Shown here: piece by piece, positions 1 to 64,000 of the stretch
How positions within the stretch are numbered: position 1 is the first letter of the stretch
Layout of the letters: each line of letters opens with the position of its first letter
Source: Terriglobia bacterium
GTDB lineage: Bacteria; Acidobacteriota; Terriglobia; JAJPHL01; JAPKYU01
Direction: 5' to 3'
NCBI GenBank assembly: GCA_965223005.1
Contig: CBDCVK010000010.1
Span: 489,322-553,321 of the forward strand
Length of the DNA stretch: 64,000 bases
Made by a program: the position numbers and the translations under genes
The notes under the pieces: generated by a model
The model's input: the letters and a program-made list of their open reading frames with translations, nothing else
Databases searched by the model: none
What the model was told of the DNA's origin: nothing

Positions 1-515
1 TGGTTTGCCCGGTGGCCGCCACCGTTCACAGCCAGGAAGGGCTCAACGAGATGGTTTACAACCGTTGTGTCGGCACCCGCTACTGCTCCAATAATTGTCC
101 CTACAAGGTCCGGCGCTTCAATTTCTTTGCATATTCGGATTACGAGACCCCCGTCCTGAAATTGCTGCGAAATCCGGACGTGACGGTACGAACCCGGGGA
201 GTCATGGAGAAGTGCACCTATTGTGTGCAGCGAATTAATGTAGCCCGCATCGAGGCAAAAAAAGAGGACCGCGAAATCCGGGACGGGGAAATCGTGACCG
301 CCTGCCAGGCAGCCTGTCCCGCGCAGGCCATTACTTTTGGCAATATCAATGACCCTAACAGCCAGGTATCCCAGCTTAAGGCAGACCCCCGAAATTACGG
401 TCTGCTCGAAGATTTAAACACCCGGCCGCGCACAACCTATCTGGCCCGACTGAGAAACCCTAATCCCGAGCTCGAAGGAAAAGGATGGAGCCCGAACAAC
501 CAGCACGGACGCTAG
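1..515 (+). CDS. actB: Alternative complex III subunit ActB (Fe-S / molybdopterin-oxidoreductase-like), C-terminal part; the gene begins upstream of the window
   Basis: The translation has 4Fe-4S ferredoxin-type Cys clusters ([29 protein letters not shown]). It is followed, with a 31-nt overlap, by an NrfD-like membrane subunit. The M at 12 is an ORF-caller artefact; the frame is open from base 1. Confidence 0.8.
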
Positions 516-1987
516 AAGGCGAACGTGCCCCACAGATCATCGCGCCGGGACACACCTATGCGTCGGTCACCGACAAGATCAGCGCCATTGTGCTCACCGG
601 GCGCACTCCGCGCGGCTGGTGGAGGCGCTCGGCTTCGGGGTGGCCTTTGCTCTGGTCATGGTTCTGCTGTATTCGGTGGCCTATCTACTGGCCGTGGGCA
701 CCGGCATCTGGGGGATCACCGGGCGCACTCCGCGCGGCGTTCGGCTTCGGGGTGGCCTTTGCTCTGGTCATGGTTCTGCTGTATTCGGTGGCCTATCTAC
801 TGGCCGTGGGCACCGGCATCTGGGGGATCAACGTTCCGGTCGGCTGGGGATTCGCCATCATCAACTTCGTCTGGTGGATCGGGATCGGGCATGCGGGCAC
901 TTTGATCTCAGCCATCCTGTTATTGCTGCGCCAGCAATGGCGAACCTCGATCAACCGTTTCGCCGAAGCCATGACGTTGTTCGCGGTCGCCTGTGCGGGA
1001 ATTTTTCCGCTCCTTCACATGGGGCGTCCGTGGCTCTTTTACTGGCTCATGCCTTACCCCAACACGATGGGGGTGTGGCCGCAGTTCCGCAGCCCGCTGG
1101 TCTGGGACGTGTTTGCTGTCACCACCTATGCCACCGTCTCGGCGTTGTTCTGGTTTGTGGGCCTGATCCCGGACTTTGCGACGCTGCGCGATCGCGCCGG
1201 CTCGCGGTTGGCTCAAGTCATCTACGGCGTGCTGGCGATGGGATGGCGAGGCTCGGCAAAGCACTGGCACCGCTATGAAACCGCCTACCTGCTTCTGGCC
1301 GGGCTCGCCACTCCTCTGGTGATCTCGGTGCACACCATTGTCAGTTTCGACTTTGCGATAGGCATCATTCCCGGCTGGCACGCCACCATTTTCCCTCCCT
1401 ATTTTGTGGCGGGCGCCATCTATGCGGGCTTTGCCATGGTCCTGACCCTGGCCATACCAGTCCGCGCCATCTATGGACTGCAGGATTTCATCACCATGCG
1501 GCACCTGGAGAACATGGCCAAAGTCATGTTGGCCACGGGCCTGATTGTCGCCTACGGCTACTTGATAGAAGCCTTCATGGCCTGGTATAGCGGGAATCGG
1601 TACGAACGGTACATGATTTTGAATCGGCTGAACGGTCCATACGCCAGTCATTACTGGGCGCTGCTGCTGTGCAACGTCGTGACCCCGCAGTTTCTCTGGT
1701 TTCGGCGAATCCGCACGAACGTGGTCACGCTGTTCCTGATCGCCATTGTGGTCGGCATCGGTATGTGGTTGGAGCGATTCATCATCGTTGTTACCAGCCT
1801 GCATCGGGACTTCTTGCCTTCCTCCTGGGGCATGTATGCCGGCACCCGCTGGGATTGGGCTACGTTTGCGGGTTCGATCGGCCTGTTTTTTGCCCTGCTG
1901 TTCTTGTTCGTCCGCTTCCTGCCAATGATTTCGATTTTCGAGATGCGGACTATCGTGCCGCGTTCGGAGGACCGGAGGAAGTCATGA
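485..1987 (+). CDS. actC: Alternative complex III subunit ActC (NrfD/PsrC-like polytopic membrane protein) carrying an internal imperfect tandem duplication
   Basis: The 500-aa ORF has conserved NrfD motifs ([32 protein letters not shown], many TM helices). Bases 595-716 and 717-828 are near-identical direct repeats. Confidence 0.8.
595..828 (+). repeat. Imperfect tandem direct repeat inside actC: copy 1 is 122 bp, copy 2 is 112 bp
   Basis: caccgggcgcactccgcgcgg...ggcatctgggggat occurs twice back to back. The copies differ only by ctggtggaggcgct versus cgtt. Copy 1 is read out of frame in the long ORF (Trp-rich [33 protein letters not shown]). Copy 2 encodes the conserved TM1 ([30 protein letters not shown]). 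Confidence 0.85.
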
Positions 1988-2015
1988 CGGACCCGATCGG
2001 GGGACACGTCGGAGA

Positions 2016-2561
2016 GTGCGCAGTATGAAGAAAGCGGCCCTTTACGGATTGATGGCTGAATTTGAGACTTCCGAGGCCGTGGTGGCTGCCGTACGCCGTG
2101 CTTACCAGGAGGGATACCGGCGGATGGATGCCTACACGCCCATGCCGGTTGAGGGATTGGCCGAAGAGTTCGGCTTCCATCATACGCGGCTGCCGCTCAT
2201 CGTTCTGCTCGGGGGGATTGCCGGAGGCGTTGGGGGATTCCTGTTGCAATACTACACGTCGGTGATCGACTTTCCCCTCAACGTGGGAGGCCGTCCCTTG
2301 AACAGTTGGCCCGCTTTCATCCCGATCACATTTGAGATGACCATTTTGGTTGCGGCATTGTCAGCAGTGCTCGGAATGTTGGCGCTCAACGGCCTTCCCA
2401 GGCCGTATCACCCGGTCTTCAACGTTTCTCGATTTGCGCTGGCCACACGGAACCGCTTCTTTCTGTGCGTCGAAGGCACCGATCCTAAATTTGACCTGGT
2501 TGCCACCAAGCGGTTCCTGGAGAGTTTAGGCCCGCGTGAGGTATCTGAAGTTGCGCCATAA
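2016..2561 (+). CDS. actD: Alternative complex III subunit ActD (DUF3341-like membrane protein)
   Basis: 181-aa ORF directly after actC with two predicted TM segments, in the conserved position in act operons. Confidence 0.7.
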   Translation: MRSMKKAALYGLMAEFETSEAVVAAVRRAYQEGYRRMDAYTPMPVEGLAEEFGFHHTRLPLIVLLGGIAGGVGGFLLQYYTSVIDFPLNVGGRPLNSWPAFIPITFEMTILVAALSAVLGMLALNGLPRPYHPVFNVSRFALATRNRFFLCVEGTDPKFDLVATKRFLESLGPREVSEVAP

Positions 2562-3171
2562 CACGATCCACTATCCGTGCGCGAACCATATTCCGGGAGG
2601 GGGCGTCCGGATTGGCCTGCTCGTCCTTTGTTCCCTTTTGCTGGGAGGGTGCCGCCAGGATATGCACGACCAGCCCAGGTTCGAGGCGCTGGAGGCCAGC
2701 ACGTTCTTCGAAGATGGCCAATCCGCGCGGCCGCTGATAGCCGGCACGGTGGCCCGCGGTCATTTGCGCAGAGATGAGCATTTCTACGCGGGGAAATCTG
2801 ACGGGGCCTTGGCCGATACCTTTCCCTTTCCAGTTAATCGTGAGGTCCTAGCGCGAGGCCGAGAACGTTTCGACATTTTTTGCTCACCTTGCCACGGTCG
2901 CGTGGGAGCCGGCCGGGGCATAGTCGTGCGACGAGGGTTTCGCTCGCCGCCGTCGTTTCACATCCCGCGGCTGCGCGAAGCTCCGGTAGGACATTTTTTC
3001 GACGCCATAACGAATGGCTTTGGCGGCATGGCTAGTTACGCGAGCCGGATTTCGCCTGAAGACCGCTGGGCGATTGTCGCCTACGTGCGCGCGCTCCAAT
3101 TGAGCCAGCACGCCACGCTGGCCGACGTTCCGTCAGAGCAACGTTCGGAACTCGTTGGGACCGCAGAATGA
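2536..3171 (+). CDS. actE: Alternative complex III subunit ActE, a monoheme cytochrome c that is probably a lipoprotein
   Basis: Single CxxCH haem-binding motif (CSPCH). N-terminal hydrophobic segment ending LLLGGC. The true start may lie a few codons downstream of 2536. Confidence 0.75.
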   Translation: MRYLKLRHNTIHYPCANHIPGGGVRIGLLVLCSLLLGGCRQDMHDQPRFEALEASTFFEDGQSARPLIAGTVARGHLRRDEHFYAGKSDGALADTFPFPVNREVLARGRERFDIFCSPCHGRVGAGRGIVVRRGFRSPPSFHIPRLREAPVGHFFDAITNGFGGMASYASRISPEDRWAIVAYVRALQLSQHATLADVPSEQRSELVGTAE

Positions 3172-4358
3172 ACGAATTCGAAACGCTCCGTCCCGAACTG
3201 GATCGCATTCGAAAGCAAGCGCTCGTGGTGGGCAGCGTGGCCTTGGGAGTCTGCATCGTAGGAGGCTTTCCCAACCCGGAGCAATTTTTCCGCTCCTACC
3301 TACTGGGCTACCTGTTCTGGATCGGAATCGCGCTGGGAAGCCTCGCCATCTTGATGCTGCACCACATGGTCGGCGGCGCGTGGGGTTTTGTGATCTGTCG
3401 CGCGCTCGAGTCCGCGACACGCACGCTGCCGCTGATGGGCTTGCTGCTCGTGCCACTACTGTTCGGCATCTACAAGTGGGGTGTAGTGTATAGCTGGGCG
3501 CGCCCCGAGGCAGTGGCTGCCGATGAACTCTTGCAACACAAGAGCCCTTACCTGAATGTCCCCTTTTTTTTCACTCGAGCGATCGTTTACTTCGCGATTT
3601 GGATCGCGATTGCCTACTTCTTGAATAAGTGGTCAGCCGAGCACGATCGAACTGCGGACGGCTCCTTTGTGCGTCGGCTTCAGATTCTCAGTGGGCCCGG
3701 ACTGCTGCTTTACGGGCTCACCGTATCGTTTGCTTTTGTGGACTGGGTCATGTCGTTGGAGCCGCATTGGTTCTCAACGGTTTACGGCGTCATGTTTATG
3801 ATCGGGCAGGCGCTGGGGGCGCTAGCCTTTGCCATCGGCGTGACCGCGCTGCTCGCCAAGCGCAAGCCTTTGTCGGACGTCGTCGAGGCCGGGCATTTTC
3901 ACGACCTGGGTAACCTCCTGCTGGCTTTCGTCATGCTGTGGGCCTACATCGCGTTTTCCCAATACTTGATTATCTGGTCGGGCAACCTGCCGGAGGAAAT
4001 TCCCTGGTATCTGCACCGCAGTTTGGGCGGCTGGCAATGGGTGGCGCTACTGTTGTTCCTTTTCCATTTTTGTTTGCCCTTTCTGGTGCTACTATCTCGC
4101 GTCGCGAAGCGCAGGGTACGAATCCTGGCCACGGTGGCGGCGGCCATGACCGTGATGCGTCTGGTGGATTTGTTCTGGCTGGTCGCGCCGGCATTCCATC
4201 CTACTGGGTTCAGCCTCCATTGGATGGATCTGGGGGCACCGGTCGGTATCGGAGGAATTTGGATAGCAGTGTTTGTTTGGCAACTGGGCAAGAGAGCCCT
4301 GCTGCCGGCGTATGACCCTCGTGTGAATGAAGAGATGGGGGTTGCTGAAGGCACTTGA
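3168..4358 (+). CDS. actF: Alternative complex III subunit ActF (second NrfD-like membrane subunit)
   Basis: 396-aa polytopic membrane protein, paralogous in architecture to ActC, overlapping the actE stop. Confidence 0.75.
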   Translation: MNEFETLRPELDRIRKQALVVGSVALGVCIVGGFPNPEQFFRSYLLGYLFWIGIALGSLAILMLHHMVGGAWGFVICRALESATRTLPLMGLLLVPLLFGIYKWGVVYSWARPEAVAADELLQHKSPYLNVPFFFTRAIVYFAIWIAIAYFLNKWSAEHDRTADGSFVRRLQILSGPGLLLYGLTVSFAFVDWVMSLEPHWFSTVYGVMFMIGQALGALAFAIGVTALLAKRKPLSDVVEAGHFHDLGNLLLAFVMLWAYIAFSQYLIIWSGNLPEEIPWYLHRSLGGWQWVALLLFLFHFCLPFLVLLSRVAKRRVRILATVAAAMTVMRLVDLFWLVAPAFHPTGFSLHWMDLGAPVGIGGIWIAVFVWQLGKRALLPAYDPRVNEEMGVAEGT

Positions 4359-4377
4359 AGCCCGCTGTAGGCGCGTG

Positions 4378-4803
4378 ATGAGTGAGACGAACCAGTCCGA
4401 GGAAAGCCTGGGCCGGCGATACCAGCCGAGCGAGCCGGACGTCGGACGCATTGCGCTGTTCGCGGTCCTGCTGGTGATTTCCGTCGGGGTGGCCCTGTTG
4501 GCGATGAGCTGGACATATACCATCCTGGCTGGCCTCCAGCCGGAGCCTTCTCCGACGGCTTCTCTGTGGGCGGAAGCGGAGCGTTTGCCGCCGCAGCCTC
4601 GCCTGCAAGTCGTCCCCGCACGGGATCTGCAAACAGCGCGCATTGATGAGGAGGCTTTGTTAAATAGCTACGGGTGGGTCGACCCAGAGGCCGGCGTGGT
4701 CAGAATCCCGATCGAGCGGGCCATCGACGTGCTTGCCCAACGGGGCCTCCCTGCCAGGGATCGGAGACAAGAAACCCGGAGGAGCTCTGATCGAAAGCCA
4801 TGA
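4378..4803 (+). CDS. Hypothetical membrane-anchored protein (possible ActG-like accessory subunit)
   Basis: ORF 4327-4803. The likely start is the internal Met (MSETNQSEE). It has one TM helix (IALFAVLLVISVGVALLAM) and lies between actF and sco. Confidence 0.4.
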   Translation: MSETNQSEESLGRRYQPSEPDVGRIALFAVLLVISVGVALLAMSWTYTILAGLQPEPSPTASLWAEAERLPPQPRLQVVPARDLQTARIDEEALLNSYGWVDPEAGVVRIPIERAIDVLAQRGLPARDRRQETRRSSDRKP

Positions 4804-5696
4804 CAGTTAGCGCGGCTCATCAGAAAGGGCAACGAATTCTGAATTGCGGTGCAGGGTCTCGACCTCTGGGATCTCGTTTCATCGTGTTGCTGTGTCTTTG
4901 CCTGCTATTAGCGCTTGCTGCGGATCTGGCTCAGGCGCAGAACCTCCGGCCCGCGCCCTTGCGTGACGTTGGCATTGATCAAAAGCTGAACGAGCAATTA
5001 CCTTTGAACCTGACCTTTCGGGACGAGACCGGCAAGCCCGTACAACTTCGCCAATATTTTGGCCAGAAGCCGGTGATCCTATCTCTTGTCTATTACGATT
5101 GCCCCATGCTCTGCACGTTAGTGCTGAACGGGTTGGTCCGGAGCCTCCGGGTTGTTCCCCTCGATGTGGGAGATCAATTCGATGTGGTGACCGTAAGCTT
5201 TGATCCACGGGAGACGGCTGCGCTGGCAGCAGCCAAAAAGGAAACTTATGTTAGGCGCTATGCCCGAGCTCAGGCATCACAGGGGTGGCACTTTCTTACT
5301 GGCGAGGAGGCCTCGATTCAACAACTGACCCGGGCCGTGGGATTCCGCTATGCCTACGACGCGAAAAGCGGGGAGTTCGCTCATGCCACCGGGATTATGG
5401 TCTTGACGCCTACCGGCAGGCTTGCCCGCTACTTTTACGGAATTGATTATTCGCCCAGGGACTTGCGCCTGGCGCTGGTGGAAGCCTCGGCCAATAAGAT
5501 CGGCTCGGCCGTTGACCAGTTGCTACTGTTTTGTTTCCACTACGACCCCAAAACAGGAAAGTACAGTCTGGTCGTCATGAATGTCCTCCGCGTCGCTGGG
5601 ATGGGCACGCTTCTGACCCTGGGGAGCTTTCTGTTTGTCATGTTTCGCCGGGATCGGCGCAAATACTGGAAGCCGGAGGAAACAGGTCCGGCGTAA
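4800..5696 (+). CDS. sco: SCO1/SenC family copper chaperone (thioredoxin fold)
   Basis: Signal/TM segment, then CPMLC (CxxxC copper-binding motif) in a Trx-like domain, with a C-terminal TM. Located immediately upstream of coxB. Confidence 0.8.
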   Translation: MTVSAAHQKGQRILNCGAGSRPLGSRFIVLLCLCLLLALAADLAQAQNLRPAPLRDVGIDQKLNEQLPLNLTFRDETGKPVQLRQYFGQKPVILSLVYYDCPMLCTLVLNGLVRSLRVVPLDVGDQFDVVTVSFDPRETAALAAAKKETYVRRYARAQASQGWHFLTGEEASIQQLTRAVGFRYAYDAKSGEFAHATGIMVLTPTGRLARYFYGIDYSPRDLRLALVEASANKIGSAVDQLLLFCFHYDPKTGKYSLVVMNVLRVAGMGTLLTLGSFLFVMFRRDRRKYWKPEETGPA

Positions 5697-5705
5697 GAGA
5701 CGAGA

Positions 5706-5724
5706 AGACCGGCGATGCCGGTCT
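5706..5724 (+). terminator. Perfect 8-bp hairpin (AGACCGGC gat GCCGGTCT) between sco and coxB; possible attenuator or terminator
   Basis: Read directly from the sequence. Followed by cttactgctttgg (weakly U-rich). Confidence 0.25.
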
Positions 5725-5740
5725 CTTACTGCTTTGGATT

Positions 5741-6684
5741 ATGTGGGAAGGTTTTCCTTTATTCCCTGAACAGGCGTCCACCGTAGCGGGCGAAGTGGAC
5801 ATGCTGTTTTATTTCTTGATCGCAGTCAGTCTGTTTTTTACCGTTCTAATTTTCTCGCTGATCTTTTACTTCGCCATCCGCTACCGGAGACGCTCCGAGA
5901 CTGAACAGCCTCGTCCGATGGTCGGCTCCATCGGACTGGAGTTATTCTGGTCCATCACTCCGTTCATGATTACGGTGGTCATGTTTGTTTGGGCGACCAG
6001 CCTGTATTTCAAAAATGCCAGTCCTACGGCGGGAGCATTAGAGATCTATGTAGTTGCCAAGCAATGGATGTGGAAACTTCAGCATCCGGAGGGCCAGCGG
6101 GAAATCAACACTTTGCACGTGCCGATCGGCCGTCCCGTCCGTTTGATCATGACCTCCGAGGATGTTATCCACAGTTTTTACGTGCCTGCATTTCGGGTGA
6201 AATACGATGTATTGCCAGGACGGTACACAACCCTCTGGTTTGAGCCCACAAAAACCGGAGAATACCACTTGTTTTGCGCGGAATATTGTGGAACGAAACA
6301 TTCTCAGATGGCCGGTCGCGTCATCGTCATGACGCCACTGGAATTCGAGAAATGGCTGGGAGGGACCGCGACAGGAGAGTCGCTGGCAGAGGTTGGTCAG
6401 AGGTTGTTCCAGCGGCTCGGGTGCATTACCTGCCACCGCCCGGACGCGAGCGGACGCGGGCCCGTGCTGGAAGGTCTGTTCAACAAACCGGTGCCCTTGG
6501 CCACCGGAGAGACTGTGATCGCGGACGAGGACTACCTCCGGGAGTCGATCCTGCGGCCCAGCGCGAAAATGGTGGCTGGATACACCGTGAGAATGCCAAC
6601 CTTCCAGGGCCAGATCGGCGAGGAGGGGCTGGTGCAGATCATTGCCTTTATTAAATCTCTTAGTCGGGAAGTGCAAATCGAGGA

Positions 6685-6688
<4 letters not shown>
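5741..6688 (+). CDS. coxB: Cytochrome c oxidase subunit II with a fused C-terminal cytochrome c domain (caa3-type)
   Basis: CuA motif region ([19 protein letters not shown]...[12 protein letters not shown]). C-terminal CITCH haem c motif. Start refined to ATG 5741, after the sco stop at 5696. Confidence 0.9.
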
Positions 6689-8305
<1,617 letters not shown>

Positions 8306-8313
<8 letters not shown>

Positions 8314-8953
8314 AACACACGCCGCGCTGGCGCACCAGTTTGACGACCTGGAACAGCAGCACGAAGCCGTCACTCTGGGCATGTGGGCGTTCCTAGTCAC
8401 CGAAATCATGTTCTTCGGTGGCCTGTTTGCCGGATACACCGTCTATCGCTCAGCCTATCCCGAGGCGTTTGCCGCAGCCAGCCGGATCCTGGACAGGGAG
8501 CTCGGCGCCATCAATACCGTGGTCTTGATCGCGAGCAGCCTCACGATGGTTCTGGCTGTGCATAGCGCGCAACTCGGCAGGCGCAAGGCATTGGTTGTGT
8601 TTCTGCTCTGCACCATTGTTCTAGGTTCGGTATTTCTGGGCATCAAGGCTGTAGAATACAGTCACAAGTTTGAGCACCATCTGGTGCCGGGCCCTTGGTT
8701 CCACTACGAGGGTCCCCGCGCGAGCCAGGTTCACCTTTTCTTCTACTTCTATTTCGTCATGACGGGTATGCACGCACTGCACATGGTAATTGGAATTGTA
8801 ATTCTAGCGGTTCTTGTCTTCCAATCCTGGCGCGGCCGGTACACAAACCTATACTCTTCGCCGGTGGAGATGACCGGCCTGTACTGGCACTTCGTGGATA
8901 TCGTGTGGATTTTCCTGTTCCCGTTACTTTATCTGCTCGGGCAGCACTTATGA
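8306..8953 (+). CDS. coxC: Cytochrome c oxidase subunit III
   Basis: 215-aa protein with 5-7 TM helices ([19 protein letters not shown]). Confidence 0.85.
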
Positions 8954-9303
8954 CGCACCACGTTGTCTCGCTGAAAGCCTATTACCTTGTCTTTGGGGCA
9001 CTTCTCCTGTTAACCATCACCACGGTTGCTGTCGCCTCGTGGGATCTAGGAGAGCTGCTGGATCTAGGAGCATGGGTGAATACGGTGGTCGCGGTCTTGA
9101 TCGCGGTTTTGAAAGCAACTCTGGTTGCCCTCTACTTCATGCACGTCCGCTACAGCAGTCATCTCACAAAAGTGTTCGTGGTGGCGGGATTCTTCTGGTT
9201 GGCCATCCTCATTGGCCTGATCATGAGTGACTTCCTCACCCGGGAGCGGCCTTCCCGCCCCACCAGCCTTGGCGCTTCTGCAACAGCAACCCTGAGTCGG
9301 TAG
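8950..9303 (+). CDS. coxD: Small caa3-oxidase subunit IV-like membrane protein
   Basis: ATGA start/stop overlap with coxC. 117 aa with 3 TM helices. In the conserved position in caa3 operons. Confidence 0.55.
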   Translation: MTHHVVSLKAYYLVFGALLLLTITTVAVASWDLGELLDLGAWVNTVVAVLIAVLKATLVALYFMHVRYSSHLTKVFVVAGFFWLAILIGLIMSDFLTRERPSRPTSLGASATATLSR

Positions 9304-9381
9304 CTCCCTGAAAACCACGCGTAGCAAGTTTTCACGTGTAGCGGGCTTTGATGTTCAGGACAGGCGTCGGAAATTCACGGC

Positions 9382-9992
9382 CTATAGCGGGCTCACCGAC
9401 AGCAACCAGTTCGCAGCCATGGTCCCGGCAGCCTGCAGCCACGCCAAGGAGGACTTTCGTGGTTCACAACGCAGGATTCCAGCGGATGGGAAACTTGGTG
9501 AGTTATCGTCTCCCTCCACGCTGCTCCATCGAACCGGAACGGACATGGGTGGGGCAGGTGGGGAGTCTGCTCCCAGCGCCGTGAGGGAACTCTGACGAGC
9601 CTGCGCGAGCCCGTAGCTGGACAGCGTTCCTCGCCAGCCCAGTTGCGGTGAGAGAAGAAAACCCGATTGCCACCGTTGGTCCGGCAGATAGGGGCGCTCC
9701 AAAGCAACCAGCGGTTGCCAGTCGGTTTGAGGCACCAACGACAAGAGACTAACCAGCGGCGAGGACAATGCGAGCAGTGAGAAGGTTGCGTGATAAGTTG
9801 AGAGTTCCAGCGGTCCGTAGCCTAGCGAGGGTAGCCGGGATCCAATCGTGAACTGCAGATGTCCGAAGGCGCTCACTGGTCCCAACGGCCCCGAGGCTTT
9901 TCCTTCACCAGGATACTCAGGTCAACGCAGTGATCCTCCGGAGCCAGCTTCATGCGGACGTCGGATTCTACAACCGGTTCGATCAAGACGAG
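9382..9992 (-). pseudogene. Degenerate remnant downstream of a truncated Omp85/BamA-like gene. The expected beta-barrel-coding region has no intact frame.
   Basis: Only short broken ORFs on the minus strand. The POTRA gene upstream on this strand terminates prematurely at 9993. Confidence 0.3.
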
Positions 9993-11228
9993 CTAGCTTA
10001 GACGCGCCAAGCTACGGCGCAGTCGTCCCTCATCAAACAAGTCCCCCTCTTGCAACAGCAGGGCTCGTCGCAGGGTCGAATCGCCGACCGCATGGTGGCC
10101 GCGAAATTCAATCTGCCCCACCCGATAGACAGCCCCGGTTTCAATTTTCGCCTTGAGGGCGACCCATGGGCGGGCAACCGCACCCGTTTCAGCTAACCCT
10201 CCTCCCTTCGGGTCAATTCCCCCTCTGTCCCGGAGACGTTCCGAGGTCGTTTTTGCTTCCAGCAAGGCGGTGAACCCAAGTTTGCCCTCTCTTTCCGACT
10301 CGCGGCGTGCTTCTAAGAGGAATTGACACAGTTCGCGACTCGAAAAAGTGCCATCCGGCTGCGGCGGAAGTTCTTGGATCGACTCGGCTCCCACGACCTC
10401 CAGCCGCTCCACGCGATAGCGCGGTCCCGCATCCACCTGCACCGTAACTGTGGCTTTGTCCTCTGCGGTGTTCACGGTGGAGATTCCTACCTTGGCATCA
10501 AAGTAGCCGCGGGAAAGATACAGCGACTGAAGACGTTCCACGTCGGCCTGGAGGCGCTGCTGGCTGAGAGGCGCAAGTAAGCGCCAACCTCGCCATAACG
10601 GGCCTAAGCCAGGCAACAAGCGTTGCGCGCGAGTCGCGCGCAACGCTCCCCGCAACTCGTTTGGTTTCAACCCTAATGATCCCGAGAAGCGCATCTCCTG
10701 TACCCGATAGTCCCGGCCCCGCTCCACCCGGACCCGCAAGTCCGCCTGCTGGAAACCCACCGGGATCACTCCGGCTTCCACCGTCGCCTCAGCGTGACCC
10801 TGCTCGACTAGCTGCTGCCGCAGCGCAGCCGCCACTCTCTTGGCCAGCACGGCATCGATGGGCGTGCCGTTCTCAAGGTCCACCGCGCGACGCTCGTTTT
10901 CGGGGTCGAACTCAACCCGCCGCAGGTGAAGCCGCGGCTTCTCTGCCAGAATGAAAACCAGGTGCACTCCCTCCACGGATGGAGAGCTTTCGACCAGGAT
11001 GGCGTTGAACCAGCCCGTCGCCCACAGGCGACGGACGTCGTGCTCAATACGGACCAGGTCGAGCGTTTGGCCGGAGCGCGTCTCTAATTCAAGAGGCCGC
11101 AGGCTGCCACGAATCTGCAACGTTTGGATGAATGGACTGTCTGCCGCCCATAGCGCAGCATGGGAGAGAAAGGAAAGGAGGAGGGTTCTCCAAATGAACG
11201 GTCCTACCATGGAAGTAACCTCGTTCAA
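9993..11228 (-). CDS. Omp85/BamA-family protein fragment: signal peptide plus repeated POTRA domains, with the C-terminal barrel missing (probable pseudogene)
   Basis: 411 aa. N-terminal signal peptide (LLLSFLSHAALWAADS). Repeated POTRA-like beta-alpha-alpha-beta-beta units (..YRVQEMRFSG.., ..YRVERLEVVG.., ..YRVGQIEFRGHHAV..). It stops inside the last POTRA domain. Confidence 0.55.
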   Translation of the reverse strand: MNEVTSMVGPFIWRTLLLSFLSHAALWAADSPFIQTLQIRGSLRPLELETRSGQTLDLVRIEHDVRRLWATGWFNAILVESSPSVEGVHLVFILAEKPRLHLRRVEFDPENERRAVDLENGTPIDAVLAKRVAAALRQQLVEQGHAEATVEAGVIPVGFQQADLRVRVERGRDYRVQEMRFSGSLGLKPNELRGALRATRAQRLLPGLGPLWRGWRLLAPLSQQRLQADVERLQSLYLSRGYFDAKVGISTVNTAEDKATVTVQVDAGPRYRVERLEVVGAESIQELPPQPDGTFSSRELCQFLLEARRESEREGKLGFTALLEAKTTSERLRDRGGIDPKGGGLAETGAVARPWVALKAKIETGAVYRVGQIEFRGHHAVGDSTLRRALLLQEGDLFDEGRLRRSLARLS

Positions 11229-11393
11229 GGATGATCGAGCAGCTACTCAGGGTAGCCTGGCGTTCAAGCAATACAAGACGGATTTGGAGGATAGAAGTTA
11301 CAAGATACAGGTACGAAATAGCGAGCACGAACAGAGCCGCGAAGGAAGCGGTCAAATCCCCGTAGCCTGTTGAAACGGCATCTTTTAAAAGAA

Positions 11394-11447
11394 TGGTCGG
11401 GCCGTCGGGATTTGAACCCGAGACCTCTTGCACCCCAATTGTGCGTT
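11394..11447 (-). tRNA. tRNA-like 3' fragment (partial anticodon arm, T-arm GGGTTCAAATCCC, acceptor 3' strand and CCA) with no matching 5' half; possible att-site remnant or pseudo-tRNA
   Basis: The reverse complement reads ...gcacaattggggtgcaagaggtctcgggttcaaatcccgacggcccgacca. No complementary 5' acceptor strand lies within 100 nt. Confidence 0.4.
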
Positions 11448-11828
11448 CCATGTTAGCGGCGATGAGATGGAGTGAGCCCAAGTGATACGACCAGCAAGGG
11501 ATGACTCGATTCAACCGCTGTGCCAGGTGACACTGACGCACACCGAGTAATAAGGGGTTAGTTGGGCTTGGATGCCAGGGTCACGTCACAAAGTACGTCA
11601 CAATCGCCGGGCGCCATCACACCGCGCATGCGAGGCTTCCGGCTCGCTGGGATGCCGAGGGCCCTGATGGTACCAGCCCGAGCCGTTTCGTGGGCACCGT
11701 TTGCTATTGACCAAACCCGTCAAGGGGTTGACGGAGAGTGTCTCACCTTTAGTTGAAAGTCGAGCGGCGGTTCGCTGACCTGGTTCCGTAGAATCGGGTT
11801 GGGAAACTTTCTGGAAAGGGGAACCGCC

Positions 11829-11951
11829 GTGCAGAGAAGCTACCACATCCTAGGCCGGAGCGATAGCCGAAGCTCCCGCAAACTGGCTGCCTACCTGGCT
11901 CGCCACGGGCAGTTTCTGCTGCCCTGGGTGGAGTTGATCGAACAATCGCGG
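11829..11951 (+). pseudogene. N-terminal 41-codon fragment of the IS256-family transposase, severed by the IS1182 insertion
   Basis: GTG..QRSYHILGRSDSRSSRKLAAYLARHGQFLLPWVELIEQSR. The same frame continues as AVDELIDVVGRAAIEAVL... at 13452, on the other side of the inserted element. Confidence 0.5.
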
Positions 11952-13453
11952 TTAGCAGCCCGTGTCTAAAATCGCCAGATGGGGAAGAAACATGTTACTT
12001 CGGAAATGTTCTTACTTACAATCGGGCCATGGCCATGGGAACGCGCAAGCATCGTCAGCGACAAGAGCCGCTGTGGTATCGGGCAGAGTTGGCCGAGGCG
12101 CCCGGACACCCGTTCTACCGGCGGCTGCACCAACTGTTGGAGGAAGCCGATTTTGATCGATTCTGCGAGAGTCGGTGCCGGCAGTTCTACCACGAGCGGC
12201 TGGGCCGACCGTCGTTGCCGCCGGGGATGTACTTCCGGTTGATGCTGATCGGCTTCTTCGAGGGGATCGACAGCGAGCGAGGCATCGCCTGGCGGGTGGC
12301 CGATTCCTTGAGTTTGCGGCAGTTTTTGCAGATTGGGCTGGATGAACAGACGCCGGATCATGTGACGATCTCGCGCACGCGGCGGCTGATGGACGAGCCG
12401 ACGCACCAGGAAGTGTTTGGATGGGTGCTGCGGCTGGTGGCCGAACGGGGCCTGCTGAAGGGCAAGACGATCGGCATTGACGCCACCACGCTGGAAGCCA
12501 ACGCGGCCATGAGGTCGATCATGCGGCGGGACAGCGGGGAAAGCTATACGGAGTACCTGAAGCGGTTGGCGGAGGCCGAAGGGATCGAAGCCCAGGATGC
12601 AGCGGCGCTGCGGAGGATGGACCGCTGCCGACCGAAGAAGATGTCCAATGCGAAGTGGGTGAACCCACATGATCGGGAAGCGGAGATCACCCGGATGAAG
12701 GACGGGCGCACGGCACTGGCTTACAAGGCCGAGCATGCGGTGGACATGGAGACTGGGGCGATTGTGGCGCTGACGGCGCACGGGGGAGCGACCGGCGACA
12801 CGGAATCGGTTCAGCAGACCCTGCCGGCGGCCGGCGCGGCGGTGGGCGAGCAGATCGCGACACCCACGGCCGAAGGGGAGTTTGTGGTGAACGCAGACGG
12901 GGTGGAAGAGGTGGTGGCCGACAAGGGGTATCACAGTGGGGAAGTGCTGGCAGAGATGCAGGCGATGGAGGTGCGGACCTACATTGCGGAGCCGGAGCGG
13001 GGACGGCGGCAATGGACGGGCAAGGAAGAGCAGAAGGCGGCGGTCTACCGCAATCGGCGGCGGGTGACGGGGCAGCGAGGGAAGGCGCTGCTGCGGAAAC
13101 GTGGGGAGATGCTGGAGCGTCCGTTTGCGCACATGTATGAGACGGGCAGGATGAGACGCTTGTATGTCCGTGGGAAGATAAACGTGCAAAAGAAACTGTT
13201 GCTGCAGGCAGCAGCCTGCAACCTGGCGCTAGTTTTGCGCCAGCTGCTGGGGGCGGGAACCCCGCGAGGCCTGCAAGACCGCATCACCGAGCTGTTTTTG
13301 CTCGTTTTCTGGATCACTGCCACAAGAATGGCCCACCCCGAATCCCCCACGCCCCTATCCTGGTGCAACGGTCAAATTCACGGCTTTGCTCTTCACTTGC
13401 CCCGCCTGAAAAAGAGGCCGGCCCAAAGGCCGGTTTAGACACGGGCTGTTAGC
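11951..13453 (+). mobile_element. IS1182/IS5-superfamily insertion sequence (about 1.5 kb) nested inside the IS256-family transposase gene
   Basis: Terminal inverted repeats GTTAGCAGCCCGTGTCTAAA (11951-11970) and TTTAGACACGGGCTGTTAGC (13434-13453), 18/20 matching. It encloses a 469-aa DDE transposase. Confidence 0.75.
12029..13438 (+). CDS. IS1182-family (IS5 superfamily) DDE transposase
   Basis: 469 aa. Motifs typical of IS1182 transposases: FYRRLHQLL, GIDATTLEANAA, DKGYHSGE, ERPFAHMYETGRMRRLYVRG...NVQKKLLLQAAACNL. Confidence 0.85.
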   Translation: MAMGTRKHRQRQEPLWYRAELAEAPGHPFYRRLHQLLEEADFDRFCESRCRQFYHERLGRPSLPPGMYFRLMLIGFFEGIDSERGIAWRVADSLSLRQFLQIGLDEQTPDHVTISRTRRLMDEPTHQEVFGWVLRLVAERGLLKGKTIGIDATTLEANAAMRSIMRRDSGESYTEYLKRLAEAEGIEAQDAAALRRMDRCRPKKMSNAKWVNPHDREAEITRMKDGRTALAYKAEHAVDMETGAIVALTAHGGATGDTESVQQTLPAAGAAVGEQIATPTAEGEFVVNADGVEEVVADKGYHSGEVLAEMQAMEVRTYIAEPERGRRQWTGKEEQKAAVYRNRRRVTGQRGKALLRKRGEMLERPFAHMYETGRMRRLYVRGKINVQKKLLLQAAACNLALVLRQLLGAGTPRGLQDRITELFLLVFWITATRMAHPESPTPLSWCNGQIHGFALHLPRLKKRPAQRPV

Positions 13454-14615
13454 CGTCGACGAGCTGATCGACGTGGTGGGTAGGGCGGCGATTGAAGCGG
13501 TGCTGGAGTTGTCGGCCGCGCAGGTGGCCGGTCCACGCCGTCAGGGCCGGCGGCGCCGTGGGGTAGGCTGGTATGGGCGCCAGCGGGGACGGGTGCGCCT
13601 GAAGGAGAGAAAGCTGGCCGTGCACAGGCCACGGCTCCGGCGGCCAGGCCGGGGAGCGGGGAAAGAAGTTCCCCTCCCGGCCTACGAAGCCATGCAGGAG
13701 GGCGAGGGTCTGGGGGCCCGGATGTTGGATATCTTGCTGCGGGGCGTCTCGACCCGGCAGTACCAGCGGGTGTTGCCGGAGATGGCGGACACCGTGGGTG
13801 TGTCGCGCTCCACGGTCAGCCGGGAAACGATGGAGGCTGCCGCAGCCGAGTTAGAACGTCTGTTGAACCGCCGCTTCGAGGAAGTAGAGTTGCTGATCCT
13901 CTACATCGACGGGATGGTGTTTGGCGACCATCACGTGATTGCGGCTGTGGGCGTGGATGCGGAAGGGCACAAGCACGTGCTGGGGATTCAGGAGGGGGCT
14001 ACGGAGAACGCCGCGGCCGTCCAGGACTTGCTGGAAGGTTTAGTGCGGCGAGGGGTGCAGCCGGCCCAGAAACGGCTGTTTGTGATCGACGGCTCGAAGG
14101 CCTTGCGGGCGGCGATCCGCGCCGTGTTCGGGGCCGAGCAGCCGGTGCAGCGCTGCCGCGCCCACAAGTTGCGCAACGTCCTGGACCGGTTGCCGGAGCC
14201 AGAGCGGGACCAGGTGCGGGCGGCGATGCGGGCCGCCTGGCGGTTGGATCCGAAGACCGGCAGGGCCAAGCTGGAGAAGTTGGCCCAATGGTTGGAGCGA
14301 GATTGTCCGGCCGCGGCGGCCAGCTTGCGGGAGGGTCTGGAGGAATGTTTCACCATCAACCGGCTGGGGCTTCCGGCTTCGCTGCATCGCTGTCTGGCCA
14401 CCACCAATCTCATCGAGAGTCCGCAGGCGGGAGTGAGGTTGCGAACTCGCCGGGTGTGCCGCTGGCGGGATGCGGCCATGGTCCAGCGCTGGGTCGCCTC
14501 CAGCTTCCTGGCCACGGAGAAAAACTTCCGCCGCCTGATGGGGTACCAGGACCTGTGGATGTTGAAAGCGATCCTCGAAGGATCAAAGTCGGCCACTCGA
14601 CGGGAGGTGGCGTAG
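13452..14615 (+). CDS. IS256-family (Mutator-like) transposase, main C-terminal portion; 5' end separated by the nested IS
   Basis: VDELIDVVGRAAIEAVLELSA..RRGVGWYGRQRGRVRLKERKLAVHRPRLR...LILYIDGMVF...QRCRAHKLRNVLDRLPE, typical of IS256/Mutator transposases. The frame is open from 13410; the ORF track starts it at 13473. Confidence 0.8.
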   Translation, partial: AVDELIDVVGRAAIEAVLELSAAQVAGPRRQGRRRRGVGWYGRQRGRVRLKERKLAVHRPRLRRPGRGAGKEVPLPAYEAMQEGEGLGARMLDILLRGVSTRQYQRVLPEMADTVGVSRSTVSRETMEAAAAELERLLNRRFEEVELLILYIDGMVFGDHHVIAAVGVDAEGHKHVLGIQEGATENAAAVQDLLEGLVRRGVQPAQKRLFVIDGSKALRAAIRAVFGAEQPVQRCRAHKLRNVLDRLPEPERDQVRAAMRAAWRLDPKTGRAKLEKLAQWLERDCPAAAASLREGLEECFTINRLGLPASLHRCLATTNLIESPQAGVRLRTRRVCRWRDAAMVQRWVASSFLATEKNFRRLMGYQDLWMLKAILEGSKSATRREVA

Positions 14616-14672
14616 TATGATGGCTCCGAACCGCCGCTACGAACTTTCAACTGAGTTCAGGACACCCTCGTT

Positions 14673-14825
14673 GGCCTGGCTGGTCAACTTGGCCACTTGG
14701 CGGCGGTGCCGGCAGTCCTCCACGTCCAGCTCGTGCAATCCGTGCTGCTGCGCCAGCAAGTCCAGCGCTGTGTCGTCGGGGTCCGCAAGGTGAATCCAGG
14801 GGACGCCGGGAAACGGTTCCGCCAT
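14673..14825 (-). pseudogene. corA: N-terminal fragment (about 50 codons) of a CorA-type Mg2+/Co2+ transporter, truncated by the IS256-family insertion
   Basis: MAEPFPGVPWIHLADPDDTALDLLAQQHGLHELDVEDCRHRRQVAKLTSQAN matches the conserved CorA N-domain segment (WIxLxxPxxEE..L...FGLHxLxxED...xxQRPKxExxxN). The reading then runs into the IS terminal repeat. No GMN-motif C-terminal part is present. Confidence 0.6.
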
Positions 14826-14868
14826 GGCTAGCTCTCAATCAATGGGATTTCCAACGCCCGTAGTCTAG

Positions 14869-16208
14869 CAGGATGCTGAAAAAGTCCCTGGGCGACCTCT
14901 TACGAACAAAATATAAATGAGTATAATTGTTCTCATTATGCGAGGACACGATCTGCACCAAGACGCGATGTTCAGCTACCTGAGCCCCGAGCAACGGGTG
15001 CCCCAGGATCATCCGTTGCGGCCGATACGCCGCATGACCGACCAAGCACTGCAACGGCTTTCGCCGCGGTTCGAGCGGATGTATGCTGACATCGGTCGCC
15101 CCTCGATCGCCCCGGAGAAGCTGCTGCGGGCCTTGCTGCTGCAGGTGCTCTACACCATCCGCAGCGAACGGATGCTGCTGGAGCAACTCGATTACAACCT
15201 CCTGTTCCGGTGGTTTGTGGGACTGAACATGGATGACGCGGTGTGGGTGCCGACGGTGTTCAGCAAGAACCGGGACCGGCTGCTGGAGGGGGCCGTCGCC
15301 GAGGCATTCTTTGACGAGGTGTTGCGCGAGGCGGGCGAGCAGGAGTTGCTGTCGGAGGAGCACTTCACGGTGGACGGGACGCTGCTGGAGGCGTGGGCGA
15401 GCCAGAAGAGCTTTCAGAGGAAGGACGCGCCGGAGGGGCCGCCGCCGGAGGATCCGGGCAATCCCACGGTGGACTTCCACAAAGAGAAGCGGACCAACGA
15501 AACGCACCAGTCGACGACAGACCCGGACGCTCGGCTGGCCCGGAAGGGCAAAGGCAAGGAGGCCAAGCTGAGCTACGTCGGGCACGTGCTGATGGAGAAC
15601 CGCAACGGGCTGGTGGTGAATGTGCGGCTGACCCAGGCCACCGGCACCGCCGAGCGGGAAGCGGCCGTGGAGATGGTGGACGACATTCCGGGCCCGAAGC
15701 AGGTGACGGTGGGTGCCGACAAGAACTACGACGCCGAAGCGATGGTGCAGCAGTTGCGGGAACGGAAGGCCACGCCGCACGTGGCGCAGAACCAGGAACG
15801 GCGGCGCAGTGCCATCGACAGCCGGACCACACGGCACCCGGGTTACCAGATCAGCCAGAGAGCGCGGAAGAAGGTGGAAGAGAGTTTCGGATGGATGAAG
15901 ACGGTCGGGTTGCTGCGGAAGCTGCGGCATCGGGGCCTGGAGCGCGTCGGCTGGATCTTCACCTTTACGGCTGCCGCCTTCAACCTGGTCCGGATTCGCA
16001 ACTTGGTGATCGGGGCCGTCCCGCCGCGGGTAGTGGGCCCAGGGGCCGCCTGAGGAGGAGTGTGTCCAAAGGACGAAAAAGGGCTGGGAAAGGCAAAAGA
16101 CAAGGCCCCAAAGGGCCAATAGCGAGGTTCACTACGAACCGAACGGCTCAAAGAAAATTCCCACAGGATAAACGCTACTGAATTTTTTGGCCCTTTTTCA
16201 GCACCCTG
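14869..16208 (+). mobile_element. IS5-family insertion sequence (1340 bp) flanked by a 4-bp CTAG target-site duplication (14865-14868 and 16209-16212)
   Basis: Terminal inverted repeats CAGGATGCTGAAAAAGTCCC (14869-14888) and GGGCCCTTTTTCAGCACCCTG (16189-16208), 17/20 matching. CTAG lies directly outside both ends. It encloses a 378-aa IS5-type transposase. Confidence 0.75.
14917..16053 (+). CDS. IS5-family DDE transposase (InsH-like N-terminal domain)
   Basis: MFSYLSPEQRVPQDHPLRPIR...PEKLLRALLLQVLYTIRSERMLLEQLDYNLLFRWFVGL (DUF772/InsH N-terminus), FTVDGTLLEAWAS, GADKNYD, and a C-terminal ...FNLVRIRNL. Confidence 0.85.
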   Translation: MSIIVLIMRGHDLHQDAMFSYLSPEQRVPQDHPLRPIRRMTDQALQRLSPRFERMYADIGRPSIAPEKLLRALLLQVLYTIRSERMLLEQLDYNLLFRWFVGLNMDDAVWVPTVFSKNRDRLLEGAVAEAFFDEVLREAGEQELLSEEHFTVDGTLLEAWASQKSFQRKDAPEGPPPEDPGNPTVDFHKEKRTNETHQSTTDPDARLARKGKGKEAKLSYVGHVLMENRNGLVVNVRLTQATGTAEREAAVEMVDDIPGPKQVTVGADKNYDAEAMVQQLRERKATPHVAQNQERRRSAIDSRTTRHPGYQISQRARKKVEESFGWMKTVGLLRKLRHRGLERVGWIFTFTAAAFNLVRIRNLVIGAVPPRVVGPGAA

Positions 16209-16334
16209 CTAGTGCCGTTCCAACTTGATTTGCTAGTCACTTGGTTTGCGACAGCTAGCCAAAAAACAGCTGAAACAGCACTGGTGCAAGCCCTTCCCCG
16301 CCGTCTGCCGCTGTTTGGCCCTCGTTCCAGGCCA

Positions 16335-16349
16335 GACACCCAGGGTGTC
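16335..16349 (+). promoter_or_regulatory. Perfect palindrome GACACCC-ag-GGGTGTC upstream of gltA; candidate operator
   Basis: 7-bp inverted repeat with a 2-nt spacer, about 110 bp upstream of the citrate synthase start. Confidence 0.3.
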
Positions 16350-16458
16350 TTGTGGCGAGCCGCCCTCTGGCACAAAGCTCGATTTCCCCCGGCCGGGGTT
16401 TCCGTGCTAGATTATTGTCCTCGTTCGGACAAGAAATTCTGCTGGGAGAAGAGGTCTT

Positions 16459-17589
16459 ATGGCGGAAGCCGTTGCAAAAGCTGGTTTGGAAGGGGTGGTT
16501 GCCGCAGATTCCTCGATCTGCTACATCGATGGGGAGGCGGGCATCCTTAGCTACCGGGGCTTTAACATTCATACGCTGGCCGAAAATGCCACCTTCGAGG
16601 AAACAGCGTACCTGCTTTGGTTTGGGCGCCTGCCAAAGCCCGCCGAACTGGAGGAGCTGCAGCAAAAACTGGCCGCCGTACGGAGCTTGCCGCCGGCGGT
16701 CATGGATTTCCTCCGCGCACTGCCGCCGAAAGCGGTCCCCATGCACATGCTACGCACCGCTGTCTCCGCGCTGGGCGTCTACGACCCGGACGCGGAAGAC
16801 ATGTCGGAGCAGGCCAATGTGGCCAAGGCCATCCGGCTCACGGCCCAGATGGGCACCGTAGTTGCGGCCTTCGCGCGCCTGCGCAACGGGGAGCAGCCAG
16901 TGGATCCTGACCCGGCGCTCTCCTACGCGGCGAATTTCCTTTACATGCTGAACGGGACTCGCCCGGCTGAAGTGTCGGCCAAGACGCTGGACATCGCCTT
17001 GATCTTGCATGCCGACCACGAGTTCAACGCCTCCACCTTTGCCGGGCGAGTGACAGCGGGTACGCTGGCCGACCTGCATTCGGCGGTGACCTCAGCGCTG
17101 GGCGCGCTAAAGGGACCGCTGCATGGTGGAGCCAACCAGGCGGTGATGAAGATACTGGCGCCGCTCGGCAGCGCCGATGAGGCCGTGGCTCACGTGCGGG
17201 AGATGCTGGCCGCCAAGAAGAAGGTGCCCGGCTTCGGCCACCGCGTCTATCGAACCGAAGACCCGCGCGCCACGCACCTGCGCCGCATGTCGGAAGCTCT
17301 TGGGCGCGAGCACAACGATCCGAAGTGGTTCGAAATGTCGCGAGCCATCGAGCAGTTGGTGAACAGCGAAAAGCGGCTCAATGCCAACGTGGACTTTTAC
17401 TCAGCTTCCACCTACCACGTGCTGGGTATCCCCATTGACCTGTTCACCCCGGTGTTCGCTATGAGCCGGATCACAGGCTGGACCGCGCATTTCCTGGAGC
17501 AGTATGCCAACAATCGGCTGATCCGTCCGCGCTCGGAGTACGTCGGCCCGCCCGTGGGGCAGCCCTGGGTTCCCATCGAGCAGCGGTAG
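16459..17589 (+). CDS. gltA: Citrate synthase
   Basis: 376 aa. ..ICYIDGEAGILSYRGFNIHTLAE.., GHRVYRTEDPRA, and catalytic His/Asp regions typical of citrate synthase. Confidence 0.9.
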   Translation: MAEAVAKAGLEGVVAADSSICYIDGEAGILSYRGFNIHTLAENATFEETAYLLWFGRLPKPAELEELQQKLAAVRSLPPAVMDFLRALPPKAVPMHMLRTAVSALGVYDPDAEDMSEQANVAKAIRLTAQMGTVVAAFARLRNGEQPVDPDPALSYAANFLYMLNGTRPAEVSAKTLDIALILHADHEFNASTFAGRVTAGTLADLHSAVTSALGALKGPLHGGANQAVMKILAPLGSADEAVAHVREMLAAKKKVPGFGHRVYRTEDPRATHLRRMSEALGREHNDPKWFEMSRAIEQLVNSEKRLNANVDFYSASTYHVLGIPIDLFTPVFAMSRITGWTAHFLEQYANNRLIRPRSEYVGPPVGQPWVPIEQR

Positions 17590-18010
17590 GGCTGCAGGGG
17601 CCGAGGTTCAAAGCTCGAAGTCCAAGGCCCAGAGTCCAAAGGCCTAGAATCTAAGACTCGCTGGCGTCCCGCTACCGTCTCTTGGGTTGCGCCGACTGCC
17701 CGCTGCCTTCCATCTCCTCGACCCAGTTCAGGAAAGCCCGCAGGCGTCGTCGCTCCCGCCACAGGAACCGCCAAAATTTTCCGAACCCGATCCGCTCCGC
17801 CCTGCCGCCAGCGTAGGTTTCGATGCGCCAGCGCAGATAGGGACTGCGCCATGGCCGGAGCCGATGGCCGCGCGTGACAACCCACAGGAACCGCAGGGCG
17901 GACCGCATCCCCGGGCATTGAACCACAAAGCCACAATGGAAGGTACATGGTTCGGGCCCGAGGAGTTACTTGCAAGAAATGAGGACAGAGCCGGAAGAGA
18001 CGGCGGGGAC

Positions 18011-19051
18011 TTATCCCCCAGGGCGGCGGGCGATCGCCGACTTGGACTCGGCCGTGGCGTAGTAACCTGTTCGGGTGCGCACGAAGAGCCTGCCCTTCCC
18101 CGGCGCATGGACCTTGACCTTCACGGAGCGATAGCGGCCGTCGGCGGCCGAGTTGGAAGGCTTGTAGGTCAGCAAGTACTGGTTTCGAATGTCGTGCGCG
18201 ATCTTGGCAGCAATTCCTTCCACCTCGTCGATGTTCGCCGGGAAGAAGGCGACGCCGCCGGTGGCTTCAGAGACAGCTTCGATGGATTTGCGCGCTCGTC
18301 GGGCCGCTCGGGCGTTATCGCCGCCCAAGAGGCCGACGCTGTAAATGACCACGTCGGTTTGCTGAACGTACTTGATGAGCCGCTCCAGAGTGAAGCGGCT
18401 GGCATTGTCCTCGCCGTCGGTGATCACCAGCAGCACTCTCTTGGTCCTCTGGCCGCGACCGGTCACATGGTCGAGCGACATCCGGATGGTGTCGTAGTAG
18501 GCGGTGCCCCCGCGGGAATCGATCTTCTCCAGTCCTTCCTTCAGCTCCTCCAAATTGGAGGTGAAGTCCTTGTCCAGGAAGGCCTCGTCGTTGAAGTTGA
18601 CGATGAAGACCTCGTCATTGCGGTTGCTGGTGCGAACGAAGGTCAGTGCGGCGGCATTGACCCTGACCCGTTTGTCCCGCATGCTGCCGCTATTGTCCAC
18701 CAGGATGCCCACCGAGACCGGGATGTCCTCCCGCTTGAAGTCTTTTATCTCCTGCCTGACGTTGTTTTCCAAGACCTTGAAGTGTTCCCGGCGCAGGTCG
18801 GTCACCAGGTGCTTCTGCCTATCCAGCACAGTCGCGTGCAGGACCACCAGCTTGGTTTCCACCGCAAACCGGGGAACGCCCTTCGGCCGGGCTCGGGATG
18901 GCTTGCTTTGCGGAACCGCTCGCGCCGCGCCCGACTTCCCGCGCTGTGGCGCGGCACGCTGCGCTGGCGTGCTGCCACACCACAGTAGCGCCAGCGCCAC
19001 GAGGACCAGCGGGACAGTCCGGCGGGCGGAATGGCTACTCTGTAGGAGCAT
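18011..19051 (-). CDS. Secreted von Willebrand factor type A (VWA) domain protein
   Basis: Signal peptide, then DxSGSM MIDAS-type motif (LVDNSGSMRDKR) with ITDGEDN and a C-terminal beta-rich region. Confidence 0.75.
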   Translation of the reverse strand: MLLQSSHSARRTVPLVLVALALLWCGSTPAQRAAPQRGKSGAARAVPQSKPSRARPKGVPRFAVETKLVVLHATVLDRQKHLVTDLRREHFKVLENNVRQEIKDFKREDIPVSVGILVDNSGSMRDKRVRVNAAALTFVRTSNRNDEVFIVNFNDEAFLDKDFTSNLEELKEGLEKIDSRGGTAYYDTIRMSLDHVTGRGQRTKRVLLVITDGEDNASRFTLERLIKYVQQTDVVIYSVGLLGGDNARAARRARKSIEAVSEATGGVAFFPANIDEVEGIAAKIAHDIRNQYLLTYKPSNSAADGRYRSVKVKVHAPGKGRLFVRTRTGYYATAESKSAIARRPGG

Positions 19052-20033
19052 AGTAACCCGTCTTGGCGTACACGTGCAGCGGGGGAAGGCCGCGCGGCGG
19101 ATTCAGTTTCACCTTGATCTTCCGCCACTTGCCGTCCTTGTCCCTATTGGCGGAGACGTAACCGAGCACGTACTGGTTGCGCAGCTCCAAGCCGATCTTG
19201 GCGGCCACATCGGGCAGAGCATTCAGGTTGTTCACAGAGAACTGCCGGCCGCCGGTCGACTCGGCTAGACCCGTCAGCAGGCCGGGCCCGGCCATTTCTT
19301 CCGGCGTGCCACGCGCACTGTAAGGGTTGTAAATGCCGATGGCGTAGATCTGCACGTCGGCTTCCCGAACCAGCGACTTGATTTCGTTCTGGCTGTAGCG
19401 GCTGTTATTGTCTCCGCCATCGGAGATAATCAGCGTCGCCTTCTTCCGATGAACGCCATGGCGCATGTGGTTCAGCGCCATGTAGATGGCGTCCAGCAAC
19501 GCGGTCCGTCCCTTAGCCGCGGTAAAAACCAGCCGGTCCTGGATGTCCTCGATGCGGCGGGTGAAATCCGACACCAGCCGTGGCCGGTCGTTGAAGTCCA
19601 CCAGGAAGAATTCATCCTGAGGGTTCGCCGACCTGAAAAATTCCAGCGCCGCCATGCGTGACTTGCGCATCTTGTTCGACATGCTGCCGCTGGCATCGAA
19701 CACCAGCCCCAACGAAATGGGCACGTCCTCACTGCTGAAATACAACACCTCCTGCTCCTGCTTGTCCTCAAACACTCGGAAGTGCTCTTTTTCCAGGCCG
19801 GTCACCAGCCGGTTGAGCGGGTCGGTGACCGTTACGGTCACCAGCACCACGTTGACGTCCACCTGAATGGGGCGCTGGCGCGTTTTCAGTGTCTTGCGGG
19901 ACTGTCGGGTCTTGGAAGGCTGGGCGGGCGATTTGGCCAGATCGTCGGCCGACAGCAGCCAGCCCGCACAGGTGAGCGCGAACAGTAAGAGGGGAAGTGT
20001 GAAAAGCGCGCGCTGTAGCTTGCCCAATCTCAT
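19035..20033 (-). CDS. Secreted VWA domain protein, tandem paralogue of the preceding gene
   Basis: Same architecture (LVFDASGSMSNK, IISDGGDNNSRY, ...TGYYAPTE), overlapping the downstream paralogue by 17 nt. Confidence 0.75.
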   Translation of the reverse strand: MRLGKLQRALFTLPLLLFALTCAGWLLSADDLAKSPAQPSKTRQSRKTLKTRQRPIQVDVNVVLVTVTVTDPLNRLVTGLEKEHFRVFEDKQEQEVLYFSSEDVPISLGLVFDASGSMSNKMRKSRMAALEFFRSANPQDEFFLVDFNDRPRLVSDFTRRIEDIQDRLVFTAAKGRTALLDAIYMALNHMRHGVHRKKATLIISDGGDNNSRYSQNEIKSLVREADVQIYAIGIYNPYSARGTPEEMAGPGLLTGLAESTGGRQFSVNNLNALPDVAAKIGLELRNQYVLGYVSANRDKDGKWRKIKVKLNPPRGLPPLHVYAKTGYYAPTE

Positions 20034-20179
20034 GACTTGCTTAGCGCCGGTGCGTGTTGTCTCCGGCCTCCCTGTAGACCGCCTCTGACTTTATATTATC
20101 ACGGCCATGCAAGCCTGTGCTAAACTAGCCGGTACTCACTTCCCAGGGCCGACTCCATTCTGATTCGGGTTGGAACCGA

Positions 20180-22649
<2,470 letters not shown>

Positions 22650-22674
22650 CCCGGGCATCGAGAATCCCACGCCG

Positions 22675-23196
22675 ATGTCGAACGCTGTAAAGGAGCACAA
22701 ACGGGCTGTCGCGCTTGTCATTCATGACAAGAGCCGGTATGACCAGGGCCAGTATGACAAGGACCGGCAGCACCTTCTGGTGGTTCGTAGGCCTCCGGAA
22801 GACGACCGACTGCCGAATGTCTGGGGCCTGCCGGCAGCAACGTTGCGGGTGGGGGAAAGCTATGAAGACGCCGCCGTGAGGGCCGGTCAAGAGAAGCTGG
22901 GAGTGAAGATTAGGATCGTCGGGGAAATCGCCGAAGGAACTGCGGACCGGGGCGACCACATTCTGCATATGAAGGAGTTCGAAGTCGAGATTGCAGAGGG
23001 GACGCCGAGTGTGCCCCAGTCAATCGCCCAACCAATTGGAGGCGTCACCCAGTACGTGGCCTGCAAATGGGGAGAGCCAAATGATCTCATCGAGGCAACT
23101 CGGAAGGGCTCGCTGTGCTGCCGGCTGTATCTGTCGAGCATCGGCCAATTTCGGGGAAACCAATCGCAAGCGGATTCCTCACTTGGCCTAGGATGA
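22675..23196 (+). CDS. NUDIX hydrolase
   Basis: Nudix-box-like GLPAATLRVGESYEDAAVRAGQEKLGV. Start refined to the internal ATG of the 22453 ORF. Confidence 0.65.
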   Translation: MSNAVKEHKRAVALVIHDKSRYDQGQYDKDRQHLLVVRRPPEDDRLPNVWGLPAATLRVGESYEDAAVRAGQEKLGVKIRIVGEIAEGTADRGDHILHMKEFEVEIAEGTPSVPQSIAQPIGGVTQYVACKWGEPNDLIEATRKGSLCCRLYLSSIGQFRGNQSQADSSLGLG

Positions 23197-23223
23197 TAGG
23201 AAAGGGGAGAGAACGTGGCGCTG

Positions 23224-23610
23224 CTAGCGCTGGCTGATCCGCATGGTTTTGTCCACGCTCAACTCGGGCATGCCAGTGGCCGGCCCGTGATAGCTGGCGG
23301 TGATGACGAAGTGGTTGCCGCTAATATCAATGGAGTAGGTGTAGCCCAGGCGCCCCTCGCGGTTCACGTTGATGTGGCCTTCCGAGCTCAGCTCTTCCAG
23401 GGTGGCGTACTTGCCGTTCAGCGCCATGTAGGAGCGCTCGGCGTTGGCCATGGACATCAAGTCGTTTTTCACCCCGGCCAGATCGGCTGCGGCCCGCGGG
23501 TTGTTGGTGCCCTGGGTGATCGAGCTCTTGCCGGTGAATTGTGCGCGGTAAATGAACATGCCGATGCCCAGAGTCACGAGCAGTCCTATCAAACCCATTA
23601 CGCCACGCAT
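23224..23610 (-). CDS. Hypothetical protein with an N-terminal TM anchor
   Basis: 128 aa with MRGVMGLIGLLVTLGIGMFIY. No recognised catalytic motif. Confidence 0.45.
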   Translation of the reverse strand: MRGVMGLIGLLVTLGIGMFIYRAQFTGKSSITQGTNNPRAAADLAGVKNDLMSMANAERSYMALNGKYATLEELSSEGHINVNREGRLGYTYSIDISGNHFVITASYHGPATGMPELSVDKTMRISQR

Positions 23611-23810
23611 GCTGATTTGCTACCTCCCTCCGTTGGGATAGCTCCCCTTGCGATAGCTTGATGGTAGGAGAACCGTTCGGGAGAGTCAACCGTGAGGCTT
23701 CGCGCCTGCCTATTCAAACGGGTGGTCCAGGCGCTCCAATAAAAGCACTTGACAGCTGCGGGCCAACACCTGAAACCTGACACCTGACAGTCGGCTGCTA
23801 CGGGGTAAAA

Positions 23811-25439
23811 GTGAAGATCCTGACTGCTGCACAAATGCGGGAAGTGGACCGCGTCACCATCCAGGAGCTGGGGGTGCCGGGCGTGCTGCTGATGGAGAAC
23901 GCCGGCATCAGCGTGGTCCGCGTGTTGGAAGAGCGCTTTCGCCCGTTGGCCCGGCATCGTATCGCCATCCTGTGCGGCAAAGGCAACAACGGCGGCGACG
24001 GCTTCGTGGTGGCACGGCAGCTGTGGATGCGCGGCCTGCGGCCCCGGGTGCTGCTGCTGGCCAATCCAGACAGCATTCGAGGCGACGCGCGCATCAACTA
24101 CGACATCATGCTCAAGACAGGCTGCCTGCCCGGTCTGGTGCGCGACCGGAACGACTGGCTGGCCGTGAAGGCTGACCTGCGCGGGTCCACTCTTCTGGTG
24201 GATGCGCTGCTGGGCACCGGCTTGTCGGGGCCGGTCGAAGGCTTTCTGGCTGACGTCCTGAGCGACCTGAACACCGGCTTTGCCGACGTTCCTCTGGTTG
24301 CGGTGGACATCCCATCCGGGCTGCCGAGCGACAGCGGCAGGCCCCTGGGAGAATCGCTCCGGGCCGACATCACCGTCACCTTTACGGCACCCAAAGTTGC
24401 CCAGATCTTTCCGCCCAACTGCGAGCGCATTGGGGAGCTGGTGGTCTGTCCCATCGGGACACCGCCCGAAGTCTACGAACGACGCGCTGAGGTGTGCCTG
24501 AATCTGATCACTCCAGCGGAACTGGCACCCTTTGCTGGCCCGCGGGCGCGCGCCGCGCATAAGGGTAACTTCGGTCACGTACTGGTGGTGTCCGGGGGGC
24601 GCGGCAAGACTGGCGCGGCAGCTATGACCGGGGAGTCGGCGCTGAAGATCGGCGCCGGTCTGGTCACTGTGGCGACGGCGGAAAGCGCGCTGTCGGTGGT
24701 GGCGGGCTTCGTGCCGGAGCTGATGACCGAGCCGCTGGCCGAAACCGAAGTGGGCAGCATCTCGGGGAGCGCCCTGGACTACGGGCGGTTCCAGCAGGTT
24801 CTGGAGAACAAGGACGTGCTCGCCATGGGCCCCGGTCTGTCCACTCATCCTGATACGCTGGGCTTTGTGCGCCGAGTGGTTCGCGACTTCGCCATCCCTG
24901 CCGTGCTCGATGCCGATGCCCTGAATGCCTTCGCCGGGGATCGGGAGCTGCTCCGGGACCGGAGCTCCCCGCTGGTGCTCACCCCGCATCCCGGTGAGAT
25001 GGCGCGCCTGATGGAAATTTCCACCGCTGAGGTCCAAGGCAATCGGGTGGAGGTGGCGCGCCGGCTGGCCACAGAGCTCGGTGTCTTCGTCGTCCTGAAA
25101 GGCTTTCGCACCCTGGTGGCTGCTCCCGAAGGTCAGGTTTACGTCAATCCCACCGGGAACCCGGGCATGGCCAGCGGAGGAACCGGCGATGTGCTGACCG
25201 GTTTCATCGCAGGACTGATGGCTCAGTATGCCCACGAGCCTTTGGCCGCCGTGCTGTGCGCCGCCGTCTACGTGCACGGCCTGGCGGGAGATCTGGCGCT
25301 GCCTAAGACCGGCGAGAAGGCATTGGTCGCCACCGATCTGATCCGTTCCCTGCCGCAGGTCTGGGAGGAGCTTGGTGCAGGCTCGCCCGCTTCCGGCATA
25401 GGCGATGCGATGCAGAACAGCGAGCCTCCGCGCTGCTAA
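23811..25439 (+). CDS. nnr: Bifunctional NAD(P)H-hydrate repair enzyme Nnr (YjeF N-terminal epimerase plus C-terminal dehydratase)
   Basis: 542 aa. ILCGKGNNGGDGFVVAR (YjeF-N) and GPGLS...GGTGDVLTG (carbohydrate-kinase-like C-domain). Confidence 0.85.
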   Translation: MKILTAAQMREVDRVTIQELGVPGVLLMENAGISVVRVLEERFRPLARHRIAILCGKGNNGGDGFVVARQLWMRGLRPRVLLLANPDSIRGDARINYDIMLKTGCLPGLVRDRNDWLAVKADLRGSTLLVDALLGTGLSGPVEGFLADVLSDLNTGFADVPLVAVDIPSGLPSDSGRPLGESLRADITVTFTAPKVAQIFPPNCERIGELVVCPIGTPPEVYERRAEVCLNLITPAELAPFAGPRARAAHKGNFGHVLVVSGGRGKTGAAAMTGESALKIGAGLVTVATAESALSVVAGFVPELMTEPLAETEVGSISGSALDYGRFQQVLENKDVLAMGPGLSTHPDTLGFVRRVVRDFAIPAVLDADALNAFAGDRELLRDRSSPLVLTPHPGEMARLMEISTAEVQGNRVEVARRLATELGVFVVLKGFRTLVAAPEGQVYVNPTGNPGMASGGTGDVLTGFIAGLMAQYAHEPLAAVLCAAVYVHGLAGDLALPKTGEKALVATDLIRSLPQVWEELGAGSPASGIGDAMQNSEPPRC

Positions 25440-25445
25440 GACACC

Positions 25446-25898
25446 GTGGGGGAGCAACGCAGGCGCGAGTACATTACCGAATCGCACGAACAGACGGTGG
25501 AACTGGGCCGGGAACTGGCCCAGCAGATGCGCCCGCCGCTGCTCACGCTTCTGGTGGGCAACCTGGGGAGTGGAAAAACCACCCTGGCCAAGGGCATCGT
25601 CAGCAGCTTGGGCAGCGCCCCGGAAGAGGATGTGACCAGCCCTTCATTCACGCTGATCCACGAATACGGGCGCGGAAGTTCAAGAGTGTTCCACGTGGAT
25701 CTGTACCGGCTGGAAAGCCCGCGCGAAATTGACACGCTCGGCCTGGAAGACCTGTTCGACGAGGCCGAGCCGGCCGTCGTGCTGGTGGAGTGGGGCGAAA
25801 AATTGCGTCAGCTGTTGCCGGGGCGGCGCTGGGAGATTCACCTGTCCGATCTGGGCGAGGACCGCCGTAAAATAGTGGTGGAGGAATGGAATGGTTGA
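25446..25898 (+). CDS. tsaE: tRNA threonylcarbamoyladenosine biosynthesis protein TsaE (P-loop ATPase)
   Basis: LVGNLGSGKTTLAKGIV Walker A. About 150 aa. Follows nnr, a common arrangement. Confidence 0.8.
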   Translation: MGEQRRREYITESHEQTVELGRELAQQMRPPLLTLLVGNLGSGKTTLAKGIVSSLGSAPEEDVTSPSFTLIHEYGRGSSRVFHVDLYRLESPREIDTLGLEDLFDEAEPAVVLVEWGEKLRQLLPGRRWEIHLSDLGEDRRKIVVEEWNG

Positions 25899-26694
25899 AA
25901 ACAACAAGCGGCTGTGGGCGCTGATCTTGGGCGCCTCCAGCGGCTTCGGCGAGGCCAATGCGCGCGAACTGGCGCGGCTGGGCTACAACATCCTAGGCGT
26001 GCACCTGGACCGTCGGGCCACACTCCCGCACGTGGAGGAGATCATTGCGGCCATCCGCGCCGAGGGCTCCGAGCCGGTTTTTTTCAATGTTAACGCCGCC
26101 GACGCCGAAAAGCGAAAGCAGGTGATCACGCAGATCCGGGCCCGGCTGGACGGCAGCCAAGGCCCGCCAGGGACCGTCCGGGTTCTGCTGCACTCGCTGG
26201 CGTTCGGCACGCTGAAGCCGTTCGTCAATATAGAAAACCCAGTAGTGCGGGACCAAATCGAGATGACCGTGGATGTGATGGCACATAGCCTGGTCTACTG
26301 GGTCCAGGACCTGCTGGCCTGCCACCTGCTAGAGCGCGGAGCCCGCGTTTTCGCCATGACCAGTTCCGGCGGCACGCGCGTGTTGCCCACCTACGGCCCG
26401 GTTTCGGCCGCCAAGGCGGCTCTGGAATCCCACATCCGGCAACTGGCCATGGAACTTGCCCCGCTGGGCATTACCGCCAACGCCATCCGCGCCGGTGTCA
26501 CCGACACCCCGGCTCTGCGAAAGATCCCGGGACACGAAAAGCTGATTGAGTTTGCGCGCCAGCGCAACCCGCACGGTCGCCTGACCACTCCACAGGACGT
26601 AGCGGCCGCCATTGGGATGCTTGCCCGACCGGAAACTTACTGGATCACGGGCAACGTCATCGGTGCGGATGGTGGCGAAGACGTTGTTGGCTAG
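25891..26694 (+). CDS. SDR-family oxidoreductase, enoyl-ACP-reductase-like (FabL/FabI type)
   Basis: ALILGASSGFGEANARELARLGYNILGV Rossmann N-terminus and a catalytic Y/K region (YGPVSAAKAALES). Confidence 0.65.
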   Translation: MVENNKRLWALILGASSGFGEANARELARLGYNILGVHLDRRATLPHVEEIIAAIRAEGSEPVFFNVNAADAEKRKQVITQIRARLDGSQGPPGTVRVLLHSLAFGTLKPFVNIENPVVRDQIEMTVDVMAHSLVYWVQDLLACHLLERGARVFAMTSSGGTRVLPTYGPVSAAKAALESHIRQLAMELAPLGITANAIRAGVTDTPALRKIPGHEKLIEFARQRNPHGRLTTPQDVAAAIGMLARPETYWITGNVIGADGGEDVVG

Positions 26695-26725
26695 CAAACA
26701 GCCGGTCGCGGCAAGCCGCGTGGAC

Positions 26726-26944
26726 TTAGTCGCCAAAGAGAACCTTCATCGTCACGTAGAATTGTAGCAAGAACAGGGCCAGCAGCAGCGCCGCGGCCCC
26801 GCGCCGGAGCAGGCGGTGGGTGAAAGACAGTTCGATCGGTTCTTCCGAGGCTGGCAGAGGGAGGTGCGCGTCACAGAATTCGGCCCCTTCTATAGGGGGC
26901 ATGGAGCAGTTTCTTCCTCGGGAATCAATGTGGAGGCAGCGCAT
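26726..26944 (-). CDS. Hypothetical small Cys/His-rich protein with a C-terminal TM helix
   Basis: 72 aa. C..C(x11)..FCDAH, then LLLALFLLQFYVTM. Uncertain. Confidence 0.3.
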   Translation of the reverse strand: MRCLHIDSRGRNCSMPPIEGAEFCDAHLPLPASEEPIELSFTHRLLRRGAAALLLALFLLQFYVTMKVLFGD

Positions 26945-27322
26945 CGTCTACAAACAGTTGCTCATTCAAAGTGTGCTTTAGTTTATCGCAACCCGCCTGC
27001 CGAGTGCGGAATGTGCCGCAACCAAGGTTGCGACAAACCAGGCTCGCAACAAAAATGCCCACCTTCCGGTGAGCATTTTGTGTCCCCTTTTCCTGGGGAC
27101 CATTAGGGAGAAAAGCCCCGACGAATGCGCAGCCGCCAAAACTTTTCAGGGCCAGTGTATTCCGCGGGTAGGGGGCTGTCAAGGGAAAACTCCTGCAAAT
27201 CGTAATCCAATAAGTCTTTTGGATTCAAAAGATTACAGGGAAAAGCCCTTTCTCCTCCGCTTGCCTTCCGAAACCGGCGACTCGGCCCGAGAAACCCTAT
27301 TTCGGAACTAAACAGTGTTTTT

Positions 27323-28516
27323 TCAATGGCTTATGTTGAGGCGAATGATCTCCGTCTCCTCCAACCGGTCGAAGAACCGCCCAGGGTAGCGCTGCTTCAG
27401 CAGCACCCGCAGAAAACCGAATCCCAATCCGGCAATGAGCGCGAACGCAAGCAGCGCTCCGATCAGCGCAATGATGTTTAAGATCAACTGCGCGAAATCG
27501 GATGCGGTCACTTCTTCCACCGGCTCGTTCCACACGACATCGGCGGTGTAGGAGATGCGGTTCAGAAGCTGATCGGCTTGGCTCTTTTCCGTGGCGCCGA
27601 GAACAAATCCCACCAGCGGGCCAACTCGACGAGCGTATAACTGCTGAGCGACCGAGTCGCTACCTCCGGCAGGTAAATCTTGCCAGGCTTTCATCTTGCT
27701 TGCCGCCAGTTGTGCTATGGGATAGCTGAGCAACAGCAAGGTCAACGGTGGCTTTCCCGGAAATTGGTAAAGGGCCAGGTTGGCTTCGGCGCCCATCTCG
27801 AAGTCCACCAGTTCCGACGGTATCTCGGGCGCTAAACGAGCAAGGGCCACTGGCCCCAGGATGTATTTGCGGCTCTCGGGGAGAACACCACGCTCGGGAA
27901 GATACAGTCGCAGGGTCGGCAGCGGACCTCCGCCCAAGGTCTCAAGTCCAGCAGCCAATTCGCGGAGCTCGGCGACGCTGAGCCGGGCGTTGGACGAGCG
28001 CCCCTGCAAAGACGCACGGACCAGCACTTCCTCCTTCCGCAGCAAGAAATCAGTTCTGCGCCAGGCAAGCTGCTCCGTGCCGGTTTCCCGGGTGGTCCAG
28101 TCTTGCCCGCGATATAAGGTGAACAGCCCATAGCTGCCCGAGGCGTTTTTCAGGCGTACGGCTTCCACGCTCAGGGTCTGGCTCTCTTTGGTGAACTGCC
28201 GCCGCTCAGCTCCAACGTACCCGTATTCCACCAGGATGGGCGCTTCGTCTCCAGCCAGCGTGGCCGCGCTGTAGCGCCCAAAGGTCTGTGCAGCCGTGCC
28301 CACCCATCCGGCGAAGGTGTCTGGGAGGATGGTGCCGCGCTTCGGGCCAGTCGTGGGAGTGGAACTCGCAGGCGGCCGGCTGGCCGTCTTCGCCGCGGCA
28401 GGCGGATCGGCGGGAAGCTCCTTCAGCGCCCGCCGGCCTTCTTCGGGTGAAACCAGCGTGACCTGGCCGAAGACTGTGCTGGAGAAAAGGAAAAGCAGGA
28501 CATGCCAGGACTTCAT
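27323..28516 (-). CDS. Hypothetical exported protein with an N-terminal signal peptide and a C-terminal TM anchor
   Basis: Start refined to MKSWHVLLFLFSSTVFGQ. Pro/Ala-rich linker. C-terminal LILNIIALIGALLAFALIAGLGFGF. Confidence 0.5.
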   Translation of the reverse strand: MKSWHVLLFLFSSTVFGQVTLVSPEEGRRALKELPADPPAAAKTASRPPASSTPTTGPKRGTILPDTFAGWVGTAAQTFGRYSAATLAGDEAPILVEYGYVGAERRQFTKESQTLSVEAVRLKNASGSYGLFTLYRGQDWTTRETGTEQLAWRRTDFLLRKEEVLVRASLQGRSSNARLSVAELRELAAGLETLGGGPLPTLRLYLPERGVLPESRKYILGPVALARLAPEIPSELVDFEMGAEANLALYQFPGKPPLTLLLLSYPIAQLAASKMKAWQDLPAGGSDSVAQQLYARRVGPLVGFVLGATEKSQADQLLNRISYTADVVWNEPVEEVTASDFAQLILNIIALIGALLAFALIAGLGFGFLRVLLKQRYPGRFFDRLEETEIIRLNISH

Positions 28517-28762
28517 GACGGCCTGAGCTTGATCATAGCGCACCTTGCTCACGCTCGGATAGCTTAAGTGGACTCCTCCGGAATTCAGGGCTAGCCGACC
28601 ATACTCCCGCGGTGGGTCGTCCCCGATCATCGCGCCGATGGCTGGTCACCTCGGGCGAACCCGCAAGGGCTCGCAGGCGGATGGGAAAGACTCTCGGCGC
28701 ACGGTTGCCCCCGCCCTCTGCGAATTTTGGCCATCAACGCTCTGTTTCCGTTGTATATCTAC

Positions 28763-28786
28763 TTGTCTATCTGGTTGTCTATCTGG
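28763..28786 (+). promoter_or_regulatory. Perfect tandem 12-mer TTGTCTATCTGG x2 immediately upstream of the nox-like start codon
   Basis: Read directly from the sequence. AT-richer patch 9 nt before ATG 28795. Confidence 0.3.
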
Positions 28787-28794
28787 CGGTTCGC

Positions 28795-30162
28795 ATGCTG
28801 GCTAACCGGTTGTTGGTAGTTGGAGGACAAGCTGCAGGACTGAGTGCGGCCAGCCGGGCGCGCCGGCTGGACTCGCGGCTGCATATCACCGTCTTGGAAC
28901 AAGGGCACCATATCTCCTACAGCGCCTGTGGCTTGGCCTATTTACTCAGCGGGCAGGTGCCGCGAGCCGAGGATCTGCTGGTGTACTCGGCCGAATTTTT
29001 TCGGGAGCAGCGCAACATCGAGGTGCTGGTTGGCATGCGGGTGGTTGAGATCGAGCCGGGACGGCGGAGGGTACGCGCCCTGGCCGTCGAGACCGGGCAA
29101 GAACACCTGTTCCCTTACGACCGGTTGGTTCTGGCCACGGGCACCCGGCCAGACTGGCCCGCCATCCCCGGCATGGATTCACCCGGCGTCTTCCAAGGGA
29201 ACAACCTGGCAGGGACGCTGGCCTTACAGGCCTTCCTGGAAACCGGCCAGCGGCCTCGTCGGGCCGTCGTCCTGGGCGGTGGCTATATTGGGCTGGAGTA
29301 CGCCGAGGCGTTGCGCCAGCGAGGTCTGCACGTTGTGGTGCTCCACTGCGGCAGCGAGCTATTGGAGGGATTCGATCCGGAAATCAACGAGCTGGTGGAA
29401 CAGAGGCTACTGCAACACGGCGTGGAAGTGTTTAAGGGCACTCCGGCTACCGCGATCCTGGGGCAGGGGCGCGTGCAGCGGGTGCTCTCTGCCGCCGGGC
29501 GGCACGAGGCGGACCTGGCGTTAGTGGCCACCGGCGTTGTGCCACGCTCCGAGGTGGCCATAGCCGCCGGCCTATCCACCGGGGTGAGGGGTGCAATCGT
29601 CGTGGATGAGCGGATGCAAACCAGCCTGCCCGGCGTCTATGCCGCCGGCGATTGTGCTCATACGATTCACCTGGTAACCGGGCGTCCTGTCTACATCCCG
29701 CTGGGCACGACCGCAAACAAACAGGGCCGCGTCGCGGGCGAGAATGCCGCCGGTGGCAACGCGCGCTTTGCAGGCATCGTAGGCACCACTGTCACCCGGG
29801 TGTTCGAATTGGAGTGCGGCCGCACTGGTTTGTCGGAATCCGAAGCGCGCGCCGGAGGCTTCCGCGTGGTCACCGCGGTCATCGAGCACGGGAGCCGCGC
29901 TCACTACTTTGGAGCCAAGCAGATGCGGGTGAAGCTGCTGGCCGACCGCGCCAATGGACGCCTCCTAGGGGGGCAGCTGCTGGGCGAGGAAGGGGTGGCC
30001 AAGCGGGTCGACGTGGTGGCCACGGCCCTGCATGCGCGTATGAATATTGAGCAACTGGCTGGCCTGGACTTGAGTTATGCGCCGCCTTTCGCCCCGGTTT
30101 GGGACCCGCTCCTGACTGCCGCAAATGCTCTGGGCCGGAAACTTCGTGACGGACGTGGCTGA
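28795..30162 (+). CDS. FAD-dependent pyridine nucleotide-disulfide oxidoreductase (NADH oxidase / CoA-disulfide reductase family)
   Basis: GGQAAGLSAA FAD motif, single redox Cys in ISYSACGLAY (CoADR/Nox Cys42-type), GGGYIGLE NAD motif. Confidence 0.8.
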   Translation: MLANRLLVVGGQAAGLSAASRARRLDSRLHITVLEQGHHISYSACGLAYLLSGQVPRAEDLLVYSAEFFREQRNIEVLVGMRVVEIEPGRRRVRALAVETGQEHLFPYDRLVLATGTRPDWPAIPGMDSPGVFQGNNLAGTLALQAFLETGQRPRRAVVLGGGYIGLEYAEALRQRGLHVVVLHCGSELLEGFDPEINELVEQRLLQHGVEVFKGTPATAILGQGRVQRVLSAAGRHEADLALVATGVVPRSEVAIAAGLSTGVRGAIVVDERMQTSLPGVYAAGDCAHTIHLVTGRPVYIPLGTTANKQGRVAGENAAGGNARFAGIVGTTVTRVFELECGRTGLSESEARAGGFRVVTAVIEHGSRAHYFGAKQMRVKLLADRANGRLLGGQLLGEEGVAKRVDVVATALHARMNIEQLAGLDLSYAPPFAPVWDPLLTAANALGRKLRDGRG

Positions 30163-30267
30163 CAGTGGCCTGCGTGGCTGGCAGTGGCCAGCTAGGATAA
30201 GCGCCGGCGCAAGTTGACACTTCATGTTCGGCAGGTTATATCCACACTGATAGGGAGGAAGCGGCGT

Positions 30268-30768
30268 ATGAGTGCTTTGGAGGCAGAGTCGCGGGCGGCG
30301 GACTTTCTTCTGCCGGGCCTGGACAACAAGACATATTCGTTGGCGGAATCGTTGAAAGAGGGGCCGGTGCTGGCCGCTTTCTTCAAGTCAAGCTGTCCGG
30401 TCTGCCAACTCACCTTTCCATTCCTGGAACGGTTTCAGCACCATTTCCGCGAAACCAAGGCGCACATCTGGGCTGTCAGCCAGGATGAGCCGGAGGAGGC
30501 GCTAACGTTCGCCACCGAATACGGGCTCAGCATGCCGGTGCTCCTGGAGAATGTAGAACACAACTATCCGGTATCAAATGCCTACGGCCTGACTCACGTC
30601 CCTACAGTCTTCCTGATCGGTCAGGCCGGTGACATCCTGCAGACCTCGGTCGGTTTCGTACGCAAAGAGCTGGTCCAGATGGGCCGTAGGCTGGAGATGC
30701 TCACCGGCAGAAAGGGTTTCGTGCCTTTCGGGGAACAGGACGAGGTCCCGGAATGGCAGTCCGGTTGA
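30268..30768 (+). CDS. Thioredoxin-like / redoxin-family thiol-disulfide oxidoreductase (CPVC active site)
   Basis: FKSSCPVCQLTFPF. Start taken at the internal Met MSALEAE of the 30214 ORF. Confidence 0.6.
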   Translation: MSALEAESRAADFLLPGLDNKTYSLAESLKEGPVLAAFFKSSCPVCQLTFPFLERFQHHFRETKAHIWAVSQDEPEEALTFATEYGLSMPVLLENVEHNYPVSNAYGLTHVPTVFLIGQAGDILQTSVGFVRKELVQMGRRLEMLTGRKGFVPFGEQDEVPEWQSG

Positions 30769-30782
30769 AGCTCCAAGAACTA

Positions 30783-30803
30783 GCCCCCGTCGGGGGTTCT
30801 AAT
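30783..30803 (+). terminator. GC hairpin (CCCCC gtc GGGGG) followed by a T-rich stretch, 15 nt after the redoxin stop
   Basis: agCCCCCgtcGGGGGttctaatcc. Confidence 0.35.
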
Positions 30804-31090
30804 CCCGGTCGACTTCCCGCAGCAGGTTTTTCTTGTGCTTGGGGGTCTTTCGTTTCCGCGTATCCGGAATGGGGCGGGAGGGAGGAGGCGTGCCCAGGCG
30901 CTCGCGCGCGATCGCCCGAACCTCTTTGCCAGAGCTGAACCGGCGGCGGCGCCTACCAGAACGAACCATCGGGTGATCCCAACCTGAACCAAGCGGTACG
31001 ACAACTGTTTGCCCTTACCTGATCTTCGCGAGCCCTCGCCGAGGCTTACTCAATCGGCAATCAGCCTATCGGCAATGACTCAATCAGAGA

Positions 31091-31185
31091 TGGCGGAAGG
31101 TTATGGGAATCGAACCCATCGCTGCTCGTGAGAAACAGCCACCGGCTTTGAAGGCCGGGCGAGTCACCAGACCCGATTACCTTCC
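31091..31185 (-). tRNA. selC: Selenocysteine tRNA (tRNA-Sec), anticodon UCA
   Basis: 95-nt minus-strand tRNA GGAAGGTAATCGGGTCTGGTGACTCGCCCGGCCTTCAAAGCCGGTGGCTGTTTCTCACGAGCAGCGATGGGTTCGATTCCCATAACCTTCCGCCA. It has an 8-bp acceptor stem, a 6-bp D-stem with 4-nt loop (CGGGTC/TGGT/GACTCG), a CUUCAAA anticodon loop, a long variable arm, a 5-bp T-stem with TTCGATT loop, G discriminator and encoded CCA. This is the bacterial tRNA-Sec 8/5 architecture, strongly similar to E. coli selC. Confidence 0.85.
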
Positions 31186-31229
31186 AGGCCCAGTATAGCT
31201 CGATATTCGAAGGCGGCAGGCGGCGGCCG

Positions 31230-33704
31230 TCAACGGGAGGCAGTCCGTTCCAGAGCCCGCTCGGTGTACCGATACACCAGGTGGTTGGTGCATACTTCGT
31301 AGTAGCGTCGCTGGGTGTACTCCTTCAAGCTGAAGGAGTGGGCATCCACAAAGGGAATCTGCGCTTCGCGCACCACCAGCCGCTGGAACACCTCGTTGGG
31401 CAAGGGGAAGGCACCACAGTGCAGCGTCACCTTTTCCGGCTGCCAGAGCAAGGGCATTTCCAGCTCGACCGGCTGGAGCGAAATCTCCTCTTGCAGTTTG
31501 TCAAACGCCTCCTCGCTCAGGCAAATCCCGGTGTTGTAGCGGACCAGGAACTCTTCCATGGCGCCTGCGGCGGCCTCTTCGGTGATGGTCTGGAACACGA
31601 ACGCCCGGAAGAGCGACTGCTTGCTGTCCAGCGCGCGGCGGGCCAGCTTGCTGCACCCGCTGAGCCGGTCGGCCAGGTTGATGGCCGAGGAGATCATGAT
31701 CCGGGTCTCGCCGTCCAGCAGGTACATGGGCGTCGAGTTCTGCCAGCAGATTCCGATGCCAATCTCCAGCCGCGGCAAGTCCGCCTTCTCGGCCCTCGCA
31801 TTGTATTGCTCGACCACGGCCATGATCTCCCGCGCCAAGCCACAGGCTCGGGCCACGGGATAACCGCCCAGCGCCGCACCTTGTTTCTCGAACATTGCCA
31901 GAATCACCGCGTCGCCCTCAATGAACACCTTCTCACCGGCGTACTTGGGCAGCAGCTTGTTCAGCGGTTCGTAAAAGTTCAGACTGAAGTGGCTGGCCGG
32001 ATTCAGGCCGCGGGCGAACAGGTCGGCGGTGAGCCGGGTGGAGTCACGCACGTCGGCTTTCAGAATCACGTGGCCTAGTATCTGTTCGCCCTGCGGCTTG
32101 TCCTCCGCCGGCAGCAGGAACTCGTACAGGGTGTTGTTGATTCGGGAAAGCTGCCGGGTTTTTTCCTCAAACAGCAGGTTGACCCGCTCCATCAGGCCTT
32201 GCAGGGCCTGTAGCAGGCAATTGTCGCGGTGGTGCCGCAGGAAATCGCGAACGAAGCGAACGAGAAAGGCGCGGAGGTCACGTGGTTGATAGGTACGCAC
32301 TCGAGCGGCGGCCTCTTCCAGAGTGGCTACGCTGGCCCGGGTCAGCTTGTAATGCGTGATCAGGTCGGCCACCTTCTTGAGTTCGGAAGGGTCCAGGAGG
32401 GCGCGTTTCAGTTGCTGCGGATGGATCGGCGGGCAGTAGTCCTGGTAGACGTTCGCCGTCTCGTAGGCGGCGGCGAAGCAGGGCAATAGCCCCAACTGCT
32501 GCGCTGCGTTATAAAATTCATCAACTAGCTGGCGCTGGATCTCTAGCCTTTCCTTCAGGGCGCTCAGTTCTTTCCGCGGTGCCTTTCGCGACTGCGCCTC
32601 AGCCAGCAGTTGCTCGGTGCGCACAGTACCGAGCAGCTGCTCCACATTTTCGGGGACGTTGAGCATCTCCGTCAGGTGCGCGTCATAGGCTTCCGTCGAC
32701 AGCCGCAGTTGTTCGGCCGACTGCCTCAGTTGTCTCTCCGGCTCCTCTAGGCGCCCCGCAAGATCGGGAGAGGCCGGAGACGGGGTCTCGGGGCGGGGAC
32801 CGAAGAGGCGTCCCAATCCCAATCCCAGCCCGCGCTCGGGAGGCTGGAGCTGGTCGCGCAAAGATGAGGTCCGGCTGGCCAATTGGTGATGCTCCTGCTG
32901 ACGGGTCTCCAGCTCACGCGCCTCCGGTCCGACTGCGTCCACCCCCTTGAGCATGGACTTCAGCCAGCGCTCCACGGATTCGTACAGGTCCGGGTCGCGG
33001 TGGAAGTTGCCCAACATGACGTACTTGGTTAGCTGAATGTAATCGTCACGGCCGGTTTCGGTGAACACCAGCGGGTGAGAAAAGTAAGTGAACCAGGGAC
33101 TGGCTTCGTCGCCGAAAAAGGATTCGCGCGTCTTGCGGACCACACCAGCCTGCACTTCGTTAGCCAGCGACAGTAATTCATTCGAAACGCGTCGGAAGAC
33201 GTTCTTCTTGTCGGCCTGAAACTCGCTGAAGATTTCCTTCAGTTGGAAGGCGCGCAAGTTCCGATCGTGGCGCGGCCCTTCATACATCCGCAGCTTGTTC
33301 TTGCCCTCCATCTGGATGCGGCCGTACTGTTGCTGCACTTCCCAGCTCAGGTACTTGAAGAGGGCGACGTTTCCCAATAGGTCGATGTCGGGGTTGCGCG
33401 CCTCCTTGGCGTGGCTGAGCGCACTGAGCAGTACCTCCTGCAACAGACGCTTGAATTCGTTGCGCTCCTGCGGCTTGGGCGGGCCCGGGTTCTGCTCCGC
33501 CAGTTCAGGCGCGCGGCTGTGCTTCATAAAGAGCTTGAGAATGTAGCCCCCGGTGAAGCCGATGAAGCGGGAGCTCAGGTGGACGTCGTGGCGGACGTTG
33601 TCCACGCCCGGCACTAGCGATGGAAAGCGCAGGTCCGGTGCGGACCCGACGAGGTGAACCGCTGCATATACGCGTTCCGGGCTGGAACGGGAGAACAGCG
33701 GCAT
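31230..33704 (-). CDS. Large cytoplasmic protein with a C-terminal class III adenylate/guanylate cyclase-like catalytic domain and an uncharacterised ~580-aa N-terminal region
   Basis: C-terminal ILKADVRDSTRL...EGDAVILAMF...LEIGIGI...ISSAINLADRL follows the CHD cyclase pattern (FADIxGFT...GDA...IGI..G.......G..VNLAARL). The N-terminus is not recognised. Confidence 0.6.
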   Translation of the reverse strand: MPLFSRSSPERVYAAVHLVGSAPDLRFPSLVPGVDNVRHDVHLSSRFIGFTGGYILKLFMKHSRAPELAEQNPGPPKPQERNEFKRLLQEVLLSALSHAKEARNPDIDLLGNVALFKYLSWEVQQQYGRIQMEGKNKLRMYEGPRHDRNLRAFQLKEIFSEFQADKKNVFRRVSNELLSLANEVQAGVVRKTRESFFGDEASPWFTYFSHPLVFTETGRDDYIQLTKYVMLGNFHRDPDLYESVERWLKSMLKGVDAVGPEARELETRQQEHHQLASRTSSLRDQLQPPERGLGLGLGRLFGPRPETPSPASPDLAGRLEEPERQLRQSAEQLRLSTEAYDAHLTEMLNVPENVEQLLGTVRTEQLLAEAQSRKAPRKELSALKERLEIQRQLVDEFYNAAQQLGLLPCFAAAYETANVYQDYCPPIHPQQLKRALLDPSELKKVADLITHYKLTRASVATLEEAAARVRTYQPRDLRAFLVRFVRDFLRHHRDNCLLQALQGLMERVNLLFEEKTRQLSRINNTLYEFLLPAEDKPQGEQILGHVILKADVRDSTRLTADLFARGLNPASHFSLNFYEPLNKLLPKYAGEKVFIEGDAVILAMFEKQGAALGGYPVARACGLAREIMAVVEQYNARAEKADLPRLEIGIGICWQNSTPMYLLDGETRIMISSAINLADRLSGCSKLARRALDSKQSLFRAFVFQTITEEAAAGAMEEFLVRYNTGICLSEEAFDKLQEEISLQPVELEMPLLWQPEKVTLHCGAFPLPNEVFQRLVVREAQIPFVDAHSFSLKEYTQRRYYEVCTNHLVYRYTERALERTASR

Positions 33705-33882
33705 CGTTTCGGCAGTCTAGCAGAAAAATCGCGACCGAGAGCAACAGAACACTGAGGGCCAAGTTCAAGTTGGAACCGGGAAGCTATGGTTTAGCCAGAG
33801 CTTCCTTGTTGCCAGCTATCGTTGCCAGCCATCACACACAGTGAGTTGCACCAAGCCAAAGAGATGGGAAAAATATGGGCGC

Positions 33883-33902
33883 GCGGAAAAGTGATTTTCC
33901 GC
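33883..33902 (+). promoter_or_regulatory. Palindrome GCGGAAAA-gtga-TTTTCCGC about 180 bp upstream of the cyclase-domain gene
   Basis: 8-bp perfect inverted repeat with a 4-nt spacer; candidate operator. Confidence 0.25.
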
Positions 33903-34128
33903 CCGCAAGAGCCCGTGATGGGGACGTGATCGAAATTGCCAGGGTCAAACTGCCGTTCAGTTTAAGAAAGTAGAGTCGAACGTGCACTCACTCGCCCACC
34001 AGCCACGTGAACTAGCTCCGCACACAGCATTCTGCTGATGGATTCCCGCCGCTGAAGGATCCTCGAAGGATCGTTGGGCCACCACTAAATGGCGGCCCTG
34101 TAATCGAAGCAGCTCTGCCCGGGGCCGG

Positions 34129-34311
34129 CTATGAGGCTCGAACCAGCAGCGGACGTGCGCGGATGGCTTCCCCCGCTGCCTCCAGAGCCGCAAGTTCGTT
34201 GTCCATCACCACAAGCCGCCGGGAAAAGCCGGCGCAACTCCAGCAAACGGCTCGCTTGATCTCATCCCGCGTCATCAGGAGTTCTCCGCAGGCGCATTGG
34301 TTAGGTTTCAT
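34129..34311 (-). CDS. Hypothetical small 4-Cys (CxC...CxxC) zinc-ribbon-like protein
   Basis: 60 aa. CACGEL...(17)...CWSC. Immediately downstream of the Sec-peroxiredoxin gene. Uncertain. Confidence 0.25.
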   Translation of the reverse strand: MKPNQCACGELLMTRDEIKRAVCWSCAGFSRRLVVMDNELAALEAAGEAIRARPLLVRAS

Positions 34312-34460
34312 CTTTCACCTCCAACGCCTGCAAAGATATGCGCGCTCCACCCGACTGGCAATAGAACGCCCGTCTCATTTTGCGTGGGACGGCAGTACTG
34401 AGTCCGCCCACCCCGATGGTACTGCGTGTCCTAGCTGGCCCGAACCCCGCTGGCTCCCGC

Positions 34461-35006
34461 TCATCCCCCGGCAGACAGACGACTGCAAACCGCATAGGCG
34501 CCGTTGGGGTCAATCGCGCTCCCGCCTTTCTCGATGTGGCGAATGATCCCCTGCTTATCCACCACGAAGGTGACCCGCAGAGCGAAGTTGCGCTCGGGAT
34601 CCAGAATCCCGTATTTCTTGCTGACCTCGCGCATGAAGTCGCTCAGAAGCGGAAACTTCACCCCGAGGTCTTCGGCGTAACGACGATTGGCGTAAGAGCT
34701 ATCCACGCTGATGCCCAGCACCTGCGAGCCGGTCTTTTCGAATTTGGCGATATCATCCTGATACGCCTTCAGTTCCTTCGTTCAACCACCCGTGAATGCC
34801 AGGACGTAGAAGGCCAGTACCACATTCTTCTTCCCCTTGAAATCGCTCAACCGGACCGGCTTGTTGTTCTGATCCGGAAGCGTGAAATCGGGCGCGGAAT
34901 CGCCTACTTTCAGATGGGTCATGACGTCGGGTGGCGGCTGAGCCGGGGCCAGACTGAGTGGCGCGGGCAGAATCAAAGCCAGTGCCAAAGCTGTTCGACA
35001 AACCAT
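34461..35006 (-). CDS. Exported PrxQ/Bcp-type peroxiredoxin with an in-frame UGA (34782-34784) at the peroxidatic Cys position: predicted selenocysteine-containing peroxiredoxin
   Basis: ORFs 34782-35183 and 34461-34721 are in the same frame, separated only by TGA. Read through, the sequence is ...VVLAFYVLAFTGG-U-TKELKAYQDDIAKFEKTGSQVLGISVDS..., matching the Prx motif FYP.DFTPGCTxE with Sec replacing Cys. Signal peptide MVCRTALALALILPAPLSLAPAQ. A SECIS-like hairpin follows the UGA, and selC lies 3.3 kb away. Confidence 0.7.
34746..34767 (-). promoter_or_regulatory. SECIS-like hairpin in the mRNA 15 nt downstream of the in-frame UGA
   Basis: mRNA: UGA acgaaggaacugaa GGCGUAUC AGGAU GAUAUCGCC. 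This is a GC-clamped stem with one bulged U and an apical loop containing GG/U. Spacing and shape are like bacterial SECIS elements. Confidence 0.45.
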
Positions 35007-35522
35007 ACGCCTACCTCCAGTTTCTTGCAATTTCGGGATTTGCACAGGATTCCGTCGATGCGCTCGTTCCTTGCACGACCCCCGAATTATGTACCCAAAT
35101 CCTGGCTTCGTCCAGTTTTTGGTAGCGGACACTCCACTGCGGCGAGGGTCCTGCAGCGGCGGTGGGAGTCCACGGCTTTCCATCTTGACACCACGAGGAC
35201 CCGAAGCTAGGATGCGCCTACACGAGAAAGGAGGTGGTCGATGTTGCAGGATCCATTATGTAGGCCCCGTGAGGTGGTCGCGCCTTAGGGCGGAATTTGC
35301 CTCAGAGCCGTCGTGTTTTCTTTCTGCTTGCCTGTGGCTGTAGAATTCCGCCTCAGGTACTCTTACGCGGCTACCGGCGCCGGGCAGGAGGGGTTGGCCC
35401 TTCGGCCCGGCGTTTCGCTTCTATCAGGGTGCTGAAAATTAGCGACTGGATCCGCTCAGAACCGTTTTCTGACGCCCGCAGTTCCTTAACTGTAACCACT
35501 TGTCAAGCCGCAACCCACTGAT

Positions 35523-36596
35523 CTAAAACAGCTTGAACTTGATGGTCAGATACTTTTTCGGGTCCTTCCGGAAGTCGGCGATCAGGCCGCGCATCTCCAG
35601 GCTGAAGGTATTGACGTTCTCATAAAACGCCTGGTCATGAAGGAACCTGCCGAAGGAACCCTCACCGCGTTCCAGCCGGCCGGCGATCTTGTCAATACGG
35701 CCCATCGCGGAATTGGCTCGGTTGTAAAACGATTCGTCCTTCAGCAGCCGGCCGACCGTCCCACGCCCCGCGTTCACGTCAGTAACCACGCGATTGGCCC
35801 GGGTCATCAACTGGTCGGCGTTTTCGTAGAGCCCGGGATCATAGATGAACCTGCCCAGGGAACCCTTGCCCTCGCGCACTTCGTCAAGCACTCCGTCCAC
35901 TTTCGTCACGCTGCTTCGGATCTCGTCGTACAGGTCTTCGGTCATGATCAGCTTGCCCAGGGTCCCCTTTCCCGCAGCAGCATTGGAAATTAGAAGGCGC
36001 GCGTCATTCACGGTCTGGTCCGCCTTCCGCCACAGCGCCTCGTCGTAGAGGAGCTTTCCCAGACTGCCTTCTCCGGACTCGACCTGCTCTATAACGCGGT
36101 CCACACGCCCCGCGATGCGATTGAGTTTGGTCATTGCGTCGGCGCCCGTAGCCAGGACCTCACTGAGTTCCGGGGTTTCCTTGAGCTTGATCTCCCCGCC
36201 GGCCTGGATCAGCGGCTGCCCGGGACTGCCCCGGGTAATATTGATGAAGCGTTGGCCCAGCAGCCCTTCGGCATCCAGGCGGGCCAGGGAGTCGGTGCGC
36301 AGTTCCTGCTGATACTTGCGCAGGATGCGCATGACCACCTCCACCGACCGGTCGGGCTCGTGGCTGCCGGAGACGCGGATTTCCGCCACGTTGCCCACGT
36401 CAATGCCGGTCAGGCGCACCGGGTCGCCGGTCTTCAACCCGGCGGCGTCCTCCATGAAGACGCTGATGAGATATTTGCGCTCCAACAGGCCTTCGCCAGT
36501 CATCAGGAAGACCACGGTGGCAAAAATGATCAGGCTGGTCAGGACCAACAGGCCAACGCGCAGTTGGGTCCACTGAAGTTGCTTGGGTTGCGGCAT
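35523..36596 (-). CDS. mlaD: MlaD / MCE-family protein (phospholipid transport substrate-binding component)
   Basis: N-terminal TM, MCE domain, then repeated ...G.GS.G.L..D..LYE.. units. Confidence 0.8.
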   Translation of the reverse strand: MPQPKQLQWTQLRVGLLVLTSLIIFATVVFLMTGEGLLERKYLISVFMEDAAGLKTGDPVRLTGIDVGNVAEIRVSGSHEPDRSVEVVMRILRKYQQELRTDSLARLDAEGLLGQRFINITRGSPGQPLIQAGGEIKLKETPELSEVLATGADAMTKLNRIAGRVDRVIEQVESGEGSLGKLLYDEALWRKADQTVNDARLLISNAAAGKGTLGKLIMTEDLYDEIRSSVTKVDGVLDEVREGKGSLGRFIYDPGLYENADQLMTRANRVVTDVNAGRGTVGRLLKDESFYNRANSAMGRIDKIAGRLERGEGSFGRFLHDQAFYENVNTFSLEMRGLIADFRKDPKKYLTIKFKLF

Positions 36597-36614
36597 GCGA
36601 CCTCCTCAAGGAAA

Positions 36615-37430
36615 CTACAAGACAAACTTTCGCACGTATGAGTCCTGCGAGCGAAACAGTTCCTGATGGCTGCCGTCGAAGACGACTTCGCCTTCGCGCA
36701 GGACCAAGAACGAAGTGTTGGTGTCCACCTGTCGACCGTCGGAATCAGCGGGCAGCAGGCGACCAGCCGTTTCATCAAAATAGTAGTTGGCCACCACGTC
36801 GGCGTCCTGGAGGCGGTGCGTCACCAGCAGGCTGCTGACGTCCTGCAGGTCGCCCAGACGGATGATCAACGAGACGATGGCACGTCCGGTGAGCGGGTCC
36901 AGGCCGCCGGTGGGCGAGTCGTAGAGCATCAGTGGCGGCTCGCCGACGAAAGCTCGAGCAATCGCCACCCGGCGGCGCATGCCGCCGGACAGCTCCGAGG
37001 GCAATTTTTGCATGGCGTCTTCCAGATCCACAAAGCGCAGTGCCTGGCGCACCCGTCGCTCCTCCTCCTCGGGCGGCAGGGCCCGGTCCCCCTGGAAGAC
37101 GTAGCCGACGTTCTCGGCCACGCTGAGCGAGTCGAACAGCGCGCTTTCCTGGAACACCATGCCGATTTTCTGCCGGATGGGCTGCAGTGTCTCCTCGCCG
37201 AACCCGGTGATGTCCTCTCCAAAAACCGAGACGCGACCCGAATCGGGACGGAACAGCCCCAGCGCCGTCTTCAGCAACACCGATTTGCCCGAGGCCGTGG
37301 CTCCCAGCAGAACCTTGGTTTCGCTGCGCGCGAGCCGGAAGCTGATGTCGTGCAGCACCGGTGCATCGTCCAGGGTCAGTTGGACCCGGTCGAACTCCAG
37401 CACTACCTCCGAACTGCGCTCCAGCGCCAT
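36615..37430 (-). CDS. mlaF: ABC transporter ATP-binding protein MlaF
   Basis: Walker A LLGATASGKS, ABC signature LSGGMRRRVAIARA, Walker B LLMLYDSPT. Confidence 0.85.
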   Translation of the reverse strand: MALERSSEVVLEFDRVQLTLDDAPVLHDISFRLARSETKVLLGATASGKSVLLKTALGLFRPDSGRVSVFGEDITGFGEETLQPIRQKIGMVFQESALFDSLSVAENVGYVFQGDRALPPEEEERRVRQALRFVDLEDAMQKLPSELSGGMRRRVAIARAFVGEPPLMLYDSPTGGLDPLTGRAIVSLIIRLGDLQDVSSLLVTHRLQDADVVANYYFDETAGRLLPADSDGRQVDTNTSFLVLREGEVVFDGSHQELFRSQDSYVRKFVL

Positions 37431-38308
37431 TACATGACGGCCAGGAGGAACTTGGTAATGAAGAAATCGGTTGCCAGGATCAGCACCGAAGCGGCCACCA
37501 CCGCTTGGGTCGTCGAGCGTCCCACCCCCTCGGTGCCGCCGCGGGTGGTCAGTCCGAAATAACAGCCCACCATGGAGACGATGAAACCGAAAACGAACGG
37601 CTTCACCAGGCCCTGGAACACGTCTTCGAAGTGCAGGGCCTGATAGGCGCTGGTCCAGTACTGGATCGGGTCCATGCGGATGATGAAGAAGGAAACCACG
37701 AAGCCGCCGATCAGACCCACGAAATCGGCGATCACCGTCAGCAGCGGCAACATCGTCACTGTAGCCACCACCCGAGGGGTCACCAGTTTCTTGCTGGGGT
37801 CGGTGCCCAGGGCGCGCATGGCGTCTATCTGCTCGCTCACCGCCATGGAGCCCAGCTCACTGGCCATGCCAGAACTGTTGCGCCCGGCCACCATCAACGC
37901 CGTCAGAACCGGTCCCAGCTCTTTGACTAGCGACAGGGCCACCAGTTGACCGGCGAGGGAGACAGCTCCGAAAGTTTGCAGCATCTGGGAGGTCTGCAAC
38001 GCCAGCACCGCCCCGGTGAAGAACCCGGCCAGGATCGCAATAGGCAGCGAGCCTACACCGATGATGTCCATCTGGACCAGAATGTCGGCCCAATAGCGGG
38101 GGCGGGAGAAGAGGTTTCTGATGGCCCGCGCGCCCAGAAAGGTGAACTCCTGGACGGCGAAGACTTTGCCTTTGGCAAAATCGGCAGGCAGGGTGAAGAT
38201 GCGGTTCAAGGTGATTCGTTTTTCCTCACCGCGCGGCTTCCAAATTCCAATGTAACACAAACTGCCCGCTCCGACGCACACGCCCCCAGCGGTACAATAG
38301 AATGCCAA
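37430..38308 (-). CDS. mlaE: ABC transporter permease MlaE
   Basis: Polytopic permease overlapping the mlaF start (ATGTAA). The N-terminus may be shorter than the ORF suggests. Confidence 0.75.
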
Positions 38309-38314
38309 CGAGCG

Positions 38315-39430
38315 ATGAGTATCCGTATCCTGGGCATCGAGTCCTCTTGCGATGAGACGGCGGCCGCGGTCGTCGAACAGGGGTCACGCGTGCTTTCCAA
38401 TGTAGTGGCATCGCAGATCGCCACCCATCAGCCCTACGGCGGAGTGGTGCCCGAACTGGCGTCGCGAGAGCACCTGAAGGCCATCGTGCCGATCGTCGGC
38501 AGAGCATTGGCGGAAGCCGGAATCGGCTGCGACGAGCTGGAGGCGGTCGCCGTCACCCAGGGGCCCGGACTGGTCGGTTCCTTGCTGGTGGGGGTGACTT
38601 ACGGCAAGGCGTTGGCCTTCTCGCGGAGCTTGCCGTTGATCAGCGTCAACCACCTGGAAGGCCACATCCACGCCGTGCTGCTAGAGCAGCGACTGGCGGG
38701 CAGCCCGGAGGTGGAGTTGCCGGCTCTGGCCCTGGTCGTCAGCGGCGGCCACACTCTAACTTGCCTGGTGGAGCAGGAGAGTGGCCGCTTCCGGTACCCG
38801 GTACTGGGCAGGACCCGCGACGATGCAGCCGGCGAAGCCTTCGACAAGGTAGCCAAGCTTCTGGGGCTCGGCTATCCGGGCGGCCCAGTCATTGACCGTC
38901 TCGCCGCTCACGGCAATGCCCACGCGGTGCGCTTCACTCCGCCAAAGATCAAAGGCAACTCGCTGGATTTTAGCTTCAGCGGCATCAAGACTGCCGTGCT
39001 GCGCTATGTGGAATCCCATGCGCTGGCCGCGGAAATCGAGCGCCGCCGCGTCCTGCTCGACCGCCAACCCCGGGTCCCGACTGAGTCTTTCCTGGAGCTA
39101 TCGAGCCCGACCACGCTGGATCTGGTGGCCAGCTTCCAGCACTCTGTGGTCGAGCAACTGGTGCAACGCACACTGGTTGCCGCCCAACTGCGCGACGTGC
39201 GTGCGATCATTGTTTCGGGCGGCGTGGCCTGCAATTCTCTGCTGCGCGCACGCTTCCAGCAGCTCCCTGGCAACCGGCGGATTCCCGTGTTCTTCCCCAG
39301 CATGGCACTTTCGACCGACAACGCGGTGATGATCGCTGCGGCCGCCTATCCCAAGTTTCTGGCCCGGGATTTCGCCGGCTTCGACCTGCCCGCAGAGCCG
39401 GGCTTACCGCTGGAGGGAAGCGCCGGCTGA
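38315..39430 (+). CDS. tsaD: tRNA N6-adenosine threonylcarbamoyltransferase TsaD (Kae1/YgjD family)
   Basis: [20 protein letters not shown]..., HLEGH, GGVACN. Start refined to ATG 38315 inside the longer 37946 ORF. Confidence 0.9.
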
Positions 39431-39474
39431 TAGGCAGCCCTGGCGACGGGTGCCTATTTGGCGGCGACGCGTGC

Positions 39475-39825
39475 TTACTTGGCGCGGAACACGACCCAGG
39501 AGAAGACGATCGCCGCCAGGACGCTAATGATCAGAAAAATTCCAGTGGGGATGAAGTTCCCGGTCTTGGCTACCCGCATGGAGAAATTGATCGTCAGCAA
39601 CAGCGCCGTCACCGAAGCAATGGCAAACCCCGGCCGTGGTCGGGAGCGGGACACGGCGAAGGCGCCCAGCAACACGATCGCGCTGCCGAAGCCCCCGATG
39701 AGGGAGGCGGTGCTTCCGGCGGCGCGGTAGCCCATGATGCCGCCGATCAGCATCAGCGCCGCGTAAGTTAGAAGAGCAATCGTCGCAAATCTGGTCATTG
39801 GCTGGCTCTCAGCGAAAGACAACAC
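39475..39825 (-). CDS. Small four-TM membrane protein (TMEM14-like)
   Basis: 116 aa with four hydrophobic helices. Confidence 0.45.
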   Translation of the reverse strand: MLSFAESQPMTRFATIALLTYAALMLIGGIMGYRAAGSTASLIGGFGSAIVLLGAFAVSRSRPRPGFAIASVTALLLTINFSMRVAKTGNFIPTGIFLIISVLAAIVFSWVVFRAK

Positions 39826-39834
39826 GCCGGGGGT

Positions 39835-40584
39835 TCATCGAGCGAGCTTCCGGTAGTCCTCGGCGACGATATCAACCAGGCGGCACATTTCTTGCAGCCG
39901 GGACGTCACTCGCGCTCCCAGGCGCTCTTCGAAGGTTGCATACGTGCGGCGCTTTCCAGGCACGCCGCTCACGGGGTCTTCCTTCAGATTGGCGGTGAGC
40001 AGCGTGGGCTTCTTCTCGTTGTAGCGGTGATTGAGGAGGTAGTTAATGGTGTCTTCCACCCAGTCGGAAACGCGGTTGGCTCCCAGATCGTCAATCACCA
40101 CCACTTCGGTCTCCAGTACCGGCCGCATCACCTCACGCTCGGCGGTCAGCGCCTTCGGGTTGTAGCTGGACTGGATGCGCTTCAGCAGTTCCTGGTAGTC
40201 CAGGAACAGGACTTCGGCGCCCTTCTCGACGAGGCCTTTCAGCAGAGCCACCGTCAGGTGGGTCTTGCCGACGCCGGTCTCGCCCATCAGTAGCAGGCCC
40301 TTGCCGTCCACCAGCGGGTAGTCGGCCAGGTACTGATCCACGACGCCTAAAGCTTTCCACAGCGACTCGTTGCGCGGGCCGCCCCGCGGCGGGTACAGCT
40401 CGAAATTGGTGAAGGCGCAGGCCTGGTACCGCGGCGGAATCCGCGCCGCAGCCAGTGCGCGCTCCAGGCGGGTCTGGGTGCGGCACTCGCAGGGCACCAC
40501 GGCGTCGCCGGTTCCGCTGGAGCGCCAGCCAGTGCCCGAGCACAGCGGGCACGCCACAGATGCGTCACTGATCGGCGAGGCCAT
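39835..40584 (-). CDS. DnaC/DnaI-like AAA+ ATPase with an N-terminal Cys4 zinc-binding motif (helicase-loader family)
   Basis: CPLCSGTGW...CECR zinc motif. Walker A GETGVGKTHL, Walker B VVVIDDLG. Confidence 0.65.
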   Translation of the reverse strand: MASPISDASVACPLCSGTGWRSSGTGDAVVPCECRTQTRLERALAAARIPPRYQACAFTNFELYPPRGGPRNESLWKALGVVDQYLADYPLVDGKGLLLMGETGVGKTHLTVALLKGLVEKGAEVLFLDYQELLKRIQSSYNPKALTAEREVMRPVLETEVVVIDDLGANRVSDWVEDTINYLLNHRYNEKKPTLLTANLKEDPVSGVPGKRRTYATFEERLGARVTSRLQEMCRLVDIVAEDYRKLAR

Positions 40585-40739
40585 GGCATCCAGTCCAAGC
40601 TATCCCGACACCGGGCAAATTCCGGTCCCTACAATATCGCCTTGAACGCCATGGGTCAAAGAATGCCGAGTGTCTCCTACACAGGCGCCGGAGACGCTCG
40701 TAAACACGGTGGTAGTGGCCGGGCTTTAGCTGCTCCAAT

Positions 40740-41606
40740 TCACGGCTTTGTCTTATGAGCGCTAAGCAGAAATCCAGACACGATTCCAATGAGCTGGATT
40801 GCTGCTCGCGCTTCTACATCTGAAACGGTCGGCAGCCAAGGTCTTCCGTGTCCAGTACCCTCCTTGTTTCTGAGAGCGTTCACAGCACAACCAGTCTCGT
40901 ATAGAGCCCGCGCCAGTCGACGCTGTGGCGGTTCGGTTTGCTGTGGTGCGGTAAGTGGAGTTGCGAGCTCTAATGCTGTGAACGCCTGACCGAGCAGTGT
41001 GGGGAAGTTGGCTTGTTGAGGATACTGTCCGTAGCGTTCATAGATCACGTGAGCCGCTGTGGCCTCCAACAGGTCTTTGCCCGCGCCCACCAAGAGCGCG
41101 GCATCCTGACTTCCTCGTCGGGCACGCCGAACATACGCCTCTAGGGCGCTTGTTAACTGCACACCAGTGAGCGTGTCGATACTAGTGGGTTGGAGCTCTC
41201 CTTCCGCCGTGAGCACATACCCTTCACCGCGGAATGCGTCCGCAGCATCTGTGATTGCGTCTTCCCTGACAAAGTTGGGAGACCCGCGGCGGAATCCACC
41301 CTTTCCCCGAATCAGCGCAACCAGTGCAGCTAGGAAGACCTCTCCGCTTTCGGGAGCATTATCCAACGCCCAGCTCAACACTGCTCGAACTCTCTTCGCC
41401 TTACCGACGATTTGCCCCTGCAATTTGGGATCGCCTGCGCCCAGATCTGCGCGAGTAATCCGGAACTCGATGTCGGAATGGCTTGGCTCGCGCGTTTCTG
41501 TCTGCGCGTCGTCTACAAGGCGAGCGACCGCGGTTATGATGGCGTCACTGAGCGGCGCGTGCGGTCGTTTTTCTCGTTGATTCGTTGTCACACTTGACCA
41601 CCCCAC
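40740..41606 (-). CDS. Abortive-infection-like protein with a C-terminal Abi_C/HEPN domain (AbiJ-like architecture)
   Basis: C-terminal ...ALYETGCAVNALRNKEGTGHGRPW... carries the HEPN Rx4-6H motif (R-NKEGTG-H), in the context typical of the Abi_C family (RN..GtGHG). The N-terminal ~180 aa are unassigned. Confidence 0.5.
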   Translation of the reverse strand: MGWSSVTTNQREKRPHAPLSDAIITAVARLVDDAQTETREPSHSDIEFRITRADLGAGDPKLQGQIVGKAKRVRAVLSWALDNAPESGEVFLAALVALIRGKGGFRRGSPNFVREDAITDAADAFRGEGYVLTAEGELQPTSIDTLTGVQLTSALEAYVRRARRGSQDAALLVGAGKDLLEATAAHVIYERYGQYPQQANFPTLLGQAFTALELATPLTAPQQTEPPQRRLARALYETGCAVNALRNKEGTGHGRPWLPTVSDVEARAAIQLIGIVSGFLLSAHKTKP

Positions 41607-41642
41607 CCAATACCGATGTGAACCAGCCTAACGCAATGAAGC

Positions 41643-42221
41643 TCAGTCGCGCGGCGCCTTCTTGCAGTTCGCTGCATCCTGGCACTCCACAGCTACGCTT
41701 GGTCGCTTCGAGACCTGGCTCCTCCCCTTATTCCACAGAGCGCCAAGGACCCCCAACCACACGGTCCCGACAAACACCATGACCCAAGGGTGAACGCACT
41801 TCTCATACAGGTGAACGCACTTCTCATACAAGTTGAACAGTAACTTGACGCCTACCACGGTGAACGAACCCACGAACATATGCCACATGTGGGGCCACCT
41901 CGGCGTTGTATCCTGTAGGAAATCCTTGAGTTTCCCTTCTTGTAGTAATTCGTGGTGAAGGCGCGACCGGAAAAATCGAAAGGTGGCGACGTAATACACC
42001 CCCATCACGGTCAAGAGAAGGCCAGCGGACTCAGGCCACAACTCTTCGGCGTTTTTGTCATCAAAGCTAGCCGCGAGCAGAGCACCAACCCCAGCTGAGA
42101 AAATGGTGATTACGACCCATTGGAGTTGGTCATAGTGTCGGCTCCACTCCTGCCCATGCTGGTGCGCATCCTGGTCGGTTTTCTTTCTTTCTTTTTCCTC
42201 GTCTTCCTTTTCCACCGACAC
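41643..42221 (-). CDS. Hypothetical multi-TM membrane protein in a lower-G+C patch; carries an internal 21-bp tandem duplication
   Basis: 192 aa. Acidic N-terminus (SVEKEDEEKERKK) then 4 TM helices. LYEKCVH is duplicated (41790-41831). Codon usage is visibly AT-richer than its neighbours. Confidence 0.45.
   Translation of the reverse strand: MSVEKEDEEKERKKTDQDAHQHGQEWSRHYDQLQWVVITIFSAGVGALLAASFDDKNAEELWPESAGLLLTVMGVYYVATFRFFRSRLHHELLQEGKLKDFLQDTTPRWPHMWHMFVGSFTVVGVKLLFNLYEKCVHLYEKCVHPWVMVFVGTVWLGVLGALWNKGRSQVSKRPSVAVECQDAANCKKAPRD
41790..41831 (+). repeat. 2 x 21-bp tandem repeat GTGAACGCACTTCTCATACA(G/A)
   Basis: Read directly from the sequence. Encodes LYEKCVH-LYEKCVH on the minus strand. 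Confidence 0.8.
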
Positions 42222-42664
42222 CTCCCTTGCAGCCTAACTCTTGTTTATGCTGTCCCGCATAAAATCCGTCCCGGTCGGCACAAGAGGAAACCCCCACAGC
42301 CGGGCTGCGGTGGTGACTTCTGAGTTCAGCGGAATTCGCGTCCGCGTGCAATTATAGCTGACCGAGATGCCTTAGAGCGGTTGACGATAGTGCGCTATAG
42401 CCTTGTAGCCAATCCTTCTTCCCGTGTGCCTGTTGCTGTCGCGAACAGCCCTTTACACCAACAAACGATTACCGCCCAATAAACGCTGTTCCCGGATTGT
42501 GACTTCGGGCTGGGATGCGCCGGTTTCCAGTTCAAACTGACCGACTAGCGGAGGGGTGGGTCGTTGATGCGGTTAGGGGCGTGTGCTAGGATGGGCGTCT
42601 TGGAAGCCGCCGGGAAAATCTACCGGGGCGGAGCCTTCCCTTTCCGCTCCAAGGAGCTTCTGCC

Positions 42665-44776
42665 TTGAAGGTGTACCACGGCAAAGACATCCGCAACGTT
42701 GGGGTGGTTGGCCACGGGGATGCCGGTAAGACCACGCTGGTCTCCGGGCTGCTCTACACGGCCGGCATTGTGACCCGGCTGGGCCGTGTGGACGACGGCA
42801 ACACGGTGACTGATTTCGACGAGGAGGAAATCCAGCGCCGGGTGAGCATCTCGACCGGGCTGGCCTACCTGGAATGGAAGAAGGTCAAGGTCAATCTGCT
42901 GGATACGCCCGGCTACAACATCTTCCTGAATGACGCCAAAGGCAGTCTGGTCGCCGCCGATACCGCGCTGGTGGTGGTGGACGGGGTGGCAGGAGTGGAA
43001 GTGCAGACCGAAAAAGTGTGGGGCTTTGCCGAGGAGAACAGCCAGCCCCGGCTGCTGGTGATCAACAAGATGGATCGGGAGCGGGCCAGCTTCGAGCGGG
43101 CGATGGAATCCATCGGCAACGTATTCGGCCGCGCGGCCATTCCTCTCCAGTTGCCGATCGGAGAAGAACGCGGCTTCCGCGGCGTGGTGGATCTGCTGCG
43201 GATGAAGGCGTTCACCTACCAGAATGACGGGGACGGCAAGGGAGCGGAAGCCGACATTCCCCCCGAGCTGGCCGAGGCCGCCGGGGCTGCCCGCGACAAG
43301 CTGGTGGAGATGATCGCCGAGGGCAAAGATTCACTCATGGAGGAGTTCTTCGACCAGGGCACCCTGAGTCCGGAACACCTGCAGGAGGGGCTGCAGGAAG
43401 CCATCCGCGCCAGCAGGATTTATCCCGTGTTTTGTGTCTCGGGCTATCACAACGTGGGCAACGACCTGTTATTGGATTTTCTGGTGGATTTCTTGCCCAC
43501 CGCGGTCGAGCGCGGTTCGGTCTCTGGCAGCGTTCCGGGAGACGGCGCCGGTCCGCTCGCCCGGAAGCTGGCGGACTCCGAACCTGTTTCCCTGTTTGTC
43601 TTCAAGACCAGCGCCGACCCGTTCGCCGGCCGCCTCTCCTACTTCAAGGTCTACTCCGGAGTGCTGAAGAACGACACCACCCTGGTGAATTTCAACAAGG
43701 GACACCAGGAGCGGCTTGCCCACATCACGGTGGCGCAGGGCAAAGAGCATGCCGGAGTGCAGGAGATCCGGGCGGGGGACCTGGGGGTGGTCACCAAGCT
43801 GAAAGACACCGTAACGGGCCAGACGCTGGGGGACAAGGCGGCCCCGATTCTGTATTCTCCCGTGAAGCTGCCCGAGCCGCTGATTGCCTTCGCCATCCAG
43901 CCCAAGTCGCGGGCCGATGAGGACCGCCTGGGCCCCGCCTTGCACAGGATCCTGGAGGAGGACCCGTCGCTGCGCTTCTACCGCGACCCGCGAACCCACG
44001 AATTCCTGCTAGCCGGGGCCGGGCAGCAGCACGTGGAGGTGATCGTCTCCCGGCTCAAGCGGCGCTACCACGTGGAGGTGCAGTTGAAGGCGCCCAAGGT
44101 GCCCTACCGCGAGACCATCCGCGGCACTGCCGACGTAGAAGGCAAGCATAAGAAACAAACGGGCGGCCACGGCCAGTTCGGCGTCTGCCAAATCAAGATG
44201 GAACCGACGCCGCGCGGAGCCGGCTTTGAGTTTGTCAACGACATCTTCGGCGGGGCCATCCCCAAGAACTACATCCCGGCGGTGGAGAAGGGCATCGTCG
44301 AGTCTGCCCAACGCGGCTTTCTGGCAGGCTATCCGGTGGTGGACTTCCGCGCCACCCTCCATGATGGGAAGTATCACGATGTGGATAGTTCAGAGTTGGC
44401 CTTCAAGATTGCCGGTTCGCTGGCCTTCAAGAGCGCCATGAAGGAGGCCAAGCCCATCTTGCTGGAGCCGATCATGAGCGTGGAAGTCCTCTCGCCGGAC
44501 CAATTCGCCGGCGACCTCATGGGAGACCTAAACTCCCGACGGGGCCGCATCCAGGGCATGGAGAACCGGGGGACGCTCACGGTGATCAAAGCGCAAGTGC
44601 CGATGGCCGAGATGCTAACCTATGCCACCGACCTGACCTCCAAAACCCAGGGGCGCGCCAGCTATAGCATGGAATTCTCCCACTACGACACGGTGCCACA
44701 GCAGATTGCCGATAAGGTGATCGCTGCCACGAAAGCGGCGCGTGCGGCCGAGGCAGCGGGGGAGGGAGAAGCATAG
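42665..44776 (+). CDS. fusA: Elongation factor G (EF-G family translational GTPase, possibly an EF-G2 paralogue)
   Basis: 703 aa. G-domain motifs GHGDAGKTT, DTPGY, NKMD, plus EF-G domains II-V. Confidence 0.9.
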   Translation: MKVYHGKDIRNVGVVGHGDAGKTTLVSGLLYTAGIVTRLGRVDDGNTVTDFDEEEIQRRVSISTGLAYLEWKKVKVNLLDTPGYNIFLNDAKGSLVAADTALVVVDGVAGVEVQTEKVWGFAEENSQPRLLVINKMDRERASFERAMESIGNVFGRAAIPLQLPIGEERGFRGVVDLLRMKAFTYQNDGDGKGAEADIPPELAEAAGAARDKLVEMIAEGKDSLMEEFFDQGTLSPEHLQEGLQEAIRASRIYPVFCVSGYHNVGNDLLLDFLVDFLPTAVERGSVSGSVPGDGAGPLARKLADSEPVSLFVFKTSADPFAGRLSYFKVYSGVLKNDTTLVNFNKGHQERLAHITVAQGKEHAGVQEIRAGDLGVVTKLKDTVTGQTLGDKAAPILYSPVKLPEPLIAFAIQPKSRADEDRLGPALHRILEEDPSLRFYRDPRTHEFLLAGAGQQHVEVIVSRLKRRYHVEVQLKAPKVPYRETIRGTADVEGKHKKQTGGHGQFGVCQIKMEPTPRGAGFEFVNDIFGGAIPKNYIPAVEKGIVESAQRGFLAGYPVVDFRATLHDGKYHDVDSSELAFKIAGSLAFKSAMKEAKPILLEPIMSVEVLSPDQFAGDLMGDLNSRRGRIQGMENRGTLTVIKAQVPMAEMLTYATDLTSKTQGRASYSMEFSHYDTVPQQIADKVIAATKAARAAEAAGEGEA

Positions 44777-45018
44777 CCTGCTCCGGGCAATCTTGTTGAT
44801 CCCCTGAGCGCGCATTGCTTTCCGTTGTCAACCGGCGGGTTCCAACCGGCTACCATCAAGATTCCATCCTTTTGGCAAACCTACACGTCTCTTGGCGGGA
44901 CACTACCAGCAGGCTATTGGGTTGACCTGTGGCAATCCTGTGTAGTAAACTTTTTTGACGGATTGTAAACGTAGCGAGTGGGAAGCCAACCTAGAGGGAC
45001 AGCATTCTTAGGAAATCT

Positions 45019-46848
45019 ATGAAACGGGGAAGTGTTGTCCTCCTGCTTGGGCTAGTGTTCCTGTTGGTGGGGTTGTCGGGCTGCGAAATGCCCGGCAGAA
45101 AAAGGGTCCTGGTCGTTCCTCCCGTTAAACACATTCCTCCTCCTTTGCCCTTAAAGCCGGCCCCTGAGCTGGTGACCGAGAAGGTGGTAGCGGCTTCTCC
45201 CGCGCTTCCACAGCCGAATCCCGCGCAGGAGCTCATTGTCCAGAGTGAGGCCGCGTACCAGGCGGGGGTCGCAGCTTATGAGTCTGGCCACCTGGAGCGA
45301 GCCAAGCGCGAGTTTGATCAGGCGGTGGACCTCCTGCTGGAGGGGCCAACCGACCTGGCGTCCGACGCCCGGATGGAAAAGCACTTAGAAAAGCTGGTGG
45401 ACCAAATTCACAATTATGAGCTGCTGGCTCTACAGGAGGGGGACGGCTTTACCGAGCAGCGCCCTGTGCCGGCTGCGGTGGACGAAATTGCCGACCTCAC
45501 CTTCACCTTCTCCTCCAGCCCAATCCTCAAAGAGAGGGTCGAGCAGGAGGTCCGGGAAACAACCTCCGACCTTCCGCTGGTCATCAACGAGCACGTGCTG
45601 GGCTACATCAATTACTTGTCTACCCGGGGCAAAGGCGGCCTGCAGACCACGTTGCAGCGGGCTGGCCGCTACCGGGCCATGATCTCCCGCATTCTGCGCG
45701 AGGAAGGCGTACCCCAAGACCTGATTTACCTGGCTCAGGCGGAATCGGCCTTTCAGCCCTGGGCGGTTTCTCGAGCCGGGGCCCGCGGGATGTGGCAATT
45801 CATGCGCAGCCGCGGCCGCGAGTATGGCCTAATTATCAACTGGTGGGTGGATGAGCGGCAGGACCCGGAAAAGTCCACCCGCGCGGCGGCTCGCCACTTG
45901 AAAGACCTCCACCAAGCCTTCGGGGATTGGTATCTGGCGATGGCCGCCTACAATTCCGGACCCGCCAGGGTGCAACGCGCGATTCAACGAACCGGGTATG
46001 CCGATTTCTGGGAGCTGCTGAAGCGCAACGCGCTGCCGCGCGAAACCCGGAACTATGTACCGATTATCTTGGCCACCACCATCGTGGCCAAAAACCCGGA
46101 AAAGTACGGGCTCGACCGTGTCTCACCGCAATTGCCGGTGGCGCTCGAGACGGTGACAATTTCCACTCCTACCGACCTGCGGCTGATCGCCGAGACCATA
46201 GATTGCAGCGTCAATCTGCTGCAAACCGTGAACCCCAGCCTCCTCCGGCTCGTTACTCCCAAAGGGGAGTTCGAGTTGAAACTGCCTGCCGGGACGAAGC
46301 AGCGTTTCCTGGAGCAGATTGCCCGGATCCCGGAGAACAAGCGGGTGTTTTGGCGCTGGCACCGCGTGGCTCCAGGTGAGAGCCTCGGCAAGATCGCTGG
46401 CCGGTACAAGACGACGGTGGCCGCCATCGCCAAGGTCAACGAACTGAAAGTCAAGGCTCCTTTGCCGGTGAACGCCAAGCTGGTGATTCCGGTCACCAGC
46501 AGGCAGGCGGCACAAACAGGGACAGTACGATTGCGCTACCGGATCCGGTGGGGCGATACCCTGTCCGAACTTGCCGAGCGCTTCGGCGTTTCCATCTCGA
46601 ACCTCCGCCGCTGGAACCGGATCCGGGGCAGTCGCCTGGTTGCCGGGCGCTTTCTGGTCATTTACGCCAAGCAGCCGGGCACGGGTCGCACGACCTCCAG
46701 GCGGCGCTCCTCCAGCAAGGCGGGAGGAAAGGCGGTTCGCACTTCCGACGCTAACCGCAAGGAAAACAAAAGGTTAGCAAAGACCAAGACTCCCCCTGCC
46801 AACCTTCCCCTGCCCCCTGTGACTGGAACGCGCCCAGCAGTTCGTTGA
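45019..46848 (+). CDS. mltD: Membrane-bound lytic murein transglycosylase D-like (SLT domain with C-terminal LysM repeats)
   Basis: Lipoprotein-type signal ([15 protein letters not shown]). Transglycosylase motifs ([30 protein letters not shown]). Two LysM ([11 protein letters not shown].., [13 protein letters not shown]..). Confidence 0.85.
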
Positions 46849-46901
46849 AATCATGCCCCCCTTCCTCTCTGACTTTTTCCTGTGCCACATCTAGTCCGCT
46901 C

Positions 46902-46930
46902 TTGACAGCTTGGCGGCAGTGGAGTTAATT
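46902..46930 (+). promoter_or_regulatory. Sigma70-like promoter: -35 TTGACA (46902-46907), 17-bp spacer, -10 TTAATT (46925-46930)
   Basis: Perfect -35 hexamer with canonical spacing, about 95 bp upstream of the GTG start of the H1-like gene. Confidence 0.4.
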
Positions 46931-46964
46931 TCGCGCGGGGAAAACGTTTATCCGCGCATTTGTT

Positions 46965-46995
46965 TGACCAGGGTTCTCGTTGATCAGGGTTCTCG
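46965..46995 (+). promoter_or_regulatory. Two adjacent 15-bp direct repeats TGA(C/T)CAGGGTTCTCG in the 5' leader of the H1-like gene
   Basis: tgaccagggttctcg t tgatcagggttctcg. Preceded by a GC inverted repeat GCGCGG..(13)..CCGCGC (46933-46957). Confidence 0.35.
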
Positions 46996-47020
46996 AAAAT
47001 CTATACCAAAGCGGTAGTGA

Positions 47021-47509
47021 GTGGAGCACATGATGGCGATCGACTATCGGCAGGAGGAAGACAGCGAGATGGAAGAGCTGGGGTTAGGCTCCCAACACGA
47101 GGAAGAAGCGGAGGGGGAAACACTGGAACAAGAAGTGATCGGCGGCGTGCCTGAGCTGTTCCCACCTGTTCCCGTGCCTCTGCCAGCGCCGGCCGCTCCG
47201 GCACCCCCAAGGGTCCGGAGGGCAACGAAGAAGCCGGCCCGCAGGCCAGCCAGGAGAAAGCCGGCCCGCAGGCCAGCCAGGAGAAAGCCGGCCCGCAGGC
47301 CAGCCAGGAGAAAGCCGGCTCGCAGGCCAGCCAGGAGAAAGCCGGCTCGCAGGCCAGCCAGGAGAAAGCCGGCTCGCAGGCCAGCCAGGAGAAAGCCAGC
47401 CCGCAGGCCGGCCAGGAGAAAGCCAGCCCGCAGGCCGGCCAGGAGAAAGTCGGCTAGAGCCAGACCCAAGAGGAGGGCGAAGGCCAAGAAAATCCGGCGG
47501 CGGCGCTAG
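47021..47509 (+). CDS. Histone H1-like / AlgP-like basic protein: acidic N-terminal domain plus C-terminal (KPARRPARR)x8 repeats
   Basis: 162 aa. The N-terminus is rich in E/D (EEDSEMEEL...HEEEAEGETLEQE). A PVPLPAPAAPAPP linker follows. Then 8 copies of KPARRPARR and a KRRAKAKKIRRRR tail. Confidence 0.7.
   Translation: MEHMMAIDYRQEEDSEMEELGLGSQHEEEAEGETLEQEVIGGVPELFPPVPVPLPAPAAPAPPRVRRATKKPARRPARRKPARRPARRKPARRPARRKPARRPARRKPARRPARRKPARRPARRKPARRPARRKPARRPARRKSARARPKRRAKAKKIRRRR
47231..47446 (+). repeat. 8 x 27-bp in-frame tandem repeat AAGCCGGCCCGCAGGCCAGCCAGGAGA (minor variants)
   Basis: Read directly from the sequence. Encodes KPARRPARR x8. Confidence 0.85.
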
Positions 47510-47717
47510 GCTAGGCCACGGCAGGACAAATCTTTTGCTGCCCGACTGCTTCCTGATTGGCGTTCCGGCGATTTTTGCCGCGCTGGGCTTGCTGAGCAGG
47601 TGGCTGAGCAACCTTGATTTTCGGCGCAAAGGCAATCCTAGCCGTCCCGGGCTCTGCGGCTTGCTGGCGCCGGCGGAATACCCTTCCGCTTCCGGGCAAG
47701 CGCCGTAAGCCAGCTTG

Positions 47718-47939
47718 CTAGGCCGTTTCCACTGCTTTTTCCACCGCAGCCCGGCAACGGGAGTAAAGTTTCAGCAAACTCTCAGCTACGTCTTCGCTCT
47801 TCTCCGGCTTGGCCTGGAATCCTGCCGAGACAGCCGGGCGGTCGTATCCGGTTGTTATGGCGATGAACTTCATCAAGTCCAGGGCAATATCCTCCACCCG
47901 CCGCGTGCCCGATCCCACCGCAATGGATTCTTCCGGCAT
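47718..47939 (-). CDS. Hypothetical small protein
   Basis: 73-aa ORF with non-repetitive, protein-like composition (EDIALDLMKFIAITTGYDRPAV...). No recognised motif. Confidence 0.3.
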   Translation of the reverse strand: MPEESIAVGSGTRRVEDIALDLMKFIAITTGYDRPAVSAGFQAKPEKSEDVAESLLKLYSRCRAAVEKAVETA

Positions 47940-47965
47940 GTGTGCTCTCCTAAAGATTTCGTCTG

Positions 47966-48484
47966 ATGGCGCACAGCTACTATACTTGCTGTGTGGAAGA
48001 CTGGGAAAGCGTCGCGTTACCGGGACCGGCGCTGGACTACGACTGGGTAACAGATCGGCTGGCCGTGGGCGGCGCCATTTGGACCCGCAGAAACATGCAA
48101 TTGTTGGCCGCCGCTGGCATCACCCATGTCGTGAACATGCAGCTGGAGTTCAACGACTCGCAGATCTCCGACGGCACCGGCGTGTCCGTGCTGTGGAACC
48201 CCTGCGATGACGATTTTCTGGAAAAGCCACCGGAGCTGTTTCGGCAGGGAGTGGAGTTCGCCCTGCATGCCTACCAGGAGCCTGGCTCGCGGATCTACTT
48301 TCACTGCTCGGCCGGCGTTCACCGTGGGCCCATGATGCTGCTGGCGTTTCTGAGCGCCCAGGATATGAGCATGGACGCGGCCGTGGCCCTGATCCGCAGC
48401 AAGCGTCCCGGCGCCGACTTCCCCGCCGTCTACCGGAACAGCGTCGAGCGTTTCCTGGCCACCTACCACAGGCTGTCCAAGTAA
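47966..48484 (+). CDS. Dual-specificity (Cys-based) protein phosphatase
   Basis: HCxxGxxR P-loop (FHCSAGVHRGP) in a 172-aa DSP-sized protein. Confidence 0.75.
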   Translation: MAHSYYTCCVEDWESVALPGPALDYDWVTDRLAVGGAIWTRRNMQLLAAAGITHVVNMQLEFNDSQISDGTGVSVLWNPCDDDFLEKPPELFRQGVEFALHAYQEPGSRIYFHCSAGVHRGPMMLLAFLSAQDMSMDAAVALIRSKRPGADFPAVYRNSVERFLATYHRLSK

Positions 48485-48593
48485 CTGGGCTCGTTTTCCC
48501 GAGACCAGCCAAGCTTCCAGAATGGGCTGCCGATTCCGGAACTTGCCCCACTGGGCCCGGAATTCGCCGCATTTGAGCTAAGATGGCGCCGTC

Positions 48594-49409
48594 ATGCCCA
48601 GGGCCCTCTTCCAGGTGCAGCGCATGCGCGGCGGAGCCCAATCGCACCTGATTTTCTGTGAAAATGGCAGCTTCTATGTCGTGAAGTTTCAAAACAACCC
48701 CCAGCATGTCCGTGTTTTGGCCAATGAAATGCTAGCTACTTCGCTGGCAAACTTTCTTGGGCTACCGGTCCCCGAGTTTGCCGAGGTGGAGGTGTCAGCG
48801 GAGCTGCTTGAGCGCGCTCCAGAGCTGAGTTTCCAGGCTGTCCAGGGACGTGTGGGTTGCGCCGCCGGCCGGCACTTCGGCTCGAAGTTGCCGGTTAATC
48901 CCTCGCGCGAACCACTCTACGATTTTGTCCCGGACCAGACGCTGGCGCTGTTAGCGAATCGCCAAGCCTTCGCCGGCATGTTGGCCTTTGACCAGTGGAC
49001 GTGCAATGCCGACGCGCGCCAGGCAGTGTTCTGTCGAGCCCCGGATTCGGGGGGTCGTTACCGGGCTCTGATGGTCGACCAGGGCTTTTGCTTCAACAAT
49101 GGCGAGTGGAATTTCCCCGACTCGCCTCTCCGCGGGCTGTATCCGCGGTTGGTCGTTTATGAGGGCGTGACGGGCTGGGACAGCTTTGATCCCTGGTTGA
49201 CGCTGTTGCGCGAGATGGACTGGCGCGTGGCGGAAGAGTTTGCCGGCCGGGTTCCGCCCGCCTGGTACGACGCTGAGGACGCGGCCTTACAGAAGTTGGT
49301 GGAAGCTCTGGACCGTCGCCGCCGCCGCCTTCCAGAACTCCTGGAGGCCGTGCGGCGGAGCCCGAAGAATCCGTTCCCCAACTGGCGATTGCAACTGGCC
49401 GCCAGGTAA
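48594..49409 (+). CDS. HipA_C-like kinase-fold protein with a non-canonical catalytic motif (possible pseudokinase)
   Basis: GGAQSH.. (compare the HipA Gly-rich loop AGAQxK), YVVKF...NEMLATSLANFLGLPVPEF (compare HipA yIlKf...nE..rLA...Gi.vpe), and FDQWTCNADARQ. The last aligns to the HipA catalytic loop, but DHxKN is replaced by ARQAV. Confidence 0.4.
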   Translation: MPRALFQVQRMRGGAQSHLIFCENGSFYVVKFQNNPQHVRVLANEMLATSLANFLGLPVPEFAEVEVSAELLERAPELSFQAVQGRVGCAAGRHFGSKLPVNPSREPLYDFVPDQTLALLANRQAFAGMLAFDQWTCNADARQAVFCRAPDSGGRYRALMVDQGFCFNNGEWNFPDSPLRGLYPRLVVYEGVTGWDSFDPWLTLLREMDWRVAEEFAGRVPPAWYDAEDAALQKLVEALDRRRRRLPELLEAVRRSPKNPFPNWRLQLAAR

Positions 49410-49548
49410 GGAGTGGCGGCCAACGGGCCGCGGATAACCTCCGGTGCATAGCCGCCATAGAATAGCCGGAGATCAGAAGCGCCGCGGGCAAGCTACGGCG
49501 GTAGTCAGGAAGCAGGCGGCAGTGAGGTAGCAGAGGGAGGGGTAGCAG

Positions 49549-50334
49549 ATGGAAACATTTCGATTTCAGTTGCTGCGCTACGTGCCCGATCCAGTCAAGA
49601 ACGAATTTATCAACATCGGCGTGGTGCTGCTGGACGACCTCAGCCATTCGCTGGGCGTCCGCATGGCCAGTGAGGCCGACCTGCGCCGCGTGCGCTGTGT
49701 CCATCCGGGCGCCGACCTGGACTTGCTTCGTTCCTGGCAGGCCACCGTGGAAGACGAACTGGCTCGCCAGCCCGAGGCGGCAGGCGAGTGGCTGCGTTCC
49801 CTGGAGGAGGTGGCGTCCCACTCGCTTCGCTGGACCTCGCCGGCGGGTTGCCAGAGCCGGGACGCACCGGTCGCACTGCAGGAACTCTACGAACGGTTCG
49901 TGGCCTCACCGCCGCGGGCCGCTGTGGGCGTCCGTCCTGGAACCGCTGCCTGGGTGAAGCGGGAGGCCGACAGCGTATTCCGGGCTTCGGGGTTGCTGGA
50001 GCATTTCCAAAGCGGAGTTTGGGCCCAGCGCTTCACCTATCCGGGCGACCCATTCCGCATTCACTACGCCTATAGCAATGGCGCGCCTCGCTACATCCAC
50101 ATGCTCTCTCTTGAGCATTCGATACAGCAGGCCAAGGTCCTGGCATTCACCTTCGAACGCATCCAGCGCAACGGGCAGGGGGCTCTGACCTCGGTGGTGG
50201 AGCCGGAACCCCGGCCCATCCCGACGGTCCAGTTCACGCGTCAGTTGCTGGAACAGAGCGGCATTGAAGTCGTTTCACTGGACCGCATCCAGGCCTTGGT
50301 GCGGAGGGCCAGGGAGGAGCTCCGTCTCGTTTAG
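49549..50334 (+). CDS. DUF3037-like protein
   Basis: N-terminus METFRFQLLRYVPDPVKNEFINIGVVLLD matches the characteristic DUF3037 signature (..LRYvPd...gE.iNiGVVL.). Confidence 0.55.
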   Translation: METFRFQLLRYVPDPVKNEFINIGVVLLDDLSHSLGVRMASEADLRRVRCVHPGADLDLLRSWQATVEDELARQPEAAGEWLRSLEEVASHSLRWTSPAGCQSRDAPVALQELYERFVASPPRAAVGVRPGTAAWVKREADSVFRASGLLEHFQSGVWAQRFTYPGDPFRIHYAYSNGAPRYIHMLSLEHSIQQAKVLAFTFERIQRNGQGALTSVVEPEPRPIPTVQFTRQLLEQSGIEVVSLDRIQALVRRAREELRLV

Positions 50335-50463
50335 CGATCGCGTTGACCAACCTTCCGCGTTTCTATCTGCGAAATCTGTGTAAATCTGCCGATTGATTCC
50401 TGTCTGGTTTTAAGAAACACTGATCAACTGACGGATTTCTGTTAGGACTGAGGAGGTCCCCTA

Positions 50464-51435
50464 GTGGGTGAGGTTATTCTGCCGGCGGCGGTGCGCGTGC
50501 CGGGCTCCAGCGCCAACCTGGGGCCGGGGTTCGACGTGCTGGGCCTGGCACTGGAAATCTACCTGGAGGCGCGAGTCGACCGGTCGACACCCGGCAAACC
50601 CCCGGTGCGGCTCGCCGGTCCCCACATCGAAGGAATCTCCACCGACGATTCCAACCTGGTGCTGACCGCTTTTCGCACTGCCTTCCAGCGCACGGGCAAG
50701 CAGGCCCCCTCAGTCTGCCTGGAACTGCGCAACGGGATTCCTCTGACACGAGGATTAGGCTCCAGCGGCGCGGCCGCCGTGGCGGGAGCCACGCTTGCCA
50801 ACTACTGTGGCCGCCTGGGGTTGTCCCGAACCGACATGGTGGCGCTGGCCGCGGAACTGGAAGCCGGTCATGCGGACAACGTGGCCGCCTCCTGCCTGGG
50901 TGGTTTGGCGGTGGCCTGCCGGGGTGGCAGCGCGGATGGCGGCGCCGCGGGGGGAATTCAGGTTCTGGCCTTGCCCTGGCCGCCGGAGATCGTACCGGTG
51001 CTGGCGATTCCGCAGTTACACCTCGAAACCCAGGAGGCGCGCAGCGCGCTGCCGAACTCCTACAGCCGCGCCGACGCCGTGTTCAACCTGCAGCGGGTAG
51101 CACTGCTGGTGGGGGCACTGGCTTCCGGGCGCGCGCCCGAGCTGGCCGACGACTCGGAACTGTTCGCCGCCGCGCTCGCCGACCGCCTGCACCAGCCCTA
51201 CCGCGCCCCTCTCGTGCCGGGACTTCGCGAAGCGCTCGGGCTCCGTGTCCCCGGCCTGCTCGGCGTGGCTCTGAGCGGGGCAGGCCCTTCGCTGATTGCC
51301 TTCGTCCGGGGGGCGCCTCAGCCCACCGTGGCCGCTCTGGAGCAGCTTTACCGAGACCTCGGGCTCACAGCCGAGGTGCGGCCGGTGAAGGTAGACACCG
51401 AGGGCGCCGTCGTGATTGATTCATTGACGATTTGA
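50464..51435 (+). CDS. thrB: Homoserine kinase (GHMP kinase family)
   Basis: PGSSANLGPGFDVLGLAL and GLGSSGAAAVAG GHMP motifs. Confidence 0.85.
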   Translation: MGEVILPAAVRVPGSSANLGPGFDVLGLALEIYLEARVDRSTPGKPPVRLAGPHIEGISTDDSNLVLTAFRTAFQRTGKQAPSVCLELRNGIPLTRGLGSSGAAAVAGATLANYCGRLGLSRTDMVALAAELEAGHADNVAASCLGGLAVACRGGSADGGAAGGIQVLALPWPPEIVPVLAIPQLHLETQEARSALPNSYSRADAVFNLQRVALLVGALASGRAPELADDSELFAAALADRLHQPYRAPLVPGLREALGLRVPGLLGVALSGAGPSLIAFVRGAPQPTVAALEQLYRDLGLTAEVRPVKVDTEGAVVIDSLTI

Positions 51436-51539
51436 GCTTTGAATCATTGCGGTCCTGAGTCGGGTTGGATCCATCGTTAATCCTTCCATCTTCAACGATT
51501 CAATTCCCCGCGAATCAGTTCTGTGCTTTCATAGGGTGA

Positions 51540-52850
51540 ATGAACGGTTATTTCCGCTGCGTGCGGGCGAGGTGCGGCGCCGATTTTTCCCTGAGCGAAA
51601 ACATCCACACCTGTCCACGCTGTGGCGGCCTGTTGGACGTGCTGTTCGAATTTGACCGGGACGCCGCGCAGCAGTGGCCGGCGCTGTGGCAGAAGCGCCG
51701 GGCCTCGCTCCACAGCCTGGACGCCAGCGGCATCTGGCGCTTCCGCGAACTGATCCCCTTCCTGGACGACTACGGCGCGGTGGCCACACTCGGGGAGGGG
51801 AACACGCCGCTGCTGGAGTCGCCCAGAGCGGCGCGCTTTGCCGGGGCGGAGAACCTTCGCTTCAAGCACCAGGGCTTCAACCCTACAGGCTCGTTCAAGG
51901 ACAACGGGATGACCTGCGGGGTCGCCCGGGCGCGGGCGCTGGACATGGGCCTGGTGGGCTGCGTTTCGACCGGCAACACCTCGGCTTCTATGGCCGCCTA
52001 TGCGTCCCATGCAGGGCTGCGTCCGGTGGTCTTCGTTCCGCACGGCAAGATCGCAATGGGCAAACTGGCCCAGGCGCTAGAGTATGGCGCCGTCACCTTT
52101 CAGGTAGAAGCGAACTTCGACGGGATCCTGCGACTCATTTTGCAGATAGCCGACCAGGTGGGCCTCTACCTGCTCAACTCGGTGAACCCGTTTCGTTTGG
52201 AGGGCCAGAAGCTCATCATGGCTGAGCTGCTGGAGCAGTGCGGGTGGAAAGAGCCCGATTGGATCGTTCTGCCCGGCGGCAACCTGGGCAACGTCTCCGC
52301 TTTCGGCAAGGGGCTGCGGGAACTGTTGGACCTGGGCTTGATTCGCAGGCTGCCGCGGCTGGCGGTGGTGCAGGCCGAAGGGGCTGCTCCGCTGTATCGC
52401 ATGCTGTCGGCAGGCGCGGAGCAACTCCAGCCGCTGGAGCACCCACAGTCGCTGGCGACCGCCATCCAGATCGGCGCGCCGGTCTCCTGGCCTAAGGCCG
52501 TCCGCGAATTACGGGCATCGGCGGGGATTTGCGAAATCGTTAGCGAGCAGGAGATCGCAGATGCCAAGGCGGCCATCGGGCGCGCCGGGATCGGCTGCGA
52601 GCCCGCCTCTGCCGCCAGCCTGGCCGGCGTCAAGAAACTGATTGCTTGCGGAAAAATCTCTTCCCACGAGAGCGTGGTGGCCGTGCTGACCGGCCACCTG
52701 CTGAAAGACCCCGACTACATCTTGCGCTATCACGCCGGGGAATTGGAGTGCGCCGGGCAGCTCTTGGAGAGTCGCTTCGCCAATCGACTCCGACAGGTCC
52801 CCGCTGACAGCGCCGAGCTAGAACGCGCCATCCTCTCTATAACGTCTTAG
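51540..52850 (+). CDS. thrC: Threonine synthase (PLP-dependent, with an N-terminal Cys4 zinc ribbon)
   Basis: C..C...CPRCGG zinc ribbon. PLP region FKDNGMTCGVARA (Lys-containing) and GNTSASMAAYA. Confidence 0.85.
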   Translation: MNGYFRCVRARCGADFSLSENIHTCPRCGGLLDVLFEFDRDAAQQWPALWQKRRASLHSLDASGIWRFRELIPFLDDYGAVATLGEGNTPLLESPRAARFAGAENLRFKHQGFNPTGSFKDNGMTCGVARARALDMGLVGCVSTGNTSASMAAYASHAGLRPVVFVPHGKIAMGKLAQALEYGAVTFQVEANFDGILRLILQIADQVGLYLLNSVNPFRLEGQKLIMAELLEQCGWKEPDWIVLPGGNLGNVSAFGKGLRELLDLGLIRRLPRLAVVQAEGAAPLYRMLSAGAEQLQPLEHPQSLATAIQIGAPVSWPKAVRELRASAGICEIVSEQEIADAKAAIGRAGIGCEPASAASLAGVKKLIACGKISSHESVVAVLTGHLLKDPDYILRYHAGELECAGQLLESRFANRLRQVPADSAELERAILSITS

Positions 52851-53058
52851 AACTCAGAAGCAGTCGCAAATCTGTGTAGTCGGGATTTGGTCGGTGCCGA
52901 CCAAAAGAAAGTCCCGTGACTTCCGGTTCCGTCGGTAAAACATTCTGCTTGCATTCTGTTCGACTCCGTTCCATTCTAGCGTGGGGCCTACCTAGACGAG
53001 GAACGGAAGGCCCAAGGATGGGCACCAGCGGCCATCTCCGGAGCGTCTCATAATTGAG

Positions 53059-54084
53059 ATGGCAATCCTGACTGTATCTCGACAGTTCGGCAGCCGCGGG
53101 GATGACATTGCCCGGGAGCTGGCGCGGCGCACCGGATTCCGGCTCCTCACCCGAGAAATTGTCGAGCAGCAGATGCGCGAGCTGTGCGGCGTGGAACCGC
53201 CAGCCCTAGCCACCGAAAGTGAAGAACCGGACGTCAACGGGAGTCCTAATGGGCGTCCGGCCGCAGAAGTGACCCTCTACGCCGACCTGGTGACCACCGT
53301 GGTGGCGGACCTGGCAACGGTTGAGGATTTTGTCTTGGTGGAACTGGGCGGCCAGTGCCTGTTCCACGAGGCGTCCTGCGCAGCGCACCTGCGCGTGGTG
53401 GCGCCGCGCTCCTGGCGCGCTGCGACGGTGGCCGCTGAGCTGGCACTGGCTCCGCCCGCCGCTGCGCAACTGGTGGCTCGCCAGGACGTCGCCCAGGCGC
53501 GGTATCTTCGGATGGTTTTCAGGCGTAGCGCGGAGCGAGCGGATCTCTACCATCTGGTCCTGAACACCGCGGCGCTGGATCAGGATCACGCCATGGACCT
53601 GGCGATGTCTGCCGTGGATTCCATTCGGTTGCGCAGCGCGGGCCGGCTTTCGGCCGAGGCCGGCGAGCGCATGAAGGTGCAAAGCAAGATGCGCCTGGCC
53701 CGGCACTTTGCCGACCTGCCCGGCTCGGCCCTGCTCGAACGCGTCTCCTTTGCCCACCCCAGCGAGCGCGTCTTCGCCCGCCTGATGGACTTTTATCGCA
53801 TCGAGTGGGAGTACGAGCCGCGCACCTTCCCCATCGAGTGGAACGAGCAGGGCGTCGTGGTGGAAGCCTTCACGCCCGACTTCCACCTACCCGAACTGGG
53901 CTTGTACGTGGAATTGACCACCATGAAGCAATCCCTGGTCACCCGCAAGAACCGCAAGGTCAAGCGGCTGCGTGAGCTGCATCCGGAGGTCAACATCCGC
54001 ATCTTCTACCAGAAGGACGTCGAAGACTTGATCTTCAAGCTGGGAGCGCAGTACCAGCGCGAAGAGTTAAGCGTAGGGAGTTGA
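53059..54084 (+). CDS. Fusion of a cytidylate-kinase-like family N-domain with a C-terminal DUF559/Vsr-like (PD-(D/E)xK-fold) endonuclease-like domain
   Basis: N-terminus MAILTVSRQFGSRGDDIARELARRTGFRLLTREIV (Cytidylate_kin2-type P-loop-like). C-terminus FTPDFHLPELGLYVELTT...RKNRKVKRLRELHPEVNIRIFYQKDV follows the DUF559 pattern (vDF....l.iE.dG....D..R...L...G..v.Rf). Confidence 0.5.
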   Translation: MAILTVSRQFGSRGDDIARELARRTGFRLLTREIVEQQMRELCGVEPPALATESEEPDVNGSPNGRPAAEVTLYADLVTTVVADLATVEDFVLVELGGQCLFHEASCAAHLRVVAPRSWRAATVAAELALAPPAAAQLVARQDVAQARYLRMVFRRSAERADLYHLVLNTAALDQDHAMDLAMSAVDSIRLRSAGRLSAEAGERMKVQSKMRLARHFADLPGSALLERVSFAHPSERVFARLMDFYRIEWEYEPRTFPIEWNEQGVVVEAFTPDFHLPELGLYVELTTMKQSLVTRKNRKVKRLRELHPEVNIRIFYQKDVEDLIFKLGAQYQREELSVGS

Positions 54085-54171
54085 CAATCGCGTCCTGGCG
54101 AGTGATGGCGCGTGCCGGGTGGTCTTGGCTTTTAACTTCTCACCCTTCATTCTAAACTGTCCACTCATCCC

Positions 54172-54708
54172 ATGCATGCGGACGTGGAACGCATCCTGTT
54201 TCCCGAAGAAGAAATTCGTCGGCGCGTGGCCGAGGTGGCCGGTGAAATCTCCGCCGACTATGCCGACAAGGAGCTGACGCTGATCACCGTGCTTCGCGGC
54301 GCGCTGTTCTTCGGCGCCGACTTGGCTCGCGCCCTGCGGCCGCCTGTGCGCATGGATTTCCTGGCTGTCTCTCCTTTTCCACGCGCCGCCGACTCGGGTG
54401 TGGTCCGGATTGTCAAGGACCTGGACGAAAGCATTTCCGGAGAAGACGTCCTGCTGGTGGAGGATATCGTGGACACCGGTCTGACCCTGCGCTACCTGCT
54501 CAAGACCCTGGCAGCGCGCCAGCCCAACAGCCTGGCCGTCTGCACCCTGCTGGACAAGACGCCCCGCCGGCTGGTCGAGGTGCCGGTGCGCTACCGCTGC
54601 TTCGAAATCCCCGACCGCTTCGTAGTAGGCTACGGGCTGGACTACCAGCAGCGCTATCGCAACCTGCCCTACGTGGGGGTGCTCAAGGCGGAGGTGTTCC
54701 GCAGCTGA
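54172..54708 (+). CDS. hpt: Hypoxanthine-guanine phosphoribosyltransferase
   Basis: PRPP-binding motif VLLVEDIVDTGLTL. Confidence 0.85.
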   Translation: MHADVERILFPEEEIRRRVAEVAGEISADYADKELTLITVLRGALFFGADLARALRPPVRMDFLAVSPFPRAADSGVVRIVKDLDESISGEDVLLVEDIVDTGLTLRYLLKTLAARQPNSLAVCTLLDKTPRRLVEVPVRYRCFEIPDRFVVGYGLDYQQRYRNLPYVGVLKAEVFRS

Positions 54709-54746
54709 GCGTTCTACGGCATTTTGGCTTGCGAGCGTAGCGCCGG

Positions 54747-56081
54747 TCAGAATTTTGTGACTTCGGTGAAGTGGAAGTCGCGGACCTTCATCGGGGGCAC
54801 CACCATCTCGAAAGACTCTTCGCCGGCGGCGCGCTCGGCAACTCCAAGCACTTCCACATTGTTGAGCATCTCCACTAGGCTTTGGTTGAAACGGAAGTTG
54901 AAGATACCACGGCGCACCTTCCCTTCTTCCACCAGGAAAGTGCCGTCCCGGGTCATTCCGGTCAGAATCTTCTGGTACGGGTCCACTTCACGAATGTACC
55001 AGAGGCGGGTGACCAGAATACCGCGCTCGGTCGAGGCGATCATGCTGTCCAGCGAGGCGCTGCCGCCGGCGAACACGATGTTCATGGGAGCCTCGCCGAC
55101 CTCGTTGGGAAGGGGAAACCCGTGCCCGGTGGGCTGAGTCTTCATGAGGTGGGCGGTCTGCCGGGAATAGACCAGGTTGGCGGCCACGCCACGTTCCACC
55201 AGCACCACCGGCTTGCGGCATGTCCCTTCGCCATCAAACGGGGCGCCGGATTGCAGCGGGTGGTAGGCATCATCCACTACGGTGATGTTCTCGCCAAACA
55301 GCTTGGTTCCCAGGCGGCCAGTCAGGAAGCTGCGCTTGTCATACACCGAGCGTCCCGAAAAATCGTAGAACAGGAAGCCGACCAGGTCCAGCACGGCGGA
55401 AGGCTCCAGCAAGACAGTGTAACGGCCGGAAGGAATCTCTGCCGGATCAGCACTGAGCGCGGCCTTGGTGGAGGCGCGCAGAGCCAGTTCCTCGACCGGG
55501 ATGCCCCGCACGTCCGGTGCATTGGCTTTGGCCCAGCCCGAGCTGTTTTCCGCCAGCATGGTCACGGAGAACTCCGCGTCGGTTTCCCTGTGGTAGGCGA
55601 ACAGGCCGCGGGAATTCAGCATGGCCAGCATATCGGTGCCGCTGGAGAGGATTCCGGCCGCGGTCTGGCCGTGCTGCTGGGCCACCTGGACCACCTGGCG
55701 GACGCCGGTGGCGCGCGCCTCCGGCGTCATGGCGGCAGTGGCTTCAAAATAGCGCTCCACACCGGGACAGTTCTCCGGGCCGGGCAGGGACGGCAGCTCG
55801 GGGTCGGGTTGCTGTTGACGGGCAACGGAAGCCGAAGCGGTCACCACCCGGTGAATGGAATCGTCGTCGAACTTGTTGGTGGTGGCGCGCGCCGTCCGGC
55901 CGCCATAGACGGTGCGCACCGAAAGCACGTAGCCCTCTTCCGCTACATTCTGGTGAATGCTGTTATTGGCAAAGCGGGTCAGTTCGTGAACGCCGCCCTC
56001 GATCAGCGCTTCGGTTTCGTCGGCATCGCTGAACTTTCGGACCTTCTCGAAAATTTCCTGGCAGCGTTCAGGTTCTAGCAC
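54747..56081 (-). CDS. pmbA: TldD/PmbA-family metalloprotease (PmbA/TldE-like)
   Basis: 444 aa. Paralogous to the adjacent tldD. Has HEVGH-like...GHG motifs of the family. Confidence 0.8.
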   Translation of the reverse strand: MLEPERCQEIFEKVRKFSDADETEALIEGGVHELTRFANNSIHQNVAEEGYVLSVRTVYGGRTARATTNKFDDDSIHRVVTASASVARQQQPDPELPSLPGPENCPGVERYFEATAAMTPEARATGVRQVVQVAQQHGQTAAGILSSGTDMLAMLNSRGLFAYHRETDAEFSVTMLAENSSGWAKANAPDVRGIPVEELALRASTKAALSADPAEIPSGRYTVLLEPSAVLDLVGFLFYDFSGRSVYDKRSFLTGRLGTKLFGENITVVDDAYHPLQSGAPFDGEGTCRKPVVLVERGVAANLVYSRQTAHLMKTQPTGHGFPLPNEVGEAPMNIVFAGGSASLDSMIASTERGILVTRLWYIREVDPYQKILTGMTRDGTFLVEEGKVRRGIFNFRFNQSLVEMLNNVEVLGVAERAAGEESFEMVVPPMKVRDFHFTEVTKF

Positions 56082-56243
56082 GAGCTTGGTCCTAATCTTC
56101 CGGAGTCAGAAAAACTAAATCGAAAAAAACATCCGCAGATTACGCAGATTTCGCAGAACTAAGATCTTTCCATTCCGTGAAAACTCAGTGGAGCCGCGAA
56201 ACTTTGTGGATACGTTCGAAATGCGGAATCCCGAAATCCGCAC

Positions 56244-57701
56244 TCAGCCAGAATAGGCTACGCCCACCTTCACGCCACGGAAGCGGGCCGGGGATGCGCC
56301 GTGGCCTGTCCCCATCGCCTGCGACGGCTGGCCCTTACCGCAGTTGGGGGTGCCCCACAACACCCAGTGGTCGCGGTTGGCAATGGCGTCACAAGAGTTC
56401 CAGAACTCGGTGGTGATCCCGCTGTAGCTGGGGTTCTTCACCATCCGGGTCTTCTTGCCGTTCTTGATTTCCCAGCCCACCTCGCAACCGAATTGGAAGT
56501 GGTAGCGCTTGTCATCAATGGACCAACTCCGGTTGGTTTCCATGTAGATGCCGTTGTCGGTGGAGGCCACGAGGTCTTCCTGGCTACGGTCTCCGGGCAG
56601 CAGGCTGACGTTGGTCATGCGGATCAGCGGGATGCGGTTCCAGCTCTCCGCCCGCATGGTTCCGTTGGAACGCGGCAAGCCGAGGGCCGGAGCCGTCTCC
56701 CGAGAGGTGAGGTAGCCTGTGAACTGCCCATTGCGAACGATGTCGGTCGATTGCGCGGGGACCCCCTCGTCGTCGAACGCAAACGTGCCCAGCCCGGGGC
56801 CATGTTCCGGGCGGGCGTCGGCAACCACGTTGACGATTTCCGAGCCATACTGCAGGCGGCCAAGTTGGTCCAGCGTGAGGAAGCTGCCGCCGGCGAAATT
56901 CGCTTCGGTCCCCAGCACCCGGTCCAATTCGATGGGATGGCCGATGGATTCGTGGATTTGCAACGCCAGTTGTGAGCTATCCAGGACCAGGTCTCGCACG
57001 CCTTCCGGGCACTGGTGGGCGTGATGCAAAGCCACCGCTTCCTCGGCGATTCGTGGCGCATTCTCCACCAGCCGCAGTTCTTCAATGAGGTCGTAGCCCC
57101 GGAGCTGGTACTGCCCGCCGAAGGAGCTGGGATAGGAGCGCTTCTGGATCTCATTTCCGGAAAAGGCAAAGGCGGCGAATCCGCCGCCGGTCACATAGCG
57201 AGTCTGGTGAATCACCGAACCCAGCGTGCTCAGGAAGAGCTGCTCCTGGCGCCGGAAATCCAGCGCAGCTTCTGCCAGCGTGACCCCGGTCACGCGGCGC
57301 AGTTCCCTGTCCACTTCGAGCAACAGGGCGATGTTCTCATCAATGCCGGTGGCAAATGGATCCTTACCGACAGGGGACTCCCAGGCGGCCTCAATCTTTT
57401 CTTCGGGGGCCAACACCACATCGCGCTGCTTGACCAGGGCGGAAGCGTGTGCAATGGCCACGGCTTTCGAGGCGGTCTCTTCGACCCTCGCGCGCGTGAG
57501 CGTGTCGGTGGAAGCAAACCCCCAGGCGCCTCCGGCTAGCACCCGGACGCCCAGCCCCAGCGTTTCGCTGACAGCGGCCTGGCCTACCTTGCCGTTCTTG
57601 GTGGAAACAAAGCGCTCCCGCGTCTCTACGACCCGGACGTCCGCATAGCTGGCGCCCAACACTTCGGCGCGATTGAGCGCCCAAGAGCCCACGTCCCGCA
57701 T
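56244..57701 (-). CDS. tldD: TldD-family metalloprotease
   Basis: 485 aa with HESIGHPIELDRV (HExxxH) and a C-terminal GxC motif. Confidence 0.85.
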   Translation of the reverse strand: MRDVGSWALNRAEVLGASYADVRVVETRERFVSTKNGKVGQAAVSETLGLGVRVLAGGAWGFASTDTLTRARVEETASKAVAIAHASALVKQRDVVLAPEEKIEAAWESPVGKDPFATGIDENIALLLEVDRELRRVTGVTLAEAALDFRRQEQLFLSTLGSVIHQTRYVTGGGFAAFAFSGNEIQKRSYPSSFGGQYQLRGYDLIEELRLVENAPRIAEEAVALHHAHQCPEGVRDLVLDSSQLALQIHESIGHPIELDRVLGTEANFAGGSFLTLDQLGRLQYGSEIVNVVADARPEHGPGLGTFAFDDEGVPAQSTDIVRNGQFTGYLTSRETAPALGLPRSNGTMRAESWNRIPLIRMTNVSLLPGDRSQEDLVASTDNGIYMETNRSWSIDDKRYHFQFGCEVGWEIKNGKKTRMVKNPSYSGITTEFWNSCDAIANRDHWVLWGTPNCGKGQPSQAMGTGHGASPARFRGVKVGVAYSG

Positions 57702-57713
57702 TTCTATTTAGGA

Positions 57714-58988
57714 TCAGGTCCCTTCTGACCAGGAAGCCAGATAGGCCTCCTGTTCTGGAGTTAAGCGGTCAATTTTCAAGCCCATGGAATCCAGCTTCAG
57801 CCGGGCCACGTTCTTGTCAATTGCCTCGGGCGCCGGGTACACCTTGTTCTCCAGTTGCCCGGCGCTCTTCACCAAGTATTCGACCGACAAGGCCTGATTG
57901 GCAAAGCTCATGTCCATCACCGCTGCCGGATGGCCCTCGGCGGCGGACAGGTTAATCAGGCGGCCCTCGGCCAGTAGGTAGATCTTCCGGCCGTCTCGCA
58001 TGGAATATTCGTCCACAAACTCGCGGGCGGGACGCTTGCCAGAGGCCATCTTTTCCAGCGCGGGAATGTCAATCTCGACGTTAAAGTGGCCGGAGTTGGC
58101 CAGCACCGCCCCGTTCTTCATATGTTCAAAGTGTTCGCGGCCAATGACGTTCTTATTGCCGGTCACAGTGACGAAAATGTCGCCAAGGCGGGCAGCTTCA
58201 GCCATGGACATGACGCGGTAGCCATCCATGACGGCTTCGAGGGCACGGGTGGGATCGACCTCGGTGACAATAACCTCGGCGCCCAAGCCGCGTGCGCGCG
58301 AGGCCAGCCCGCGACCGCACCAACCGTACCCGCCCACCACGACCTTGAGACCGGCCAGCAACAGGTTGGTCGCGCGCAGGATGCCGTCAATGGTGGACTG
58401 GCCGGTTCCGTAGCGGTTGTCGAACAGGTGCTTGGTGTAGGCATCGTTCACCGAGATCACCGGGTAGGGCAGTACGCCCTCGCGGGCCATTGCGCGCAGG
58501 CGAATGACGCCGGTGGTGGTTTCCTCGGTCCCCCCGATGGTCTCGGCCAGCGCCTCGCGGCGCTTCGTCACACCGGTGGTGATCAGGTCGGCCCCGTCGT
58601 CTACGGTGACCTGCGGCCGATGGTCCAGGGCCGCATCGACATGCGAGTAGTAGGTTTTGTCGTCCTCACCCTTGATGGCGAATACCGGGATGCTGTAGTC
58701 GCGCACCAGCGCGGCCGCCACGTCGTCCTGGGTGCTGAGCGGGTTGGAGGCGCACAAGACCACCTGGGCACCGCCGTCCCGCAGGGTAATCGCCAGATTG
58801 GCCGTCTCGGTGGTGATGTGGAGGCAGCCGGAAATCCGAATGCCCTTTAAAGGCTGGGCTTTGATGAACTGCTTGCGGATCAACTGGAGCGCGGGCATGG
58901 ACTGATTGGCCCAATCGATGCGCCGCTTGCCTGACTCGGCCAGGCCGGGATCCTGAATATCACACGTCATCTTGGGAACAGTGGACAT
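57714..58988 (-). CDS. ahcY: Adenosylhomocysteinase
   Basis: 424 aa. NAD-binding GYGWCGRG and conserved substrate-binding regions. Confidence 0.95.
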
Positions 58989-59006
58989 AGTGGGTCTCGA
59001 GTTTCC

Positions 59007-60182
59007 TCAGTGGGCTTGGGCTGTCGCGGGAACCCCAGCGGCGCTGCGCAAGACCGCCGCCTTGTCGGTGCGCTCCCAGGTGAACTCCGGCTCGGTACGG
59101 CCGAAGTGCCCGTAGGCCGCGGTCTTCCGGTAAATCGGGCGCCGGAGCTGCAAGTGGTCAATAATTCGCAGGGGGGTCAGAGAGAAAGTGTCGCGGACCA
59201 GTTCGACCAGCCGGTCCTCAGGCATGGCTCCCGTCTCGAACGTGTTCACCATCACTGAGACCGGCTCAGCCACTCCAATGGCATACGCCAGCTGAACCTC
59301 CGCCCGGCGGGCAAGTTCGGCTGCCACCAGATTCTTGGCAATGTATCGGGCCATATAGGTGGCGGACCGATCCACCTTGGAGGGGTCCTTGCCGGAAAAC
59401 GCCCCGCCGCCGTGGCGGCCAACACCTCCATAGGTATCAACGATGATCTTTCGTCCGGTCAGGCCGGTGTCGCCGTGCGGGCCGCCGCACACGAAGCGCC
59501 CGGTCGGGTTGACGTGGAACTTGACTCTACGGTCGCTCAAGTGGGAGGGGAGAACTGGCTTGATGACCTGTTCCAGGATGTCCTGGCGGAGTTGTTCCAT
59601 CGGAACCTGTTCGGCGTGCTGCGCCGAGATCACGACCGTATCCACCCGCACCGGCTGGTCCCCTTCATACTCGACCGTTACCTGTGACTTGCCATCCGGG
59701 CGCAGGTACTCCAGGAGGCCTTCCTTGCGGCACTGGGTCAGACGACGGGTGAGCTTGTGCGCCAGCAAGATGGGCAGCGGCATCAACTCCTCGCTCTCGT
59801 CCGAGGCGTAGCCAATCATCATCCCCTGGTCGCCCGCTCCCCCTGGATCTACACCCATGGCAATGTCGGGAGACTGCTCGTGAATGGCGGTTAGCACGGA
59901 GCAGCTTTCATAATCCAGCCCGTACCGGGCATCCGTATAGCCCAGCTCCTTGATCGTGTTGCGAACGACCGTGGGATAGTCCACGACCGCCCTGGTGGTG
60001 ATTTCCCCTGCAACCAAGGCCAGCCCGGTGGTCAGCAGGCATTCGCAGGCCACCCGTCCGGTGGGATCTTTGGCCAGGACCGCATCCAGGACGGCATCGG
60101 AAACCTGGTCGGCGATCTTGTCCGGGTGCCCCTCGGTAACCGACTCGGAAGTAACCAGATAGTGAAGACGCGACTTGGCCAA
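59007..60182 (-). CDS. metK: S-adenosylmethionine synthetase
   Basis: [29 protein letters not shown]..., [16 protein letters not shown]. Confidence 0.95.
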
Positions 60183-60248
60183 TGAAGATGCCTCCTTTGC
60201 TCAACCTTACATTCTAAACCAGCAGGGGAGAATCACGACAGGCACCTA

Positions 60249-60286
60249 GCCTTGCCGGTGGCCAGGCGCCGGTGGCCAGGCAAGGC
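60249..60286 (+). promoter_or_regulatory. 38-nt structured element in the metK leader: GCCTTGCC/GGCAAGGC stem enclosing two GGTGGCCAGG direct repeats
   Basis: Read directly from the sequence, about 65-100 nt upstream of the metK start on its mRNA. It does not match SAM-I core motifs that I could recognise. Confidence 0.3.
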
Positions 60287-60602
60287 GTCAACCTAGCAGA
60301 GCTTTCGCGGAACTGTCAAACAATTTTCCCCCGGCGGCTCGCGCGCTTCGCTTCAACTGCTTGTCATTGCTTCACCGAAGGCCATTTGCTGGCTTCACTG
60401 AAGGCCGCTTGCGGATGTCCGTAGCCTTGTAGTTTGAAAAGCTTACCGAGCGTAATTTGAAAAGCCTACCGAGCTGCCATCGTCATGGAGCATTCAAGCC
60501 AGAGGTCTTCCCAGCCACCTGCCACAAGCAGAACTGCACGCAACTATTGGTGACCTCGGCCCGTCTAACGTGGGCAGGACACTTTCAAGGGAGGGTAGCA
60601 TC

Positions 60603-60863
60603 ATGGCGACTGCTCTTAAGGCGTTGAAAGAGAAGCTGATACGGACGAAGGTCTATTGCACTCTATGCACCCGAACCGTGGAGGCCCGTGTTGGTTTGAC
60701 TACCAGCGTGGTGGGCAGGCGGCGTCTGGCTGTGTCTCCCGGGCAGAAGTGCCCACGGTGTGAGGCTCCGCTGGATGCGGCGTTCGTCCTCAACAAACTC
60801 CCATTCGTTGCGGCAGTCTGGTCCTCCCAACCCACCTTGGCCAGCAGTTCGCCGCGCCCGTAG
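60603..60863 (+). CDS. Hypothetical small zinc-ribbon protein (CxxC...CxxC)
   Basis: CTLC...(27)...CPRC. Start taken at MATALKALKEK within the 60570 ORF. Confidence 0.35.
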   Translation: MATALKALKEKLIRTKVYCTLCTRTVEARVGLTTSVVGRRRLAVSPGQKCPRCEAPLDAAFVLNKLPFVAAVWSSQPTLASSSPRP

Positions 60864-60975
60864 CGCAGCCTGACCGCTGCAGCCACGGGCCTGGAATCTC
60901 CAGACCCTTGCTGAACTTGCAGGTGCAGGACCACCCGCTCAATCATTTAGAACTTCGACAGTACAAATTTCGATT

Positions 60976-61608
60976 TTATTGTTTGTTGCAAGATTCCAAG
61001 TGTATTCGTAACTCTTGCCATTCCGGCACATCGCGCAAGGGAACTGCCAGTTCCAGCGGCGCCTGTACCTCGCGAAAGGCGTGGGGAGCCAGCGTGCCGC
61101 GCAGTTCAAACAAGAAGGAGGCCAGCGCCGTGCGATCCCGGCTTCCAGCCTGCCGCAGATCCACCCGACAAGAAAGATTCTCCAGTACCTCTCTGCTATG
61201 GTTGGTGACCAGGGCCATGACGCGGGCGCGTGCGGCCCGGTCGGTGTAAATCCGCACACCGGAAACCTCCACGGTCCCGCGAAGCGGCTCAGCGCGCTCC
61301 GGGGGTAACAGCACTAGCTGGGGCGTGGTGGGCGCTGCTGCGGGCACCGGGCGCGCACGCAATTGCCTCAAGGAAGCCAGCACCGAAGGCAGAGCCAGGT
61401 AGACGATAACGGCCAACAGCGCCAGGATTCCACCCATCACCGTCCAGCGCCGCGTCCCGGTCACGCGCACCCGAACACGCCTGCCGCCGGGCAAAGGTTG
61501 CTGACTGGGACGCCCGGCGCACTGCGGACACTCCGATACGGATACGTCCAAGACACGACCACAGCTGTTACAAATCCACTGAAACATGATTGCCTCTTCC
61601 GCGACCAC
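60976..61608 (-). CDS. Hypothetical protein with an N-terminal zinc ribbon (CNSC...CPQC), one TM helix and a C-terminal domain
   Basis: 210 aa. TM segment GGILALLAVIVYLALPSVLA. Confidence 0.4.
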   Translation of the reverse strand: MVAEEAIMFQWICNSCGRVLDVSVSECPQCAGRPSQQPLPGGRRVRVRVTGTRRWTVMGGILALLAVIVYLALPSVLASLRQLRARPVPAAAPTTPQLVLLPPERAEPLRGTVEVSGVRIYTDRAARARVMALVTNHSREVLENLSCRVDLRQAGSRDRTALASFLFELRGTLAPHAFREVQAPLELAVPLRDVPEWQELRIHLESCNKQ

Positions 61609-61787
61609 GCTGGCGCTAGGGCATCCAGCATTTTACCGCCGCTCGCCAGCAAACGCGCCCCTTTCACCTTGACACCAACTTGATATCGGAGCTATTCTGC
61701 AGTTGGCTGATTTGCGCCGCCGACCTCCCTCGGAACGGAGCAGTGGGCACCCTTTTCCGGGTGGCCAGCGGGGCCTGAGGAGGAGCC

Positions 61788-62138
61788 ATGGCCTCGACAT
61801 CCTGTATCCTCGCTGTAGTCAGTGAACCCTCAGATTTCGCCACCCTTTCGGCACACTTACAACCCACTGGGCTTACACTGCACCGCGCGGATGGCCTGCT
61901 GGACGCCATCCTGCGCCAGGCTGATTCCCCAGCCAGCGTAATCCTCTGCGATGCCGACGGCCTGGATTGGAAGGAAGCGGTGAATCTGTTCCGGCGCATG
62001 AAAACACCCGGCGTGGAGACGCTGGACGCCGGCGCCTTTGACCTGTTGGAGAAACCCTACCGGCCCGAAGCCCTGTGCTGGGTGGTGTCTACTGCACTGA
62101 AGCGCCGCACGGCACAAGCCGCCAGCAGCGCGGCATAA
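61788..62138 (+). CDS. Single-domain response-regulator receiver (CheY-like), possibly atypical
   Basis: ILAVVSEPSD...ILCDADG (phospho-acceptor Asp)...LEKPY (conserved Lys). Confidence 0.45.
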   Translation: MASTSCILAVVSEPSDFATLSAHLQPTGLTLHRADGLLDAILRQADSPASVILCDADGLDWKEAVNLFRRMKTPGVETLDAGAFDLLEKPYRPEALCWVVSTALKRRTAQAASSAA

Positions 62139-62433
62139 GAGTTCCCTCGGATTGCTCAGGCAACTACGCGGAGGCATCCCACTCAGGGGGGATGCTCTGC
62201 GCGACTGCCTCTACCGCGCCCGCCGCTTGTTCCTCACCTGGCTGGCCCGCAGCTTGGCTTTCTTGCGTTTCGGCTTGGAAATCAGAAAGGTGCCGCTGCC
62301 CATGTTCTTCGCCTGCCAGGTCTTTTTGGGTTCCTGAGCCATTCAATGTCCTCTTCTTCAGGCGAGCTACAGGGCTCGCTTCGGGATTTTAATCTTACAC
62401 TCTCTCACCCGACGCGTCCAGCGGGCGGTAGCC

Positions 62434-63738
62434 TCAATCGGGTACTCGGTAGATCGTTAGGCCGGAGAGAAGCTTCGGGTAGAAGTCGGTGGATTTCTGC
62501 GGGAGCACACCTCCACTGAAGGCGATCTCCCGCATTTGTTCAATCCGCACGGGATTGAGGAAGAAGCAGGCAGCCGCCCCGTCGGCCACTGCCTTGAGAC
62601 CCACCTCAAATTCCCGTACGTACTCCAGGAACTTTTGCTCGCGGACGGCCCGCTCGTTGATCCCCAGGCAGCGGGCCAAGAGCAGACTGTGCAGCACCAC
62701 CACGTCCAGGCCGCGCTGGGCGGGAGATAATTCAGCCAGCAAGATGGCCAGATCGGTCTCCGAGCGCAAGCGGAGCAGGAAAAAATCGGGGCCGCCCACG
62801 CCGGTAAGCGCGAGGCCGAGAGCCTGGCCGGCGCCATACGTAGCCAACCGCCGCCGACCTTCCTCCGGGCTCATCGGCAGAGATTCAAAATAACGCCCCA
62901 CGGACTCCAGCAAAGCGGCTCGGTCCAAGCCCGGCAGCCGCGCCAGCAGGCGGTGGGTGGGCAGGATGGTCAGCCCCGGTGCCTCCATGTTCACCAAGGT
63001 CATCATTACCGCCTCGCACCTGCCACCGGAACGGTGTTCGGGCGAGCGCCGGCATTCCTCCCGAAAGGCCAGCGCTGTCTCGTAGCGGTGGTGGCCGTCA
63101 GCGATTAGCAGCTTCTTGTCGGCCATGGCCCGCTGGATGGCTTCAATGGCCGCAGGCCGTTCCTCACGCCACACTATGTGCTCGCCGCCATACTCGTCGC
63201 TCAGCCGAGTGAGCGGTTCGGCGGCCGTGGCTGTGTCCAGCAGGCGCTCCACTTCCCCAGCCGGGTCGGAATAGAGCATAAAAAGCTGGCCGAAGTGAGC
63301 GCGAGTGGATCGCAGCAAATCCAGGCGATCCTGCTTGGGACCCGATAGCGTCTGCTCGTGACGGTACACTACGCCGGCCCGATACTCTTCCAGCCGGCCG
63401 GCGGCAACAAACCCCTTGCGAGTGAGCACCTGATCCGAACCGGGCACAGAGTACCTCTGAAAGTAAGGATAGATGGCAGGGGCGGGATCGGGTCGCAGCG
63501 CGCCCTCCGCCAGCCAGCTCTTCAGGCGTGCCCCCGCTCCGGCGTAGTCTGCGGTTTTGAGGACGTGCGCCAGGTTGTACGGGCTCAGCCGCTGGTAGCG
63601 CGCCAACATCTCCGGAGTGATCTTGTCGTAAGGCTGGGTGATGACGCTCTCCAGGGGGCCTACCTTTTCTGTTACGTAACGCAGAGCCGCGAAGGGGAAG
63701 ACTTGGGCCAAGGGTGCTCCTCCGTCAGGATGATACAA
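62434..63738 (-). CDS. DUF1015-family protein
   Basis: 434 aa. N-terminal ...FAALRY..., conserved HRYE.. core. Size and motifs typical of DUF1015. Confidence 0.6.
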   Translation of the reverse strand: MYHPDGGAPLAQVFPFAALRYVTEKVGPLESVITQPYDKITPEMLARYQRLSPYNLAHVLKTADYAGAGARLKSWLAEGALRPDPAPAIYPYFQRYSVPGSDQVLTRKGFVAAGRLEEYRAGVVYRHEQTLSGPKQDRLDLLRSTRAHFGQLFMLYSDPAGEVERLLDTATAAEPLTRLSDEYGGEHIVWREERPAAIEAIQRAMADKKLLIADGHHRYETALAFREECRRSPEHRSGGRCEAVMMTLVNMEAPGLTILPTHRLLARLPGLDRAALLESVGRYFESLPMSPEEGRRRLATYGAGQALGLALTGVGGPDFFLLRLRSETDLAILLAELSPAQRGLDVVVLHSLLLARCLGINERAVREQKFLEYVREFEVGLKAVADGAAACFFLNPVRIEQMREIAFSGGVLPQKSTDFYPKLLSGLTIYRVPD

Positions 63739-63749
63739 TAGTCCGAGCG

Positions 63750-64000
63750 ATGCAGATTCGCCTGCTGATTTTCGATCTGGACGGCACGCTGATTGACTCG
63801 AAGCTCGACCTGGCGGTAGCGGTCAACGCCACCCGCGCTTCCGTGCATCTGCCTCCCATGGACGAGGAACGAATCTATTCCTACGTCGGCGAGGGCGCGC
63901 CCAAGCTGATCCGGCGGGCGATTGGGCCGAAGTTCACCGAGGAGGAGCTGTCGCGAGCGGTCGAGTTCTTCCTGGCCTATTACCGCGACCACAAGCTGGA
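63750..64000 (+). CDS. HAD-superfamily hydrolase (phosphoglycolate-phosphatase-like), 3' end beyond the window
   Basis: MQIRLLIFDLDGTLIDS: HAD motif I (DxDGT) at the N-terminus. Frame open to the window end. Confidence 0.6.
   Translation, partial: MQIRLLIFDLDGTLIDSKLDLAVAVNATRASVHLPPMDEERIYSYVGEGAPKLIRRAIGPKFTEEELSRAVEFFLAYYRDHKL

Follow-up and report, generated by a model that had tools for sequence, protein, structure and literature searches.

Does the actC gene of this Terriglobia bacterium carry a second, imperfect copy of its TM1-coding segment in the living cell, or did the copy enter the sequence during assembly? The question concerns the beginning of the window, i.e. the whole 64,000-nt stretch of DNA analysed here, which starts inside the operon for Alternative Complex III (ACIII). 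As written, actC is an open reading frame of 500 aa (485-1987, + strand) encoding the NrfD/PsrC-type membrane subunit of the complex, as judged from the ORF list and from Pfam (NrfD PF03916, E 2.1e-22, residues 118-439). It is preceded by the 3′ end of actB (12-515, +), with Fer4 / 4Fe-4S domains in Pfam, and followed by actD and actE (2016-3171, +). ActD, at 2016-2561, matches Pfam ActD PF11821 (E 9e-68), and ActE, at 2536-3171, is a c-type cytochrome (Pfam Cytochrome_CBB3), which confirms the operon as that of ACIII. The same order, actB-actC-actD-actE, is found in loci L085 and L087 of a sister assembly described below, where SCO1, COX2, COX1 and COX3 come next; that is, SCO1 and the genes of a caa3-type oxidase lie downstream of the operon.

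The repeat in actC and the restored protein

A repeat search of the window recovered two pairs of direct repeats in actC, 624-721 versus 736-833 (98 nt, 98% identical, spacing 112) and 594-616 versus 716-738 (23 nt, 100% identical, spacing 122), and TRF reported the same imperfect repeat with a period of 112, 1.8 copies, 98% matches and a score of 407. This is the sole long-period tandem repeat within the 64 kb. A different type of repeat, a 27-nt unit present 8.3 times (96% matches) at 47231-47454, lies inside an ORF at 47021-47509 (+), where it encodes (KPARRPARR)n; the 162-aa product has an acidic N-terminus, a very basic tail and no Pfam match.

In actC, copy 1 (594-715, +, 122 nt) starts with the native TGRTPRGWW codons in frame, after which a 5-nt filler puts the TM1 codons off frame. 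Copy 2 (716-827, +, 112 nt) has its TGRTPRG codons off frame and has lost the WW codons, and its TM1 codons are in the native frame. What distinguishes the two copies is TGGTGGAGGC (617-626), an indel of 10 nt flanked by the common CGCGGC and GYTCGGCTTC, together with a C at 628 versus a T at 740. The junction between them, as read from the sequence, is clean, with a microhomology of three nucleotides, TCA, at 716-718 (+) that is also present at 594-596 and 828-830. The earlier note had described a tandem duplication of the TM1-coding segment in actC of the ACIII operon, with copy 1 read off frame and copy 2 in frame within the 500-aa ORF, and an aberrant insertion of roughly 40 aa. The repeat search and TRF agree with this description, as does the reading of the ORF; the gene identity is upheld by Pfam, by the gene lists of the sister assemblies and by alignments to solved chains, and the insertion measures 39 aa in the homologue alignment. 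Its further point, that removing either copy whole (122 or 112 nt) leaves a frameshift, is true when the deletion is done literally.

What the note had overlooked is that the lengths of the copies (122 + 112 = 234) sum to exactly twice 117. Alignments with the sister loci L085 and L086 and with relatives, together with excision of the block, place the extra DNA relative to the single-copy allele at 624-740 (+), i.e. 117 nt or 39 codons. The block begins with GGCGC, continues through the TM1 segment as far as GGGGATCA, and closes with CCGGGCGCACTCCGCGCGGC followed by GT. The filler GGCGC (624-628, +) follows TGGTGGA in copy 1 and is absent in the single-copy allele. In copy 2, at the site that corresponds to this filler, TGGTGGA has given way to GT (739-740, +), which removes 5 nt net. 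The edges of the insertion, 624 and 741, are 117 nt apart, and the duplication is equivalent to a perfect 117-nt copy plus two changes that fall on corresponding positions of the two copies. A second source for the filler bases GGTGGAGGCGCTCGGC and CGCGGCGTTCGGCTTC was sought in the window and in the related loci, and none was found.

Excising exactly 624-740 gives a 461-aa ActC reading TPRGWWIGFGVAF, with no base correction needed. The native reading at the site is TPRGWW-I-GFGVAF. In all 13 homologues aligned at this site a single residue separates WW from GFG, the pattern being TPRGW followed by W, F, Y or L, then exactly one residue (I, V, L or F), then GFG. This canonical one-residue spacing of WW/F and GFG at the start of TM1 is lost in the window ORF, where 40 residues intervene, and is regained once 624-740 is removed. 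At the DNA level, the two nearest relatives (L001-L004) read CG[A]GGCTGGTGG-[G/A]T[T/C]-GGCTTCGGG, and the window differs from them here by a single 117-nt block between TGGTGGA (617-623) and TCGGCTTC (from 741). The earlier note had looked to a single copy with a 1-nt correction to restore the protein. Such a repair is ruled out by the WW-[I/V/L/F]-GFG spacing of the homologues and by the sufficiency of the clean 117-nt excision, and the residues AL and AF are derived from filler bases.

Along its whole length the restored protein can be aligned with the solved ActC chains 8k9e_C, 6lod_C, 6f0k_C and 6btm_C (E 3e-200 to 1e-158), the best match being 8k9e_C (E 2.9e-200, residues 3-458), and its operon context is also that of ActC. 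The single-copy gene is thus an ordinary, canonical ACIII actC. Compared with these chains and with the homologues, the window ORF is longer by 39 residues, inserted after Trp46 in the interval from the conserved WW to GFG; the four solved structures lack them. The best 120 homologues have lengths of 445-479 aa. When these and the cluster members (131 proteins in total) were aligned pairwise to the restored sequence, residues 25-110 showed no gap in 127 proteins and a 1-aa deletion in two, one protein was partial, and the 39-aa insertion was present only in the window's own protein. Homologues with a similar insert, to which the earlier note had pointed as an argument for a genuine allele, did not turn up: 129 of the 130 other proteins cover the site, none with an insertion, the remaining one being the partial sequence. 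Furthermore, neither the 20-mer nor the 32-mer spanning the junction had a match in JGI metagenome contigs or in GTDB species-representative genomes. A protein-based scan of the GTDB representatives returned relatives of at most 79% identity among the best 80 loci, and the representative of the species was not among these.

Sister assemblies of the same clone

Exact protein look-up found the restored 461-aa form (P0121) on two public contigs from other samples, and the 500-aa form (P0122) on one contig only (1,670,323 bp). The contigs carrying P0121 are ctg245954_19x_l of assembly ERZ25072076 (3.13 Mb; loci L085 and L087) and ctg836337_37x_l of ERZ25067264 (1.55 Mb; loci L086, L088 and L089). 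A three-way alignment of the window, L085 and L086 over ~7 kb contained zero substitutions, and the differences amounted to two blocks, one of 117 nt and one of 125 nt. The 117-nt block is private to the window and is its only difference in actC from L085 and L086, whereas the 125-nt block, in actB, is private to ERZ25067264. Over ~18 kb the sister contigs have no mismatch to the window, L087 diverging from ~11733. ERZ25067264 could be followed along window positions 1-38,586, with no mismatch over 17.6 kb and then 4 SNPs over ~21 kb more, in addition to one homopolymer indel and one 44-nt insertion. Such near-zero mismatch counts between the window and the P0121 contigs indicate that all three come from the same clone. 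By this sequence comparison, the window, ERZ25072076 and ERZ25067264 are one clone, and both sisters have a single copy of the TM1-coding segment.

The homopolymer difference (window position 14668) is CCC in the window and CCCC in ERZ25067264, a difference typical of long-read consensus error, and it points to long-read consensus data. Contig names such as ctg245954_19x_l, i.e. of the form ctgN_covx_l, are in what we take to be metaMDBG style, which would likewise point to long-read data.

ERZ25067264 has untidy insertions of its own. The 125-nt block in actB (L086 4492-4616, corresponding to L088 ~3385-3506; window ~100/101), itself a messy local duplication, divides actB of ERZ25067264 into 896 + 117 aa. 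It consists of window 51-67, AAAT, window 65-132 and 37 nt identical to window 12257-12293, a stretch 12 kb away that belongs to a transposase gene. The 44-nt insertion, AAGGTCAGTGCCGACAGCGGCTACTTTCGCTTGGAGACCATCAG (L089 ~5858-5901, reverse-complement coordinates 15408-15451; window ~32729), splits an 824-aa ORF (window 31230-33704) into 332 + 478 aa, and this ORF is intact in the window and in ERZ25072076; an origin for the 44 nt was sought in the window and the related loci, and none was found. With the actC block the insertions number three. None occurs in more than one assembly, they are spread over two of the three assemblies, and two of them break conserved genes.

Some further features of the region are recorded here in their own right. 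A cluster of transposase genes at 12029-16053 (DUF772/DDE_Tnp_1, 469 aa; Transposase_mut, 380 aa; DDE, 378 aa) is common to the window and ERZ25067264. In ERZ25072076, where the divergence of L087 starts at ~11733, the same position is occupied by a molybdopterin oxidoreductase gene, a HigB/HTH pair and a TIR-domain gene, and the 824-aa gene lies ~450 kb from actC, against ~31 kb in the window. The difference near 11733 reflects an IS-associated rearrangement between strains or else a misjoin. The 824-aa ORF itself (31230-33704, -) has no Pfam family match, is intact in two of the three assemblies and adjoins a tRNA-Sec gene (anticodon TCA; 31091-31185, -). At a distance of 3.3 kb from this tRNA lies a gene for an AhpC/TSA peroxiredoxin (34461-35183, -), one continuous frame with an in-frame TGA (~34781-34783) where the peroxidatic Cys is expected, in the context AFYVLAFTGG-TGA-TKELKAYQDD. 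Gene calling in the sister assemblies has divided it into two (74 + 81 aa). With the TGA read as Cys, the product matches the full AhpC-TSA profile (1-124/124, E 1e-39); the folding of the sequence after the TGA does not stand out (z -1.5) and does not establish a SECIS. Going by its sequence, the gene probably encodes a selenocysteine peroxiredoxin rather than carrying a frameshift.

Origin of the extra 117 nucleotides

The earlier note had left two possibilities, an artefact of assembly or consensus and a genuine duplication with an indel. We favour the first, and the homologues and the two single-copy assemblies speak against the second. With a probability of roughly 0.8, the block at 624-740 is a false tandem duplication created during the assembly or polishing of a long-read metagenome and is not part of the organism's genome. 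Several observations lead to this reading. Excision gives P0121 verbatim, while P0122 sits on one contig only; two megabase contigs of the same clone are single-copy; none of the 129 other proteins covering the site, nor any of the four solved structures, has the insertion; and ERZ25067264 carries private, untidy insertions of the same kind (125 nt and 44 nt). Moreover, the arrangement of the lesions is informative. Two 5-nt indels and the base differences at the lesions separate the copies within a span of 234 nt, as compared with 4 SNPs in ~38 kb between the window and the sister clone. Two lesions that are one period apart and at the same homologous position match the two edges of an alignment gap and not a single slippage event.

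One possible course of events would be the following. A period of ~117 nt too many may have entered the draft contig, at a place where co-occurring relatives have nearly the same sequence. True single-copy reads would then align to the draft by opening a gap of that length, the bases under the gap would escape correction during polishing, and the consensus would be garbled at both edges of the gap, with GGCGC added at 624-628 and TGGTGGA turned into GT at 739-740. As the length happens to be a multiple of three and the off-frame copy is stop-free by chance, a gene caller would deliver an intact 500-aa protein with a meaningless, Trp-rich insert of 39 aa. Near-identical actB and actC stretches do occur in related species of the same samples (L003, L004), and one may speculate that they could tangle the assembly graph. 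That the block is an artefact is the most likely interpretation of the sequence comparison, and an assembler may have produced its filler bases in the manner proposed here.

Faults of this type have precedents. Long-read metagenome assemblers have been reported to generate false duplications and indels without read support, as well as haplotype chimeras (10.1101/2025.04.22.649783), and the metaMDBG authors describe how base-space sequence is rebuilt from segments of raw reads, along with a fault in their racon-like polishing of 500-bp windows (PMC13087279). The closest known cases are the false duplications and haplotyping chimeras of Trigodet et al. (10.1101/2025.04.22.649783), together with the polishing fault of metaMDBG/nanoMDBG (PMC13087279). 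The actC block resembles them in being a direct repeat confined to one assembly in otherwise identical sequence, in its spurious ORF product, in the presence of assembly-private indels and insertions, and in its occurrence on megabase contigs with errors of long-read style. The examples of Trigodet et al. are, however, for the most part longer repeats, with a lower counting limit of 200 bp, and were recognised by the clipping of reads, whereas the actC repeat is 117 nt long and is described at the sequence level.

Two features do not fit an artefact so readily. First, the junction between the copies is clean and has the TCA microhomology that a genuine slippage duplication would have. Second, the net length is a multiple of three and the ORF is open. 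The second point weighs little, as about a third of insertion lengths are divisible by three, 27% of 39-codon windows are stop-free in the off-frame used here, and in simulations that inserted local segments, ~24% of the cases left the ORF readable as far as the native stop. The open frame is thus within chance, at roughly 10-25% of cases. This chance level suffices, and the open frame as a sign of selection is ruled out.

The same two features are also arguments for a genuine and very recent complex mutation in the sampled population or subpopulation, namely a tandem duplication of 117 nt arising by template switching with short filler insertions, which we consider unlikely. Besides the clean TCA junction and the preserved frame, it can be said for this scenario that a minority haplotype supported by few reads is sometimes what long-read assemblers report (10.1101/2025.04.22.649783). 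Nor would the mutation have to add a membrane helix, since the Kyte-Doolittle hydropathy of the insert peaks at only 0.64, as compared with about 2.5 for TM1; an extra helix that flips the topology of the protein is for this reason not claimed here. However, the likeness to replication slippage is confined to the head-to-tail arrangement of the copies and their clean junction with its 3-nt microhomology. Slippage that has just occurred leaves perfect copies and a single new junction, whereas both actC copies have a 5-nt lesion at corresponding sites, and other assemblies of the same clone do not have the duplication. A genuine mutation would thus have to combine a duplication with two 5-nt indels at homologous positions on a background of only 4 SNPs in ~38 kb, and be absent from both same-clone assemblies, from every homologue covering the site, and from the JGI metagenome contigs and GTDB species-representative genomes in which its junction was sought. 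The junk insertions of the sister assembly in conserved genes, one of them with DNA from 12 kb away, point to a technical process instead. If the allele were nevertheless genuine, the 39 nonsense residues in front of TM1 would probably leave actC impaired or null.

Tandem duplications can revert by recombination, and this, together with the open ORF, is what can be said for a functional feature, either an on/off switch of ACIII resembling phase variation or programmed frameshifting past the insert to give a normal or TM1-duplicated protein, a very improbable idea given that no relative conserves the repeat, that slippery-site logic fails because no pair of frames gives a sensible product (copy 2 is without the WW codons and copy 1 has 5 extra nt), that the single-copy gene, once restored, lacks nothing of a canonical actC, and that the open frame is at chance level.

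Consequences for the deposited sequences and for the organism

If the block at 624-740 is a false duplication, as we think, the finding is chiefly of value for quality control. The deposited MAG protein P0122 (500 aa) would hold 39 meaningless residues, and because its ORF is open, checks for frameshifts and pseudogenes would miss the insert. The private insertions in the sister assemblies, where actB and another gene are split, mean that validation at the level of reads is needed before unusual gene structures in these assemblies are interpreted. Should the duplication be real instead, it would be of modest interest as a case of complex duplication in a respiratory gene that looks essential. 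In that case, and as a one-step template-switch event, which appears quite improbable, it would mean that the cells either tolerate a Trp/Pro-rich loop of 39 residues before TM1 of a quinol-oxidising ACIII subunit or carry a freshly inactivated ACIII that could be regained by recombination.

Follow-up and report, generated by a model that had tools for sequence, protein, structure and literature searches.

The locus described here raises the question of how a gene for an IS256-type transposase came to be broken in two by a second mobile element, within a stretch of 64,000 nucleotides that was analysed as a whole and is referred to below as the window. Our analysis indicates that the nesting is almost certainly real, with one insertion sequence (IS) interrupting the gene that encodes the transposase of another, unrelated one, and no evidence contrary to the nesting itself was met in the sequence comparisons. 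A nested insertion is an ordinary event for a transposon-rich soil bacterium and is mechanistically nothing new; the inner element has no evident host function, and the relevance of the locus beyond annotation is small. A search of the literature for a survey that could be cited on IS nesting in bacteria returned nothing useful. All the elements described in an earlier note on this DNA are present, within 1-4 nt of where it had placed them, and their refined limits are collected in Table 1.

Table 1. Features of the two nested insertion sequences, with positions counted from the first letter of the window
Feature	Position	Strand	Evidence
Outer IS256-family element	11734..14669	+	Homology to intact copies (L001, L092-L101) starts and stops there once 11956-13452 is removed
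Left terminal inverted repeat, outer element (GAGAGTGTC...GGTTCG)	11734..11774	+	Aligned, with gaps, to the reverse-complemented right end; ungapped core in repeat search
5' fragment of outer transposase gene (codons 1-42 and base 1 of codon 43)	11829..11955	+	429-aa intact homologues share the GTG start
Left TTAG of 4-bp target-site duplication	11952..11955	.	Duplicated at other loci; intact outer copies have one TTAG here
Inner element, 1,493 bp, IS1182-like (IS5/IS1182 group)	11956..13448	+	Nine further loci with different flanks
Left inverted repeat, inner element (CAGCCCGTGTCTAAA)	11956..11970	+	Repeat search and comparison with other loci
Inner transposase gene, 469 aa, intact	12029..13438	+	Pfam DUF772, DDE_Tnp_1_6, DDE_Tnp_1
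Right inverted repeat, inner element (TTTAGACACGGGCTG)	13434..13448	+	Repeat search and comparison with other loci
Right TTAG of 4-bp target-site duplication	13449..13452	.	Comparison with other loci
3' fragment of outer transposase gene (remainder of codon 43, codons 44-429 and stop)	13453..14615	+	Pfam Transposase_mut
Right terminal inverted repeat, outer element (...GACACCCTC)	14627..14669	+	Repeat search, gapped alignment and intact copies

The divided transposase gene and its insert

The earlier note had described an IS256-type frame split between 11951 and 13452. The split and the family assignment stand, the latter with 229.5 bits on the curated IS256 model NF033543 (cut-off 150), whereas the breakpoints move to 11955 and 13453. 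The outer frame begins at a GTG behind a ribosome-binding-like motif (GGAAAGGGGA) and runs as ...LLPWVELIEQSRL to the first breakpoint; in situ it then enters the insert (LAARV) and reaches a stop at 11967-11969, giving a 47-aa N-terminal stub. Beyond the insert the frame resumes as (L)AVDELIDVVGRAAIEAVL... and continues to its natural end. The 3' fragment matches Pfam Transposase_mut over profile positions 22-376 (E 5.9e-39) and is reported by gene callers as a 380-aa ORF starting at GTG 13473 (P0248). Annotation should treat this 'Transposase_mut' ORF and the stub of 47 aa as parts of a single disrupted gene.

In-silico deletion of the inner element together with one TTAG (11956-13452) yields an open 429-aa frame, to which 7,997 homologues (E<=1e-10) align colinearly. 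Seven intact 429-aa variants each differ from the rebuilt protein by 1 aa, and P0001 differs from it by 2 aa (E223Q and E293A); this bears out the view that the outer pieces are otherwise intact. The intact relatives inspected have no extra residues between ...IEQSRL and AVDELI.... The window copy and the intact copy at L001 differ at five positions within the ORF. The idea that these differences are all synonymous was rejected because P0001 differs at the two residues named above, and the idea that E223 is a private mutation of the dead window copy was rejected because six intact variants also have it. A promoter scan of 11600-14900 found no sigma-70-like sites. With a 47-aa stub and a promoterless 3' fragment in place of an unbroken gene, the window's outer copy can presumably no longer make its own transposase.

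The element between the two fragments is complete, as had been proposed, and its 469-aa transposase frame is uninterrupted and carries three Pfam domains. Its ends had been given as 20-bp inverted repeats matching at 18 of 20 positions, and this description has to be replaced. A repeat search returned a 22-nt, 91% inverted repeat (11949-11970 and 13434-13455), and comparison with nine other loci fixes the true termini at a perfect repeat of 15 matches in 15 positions; the longer repeat appeared because the TTAG duplication and two flanking bases of the near-palindromic target CGGTTAGCCG had been included. Both the 20-bp repeat and a 6-bp GTTAGC duplication were rejected on the same comparison, as the features common to other inner copies are limited to their CAGCCC...GGGCTG ends and a YTAG of 4 bp. 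The insertion site is the TTAG at 219-222 of the outer element, within codons 42-43 of the interrupted gene.

The outer element and its flanks

Taken alone, the outer element measures 1,439 bp; with the insert and the extra TTAG it spans 2,936 bp. The imperfect terminal repeats of about 40 bp that the earlier note had placed at 11733-11775 and 14626-14670 were recovered with slightly refined limits: they measure 41 and 43 nt and align with 36 matches over 44 columns, including three single-base gaps. The ends were also set independently of the repeats, by homology to 11 intact copies, which stops at the same positions.

IS256-family elements, such as IS256 of Staphylococcus and ISPaes3 and ISPpa1 of Paracoccus, span about 1.2-1.5 kb and combine a single ORF with imperfect inverted repeats of some 20-40 bp at their termini. 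The outer element fits this layout in its length, in the length and imperfection of its repeats, and in its single 429-aa ORF for a Mutator-type DDE transposase, which scores above the cut-off not only on NF033543 but also on PF00872 (135.9 bits; cut-off 21). Its sister copies carry 8-bp target duplications, within the 8-9 bp of the family. Candidate catalytic residues, assigned by motif pattern, are D195 (YIDG), D255 (VIDG) and E364 (TTNLIES); their spacing of 60 and 109 is near the 66 and 108 of D167/D233/E341, which we take to be the IS256 triad and on which the assignment is based. At only ~70% identity, the closest relative with a name is an 'IS256 family transposase [Bryobacteraceae bacterium]', and the outer element is probably an unnamed member of the family.

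The window's copy departs from the family pattern in being interrupted and in having no target duplication, as the 8-bp flanks GGTTGACG on the left and GTTGGCCT on the right do not match. It abuts the orphan 5' remnant of a truncated corA-like gene, and we attribute the missing duplication to a later rearrangement of the flanks, so that the copy's own insertion history at this locus is not directly readable. The locus thus offers a small case of IS-associated rearrangement. For the remainder of the corA-like gene, the GMN motif is absent from every frame of the window. ARAGORN found no tRNA adjoining the element; only a sub-threshold tmRNA-like 3' end turned up. An IS5-family element with a CTAG duplication is located 200 bp to the right, at 14869-16208.

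Copies elsewhere, order of events and other explanations

Each element is present at other loci too, with unchanged ends but other flanks; the inverted repeats therefore delimit genuine units, and the nesting is not a product of chance. The inner element is found at nine further loci, 0-2 nt from the window copy if two altered left ends are set aside, with CTAG or TTAG at the intact right end and a matching CTAG or TTAG on both sides at seven of the nine. The window copy is 100% identical in DNA to those at L005 and L011, and the 469-aa protein occurs in identical form on at least 20 contigs. Within the window itself, no other copy of either element was found; the sole similarity was a stretch of 31% identity within the nearby IS5-family gene.

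Uninterrupted outer copies, which the earlier note had proposed as a means of reconstructing the empty site, gave a uniform answer. All 11 intact copies compared (L001 and L092-L101) carry the predicted site AATCGCGGTTAGCCGTCGACGAGC with a single TTAG, and eight of them have perfect 8-bp target duplications. One of these copies, L093, differs from the restored window copy at 1 of 1,439 nt; it lies ~690 kb away from L010, the locus matching the window, on the same 1.545-Mb contig. Together with the identical inner copies, this supports the proposal that the insertion is very recent, as judged on the time-scale of sequence divergence, and that the inner element has recently been active.

These observations almost certainly reflect a simple order of events. 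An IS256-family element with a 429-aa Mutator-type DDE transposase and imperfect repeats of ~41-43 bp (1,439 bp in all) was already resident at the locus. A second, unrelated element of 1,493 bp then transposed into its TTAG at 219-222 and duplicated it, with the inner IS5/IS1182-type DDE transposase making 4-bp staggered cuts at YTAG targets, and the outer gene was left as the stub and the promoterless 3' fragment. Since neither outer end is damaged and the same contig holds an intact sister copy, the resulting 2.9-kb composite could still be mobilised in trans.

Three other explanations were weighed against this order. The metagenome holds multiple copies of either element, and a long-read assembler might have misjoined reads from separate copies; a 1-nt indel at 14670 between the window and the ENA locus L010 indicates that small assembly errors do exist here. 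We nevertheless regard a misjoin as very improbable, as it would not give a precise TTAG duplication, complete ends and an exactly restorable 429-codon frame. Coverage is ~37x according to the contig name, and the nesting is seen independently in two assemblies, P0248 being present on two contigs and L010 showing one similar place. Still less credible is a history in which the inner element came first and the outer halves were brought to its sides separately or by recombination between copies. The missing target duplication and the truncated gene at one flank of the outer copy do point to some rearrangement at the locus, but the outer halves are exactly complementary, with nothing lost or doubled besides the TTAG of the inner element, and they share their orientation and are equally close to one intact copy (1 nt in 1,439), which independent events would not produce. 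Scarcely conceivable, too, is a regulated or domesticated split transposase, for example a 380-aa inhibitor of transposition made by read-through from the inner element: the ORF from GTG 13473 is still open and predicted by gene callers, but the scan of 11600-14900 revealed no sigma-70-like promoter, the split form is confined to a single locus on two contigs that are nearly identical, and it was not seen conserved among relatives, the other fragments in the cluster differing in length.

Transposition of the inner element into a resident outer one is therefore the reading that we retain. The near-identical copies show that both elements have been active very recently in the population; on that account they are candidates for marking variation at strain level. 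Both ISs of these uncultured Acidobacteriota are probably unnamed so far, and their exact ends, target duplications and target preference should be useful for IS databases and for repeat masking in long-read MAGs.

Family placement of the inner element: IS5 or IS1182

The earlier assignment of the inner element to IS1182 holds less firmly than its completeness. IS1182 (NF033551) is the best curated family for the transposase (183.3 bits, E 8e-54), yet this score falls below the 270-bit cut-off; the best IS5 model, NF033581 (IS5_4), gives 92.7 bits against a cut-off of 140, and no curated model accepts the protein. Its closest annotated relatives, at 46-50% identity, are called just 'transposase' and in one case 'IS5 family'.

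In its architecture the inner element resembles IS1182. The transposase is also long (469 aa, compared with 488 model positions) and carries DUF772 at its N-terminus and DDE_Tnp_1_6 at its C-terminus, and the element is likewise ~1.5 kb in length, with 15-bp repeats and a 4-bp duplication. ISPse1 of Paracoccus seriniphilus, of the IS1182 family, measures 1,653 bp, with 16-bp repeats and a 4-bp duplication (Table 2, PMC3281130). However, such an architecture, with one long ORF of about 450-550 aa, DUF772 and DDE_Tnp_1_6 domains and short repeats and duplications, does not discriminate, because part of the IS5 family has the same features. A neighbouring bona fide IS5-family protein even outscores the inner transposase on the IS1182 model (198 bits), and PLSDB relatives labelled IS1182 are only 27-28% identical to it.

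Other traits recall the IS5 family. The inner transposase also combines a DDE_Tnp_1 catalytic domain with DUF772, and the termini begin with CAG, like those of the IS5-family element to the right of the outer copy. IS5 of E. coli, in the IS5 group of the IS5 family, uses 4-bp YTAR targets, and the inner element also duplicates 4 bp, CTAG or TTAG, both of which fit that pattern. In contrast, its transposase is ~100-180 aa longer than the IS5 models and shares just 31% identity with the neighbouring IS5-family transposase across 113 aa. We consider the inner element best called IS1182-like, within the IS5/IS1182 group.

More tentatively, and with the balance in our view against it, the inner element and its relatives might form a coherent, unclassified IS group between IS5 and IS1182, whose CTAG specificity could breed self-limiting 'IS graveyards'. 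The traits of the proposed group are CAG...CTG ends, lengths of ~1.46-1.52 kb and transposases of roughly 470 aa, and its elements are abundant and multi-copy in Acidobacteriota. An exact search of GTDB species genomes with the inner left end (30 nt) gave no match; a protein-based follow-up scan recovered relatives at <=66% identity. Six related lineages, found in Acidobacteriota and other MAGs at 56-66% aa identity, share CAG...CTG ends, and CTAG or TTAG stands on both sides in 25 of their 26 copies. The target of the group may be strictly CTAG, with TTAG as a secondary site, and such specificity could steer new insertions into other mobile elements and beside earlier copies. If this is true, the three-element cluster in the window would be one such graveyard. 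CTAG is ~three-fold depleted in the window.

Boundaries of the nested elements

We found that the insertion of an IS1182-like insertion sequence into the transposase gene of an IS256-family element is real, precisely resolvable and recent; both elements belong to known kinds, probably as members not yet named. Three coding pieces lie on the + strand within 11700-14700. Pfam assigned DUF772, DDE_Tnp_1_6 and DDE_Tnp_1 to the 469-aa protein, and the Mutator transposase family (PF00872, E 5.9e-39) to the 380-aa downstream piece, which is an N-terminally truncated transposase since its match begins only at profile position 22. A repeat search detected a 22-nt inverted repeat (91%; 11949-11970 / 13434-13455) bracketing the 469-aa gene and a weaker 27-nt repeat (11734-11760 / 14643-14669) bracketing the whole arrangement. 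These data place the nested layout within a few bases of where an earlier note, made from the sequence only, had drawn it.

At least 20 contigs from two ENA metagenome assemblies code for the identical 469-aa protein. Of ten loci retrieved, L010 is the window's own and matches window 9029-16437 apart from one extra base, which left nine to be aligned to the window. The shared homology begins CAGCCCGTGTCTAAA and stops TTTAGACACGGGCTG, and seven of the nine carry the same tetranucleotide on both sides (CTAG in six, TTAG in one). Because other loci share these ends and most have a tetranucleotide duplicated beside them, the inner element could be delimited exactly in the window. What the earlier note had read as 20-bp terminal repeats matching at 18 positions are really perfect 15-bp inverted repeats plus a TTAG duplication, the longer match reflecting the near-palindromic nature of the target CGGTTAGCCG. 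The inner copies at the other loci lie 0-2 nt from the window copy (identical in L005 and L011), except two with altered left ends. In these two (L004 and L008, 2928-2933 in both), the first 5-6 bases are replaced (TGACAC..., GCCTAA... for CAGCCC...); the altered end in L004 directly follows an IS3-family (rve) gene, and insertions nearby seem to have truncated or overwritten both ends.

Features of the nested locus and its flanks (window coordinates)
Feature	Position	Strand	Details
tRNA-like or tmRNA-like 3' end	11394-11460	-	left flank; T-arm, acceptor strand, CCA; Rfam tmRNA 20.6 bits, E 2.6e-6
Outer element (IS256 family)	11734-14669		1,439 bp without insert; limits of homology to intact copies
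Short ORF	stop at 11967-11969	+	...ARHGQFLLPWVELIEQSRLAARV*
Inner target duplication	11952-11955 and 13449-13452		TTAG
Inner element (IS1182-like)	11956-13448		1,493 bp; ends common to other loci
469-aa ORF	12029-13438	+
380-aa ORF	13473-14615	+	frame already open from 13452/13453 as AVDELIDVVGRAAIEAVL...
CorA-like Mg2+ transporter gene, 5' remnant	14670-14825	-	first 52 codons; PF01544, profile positions 4-46, E 8e-4
IS5-family duplication	14865-14868 and 16209-16212		CTAG
IS5-family element (third IS)	14869-16208		1,340 bp; repeats CAGGATGCTGAAAAAG / CTTTTTCAGCACCCTG, 15/16
IS5-family transposase	14917-16053		378 aa; 295 bits on NF033581

Reconstruction of the outer element and order of events

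Deleting 11956-13452 (element plus one TTAG) in silico gave an open 429-aa frame from a GTG at 11829. Against the curated IS256-family model, whose cut-off is 150, the reconstructed transposase obtains 229.5 bits; its Pfam coverage reaches back to profile position 18. Among 7,997 homologues at E<=1e-10 in a collection of 5.8 billion proteins, the top ones are uninterrupted, 425-433 aa long and cover 100% of the query. The nearest cluster holds seven intact 429-aa variants, each one residue from the reconstruction; another uninterrupted match, P0001, differs at two residues, its tabulated 100% being due to rounding. The earlier note had proposed recovering the empty site from uninterrupted copies; such copies exist, and all eleven fetched as DNA (L001, L092-L101) carry the predicted AATCGCGGTTAGCCGTCGACGAGC. 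Perfect 8-bp duplications, as are typical of the IS256 family, flank eight of the eleven (e.g. GAAACCGA, CCAGTCTT, AATACGCG), and the terminal repeats (11734-11774 / 14627-14669) match in 36 of 44 aligned columns. By every IS256 trait that could be tested, the outer element belongs to this family.

One intact copy, L093, shares its 1.545-Mb contig with L010, approximately 690 kb away. Of its 1,439 nt, a single one differs from the window copy (13992 G versus C; E223 versus Q223). E223 is ruled out as a decay mutation of the window copy, since intact variants also carry it.

The two outer halves rejoin without loss or gain beyond the inner element's own 4-bp duplication; judged from this exact fit, the order of events can only be outer element first, inner element second. 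Both elements are nearly identical to their sister copies in this population, which dates the insertion as very recent, in agreement with the age suggested in the earlier note. The outer copy is now reduced to a stub of 47 aa and a 3' fragment that lacks a promoter (a promoter scan found no sigma-70-like sites in 11600-14900) and thus should be unable to make its own transposase. Mobilisation in trans may still be possible, given its intact ends and the intact copy on the same contig. IS-rich genomes commonly contain one insertion sequence nested in another, although we found no citable survey of them in the literature. Within the outer element CTAG occurs once and TTAG four times; such sites are about three-fold under-represented in the window (61% G+C), so that a hit inside another IS is unremarkable for a YTAG-restricted element. 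The nesting implies no new mechanism.

Family and relatives of the inner element

The IS1182 assignment in the earlier note holds in part. IS1182 is the best-scoring curated family for the inner transposase (183 bits, E 8e-54), clearly under the 270-bit cut-off, and is favoured by protein length and domain layout; IS5 models score lower (92.7 bits, cut-off 140). The neighbouring genuine IS5-family transposase reaches 198 bits on the IS1182 model, which therefore cross-reacts. The closest annotated PLSDB relatives (46-50% identity) are named "transposase" and once "IS5 family", while IS1182-labelled proteins are 27-28% and IS5-labelled ones 24-27% identical. The 4-bp duplication and 15-16-bp repeats agree with ISPse1, a captured IS1182-family element (PMC3281130), and equally with the IS5 group. 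We therefore provisionally label the inner element IS1182-like and place it in the IS5/IS1182 group.

Guided by the protein, a scan of one genome for each GTDB species recovered 216 relatives, all at <=66% identity and mostly from Bryobacterales, Terriglobia and Acidobacteriaceae MAGs. Six multi-copy related lineages share an element of 1.46-1.52 kb with CAG...CTG ends, and CTAG (once TTAG) lies on both sides in 25 of the 26 copies examined. These shared features mark the inner element as typical of a YTAG-specific group that is coherent and recently active. Two of its lineages lie end to end in a Bryobacterales MAG, with one CTAG in common (L012 3904-5387 and L013 960-2445); such insertions regenerate their own target and seem to accumulate.

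Flanks and neighbouring features

Unlike most of its sister copies, the window's outer copy has no 8-bp target duplication (11726-11733 GGTTGACG on the left, 14670-14677 GTTGGCCT on the right); L101 likewise has none, and L092 shows only a 6/8 match. The CorA-like remnant breaks off precisely where the outer element ends on the right, and neither the GMN motif nor the remainder of the gene is present anywhere in the 64-kb window. The missing duplication and the gene cut at the IS end indicate that the flanks were not originally adjacent, probably because two outer copies recombined or sequence next to the IS was deleted.

Over 7.4 kb the window departs from ENA contig ctg836337_37x_l (L010) at one point only: the contig has an additional C at the very right end of the outer element (window 14670 / L010 5642; CCCTCC versus CCCTC). 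L099 seems to carry the same C; either a homopolymer error or genuine heterogeneity of the ends may explain it.

The IS5-family element lies about 200 bp right of the outer element and about 40 bp upstream of the start of the corA remnant, which makes this locus a small three-IS cluster. On the left flank, the tmRNA match falls below the Rfam gathering score and ARAGORN made no call there; this 3' end may be the attachment-site remnant of an integrated element. Just left of the cluster, a 411-aa ORF (9993-11228, - strand) carries three POTRA repeats, but its frame lacks an Omp85 barrel domain; it is possibly a BamA-like gene that has been truncated or split. Elsewhere in the window, an 824-aa ORF (31230-33704, - strand) is followed directly on its 3' side by a selenocysteine tRNA gene of the same strand (31091-31185; anticodon TCA, Rfam 78.5 bits).

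Follow-up and report, generated by a model that had tools for sequence, protein, structure and literature searches.

The 95 nt at positions 31091-31185 on the minus strand of the window (the whole 64-kb stretch of DNA analysed here) almost certainly constitute a functional selC gene, encoding the tRNA-Sec with anticodon UCA of an uncultured Bryobacteraceae-like acidobacterium. The gene is of the standard bacterial tRNA-Sec kind, and what is new is its host lineage. The find is correct but ordinary; a routine tRNA scan would report selC.

Detection and structure of the tRNA

A sequence-only reading had proposed a 95-nt tRNA-Sec gene on the minus strand at this place and had named beforehand a tRNA finder and a covariance model as the check; both independent detectors, ARAGORN and the Rfam model RF01852, return the Sec isotype there, which bears the proposal out. 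ARAGORN reports a sole tRNA in the 64-kb window, a tRNA-SeC with anticodon tca at 31091-31185 (minus strand). RF01852 (tRNA-Sec) matches 31095-31185 on the same strand with 78.5 bits (E 1.8e-14) against a gathering threshold of 47, outscores the general tRNA model within its Rfam clan, and is the lone gathering-level RNA match in the window in a scan of 4227 Rfam families that was repeated with lax filters. The cloverleaf is both the minimum free energy (MFE) and the centroid structure of the 95 nt, at -41.6 kcal/mol (z = -3.5), and none of 200 shuffled sequences folds as well. The gene and its parts are as follows:

31091..31185, minus strand: tRNA-Sec (selC), 95 nt, anticodon UCA, G73, encoded CCA; supported by ARAGORN, Rfam, the fold and compensatory changes
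Acceptor 5' strand: GGAAGGUA, from the reading of the sequence and the fold
Acceptor 3' strand: AACCUUCC, 8 residues, from the reading of the sequence
Linker: AU
D arm: CGGGUC/GACUCG, 6 pairs including one G·U, with the 4-nt loop UGGU
Anticodon arm: CCGGC/GCCGG, preceded by C·U, with the 7-nt loop CUUCAAA including U33
Variable arm: 21 nt, including a 7-bp stem that closes a loop of 5 nt
T arm: AUGGG/CCCAU, 5 pairs, with the loop UUCGAUU
3' end: G73 (position 92), then the encoded CCA

Most of this anatomy had been described by the sequence-only reading and stands as described: the D stem and its loop are read and folded, the anticodon loop is read and agreed upon by the detectors, the long variable arm is present in the fold, and the T stem with its TTCGATT loop (as DNA), G73 and the encoded CCA are read in the sequence. 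The claim of an 8-bp acceptor stem survives in part. The 8/5 spacing holds, because eight residues separate the T stem from G73, but the acceptor GGAAGGTA/AACCTTCC consists of 7 Watson-Crick pairs plus an A8·A84 mismatch (window positions 31178 and 31102, tRNA positions 8 and 84), not of 8 pairs; likewise, the anticodon stem consists of 5 pairs plus the C·U. A 13-layer acceptor and T helix in the 8/5 arrangement is a criterion for bacterial tRNA-Sec (PMC5330540), and the window tRNA has it with A·A as the 8th layer, together with the UCA loop, the 6-bp/4-nt D arm, the long variable arm, G73, a covariance-model score above threshold and the Sec call of the tRNA finder.

The mismatched pairs in a wider sample and in close relatives

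The two non-canonical pairs can be placed against a panel of 119 tRNA-Sec loci from many phyla, which were fetched by a pattern that leaves the acceptor stem free and were then parsed by structure. The innermost acceptor pair is not Watson-Crick in 24 of the 118 other bacterial tRNA-Sec (about 20%, in a panel that is not phylogenetically independent), and the types found are G·G, C·A, G·A, U·C and C·U, with most of the G·G cases coming from Planctomycetota. Both other Acidobacteriota in the panel belong to this group (L064 with C·A, L090 with C·U). C·U at the first anticodon-stem position is present in 49/119 panel sequences (41%), and G73 in 112/119. Because the same two positions are so often non-canonical elsewhere, the A·A and C·U irregularities can be taken, on the panel, as ordinary variation in the tRNA-Sec family.

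A comparison at shorter range leads further. In one close relative, locus L123, the tRNA is identical and the order of the genes unchanged, and the DNA of L123 differs from that of the window at about 2% of positions in the 581 nt aligned around selC; since the tRNA is identical despite this difference in the flanks, the gene is not an assembly error. A lineage series (loci L132-L135) was chosen via homologues of the neighbouring 824-aa ORF at 85, 76, 67 and 54% identity. The tRNA of L132, whose neighbouring ORF is 85% identical at the protein level, is again identical to that of the window. Among the clade tRNAs, both strands of a pair have changed in four helices: the acceptor, where U7-A becomes C7-G, the anticodon stem, the variable stem and the T stem. 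In the clade alignment, 97% of the cells that should pair do so, versus 28-59% when the partners are slid; the D stem is paired in 100% of cells, and the unpaired cells are confined to the 8th acceptor position, which reads:

Window, L123, L132: A·A
L133, L134: G·G
L135: A-U, giving a full 8 bp

The alignment indicates that the structure of selC is under selection, and that the mismatch at the 8th position is a clade trait and not damage. The close clade retains a purine·purine combination at the innermost acceptor position, and G·G is common there in Planctomycetota tRNA-Sec.

The series also bears on the most durable of the alternative explanations, namely that the window tRNA is a 12-bp (7/5) tRNA-Sec of the Cloacimonetes type, with A8 lying in a 3-nt linker outside the helix. 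The MFE structure contains 7 Watson-Crick acceptor pairs alone, as such a molecule would have. [quoted passage not shown] Furthermore, L135 forms A-U at the same two positions, and the purines kept at both positions elsewhere in the clade, A·A or G·G, fit a stacked mismatch within a 13-layer helix. We therefore regard a 7/5 molecule as quite improbable and read the tRNA as an 8/5 tRNA-Sec.

Two further observations on relatives may be added here. A pattern scan of metagenomes for close relatives of the tRNA gave 3 loci, among them L124, whose tRNA (76% identity to that of the window) has a GGGAG-type acceptor as in Planctomycetota sequences. One metagenome-assembled genome, GCA_040961615.1, contains two copies of the 824-aa ORF, each with its own tRNA-Sec after it: these are L133 (JBFONE010000132.1) and L135 (JBFONE010000384.1), one tRNA being 95 nt long with G·G and the other 100 nt with A-U. 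Either this genome has two selC genes, which would be unusual in bacteria, or it is a mixed bin.

Genomic neighbourhood

The tRNA gene lies downstream of a large open reading frame on the same strand and is separated from it by a short interval:

31230..33704, minus strand: uncharacterised conserved ORF of 824 aa; its stop codon precedes the tRNA, which has the same orientation, by 44 nt
31192..31197, minus strand: TATACT, candidate -10 element, 6 nt upstream of G1; supported by its invariance in relatives

The 824-aa ORF has no match in Pfam, NCBIfam or PDB, and no domain was recognised in any member of its family, which comprises at least 723 homologues; every one of these whose organism is named belongs to Acidobacteriota. 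In a few JGI records, family members are called "class 3 adenylate cyclase", a label that no domain match backs. A formate dehydrogenase was considered for this adjacent upstream ORF and rejected, the ORF being without a known domain. A tRNA-Sec follows the 824-aa ORF in 5/5 related loci at 54% identity or more (L123, L132-L135), lying 28-92 nt downstream of the homologue on the same strand in L132-L135, but it is adjacent to none of the homologues at 46-47% identity (0/3 loci). Since the pairing is lost at this distance, we take it as synteny within the clade, which does not prove that the two genes are functionally linked.

The sequence-only reading had also pointed to spurious ORFs called across selC. 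Such ORFs are present, but they are merely 27-40 aa long, and none of 60 aa or more crosses the gene. A genomic island at selC was considered and rejected, as the 3' end of the tRNA has no second copy and the downstream genes are conserved in relatives. When all ORFs of at least 320 aa were compared with Pfam and/or NCBIfam, selA, selB and selD were not found in the 64-kb window; presumably, they are located elsewhere on the chromosome. The neighbouring proteins of the window gave nothing in tblastn against 119 tRNA-Sec loci of other phyla.

On the other side of the tRNA and convergent to it, two genes lie at 28612-30768 (plus strand). The first encodes a Pyr_redox_2 oxidoreductase with a single SxxxCG-type Cys and, by eye, a likeness to CoA-disulfide reductase/NADH oxidase; the second encodes an AhpC/TSA protein of the thioredoxin fold that has a CPVC motif. 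The two are kept in relatives (L132:7868-9824, L135:7816-9802) and form, together with the selenocysteine-containing peroxiredoxin described below, a small redox neighbourhood. Elsewhere in the window there are mobile-element genes at 12029-14615 (plus strand) and 39835-41606 (minus strand), encoding IS1182/IS5-like and IS256-family transposases, and the transposase stretch has raised GC (0.64) and a positive GC skew. In these mobile-element regions, an IstB/DnaC-like ATPase adjoins a protein with an Abi_C (abortive infection C-terminus) domain. The window also encodes a protein with the TIGR03436 "acidobact_VWFA" domain, which, like those homologues that carry names, indicates a source in Acidobacteriota near Bryobacteraceae.

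A conserved hexamer upstream of the tRNA

The hexamer TATACT is invariant in the window and in the whole lineage series, where it stands 6 nt before G1 (7 nt in L133):

L132:7509-7514, plus strand: TATACT
L133:7558-7563, plus strand: TATACT
L134:7543-7548, plus strand: TATACT
L135:7474-7479, plus strand: TATACT

Apart from TATACT, the flanks of L133-L135 are unalignable, and the hexamer occurs 4 times in the window (both strands, 128 kb). It belongs to the tRNA, because its distance to the tRNA is fixed and that to the upstream stop varies from 28 to 92 nt. No conserved -35 partner was found in the aligned clade loci, a scan with the strict sigma-70 consensus flagged no promoter at the tRNA, and there is no enrichment of TATACT at the 6-7 nt offset in 116 tRNA-Sec loci of other phyla. 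The conservation and position of the hexamer suggest that it may serve as a -10 box, with transcription predicted to begin at the mature 5' end or right beside it, which would give a leaderless tRNA-Sec.

A peroxiredoxin with an in-frame UGA

The sequence-only reading had called a selenoprotein 3.3 kb away and had taken the tRNA as support for it. The call is upheld by a peroxiredoxin gene whose in-frame TGA falls in the column where 74 homologues have the catalytic Cys, and whose 3' end lies 3.3 kb from the tRNA:

34461..35006, minus strand: peroxiredoxin-type selenoprotein, 181 codons, predicted signal peptide, Sec at codon 75; from the translation and homologues
34782..34784, minus strand: in-frame UGA (Sec codon) in place of the peroxidatic Cys; from the translation and the homologue alignment
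34746..34767, minus strand: SECIS-like hairpin GGCGUAUCA-GGA-UGAUAUCGCC, 22 nt, starting 14 nt after the UGA

The protein has the motif FTGG-U-TKE, versus FTGGCTKE in 69 homologues, and its profile matches are of the AhpC/BCP/PrxU type. Among the best 120 homologues, the column of the TGA holds Cys in 74 and "W" in 45, and the "W" homologues, most of which are on contigs of about 1 kb, are closer to the peroxiredoxin of the window than the Cys ones. The DNA was read for two of the 45 "W" homologues (P0026 and P0032, loci L127 and L128), and in both the codon is TGA; the "W" in L127 and L128 is a TGA read as Trp by the gene caller. The same TGA is found in L123, L132 and L133, where public calls split the gene in two.

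Public gene calls handle this selenoprotein wrongly in two ways: in 45 homologues the Sec codon appears as Trp (a code 4 reading, with the DNA verified for two), and assemblies with long contigs break the gene into pieces of 74 aa and about 102 aa (L123:5767-6312, L132:4023-4565). The conserved proline of the PxxxTxxC motif is replaced by Val or Ile in 45/45 of the "W" forms (taken as Sec; FYVLAFTGGU) and kept in 71/74 Cys forms (FYPAAFTGGC), such that the active-site context appears to co-vary with the use of Sec in the aligned peroxiredoxins.

Downstream of the UGA, the SECIS-like hairpin, with a single bulged U and a 3-nt loop rich in G, takes the same fold in the window as in L123, L127 and L128, and one of its pairs shows a compensatory change of G-C to A-U. 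Since the region is coding, this covariation is modest evidence, supportive but not decisive. The fold of the 101 nt around the UGA is not significant (z = -0.96), and the conservation is limited to the local hairpin. A scan of the window for other ORFs interrupted by TGA gave 144 candidates, nearly all of them GC-rich noise.

Among the selenoprotein families already known from bacteria are peroxiredoxins with a T/SxxU/C active site, and the use of selenoproteins is likewise known for Acidobacteria (PMC1794560). The window protein resembles the Sec-peroxiredoxins of that work and of the PrxU model NF040737 in having TxxU (T-G-G-U) at the peroxidatic position and in having Cys homologues. It is not a PrxU equivalog, because it reaches 76 bits with NF040737 against a cut-off of 270 and its best match is a BCP-type thiol peroxidase. 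The mutual support of the tRNA and the peroxiredoxin selenoprotein is sound.

A functional gene or something else?

Two further explanations call the function or the identity of the tRNA into question. The first holds that it is a decaying, non-functional pseudogene that has lost pairing at the 8th acceptor position (A·A) and at the first position of the anticodon stem (C·U). Two non-canonical pairs are indeed present, and the genes of the Sec machinery were not among the window's ORFs of 320 aa or more. The A·A at the innermost acceptor pair may also matter for function, acceptor length being the SelB/EF-Tu determinant in E. coli (PMC7609411). Against a pseudogene, 20% and 41% of other bacterial tRNA-Sec have no canonical pair at these two positions, the changes within the clade are compensatory and do not look like decay, the upstream hexamer is invariant, and the window and four relatives all have an intact peroxiredoxin with its UGA. 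A pseudogene is thus extremely improbable, and the gene is best regarded as functional.

We attach equally little credence to the second, that this is a tRNA-Sec look-alike through which UGA would be read as Cys or Ser, be it a selC*-type tRNA-Cys, an allo-tRNA or a tRNA-Ser acting as an opal suppressor. Identity does not follow from the anticodon by itself, but selC* tRNA-Cys carry U73, whereas the window tRNA combines G1:C72 and G73 with a 5-bp T stem and the 6-bp/4-nt D arm, the Sec model beats the general one within the Rfam clan, and no cysS*- or selB*-like gene adjoins selC. Look-alikes with a UCA anticodon exist in Deltaproteobacteria, yet the selC* tRNA-Cys are discussed with an 8/4 form, and with A1:U72 in Desulfobacterales (PMC7609411); the features that set such molecules apart, an 8/4 or 9/3 helix, a discriminator other than G73 or A1:U72, are absent from the window tRNA.

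Comparison with known tRNA-Sec genes

The sequence-only reading had stressed a close likeness to E. coli selC, which holds for the architecture and does not hold for the sequence. Like E. coli selC (b3658), the window tRNA is 95 nt long and aligns without gaps, with 8-nt acceptor strands, a 2-nt linker, a 6-bp/4-nt D arm, the loop CUUCAAA, a long variable arm, a 5-bp T stem, G73 and an encoded CCA, and the shared GGAAG start and CUUCCGCCA end that had been noted are seen in the alignment. The identity to the K-12 gene is 60/95, and blastn of the window tRNA against 5,426 E. coli genomes gave no match. Also, E. coli selC has C8-G at the innermost acceptor pair, whereas the window tRNA has A·A. 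Departures from a perfect 8-bp acceptor stem are known from the bulged tRNA-Sec of Epsilonproteobacteria and the 7/5 type of Cloacimonetes (PMC5330540); in contrast to both, the window tRNA keeps 8 residues per strand and has an internal purine·purine mismatch.

Transcription would proceed from the conserved TATACT box and, if the gene works as in the established bacterial pathway, SerRS would charge the tRNA with serine, with G73 and the long variable arm as identity elements. SelA would then convert the seryl form to Sec-tRNA with selenophosphate from SelD, and SelB would bring the Sec-tRNA to UGA codons that have a SECIS hairpin after them. At least one client gene would be at hand 3.3-3.6 kb upstream on the same strand, namely the predicted secreted peroxiredoxin in which Sec would take the place of the peroxidatic Cys.

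Implications

A more specific proposal can be built on the hexamer and the mismatch, i.e., that in the Bryobacteraceae-like clade selC is leaderless, with a start at G1 directed by TATACT, and that the purine·purine mismatch acts as a determinant for SelB or an antideterminant for EF-Tu. We put this forward tentatively, with the balance of probability somewhat against it. Eukaryotic tRNA-Sec genes are transcribed from the first mature nucleotide; a leaderless selC, if true, would parallel them in starting at about G1 (a predicted start, should TATACT be a -10 element), though with another polymerase and promoter type. In E. coli, a non-canonical RNase P cut takes a leader of about 24 nt off the pre-tRNA-Sec (PMC5499578), whereas in the window the conserved TATACT stands 6 nt before G1, and a leaderless transcript would, if true, bypass the unusual cleavage that E. 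coli needs for its 8-layer acceptor stem. 

What the gene establishes is that an uncultured soil-type acidobacterium has the tRNA required for decoding UGA as selenocysteine. It also validates as a selenoprotein the nearby peroxiredoxin, which is split or mistranslated with Trp in public gene calls. Its value lies in correct annotation, not in discovery. The mismatch of the clade, the candidate promoter box abutting the mature 5' end and the 824-aa partner are small leads that may inform the identity and processing of tRNA-Sec.

Follow-up and report, generated by a model that had tools for sequence, protein, structure and literature searches.

An in-frame UGA at the peroxidatic position of a predicted exported AhpE/Bcp-like peroxiredoxin, and a hairpin confined to UGA forms, in a Terriglobia bacterium and its relatives

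The stretch of DNA analysed here (64,000 nucleotides from a Terriglobia bacterium, hereafter the window) carries on its minus strand a single frame of 181 codons, 35006..34461, whose sole in-frame TGA lies at 34784..34782 and whose final stop codon, also TGA, occupies 34463..34461. An earlier sequence-only reading had taken two adjacent minus-strand ORFs to be one frame broken only by the internal TGA, and translation of 35006..34461 bears this out. The read-through product runs ...AFYVLAFTGG*TKELKAYQDDIAKFEK... across the TGA (*) or, with more of the stretch that leads up to it, ...KKNVVLAFYVLAFTGG*TKELKAYQDDIAKFEK.... The ATG start at 35006..35004 is backed by conserved N-termini in close relatives, and a Shine-Dalgarno-like GGAGG (35014..35018, minus strand) can be read in the sequence 7 nt on its 5΄ side. 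About 80 nt 5΄ of the start codon there is a weak sigma-70-like promoter match, TGGACG-17-CATAAT (35086..35114, minus strand), which agrees with the consensus at 9 of 12 positions in a consensus scan. A weak terminator-like hairpin with a T-rich tail (34342..34369, minus strand) follows about 90 nt 3΄ of the stop codon, in a consensus scan that found about as many such hairpins as expected by chance. A search of a plasmid collection gave no match. When the window was screened mechanically for further read-through TGA candidates, the 203 frames returned were too noisy, at 61% GC, for interpretation.

The read-through protein matches the Pfam AhpC-TSA profile (PF00578) over positions 1-124 of 124, with E=5.5e-40 and 136.6 bits against a cut-off of 26. 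Taken alone, the N-half covers profile positions 1-39 and the C-half positions 42-124. The domain is thus split exactly across the TGA; the two ORFs make up a single domain between them and are not two genes, and an interpretation as two separate genes was rejected. Homologues are 55-94% identical along their full length. In structure-database alignments, the TGA column corresponds to the peroxidatic Cys of Mycobacterium tuberculosis AhpE (FPLAFTGIC) and of a Sulfolobus peroxiredoxin (AAFTQVC). This alignment to solved structures places the codon at 34782..34784 (minus strand), read as Sec75, at the peroxidatic position, where the sequence-only reading had put it. That reading had also assigned the protein to the PrxQ/Bcp peroxiredoxins. 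A peroxiredoxin with Sec at the peroxidatic site is retained here, but the subfamily is not: the best PDB sequence match is AhpE (E=1.3e-28), followed by archaeal Bcp-type peroxiredoxins, and all NCBIfam scores are below the equivalog cut-offs, including that of the best match, Bcp (PRK09437, 89.8 against 140), as well as those of PrxQ (NF053650, 62.6 against 260) and PrxU (NF040737, 76.2 against 270). The window protein also lacks a Cys five residues past the active site. Judged by these profile scores and alignments, it would be best described as AhpE/Bcp-like and not as a strict PrxQ/Bcp protein. The AlphaFold model of a homologue 58% identical to it (P0053; mean pLDDT 88) was superposed by Foldseek on AhpE with an rmsd of 1.6-1.9 Å at 40% identity, and also on Sulfolobus Bcp1/Bcp4.

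The active-site motif of the window protein is T72-G-G-U75, matching T/S-x-x-C/U. Its catalytic Thr72 (codon 34791..34793, minus strand) falls in a nearly invariant alignment column, and the conserved catalytic Arg144 (codon 34575..34577, minus strand; R-x-T-F) is invariant in an alignment of 58 sequences. The alignment places Val68 (codon 34803..34805, minus strand) at the position of the otherwise universal Pro in the PxxxTxxC motif of peroxiredoxins. All 25 Cys forms have this Pro, against 22 of 66 Sec forms; the other 44 Sec forms carry Val (36), Ile (3), Ser (3), Ala (1) or Leu (1). Near the C-terminus, Cys174 (codon 34485..34487, minus strand) lies in the context ...AYAVC... within the C-terminal helix, and its counterpart is found in the last helix of the P0053 model. 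All 46 Sec forms have Cys at the equivalent position, as do 73 of 74 Cys forms (119 of the best 120 homologues) and each of the 25 genome loci. From this conservation Cys174 is a candidate resolving Cys, and by analogy with Prx5-type enzymes we infer that it may resolve the oxidised Sec as a selenenylsulfide.

Loss of the motif Pro might instead mark a change of function, in which case the product would be a Sec-containing protein of thioredoxin fold that serves as an envelope thiol-disulfide oxidoreductase or as a redox sensor, and not as a peroxide reductase. The Val at position 68 and the non-Pro residues in most Sec forms would fit such a role, as would scores below every NCBIfam equivalog cut-off and weak matches to ResA/TlpA-type models; 'Prx-like thiol:disulfide oxidoreductase' selenoproteins are also known from a 2006 survey of bacterial selenoproteomes (PMC1794560). 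We nevertheless consider this unlikely, because the motif is TxxU rather than UxxC or CxxU, conservation of the catalytic Thr and Arg extends throughout the family alignment, and the top sequence and fold matches, AhpE and Bcp, are true peroxiredoxins. Moreover, the family includes close relatives that are Sec forms and have kept the Pro. A selenocysteine peroxiredoxin remains the preferred reading.

The sequence-only reading had given this protein a signal peptide. Its N-terminus, MVCRTALALALILPAPLSLAPA followed by QPPP, has a hydrophobic core and then AxA, which is the shape of a signal peptide for the Sec pathway; as read from the sequence, the predicted peptide comprises residues 1-22 (34941..35006, minus strand), with cleavage after A-P-A. 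Comparable signal-peptide-like N-termini are present in nearly all Sec and Cys homologues, two of them with a lipobox-like ...AC, and suggest that the family as a whole is exported.

The idea that the UGA encodes selenocysteine was examined by comparing related loci. The same column carries TGA in 75 of them and TGC or TGT in 30, drawn from Acidobacteriota genomes and metagenomes. These site counts take in the window itself, a GTDB scan with one genome per species, a scan of JGI metagenomes seeded with a Cys form, and loci recovered by looking up exact proteins. Among the best 120 database homologues, 74 have Cys there, 45 have 'W' (as translated by the JGI pipeline) and one is a C-terminal fragment that ends short of the column. 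At one locus with a 'W' record (P0008/L054) the contig DNA carries TGA where the protein record shows W, and on this check the 'W' forms are TGA codons mis-translated by the gene caller. The comparison thus supports a Sec-containing peroxiredoxin, UGA being kept at 75 loci and replaced by a Cys codon at 30. The TGA forms belong to Terriglobia, Blastocatellia, Pyrinomonadaceae, Bryobacteraceae and subdivision 13, with one more source in a bin labelled Eisenbacteria. They span 48-94% protein identity, reach down to about 50% with respect to the window protein and have both halves intact. In a rough neighbour-joining tree, which we do not regard as reliable, the Cys forms nest inside the Sec forms that retain the Pro.

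Public records show what automated annotation has made of this gene. The exact 74-residue N-terminal fragment is found in NCBI, JGI and ENA records, on contigs of up to 3.13 Mb, where it goes by the name 'cytochrome oxidase Cu insertion factor (SCO1/SenC/PrrC family)'. The identical N-half recurs on 16 independent contigs, and the six listed of these 16 call a separate C-terminal fragment of 81 or 86 residues. The expectation that annotators would split the gene has thus come true, in public calls of 74 aa plus 81 or 86 aa. The present analysis corrects that annotation: the two fragments, one of them labelled 'SCO1/SenC family', are very probably one selenoenzyme, and the source organism is a probable selenocysteine user.

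Bacterial SECIS elements lie directly 3΄ of the UGA and have an apical loop, about 16-37 nt downstream, that starts with a conserved G; in the fdhF element of Escherichia coli this loop is GCAGGUCUGC. In the window, a SECIS-type hairpin (34746..34767, minus strand) is located 14 nt 3΄ of the UGA and consists of a 9-bp stem with a bulged U at 34750 and a loop core CAG-N-N-UG. After the 14-nt spacer its sequence is GGCG-UAUC(A) / (U)GAUA-[U]-CGCC, with the bulged U on the 3΄ side and a loop that can be given as AGGAU (or GGA). It is the structure, with bulged U and AGGAU loop, that had been described downstream of the UGA from the sequence alone, here placed at 34767..34746. In keeping with the bacterial pattern given above, the loop, UCAGGCUGA, begins 23 nt past the UGA. 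Folded alone, the window hairpin does not reach significance (z=-1.49, with 19 of 200 shuffles folding equally well); its significance comes from the comparison of related loci. In Rfam, no SECIS family matched the 121-nt region, either at gathering scores or at E<=10.

The covariation analysis covered 66 distinct TGA forms, each over 60 nt beginning at the UGA, with columns 18-26 paired to columns 30-39 and one bulge allowed. The nine stem pairs show standard pairing in 92% of cells, against 20-57% in controls in which the 3΄ partner was slid by 1-3 columns. Compensatory, double-sided changes are found at six of the nine pairs, and the loop core CAG-N-N-UG, first G (G27) included, is invariant among the TGA forms. 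As the hairpin lies inside the coding sequence, its conservation in part reflects protein constraint. At pair 24-32, however, U-A occurs in 38 sequences and C-G in 28, with the pair broken in none; this swap links a synonymous change (Tyr UAU to UAC) to a replacement (Asp GAU to Gly GGU), a coupling that constraint on the protein alone would hardly account for. The Sec and Cys forms also differ in folding energy. A 30-nt stretch gives -6.7 to -13.9 kcal/mol in 66 of 66 distinct Sec forms against 0 to -6.0 in 25 of 25 Cys forms, two ranges that do not overlap (Mann-Whitney U=0, p=1.9e-13, uncorrected for phylogeny), and the hairpin occurs throughout the TGA forms while all Cys forms lack it. 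The compensatory changes, the invariant loop G and the restriction to TGA forms together suggest that the hairpin behaves as a bacterial SECIS. The earlier proposal of a SECIS-like element gains, in this way, the backing of covariation and of confinement to UGA forms.

The tRNA-Sec gene that had been noticed 3.3 kb from the peroxiredoxin gene is indeed there. This selC (31091..31185, minus strand; anticodon UCA) is called by ARAGORN at 31091-31185 with anticodon TCA, and matches Rfam RF01852 with 78.5 bits, where the gathering score is 47 (E=1.8e-14). It adjoins the peroxiredoxin gene in three relatives (L001, L003 and L004) and in a distant one (L023) too, and the order MlaEFD - Prx - 824-aa ORF - selC is common to the three MAGs that are closest, at 91-94% identity. 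Searches by tblastn with the E. coli SelA, SelB and SelD proteins turned up no selA, selB or selD, either within the 64-kb window or among the fetched locus flanks, the only match being a weak one of the GTPase domain to EF-G (42665-44776). In a separate search with the SelA of Solibacter usitatus, the best 120 matches were all Bryobacterales-like. Beside selC lie genes for a CoA-disulfide-reductase-like flavoprotein and for a ResA/TlpA-like CxxC protein. Both are on the opposite strand and a signal peptide was seen in neither; we do not link them to the peroxiredoxin. Examination of 6 kb on either side of the gene at 21 loci, for conserved neighbours that could be redox partners, gave nothing common beyond close relatives.

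Could the UGA be read as a standard amino acid? It might be Trp or Gly, as in genetic codes 4 and 25, or Cys, inserted by near-cognate decoding or by a Cys-tRNA(Sec). The W of the JGI translations points that way, as does the lack of any visible selA, selB or selD within the window. On the other hand, TGA ends 16 of the 24 confident genes of the window, so that TGA is not a general sense codon in this organism, and a Trp or Gly at the peroxidatic site would abolish catalysis, whereas Cys and Sec are what alternate there. A dedicated tRNA-Sec gene is present, and a structure occurring only in UGA forms lies at the position expected of a SECIS. We regard standard decoding as very improbable. A pseudogene or assembly error, in which a Cys peroxiredoxin was inactivated by a change of TGC or TGT to TGA and makes at most fragments, needs a single base change and agrees with the two fragments called by gene finders, but has practically no chance of being right given an identical TGA column in loci as little as 48% identical in protein, two intact and evidently constrained halves, a covarying hairpin and the same N-half on 16 independent contigs.

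We propose that the locus very probably encodes one precursor of 181 residues, an exported AhpE/Bcp-like peroxiredoxin with a peroxidatic selenocysteine. The hairpin 14 nt past the UGA would recruit a SelB-type elongation factor loaded with Sec-tRNA(Sec), whose tRNA is encoded by selC, and the UGA at 34784..34782 would be decoded as Sec. The N-terminal signal peptide would take the precursor over the inner membrane via the Sec pathway. There, Thr72 and Arg144 would activate Sec75, whose selenolate would attack peroxide and become a selenenic acid, which would condense with the invariant C-terminal Cys174 to a selenenylsulfide. A putative envelope thiol-disulfide reductase would reduce the selenenylsulfide and recycle the enzyme.

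Peroxiredoxins with selenocysteine are not new. In the 2006 survey of bacterial selenoproteomes, 'Peroxiredoxin (Prx), TxxU' was the fifth largest family (PMC1794560), and Sec-peroxiredoxins also figure in a 2026 review (PMC13188914). The sequence-only reading had considered selenoproteins poorly documented in Acidobacteria and had implied a corresponding novelty. The novelty was overrated. The 2006 survey already lists Acidobacteria as selenoprotein users and counts four selenoproteins in them (PMC1794560). The TxxU peroxiredoxins are among the commonest bacterial selenoproteins, and a Sec orthologue 48% identical to the window protein was published in 2006. This is the entry 'Anaeromyxobacter_dehalogenans_2' of the 2006 supplement, ...ILAFYTKAFTPGUTRELSAYRD...AIDPAGAITSC... 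(PMC1794560). The A. dehalogenans protein (Prx_2) belongs to the same Pfam family, has Sec at TxxU, lacks the motif Pro (FYTKAFTPGU) and ends in ...AIDPxGA..C with a C-terminal Cys, the identity extending over 140 residues. It differs from the Terriglobia protein of the window in that its published sequence is N-terminally truncated, so that export is not noted there. Given this relative, 48% identical, Pro-less and with the same C-terminal Cys, the subfamily is one that has been catalogued for two decades. The passages of the 2006 supplement contain no acidobacterial peroxiredoxin, Solibacter included (PMC1794560).

Other known systems resemble the window protein in part. PrxU of Eubacterium acidaminophilum was shown experimentally to contain Sec (Sohling et al. 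2001, as cited in PMC13188914). PrxU (NF040737) likewise uses Sec as the peroxidatic residue, but it represents another subfamily, being a cytoplasmic AhpC/Prx1-like protein of an anaerobic Firmicute, whereas the window protein is AhpE/Bcp-like and has a predicted signal peptide. M. tuberculosis AhpE (Rv2238c; PDB 1xvw, 4x0x and 5id2) shares the local motif LAFTG-x-C and ranks among the best fold matches, but belongs to a cytoplasmic, 1-Cys subfamily dependent on mycoredoxin and mycothiol, has Cys and not Sec, keeps the motif Pro and lacks a resolving Cys at the C-terminus. By comparison, the window protein has Sec, Val for Pro, a predicted signal peptide and the invariant C-terminal Cys. The BCP/PrxQ proteins (E. 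coli Bcp; Sulfolobus Bcp1/Bcp4, PDB 3drn and 3hjp) have the same monomer-size peroxiredoxin fold and are top Foldseek matches; the window protein differs from them in scoring under the equivalog cut-off and in having no resolving Cys five residues past the active site. A precedent for a peroxiredoxin that is exported to an oxidising envelope and fed by a membrane electron relay is PprX, the cell-envelope peroxiredoxin of Caulobacter crescentus, which is reduced via ScsB/TlpA (PMC3322552). It is likened here by role. PprX is a Cys enzyme, and a ScsB, DsbD or TlpA partner is not linked to the window gene.

What is new is in the detail, namely how broadly the Sec form is spread over the Acidobacteriota, the export signal, and the loss of the motif Pro in Sec forms only; the literature searched yielded no papers that treat any of these three aspects. 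The principles of bacterial selenoproteins are unchanged by an acidobacterial seleno-peroxiredoxin, which will be no surprise to specialists. As a clean, well-supported example, it is of use for annotation and for comparing Sec with Cys forms. The Sec/Cys split, with the hairpin present or absent and the Pro lost or kept, offers a tidy comparative set for the study of SECIS evolution and of Sec/Cys exchange, and selenium supply may matter for envelope peroxide defence in abundant soil bacteria. We can speculate further, although we think it somewhat doubtful, that these proteins form a large, mis-annotated clade of envelope seleno-peroxiredoxins, perhaps one of the main selenoproteins of soil Acidobacteriota, in which Sec is ancestral, the Cys forms are reversions, and the Pro became dispensable once Sec was in place. 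If this were true, the family would offer a natural experiment for seeing how Sec affects the structural requirements of a peroxiredoxin active site. We also observed that the Sec form is often present as tandem duplicates.

In the selenocysteine-containing peroxiredoxin, the place of the universal proline of the PxxxTxxC motif is taken by Val68 (codon at window 34803-34805). Across the related loci that we compared (L001-L136), this proline is substituted in 44 of the 66 distinct Sec forms, by Val in 36, Ile in three, Ser in three, Ala in one and Leu in one, and it is kept in the other 22 and in all 25 Cys forms. The Sec orthologue from Anaeromyxobacter dehalogenans, listed in the supplement of PMC1794560, likewise lacks the PxxxTxxC proline.

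Three entries in the protein collection (P0121, P0123 and P0124) match the N-terminal half of the window gene exactly or nearly so, and in public records this 74-residue fragment is labelled 'cytochrome oxidase Cu insertion factor (SCO1/SenC/PrrC family)', a mis-annotation that arises because the gene is split at the UGA. Of the 120 homologues that match best in the collection (P0001-P0120), 45 have Trp in the active-site column; in the single Trp-form homologue that was checked (P0008, encoded at locus L054) the active-site codon is TGA, and therefore the gene caller, working on a short contig, translated TGA as sense.

Several genomes carry two copies of the peroxiredoxin gene in tandem. In L008 (about 5480-6630), L012 (9566 and 10195) and L013 (3058 and 3675) a TGA and a SECIS-type hairpin are present in each of the two copies, and in L104 (1713 and 2246) a Cys copy lies beside a Sec copy.

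The tRNA-Sec gene (window 31091-31185) lies 3.3 kb from the peroxiredoxin gene in the window lineage, and in a distant relative with 50% identity (L023) it is found directly 3' of the Sec-peroxiredoxin gene, at 10556-10650; none was found in the stretches retrieved for the remaining 17 of the genome loci scanned. Between selC and the peroxiredoxin gene there is an 824-residue ORF (window 31230-33704, minus strand) with no matches in Pfam or NCBIfam, whose conservation is limited to close relatives; in some of these it is called as two to three shorter genes and may be disrupted. Adjoining selC are also two plus-strand genes. One (28612-30162) codes for a CoA-disulfide-reductase-like flavoprotein, which scores 387 bits where the equivalog cut-off is 579; the other (30214-30768) codes for a thioredoxin-fold protein that resembles ResA/TlpA and carries a CPVC motif. 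The synteny of this pair is kept in close relatives, and neither product has an obvious signal peptide.

Elsewhere in the window, the segment between the Tmemb_14/tsaD genes and the EF-G gene (about 39800-42300) varies among otherwise syntenic relatives: the source contig has IstB-like ATPase and Abi_C genes, the close relative L001 has Kelch-repeat genes, and other relatives have transposases. This variation and a DUF772/DDE transposase gene at 12029-13438 point to mobile-element activity.

Follow-up and report, generated by a model that had tools for sequence, protein, structure and literature searches.

A candidate stand-alone Abi_C/HEPN defence gene beside a membrane protein gene in a recently acquired islet of a Terriglobia bacterium

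Genes and borders of the islet

Two open reading frames on the minus strand, separated by 51 bp, are located in the window (the whole 64,000-nucleotide stretch of Terriglobia DNA analysed here) between a DnaC/IstB-like AAA+ gene (39835-40584) and an EF-G-like gene on the plus strand (42665-44776). One encodes a protein with an Abi_C/HEPN domain and the other a protein with four putative transmembrane (TM) segments, and both are contained in a strain-specific insertion block of ~1.85 kb (40713..42554), which is flanked by CCACC at 40708-40712 and 42555-42559. An earlier note on this DNA had described the same two ORFs on one strand, had assigned the first to the Abi_C/HEPN proteins and the second to four-TM proteins outside recognised families, and had placed them in an islet between conserved genes; all of these descriptions are borne out by the analysis below.

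The Abi_C/HEPN gene (40740..41591, minus strand) encodes a protein of 283 aa and was delimited from its ORF, its Pfam match and an AlphaFold model. The start used by gene callers is the GTG at 41591, preceded by a GGTGGGGTGG stretch, while an alternative GTG at 41606 gives an ORF of 288 aa (40740-41606). The corresponding database entry (P0001) is the 283-aa form, which is identical across three assemblies. PF14355 (Abi_C) was matched at residues 202-281 of the 288-aa form with E = 6e-12 and 45.9 bits (gathering cut-off 24), covering positions 1-82 of the 83 in the profile; in the 283-aa protein, the domain occupies residues 197-276 (40764..41003, minus strand) and would form the C-terminal part of an HEPN-like helical bundle. 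All 38 members of the protein's family that were compared (38/38) matched the same profile. Within the domain lies a catalytic-type HEPN motif, R241-N-K-E-G-T-G-H248 (40848..40871, minus strand), of the pattern Rx6H or R-polar-x5-H. Across 38 aligned homologues drawn from many phyla, the residues R241, N242, G245, G247, H248 and G249 are invariant (RNxxGxGH) and belong to a total of 40 invariant columns; judged from this alignment, the invariance of the motif residues is far beyond chance. The AlphaFold model (pLDDT 86.8) shows the all-helical up-down bundle expected of an HEPN fold. A Foldseek search against PDB returned nothing significant. According to the Pfam match, the motif and the predicted fold, the protein is thus of the Abi_C/HEPN type.

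The conserved N-terminal and middle region of the same protein (residues 11-195; 41007..41561, minus strand) is presumed to be a sensor or regulatory domain. It holds approximately 26 of the 40 invariant columns, and its mean pairwise identity (0.56-0.63) is comparable with that of the HEPN core (0.58). No Pfam, NCBIfam, PHROG or PADLOC family was matched by residues 11-195, and no significant PDB match was obtained outside the HEPN part; for the first ~140 residues, no solved structure is a significant counterpart. Two signals that would have pointed to a caspase-like protein were rejected: a profile search of PDB sequences yielded only caspase-4 (E ~0.3-0.9), which was regarded as noise, and a weak Peptidase_C14 signal in 8 of the 38 family members (E 0.015 or worse) was judged spurious, because the model of this part is helical with one hairpin. 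Scans of both islet proteins against PADLOC, NCBIfam and PHROGs gave zero matches, and the Abi_C protein belongs to none of the systems in PADLOC 2.0, the 2023 library used here.

The ORF of the four-TM protein was listed at 41643-42221, with the likely start at GTG 42215, 7 nt past a GGGAGG Shine-Dalgarno sequence (42223-42228), giving a gene at 41643..42215 (minus strand) and a product of 190 aa. Four hydrophobic segments were found at residues 34-50, 66-82, 113-129 and 144-160, and AlphaFold predicts four long helices (pLDDT 76.6) that resemble a generic four-helix membrane bundle. No curated family was matched, and none in Pfam reached its cut-off. A word-index search recovered the protein itself only, as if it were an orphan, which was overturned by an exhaustive phmmer search yielding 95 distant relatives of ~140-170 aa, the best of them 49% identical. 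These relatives have the motifs EWSRHYDxLQW and FRxFRxxLH in common (alignment A4), so that the TM ORF is a genuine gene of a sparse, uncurated family. The broad alignment of this family is too divergent for pattern scans.

The TM gene also carries a 21-bp tandem duplication (41789..41830, minus strand), composed of copies at 41789-41809 and 41810-41830, which is perfect and in frame and encodes LYEKCVH twice in a variable loop between TM3 and TM4. A sibling strain (L001/P0121) possesses one copy of the 21-bp unit and a TM protein of 183 aa instead of 190 aa, indicating that the duplication is a recent polymorphism, as the earlier note had supposed in calling it fresh.

Both genes differ in composition from their surroundings. 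The six flanking core genes have a GC content of 0.61-0.65 and a GC3 of 0.74-0.82, versus 0.543 and 0.67 for the TM gene, which agrees with the AT-rich character noticed earlier. The Abi_C gene (GC 0.577, GC3 0.546) departs from them as much as the TM gene does, and further at GC3.

In the sibling genomes L096, L097 and L098, whose DnaC-like proteins are 97% (L096) and 83% (L097, L098) identical to that of the window, only a spacer of about 390 bp or about 220 bp separates the EF-G-like gene from the DnaC-like gene, and both islet genes are absent; the gene pair therefore sits in one strain-specific insertion. The surrounding order of SLT/LysM, EF-G-like, DnaC-like, Tmemb_14, TsaD and MlaEFD genes is kept in these siblings. 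Homology of the flanks to the window ends at ~42555 and ~40712, and in another genome, L099, the homologue of the right flank is the native region upstream of DnaC. CCACC is present at both junctions, and relatives have a single CCCCACC. The junctions are consistent with a clean insertion of ~1.85 kb accompanied by a 5-bp target duplication or microhomology, a repeat of 5 bp being possible by chance. Besides this CCACC, no inverted repeats, tRNA gene or integrase were found at the islet borders, and no attC sites were found at the Abi_C copy of the window. The same site is occupied in L099 by transposases and other cargo, and a Kelch-repeat gene has been inserted one gene further along in L096, so the neighbourhood is recombination-prone. 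An apparent split of an 824-aa gene, seen in assembly L002, does not occur in the window. We conclude that the islet was recently acquired, and the locus provides a clean, datable case of a small candidate defence islet beside a helicase-loader gene, at a recombination-prone site and with 5-bp flanking repeats.

Distribution and neighbourhoods of the Abi_C family

Homologues of the Abi_C protein form more than 2,200 clusters in the database search, and the best 120 of them show 66-100% identity along the full length. A scan of one genome per species yielded 77 loci at 47-73% identity, distributed over Acidobacteriota, Gemmatimonadota, Chloroflexota, Planctomycetota, Bacteroidota, Bacillota, Pseudomonadota, Actinomycetota and Deinococcota, and a match in Kaiserbacteria from the database search extends the family to the candidate phyla radiation. 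Together with six loci of the nearest relatives (75-86% identical), these make up a set of 83 Abi_C loci. The family thus spans at least ten phyla with identities of 47-86%, the nearest relatives included. Plasmids seldom carry a member: 12 of 72,556 records do, under the annotation 'abortive infection family protein'. None was found in 50,697 phage genomes; this absence from phages and rarity on plasmids are neutral as to a role in defence.

The neighbours of Abi_C homologues include genes for type I RM, PglX, DRT, PD-T4-6, the ThsA Macro domain, caspase, KAP NTPase and transposases, and family genes were found among restriction-modification, BREX, DISARM-like, retron/DRT and transposase genes. 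For the nearest relatives, we found a TaqI_C-type gene with an unrelated 133-aa ORF, an integrase with transposases, and a PLD-SNF2 gene with an Eco57I-type methylase. Clustering of every ORF lying up to 3 kb from 68 full-length homologues gave no neighbour family present in more than 5 of the 68 loci. The gene directly upstream differs from locus to locus in length, orientation and kind, and a membrane protein does not recur there. A homologue in V. cholerae (L052), 47% identical to the Abi_C protein over residues 13-276, is a one-gene cassette between two VCR/attC repeats, and the Abi_C gene can therefore be a unit of mobility by itself. The Abi_C family has spread by horizontal transfer and has no fixed partner.

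Alternative explanations and the preferred reading

According to the earlier note, the two genes would constitute a two-gene defence module, that is, one abortive-infection system in which the four-TM protein might serve as a membrane effector or anchor and the Abi_C/HEPN protein as an RNase sensor. The arrangement at the locus offers some grounds for this proposal. The genes have the same orientation and foreign composition, they are missing together from the siblings, and no terminator was predicted between them. The promoter scan detected only one minus-strand promoter-like site, the native one upstream of the DnaC-like gene; a perfect TATAAT occurs at ~42352-42357 upstream of the TM gene, with no good -35 element. 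Given the 51-bp spacing on one strand, the lack of a predicted terminator and the shared insertion block, the two genes may be co-transcribed and may have a functional link at this locus. Against the proposal stands the behaviour of the two families elsewhere. TM-family genes are missing from all 83 Abi_C loci: a tblastn search with 95 TM-family queries found no match in the 77 scanned loci, and an HMM of the TM family, run on six-frame translations of all 83, returned the window's own species only. Conversely, no Abi_C gene is present in the seven distinct TM-family loci, a small sample made up mostly of short contigs (the metagenome scan gave 4 loci), and these seven share no common partner among themselves. 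In the nearest relative of the Abi_C protein, at 86% identity, another gene lies upstream. In blastn, the locus of this relative (L090) matched at 83.5% over 931 bp and covered only positions 9935-10863 of L002, from 66 bp upstream of the Abi_C start to 11 bp past the stop, which excludes the TM gene. The 66-bp Abi_C leader at which this homology begins (41592..41657, minus strand) consists of the 51-bp spacer and the last 15 bp of the TM ORF. The one-gene cassette of V. cholerae, the difference in GC3 (0.55 versus 0.67) and the finding that tested Abi_C proteins act alone also oppose a two-gene system. The earlier note had staked the pairing on the co-occurrence of homologues, and the two families were never found together outside the window's species, where each occurs only with the other and their shared insertion block is the sole link between them. 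The co-occurrence expected of a conserved two-gene system is thus missing, the two-gene reading is largely refuted in that sense, and we regard it as very improbable.

A toxin-antitoxin arrangement was also considered, with the HEPN protein as the toxin and one of two possible antitoxins encoded upstream: a repeat RNA, which would make the pair type III like AbiV and AbiF, or the protein of the upstream ORF. Many HEPN proteins are toxins of such pairs and AbiV has an RNA antitoxin (PMC13064643), and the 21-bp tandem repeat does lie ~200 bp upstream of the Abi_C start. However, the repeat is in frame within the ORF of a conserved family and amounts to ~2.3 copies, with one fewer in the sibling strain; TRF revealed no recurrent repeats in 70 upstream regions of homologues, Rfam gave no match in the region, and neither an MNT-type nor any other antitoxin family recurs among the neighbours. 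Small ORFs upstream of the homologues were rejected as antitoxin candidates, being mutually unrelated, junk-like and apparently non-coding. We therefore consider this arrangement very improbable. A role outside defence would make the protein an accessory RNase of RNA processing or stress response, or else a selfish addiction gene that keeps mobile DNA in place. The conservation of the family is unusual for a defence gene, with 47-86% identity over phyla and an N-terminus as conserved as the active site, PADLOC and PHROG matches are absent, and SadR, an Abi_C protein discussed below, also lowers plasmid uptake, which suggests a broader role against mobile genetic elements. Nevertheless, the patchy, strain-specific distribution, with the gene missing from siblings, the neighbourhoods rich in defence and mobile genes, and the validation of Abi_C proteins against phage make a non-defence role very improbable.

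The explanation that we favour, and consider probable, is that the ~1.85-kb islet was acquired recently and carries two cargo genes with independent functions, and that the Abi_C gene encodes a stand-alone, single-protein HEPN defence RNase. The defence RNase reading is supported by the domain, the motif, the mobility of the gene, its defence-rich neighbours and the single-gene action of tested relatives. Siblings lack the gene at this site, and its homologues in other genomes lie among defence and mobile genes, as is typical of defence islands. By analogy with these relatives, the Abi_C protein is most likely an autonomous HEPN RNase defence protein, and the TM gene is most likely unrelated cargo that lay beside the Abi_C gene in the donor DNA.

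Based on the tested relatives and on general knowledge of HEPN proteins, we infer the following mode of action. The conserved N-terminal domain of ~190 residues probably holds the protein inactive, and activation probably follows a phage-linked cue. The Rx6H motifs of two HEPN domains might then pair to create the RNase site, which would cut cellular or phage RNA and lead to growth arrest before phage release, i.e., abortive infection. The RNase activity, the defence function and the trigger are all deduced here from related proteins.

We also tentatively propose, while regarding it as rather doubtful, that this tightly conserved subfamily is a distinct defence family and that its N-terminal region of ~190 residues is a new sensor fold, because identities of 47-86% are maintained over at least ten phyla, the N-terminus is conserved like the RNase site, and no Pfam, PADLOC, PHROG or PDB match was obtained for this region. 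If this is true, the conservation of the N-terminus would suggest an invariant cue, either host-side or phage-universal, rather than a fast-evolving phage protein. Should the N-terminal domain be the sensor of the trigger, its conservation would also be informative on what single-protein HEPN defences detect. In a weaker variant of this proposal, the co-inserted four-TM protein would have become a membrane partner in this lineage.

The kind of gene found here is already known, namely a single-gene Abi_C/HEPN defence protein, and the two genes do not make up the system that had been proposed. The locus is best annotated as a stand-alone Abi_C/HEPN defence candidate of the AbiJ/SadR/Taranis class, with the upstream membrane gene left out of the defence annotation. 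Of wider interest is a family of more than 2,200 clusters that is unusually conserved over phyla, was missed by PADLOC 2.0 and has an N-terminal domain with no known fold.

Comparison with known systems

Several HEPN systems differ from the window gene in their architecture. Unlike HEPN-MNT toxin-antitoxin pairs, it has no MNT nucleotidyltransferase partner and its neighbourhood is not conserved. Unlike the Csm6/Csx1 HEPN RNases, the encoded protein has no CARF domain, and unlike type III toxin-antitoxin systems of the AbiV/AbiF kind, no tandem RNA-repeat antitoxin was found upstream by TRF on 70 regions or by Rfam.

AbiJ (Abi-859) of Lactococcus lactis is the founder of the Pfam family Abi_C. 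AbiJ is a single-gene abortive infection system whose mechanism is still unknown, with the HEPN RNase as its presumed effector (PMC13064643). The window protein resembles AbiJ in its C-terminal Abi_C/HEPN domain, and the AbiJ phenotype, single-gene abortive infection, is the one proposed for it here. It differs in that AbiJ_NTD3, AbiJ_NTD4 and AbiJ_NTD5 were found neither in the protein itself (Pfam, E up to 1) nor in the 38 family members (E up to 10). It is therefore not AbiJ sensu stricto, and the lack of any AbiJ_NTD or PADLOC match indicates that its N-terminal region is a different, uncurated domain.

SadR is a single Abi_C-domain RNase of Staphylococcus aureus, which degrades RNA and blocks phages as well as plasmid uptake, and changes at R225, N226 or H232 of its motif RNEYGDAH abolish both activities (PMC13590631). 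A survey of Abi_C proteins in the same study showed that a five-residue spacer is typical and that the largest class, 2,257 of 2,815 proteins, has no recognised N-terminal domain (PMC13590631). The window protein shares with SadR the single-protein organisation, the C-terminal Abi_C domain and the R-N-x5-H spacing (RNEYGDAH versus RNKEGTGH here); it also falls into the class with no recognised N-terminal domain and is likewise found in variable or mobile DNA. The host phylum is a different one, and the likeness is drawn from the Abi_C domain and motif only. Motif-dependent, metal-independent RNase activity, which has been shown for SadR, is predicted by analogy for the window protein.

In the superintegron of V. 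cholerae N16961, the Abi_C cassette Taranis confers protection against phage with one gene (bioRxiv 10.1101/2024.07.02.601686). It has been reported from Bacillota, Actinomycetota and Burkholderia near integrases, and its N-terminus was described by the authors as distantly related to AbiJ_NTD5 (bioRxiv 10.1101/2024.07.02.601686). No AbiJ_NTD5 match was detected by hmmscan in 38 members of the window family at E up to 10, in which respect the two differ. They agree in the organisation as a single Abi_C gene in an integron cassette, a feature displayed by the family's V. cholerae homologue and not by the window copy, and the reported taxonomic spread of Taranis matches the loci of the window family. 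According to the V. cholerae cassette homologue and this taxonomic spread, rather than a comparison of sequences, the window family is very probably the same family as Taranis.

Variability around the islet site

The DnaC-like side of the islet, the inserted block of about 1.85 kb between the DnaC-like and EF-G-like genes, also differs among relatives. The sibling genome L096 carries a gene for a 543-aa Kelch beta-propeller protein (8747-10378) between the DnaC-like and Tmemb_14 genes, which has no counterpart in the window or in L097, another sibling with adjacent EF-G-like and DnaC-like genes. Its insertion point corresponds to the window between 39826 and 39834, so that a second position of variable gene content lies only one gene from the islet. 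In L099, another relative, the DnaC-like protein is 83% identical, and the EF-G-like gene is replaced by DNA encoding DDE transposases, DUF5131, HTH_3, and Fic proteins upstream of the DnaC-like gene (1-8000). The site upstream of the DnaC-like gene looks like a recombination hotspot.

Within the inserted block, a perfect TATAAT hexamer is present on the minus strand (42352-42357), about 135 bp upstream of the start of the gene encoding the small four-TM protein (41643-42215, minus strand). This hexamer may serve as a promoter for the islet; a convincing -35 element is absent there. The second-closest homologue of the TM protein is located in L083 (1-8404), in DNA of 46% GC where its neighbours are numerous small genes that lack annotation and a gene for an AAA_25 (RepA/DnaB-like) ATPase, which suggests that a plasmid-like or phage-like element is one habitat of this family.

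Other genes of the window

A HipA_2-like kinase gene (271 aa) adjoins a DUF3037 gene (261 aa) on the plus strand (48594-50334), and the two are a possible toxin-antitoxin-like or conflict pair. In the sibling L096, the HipA_2 gene is broken into pieces of 105 and 143 aa.

Two short adjoining ORFs on the minus strand (34461-35001) encode about 85 and 81 aa and resemble the two halves of one AhpC/TSA-Redoxin protein. In a Pfam scan, only the 85-aa ORF was matched, to the C-terminal half of the AhpC/TSA-Redoxin profile, and the 81-aa ORF had no match. The split was found in all sibling genomes, and an assembly error is therefore ruled out as its source.

The Abi_C protein and its homologues

Residues 115-177 of the Abi_C/HEPN protein of the islet (window 41061-41249) bear a weak, sub-threshold likeness to the caspase p20 region. 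Peptidase_C14 of Pfam matched eight of the 38 aligned family members (E-value 0.015 or worse), and a profile search of the PDB matched caspase-4 at an E-value of about 0.3. This likeness is probably noise, because the region is helical with one beta-hairpin in the predicted model.

A neighbour census of the Abi_C homologues returned full-length matches to PglX, the BREX methyltransferase, in three of the neighbours. Three Bacillaceae genomes have a conserved gene of 1,088 aa immediately upstream of their Abi_C homologue (L048, 2536-5802; L050, 668-3934; L051, 2529-5795), and these genes are most likely the PglX-matching neighbours.
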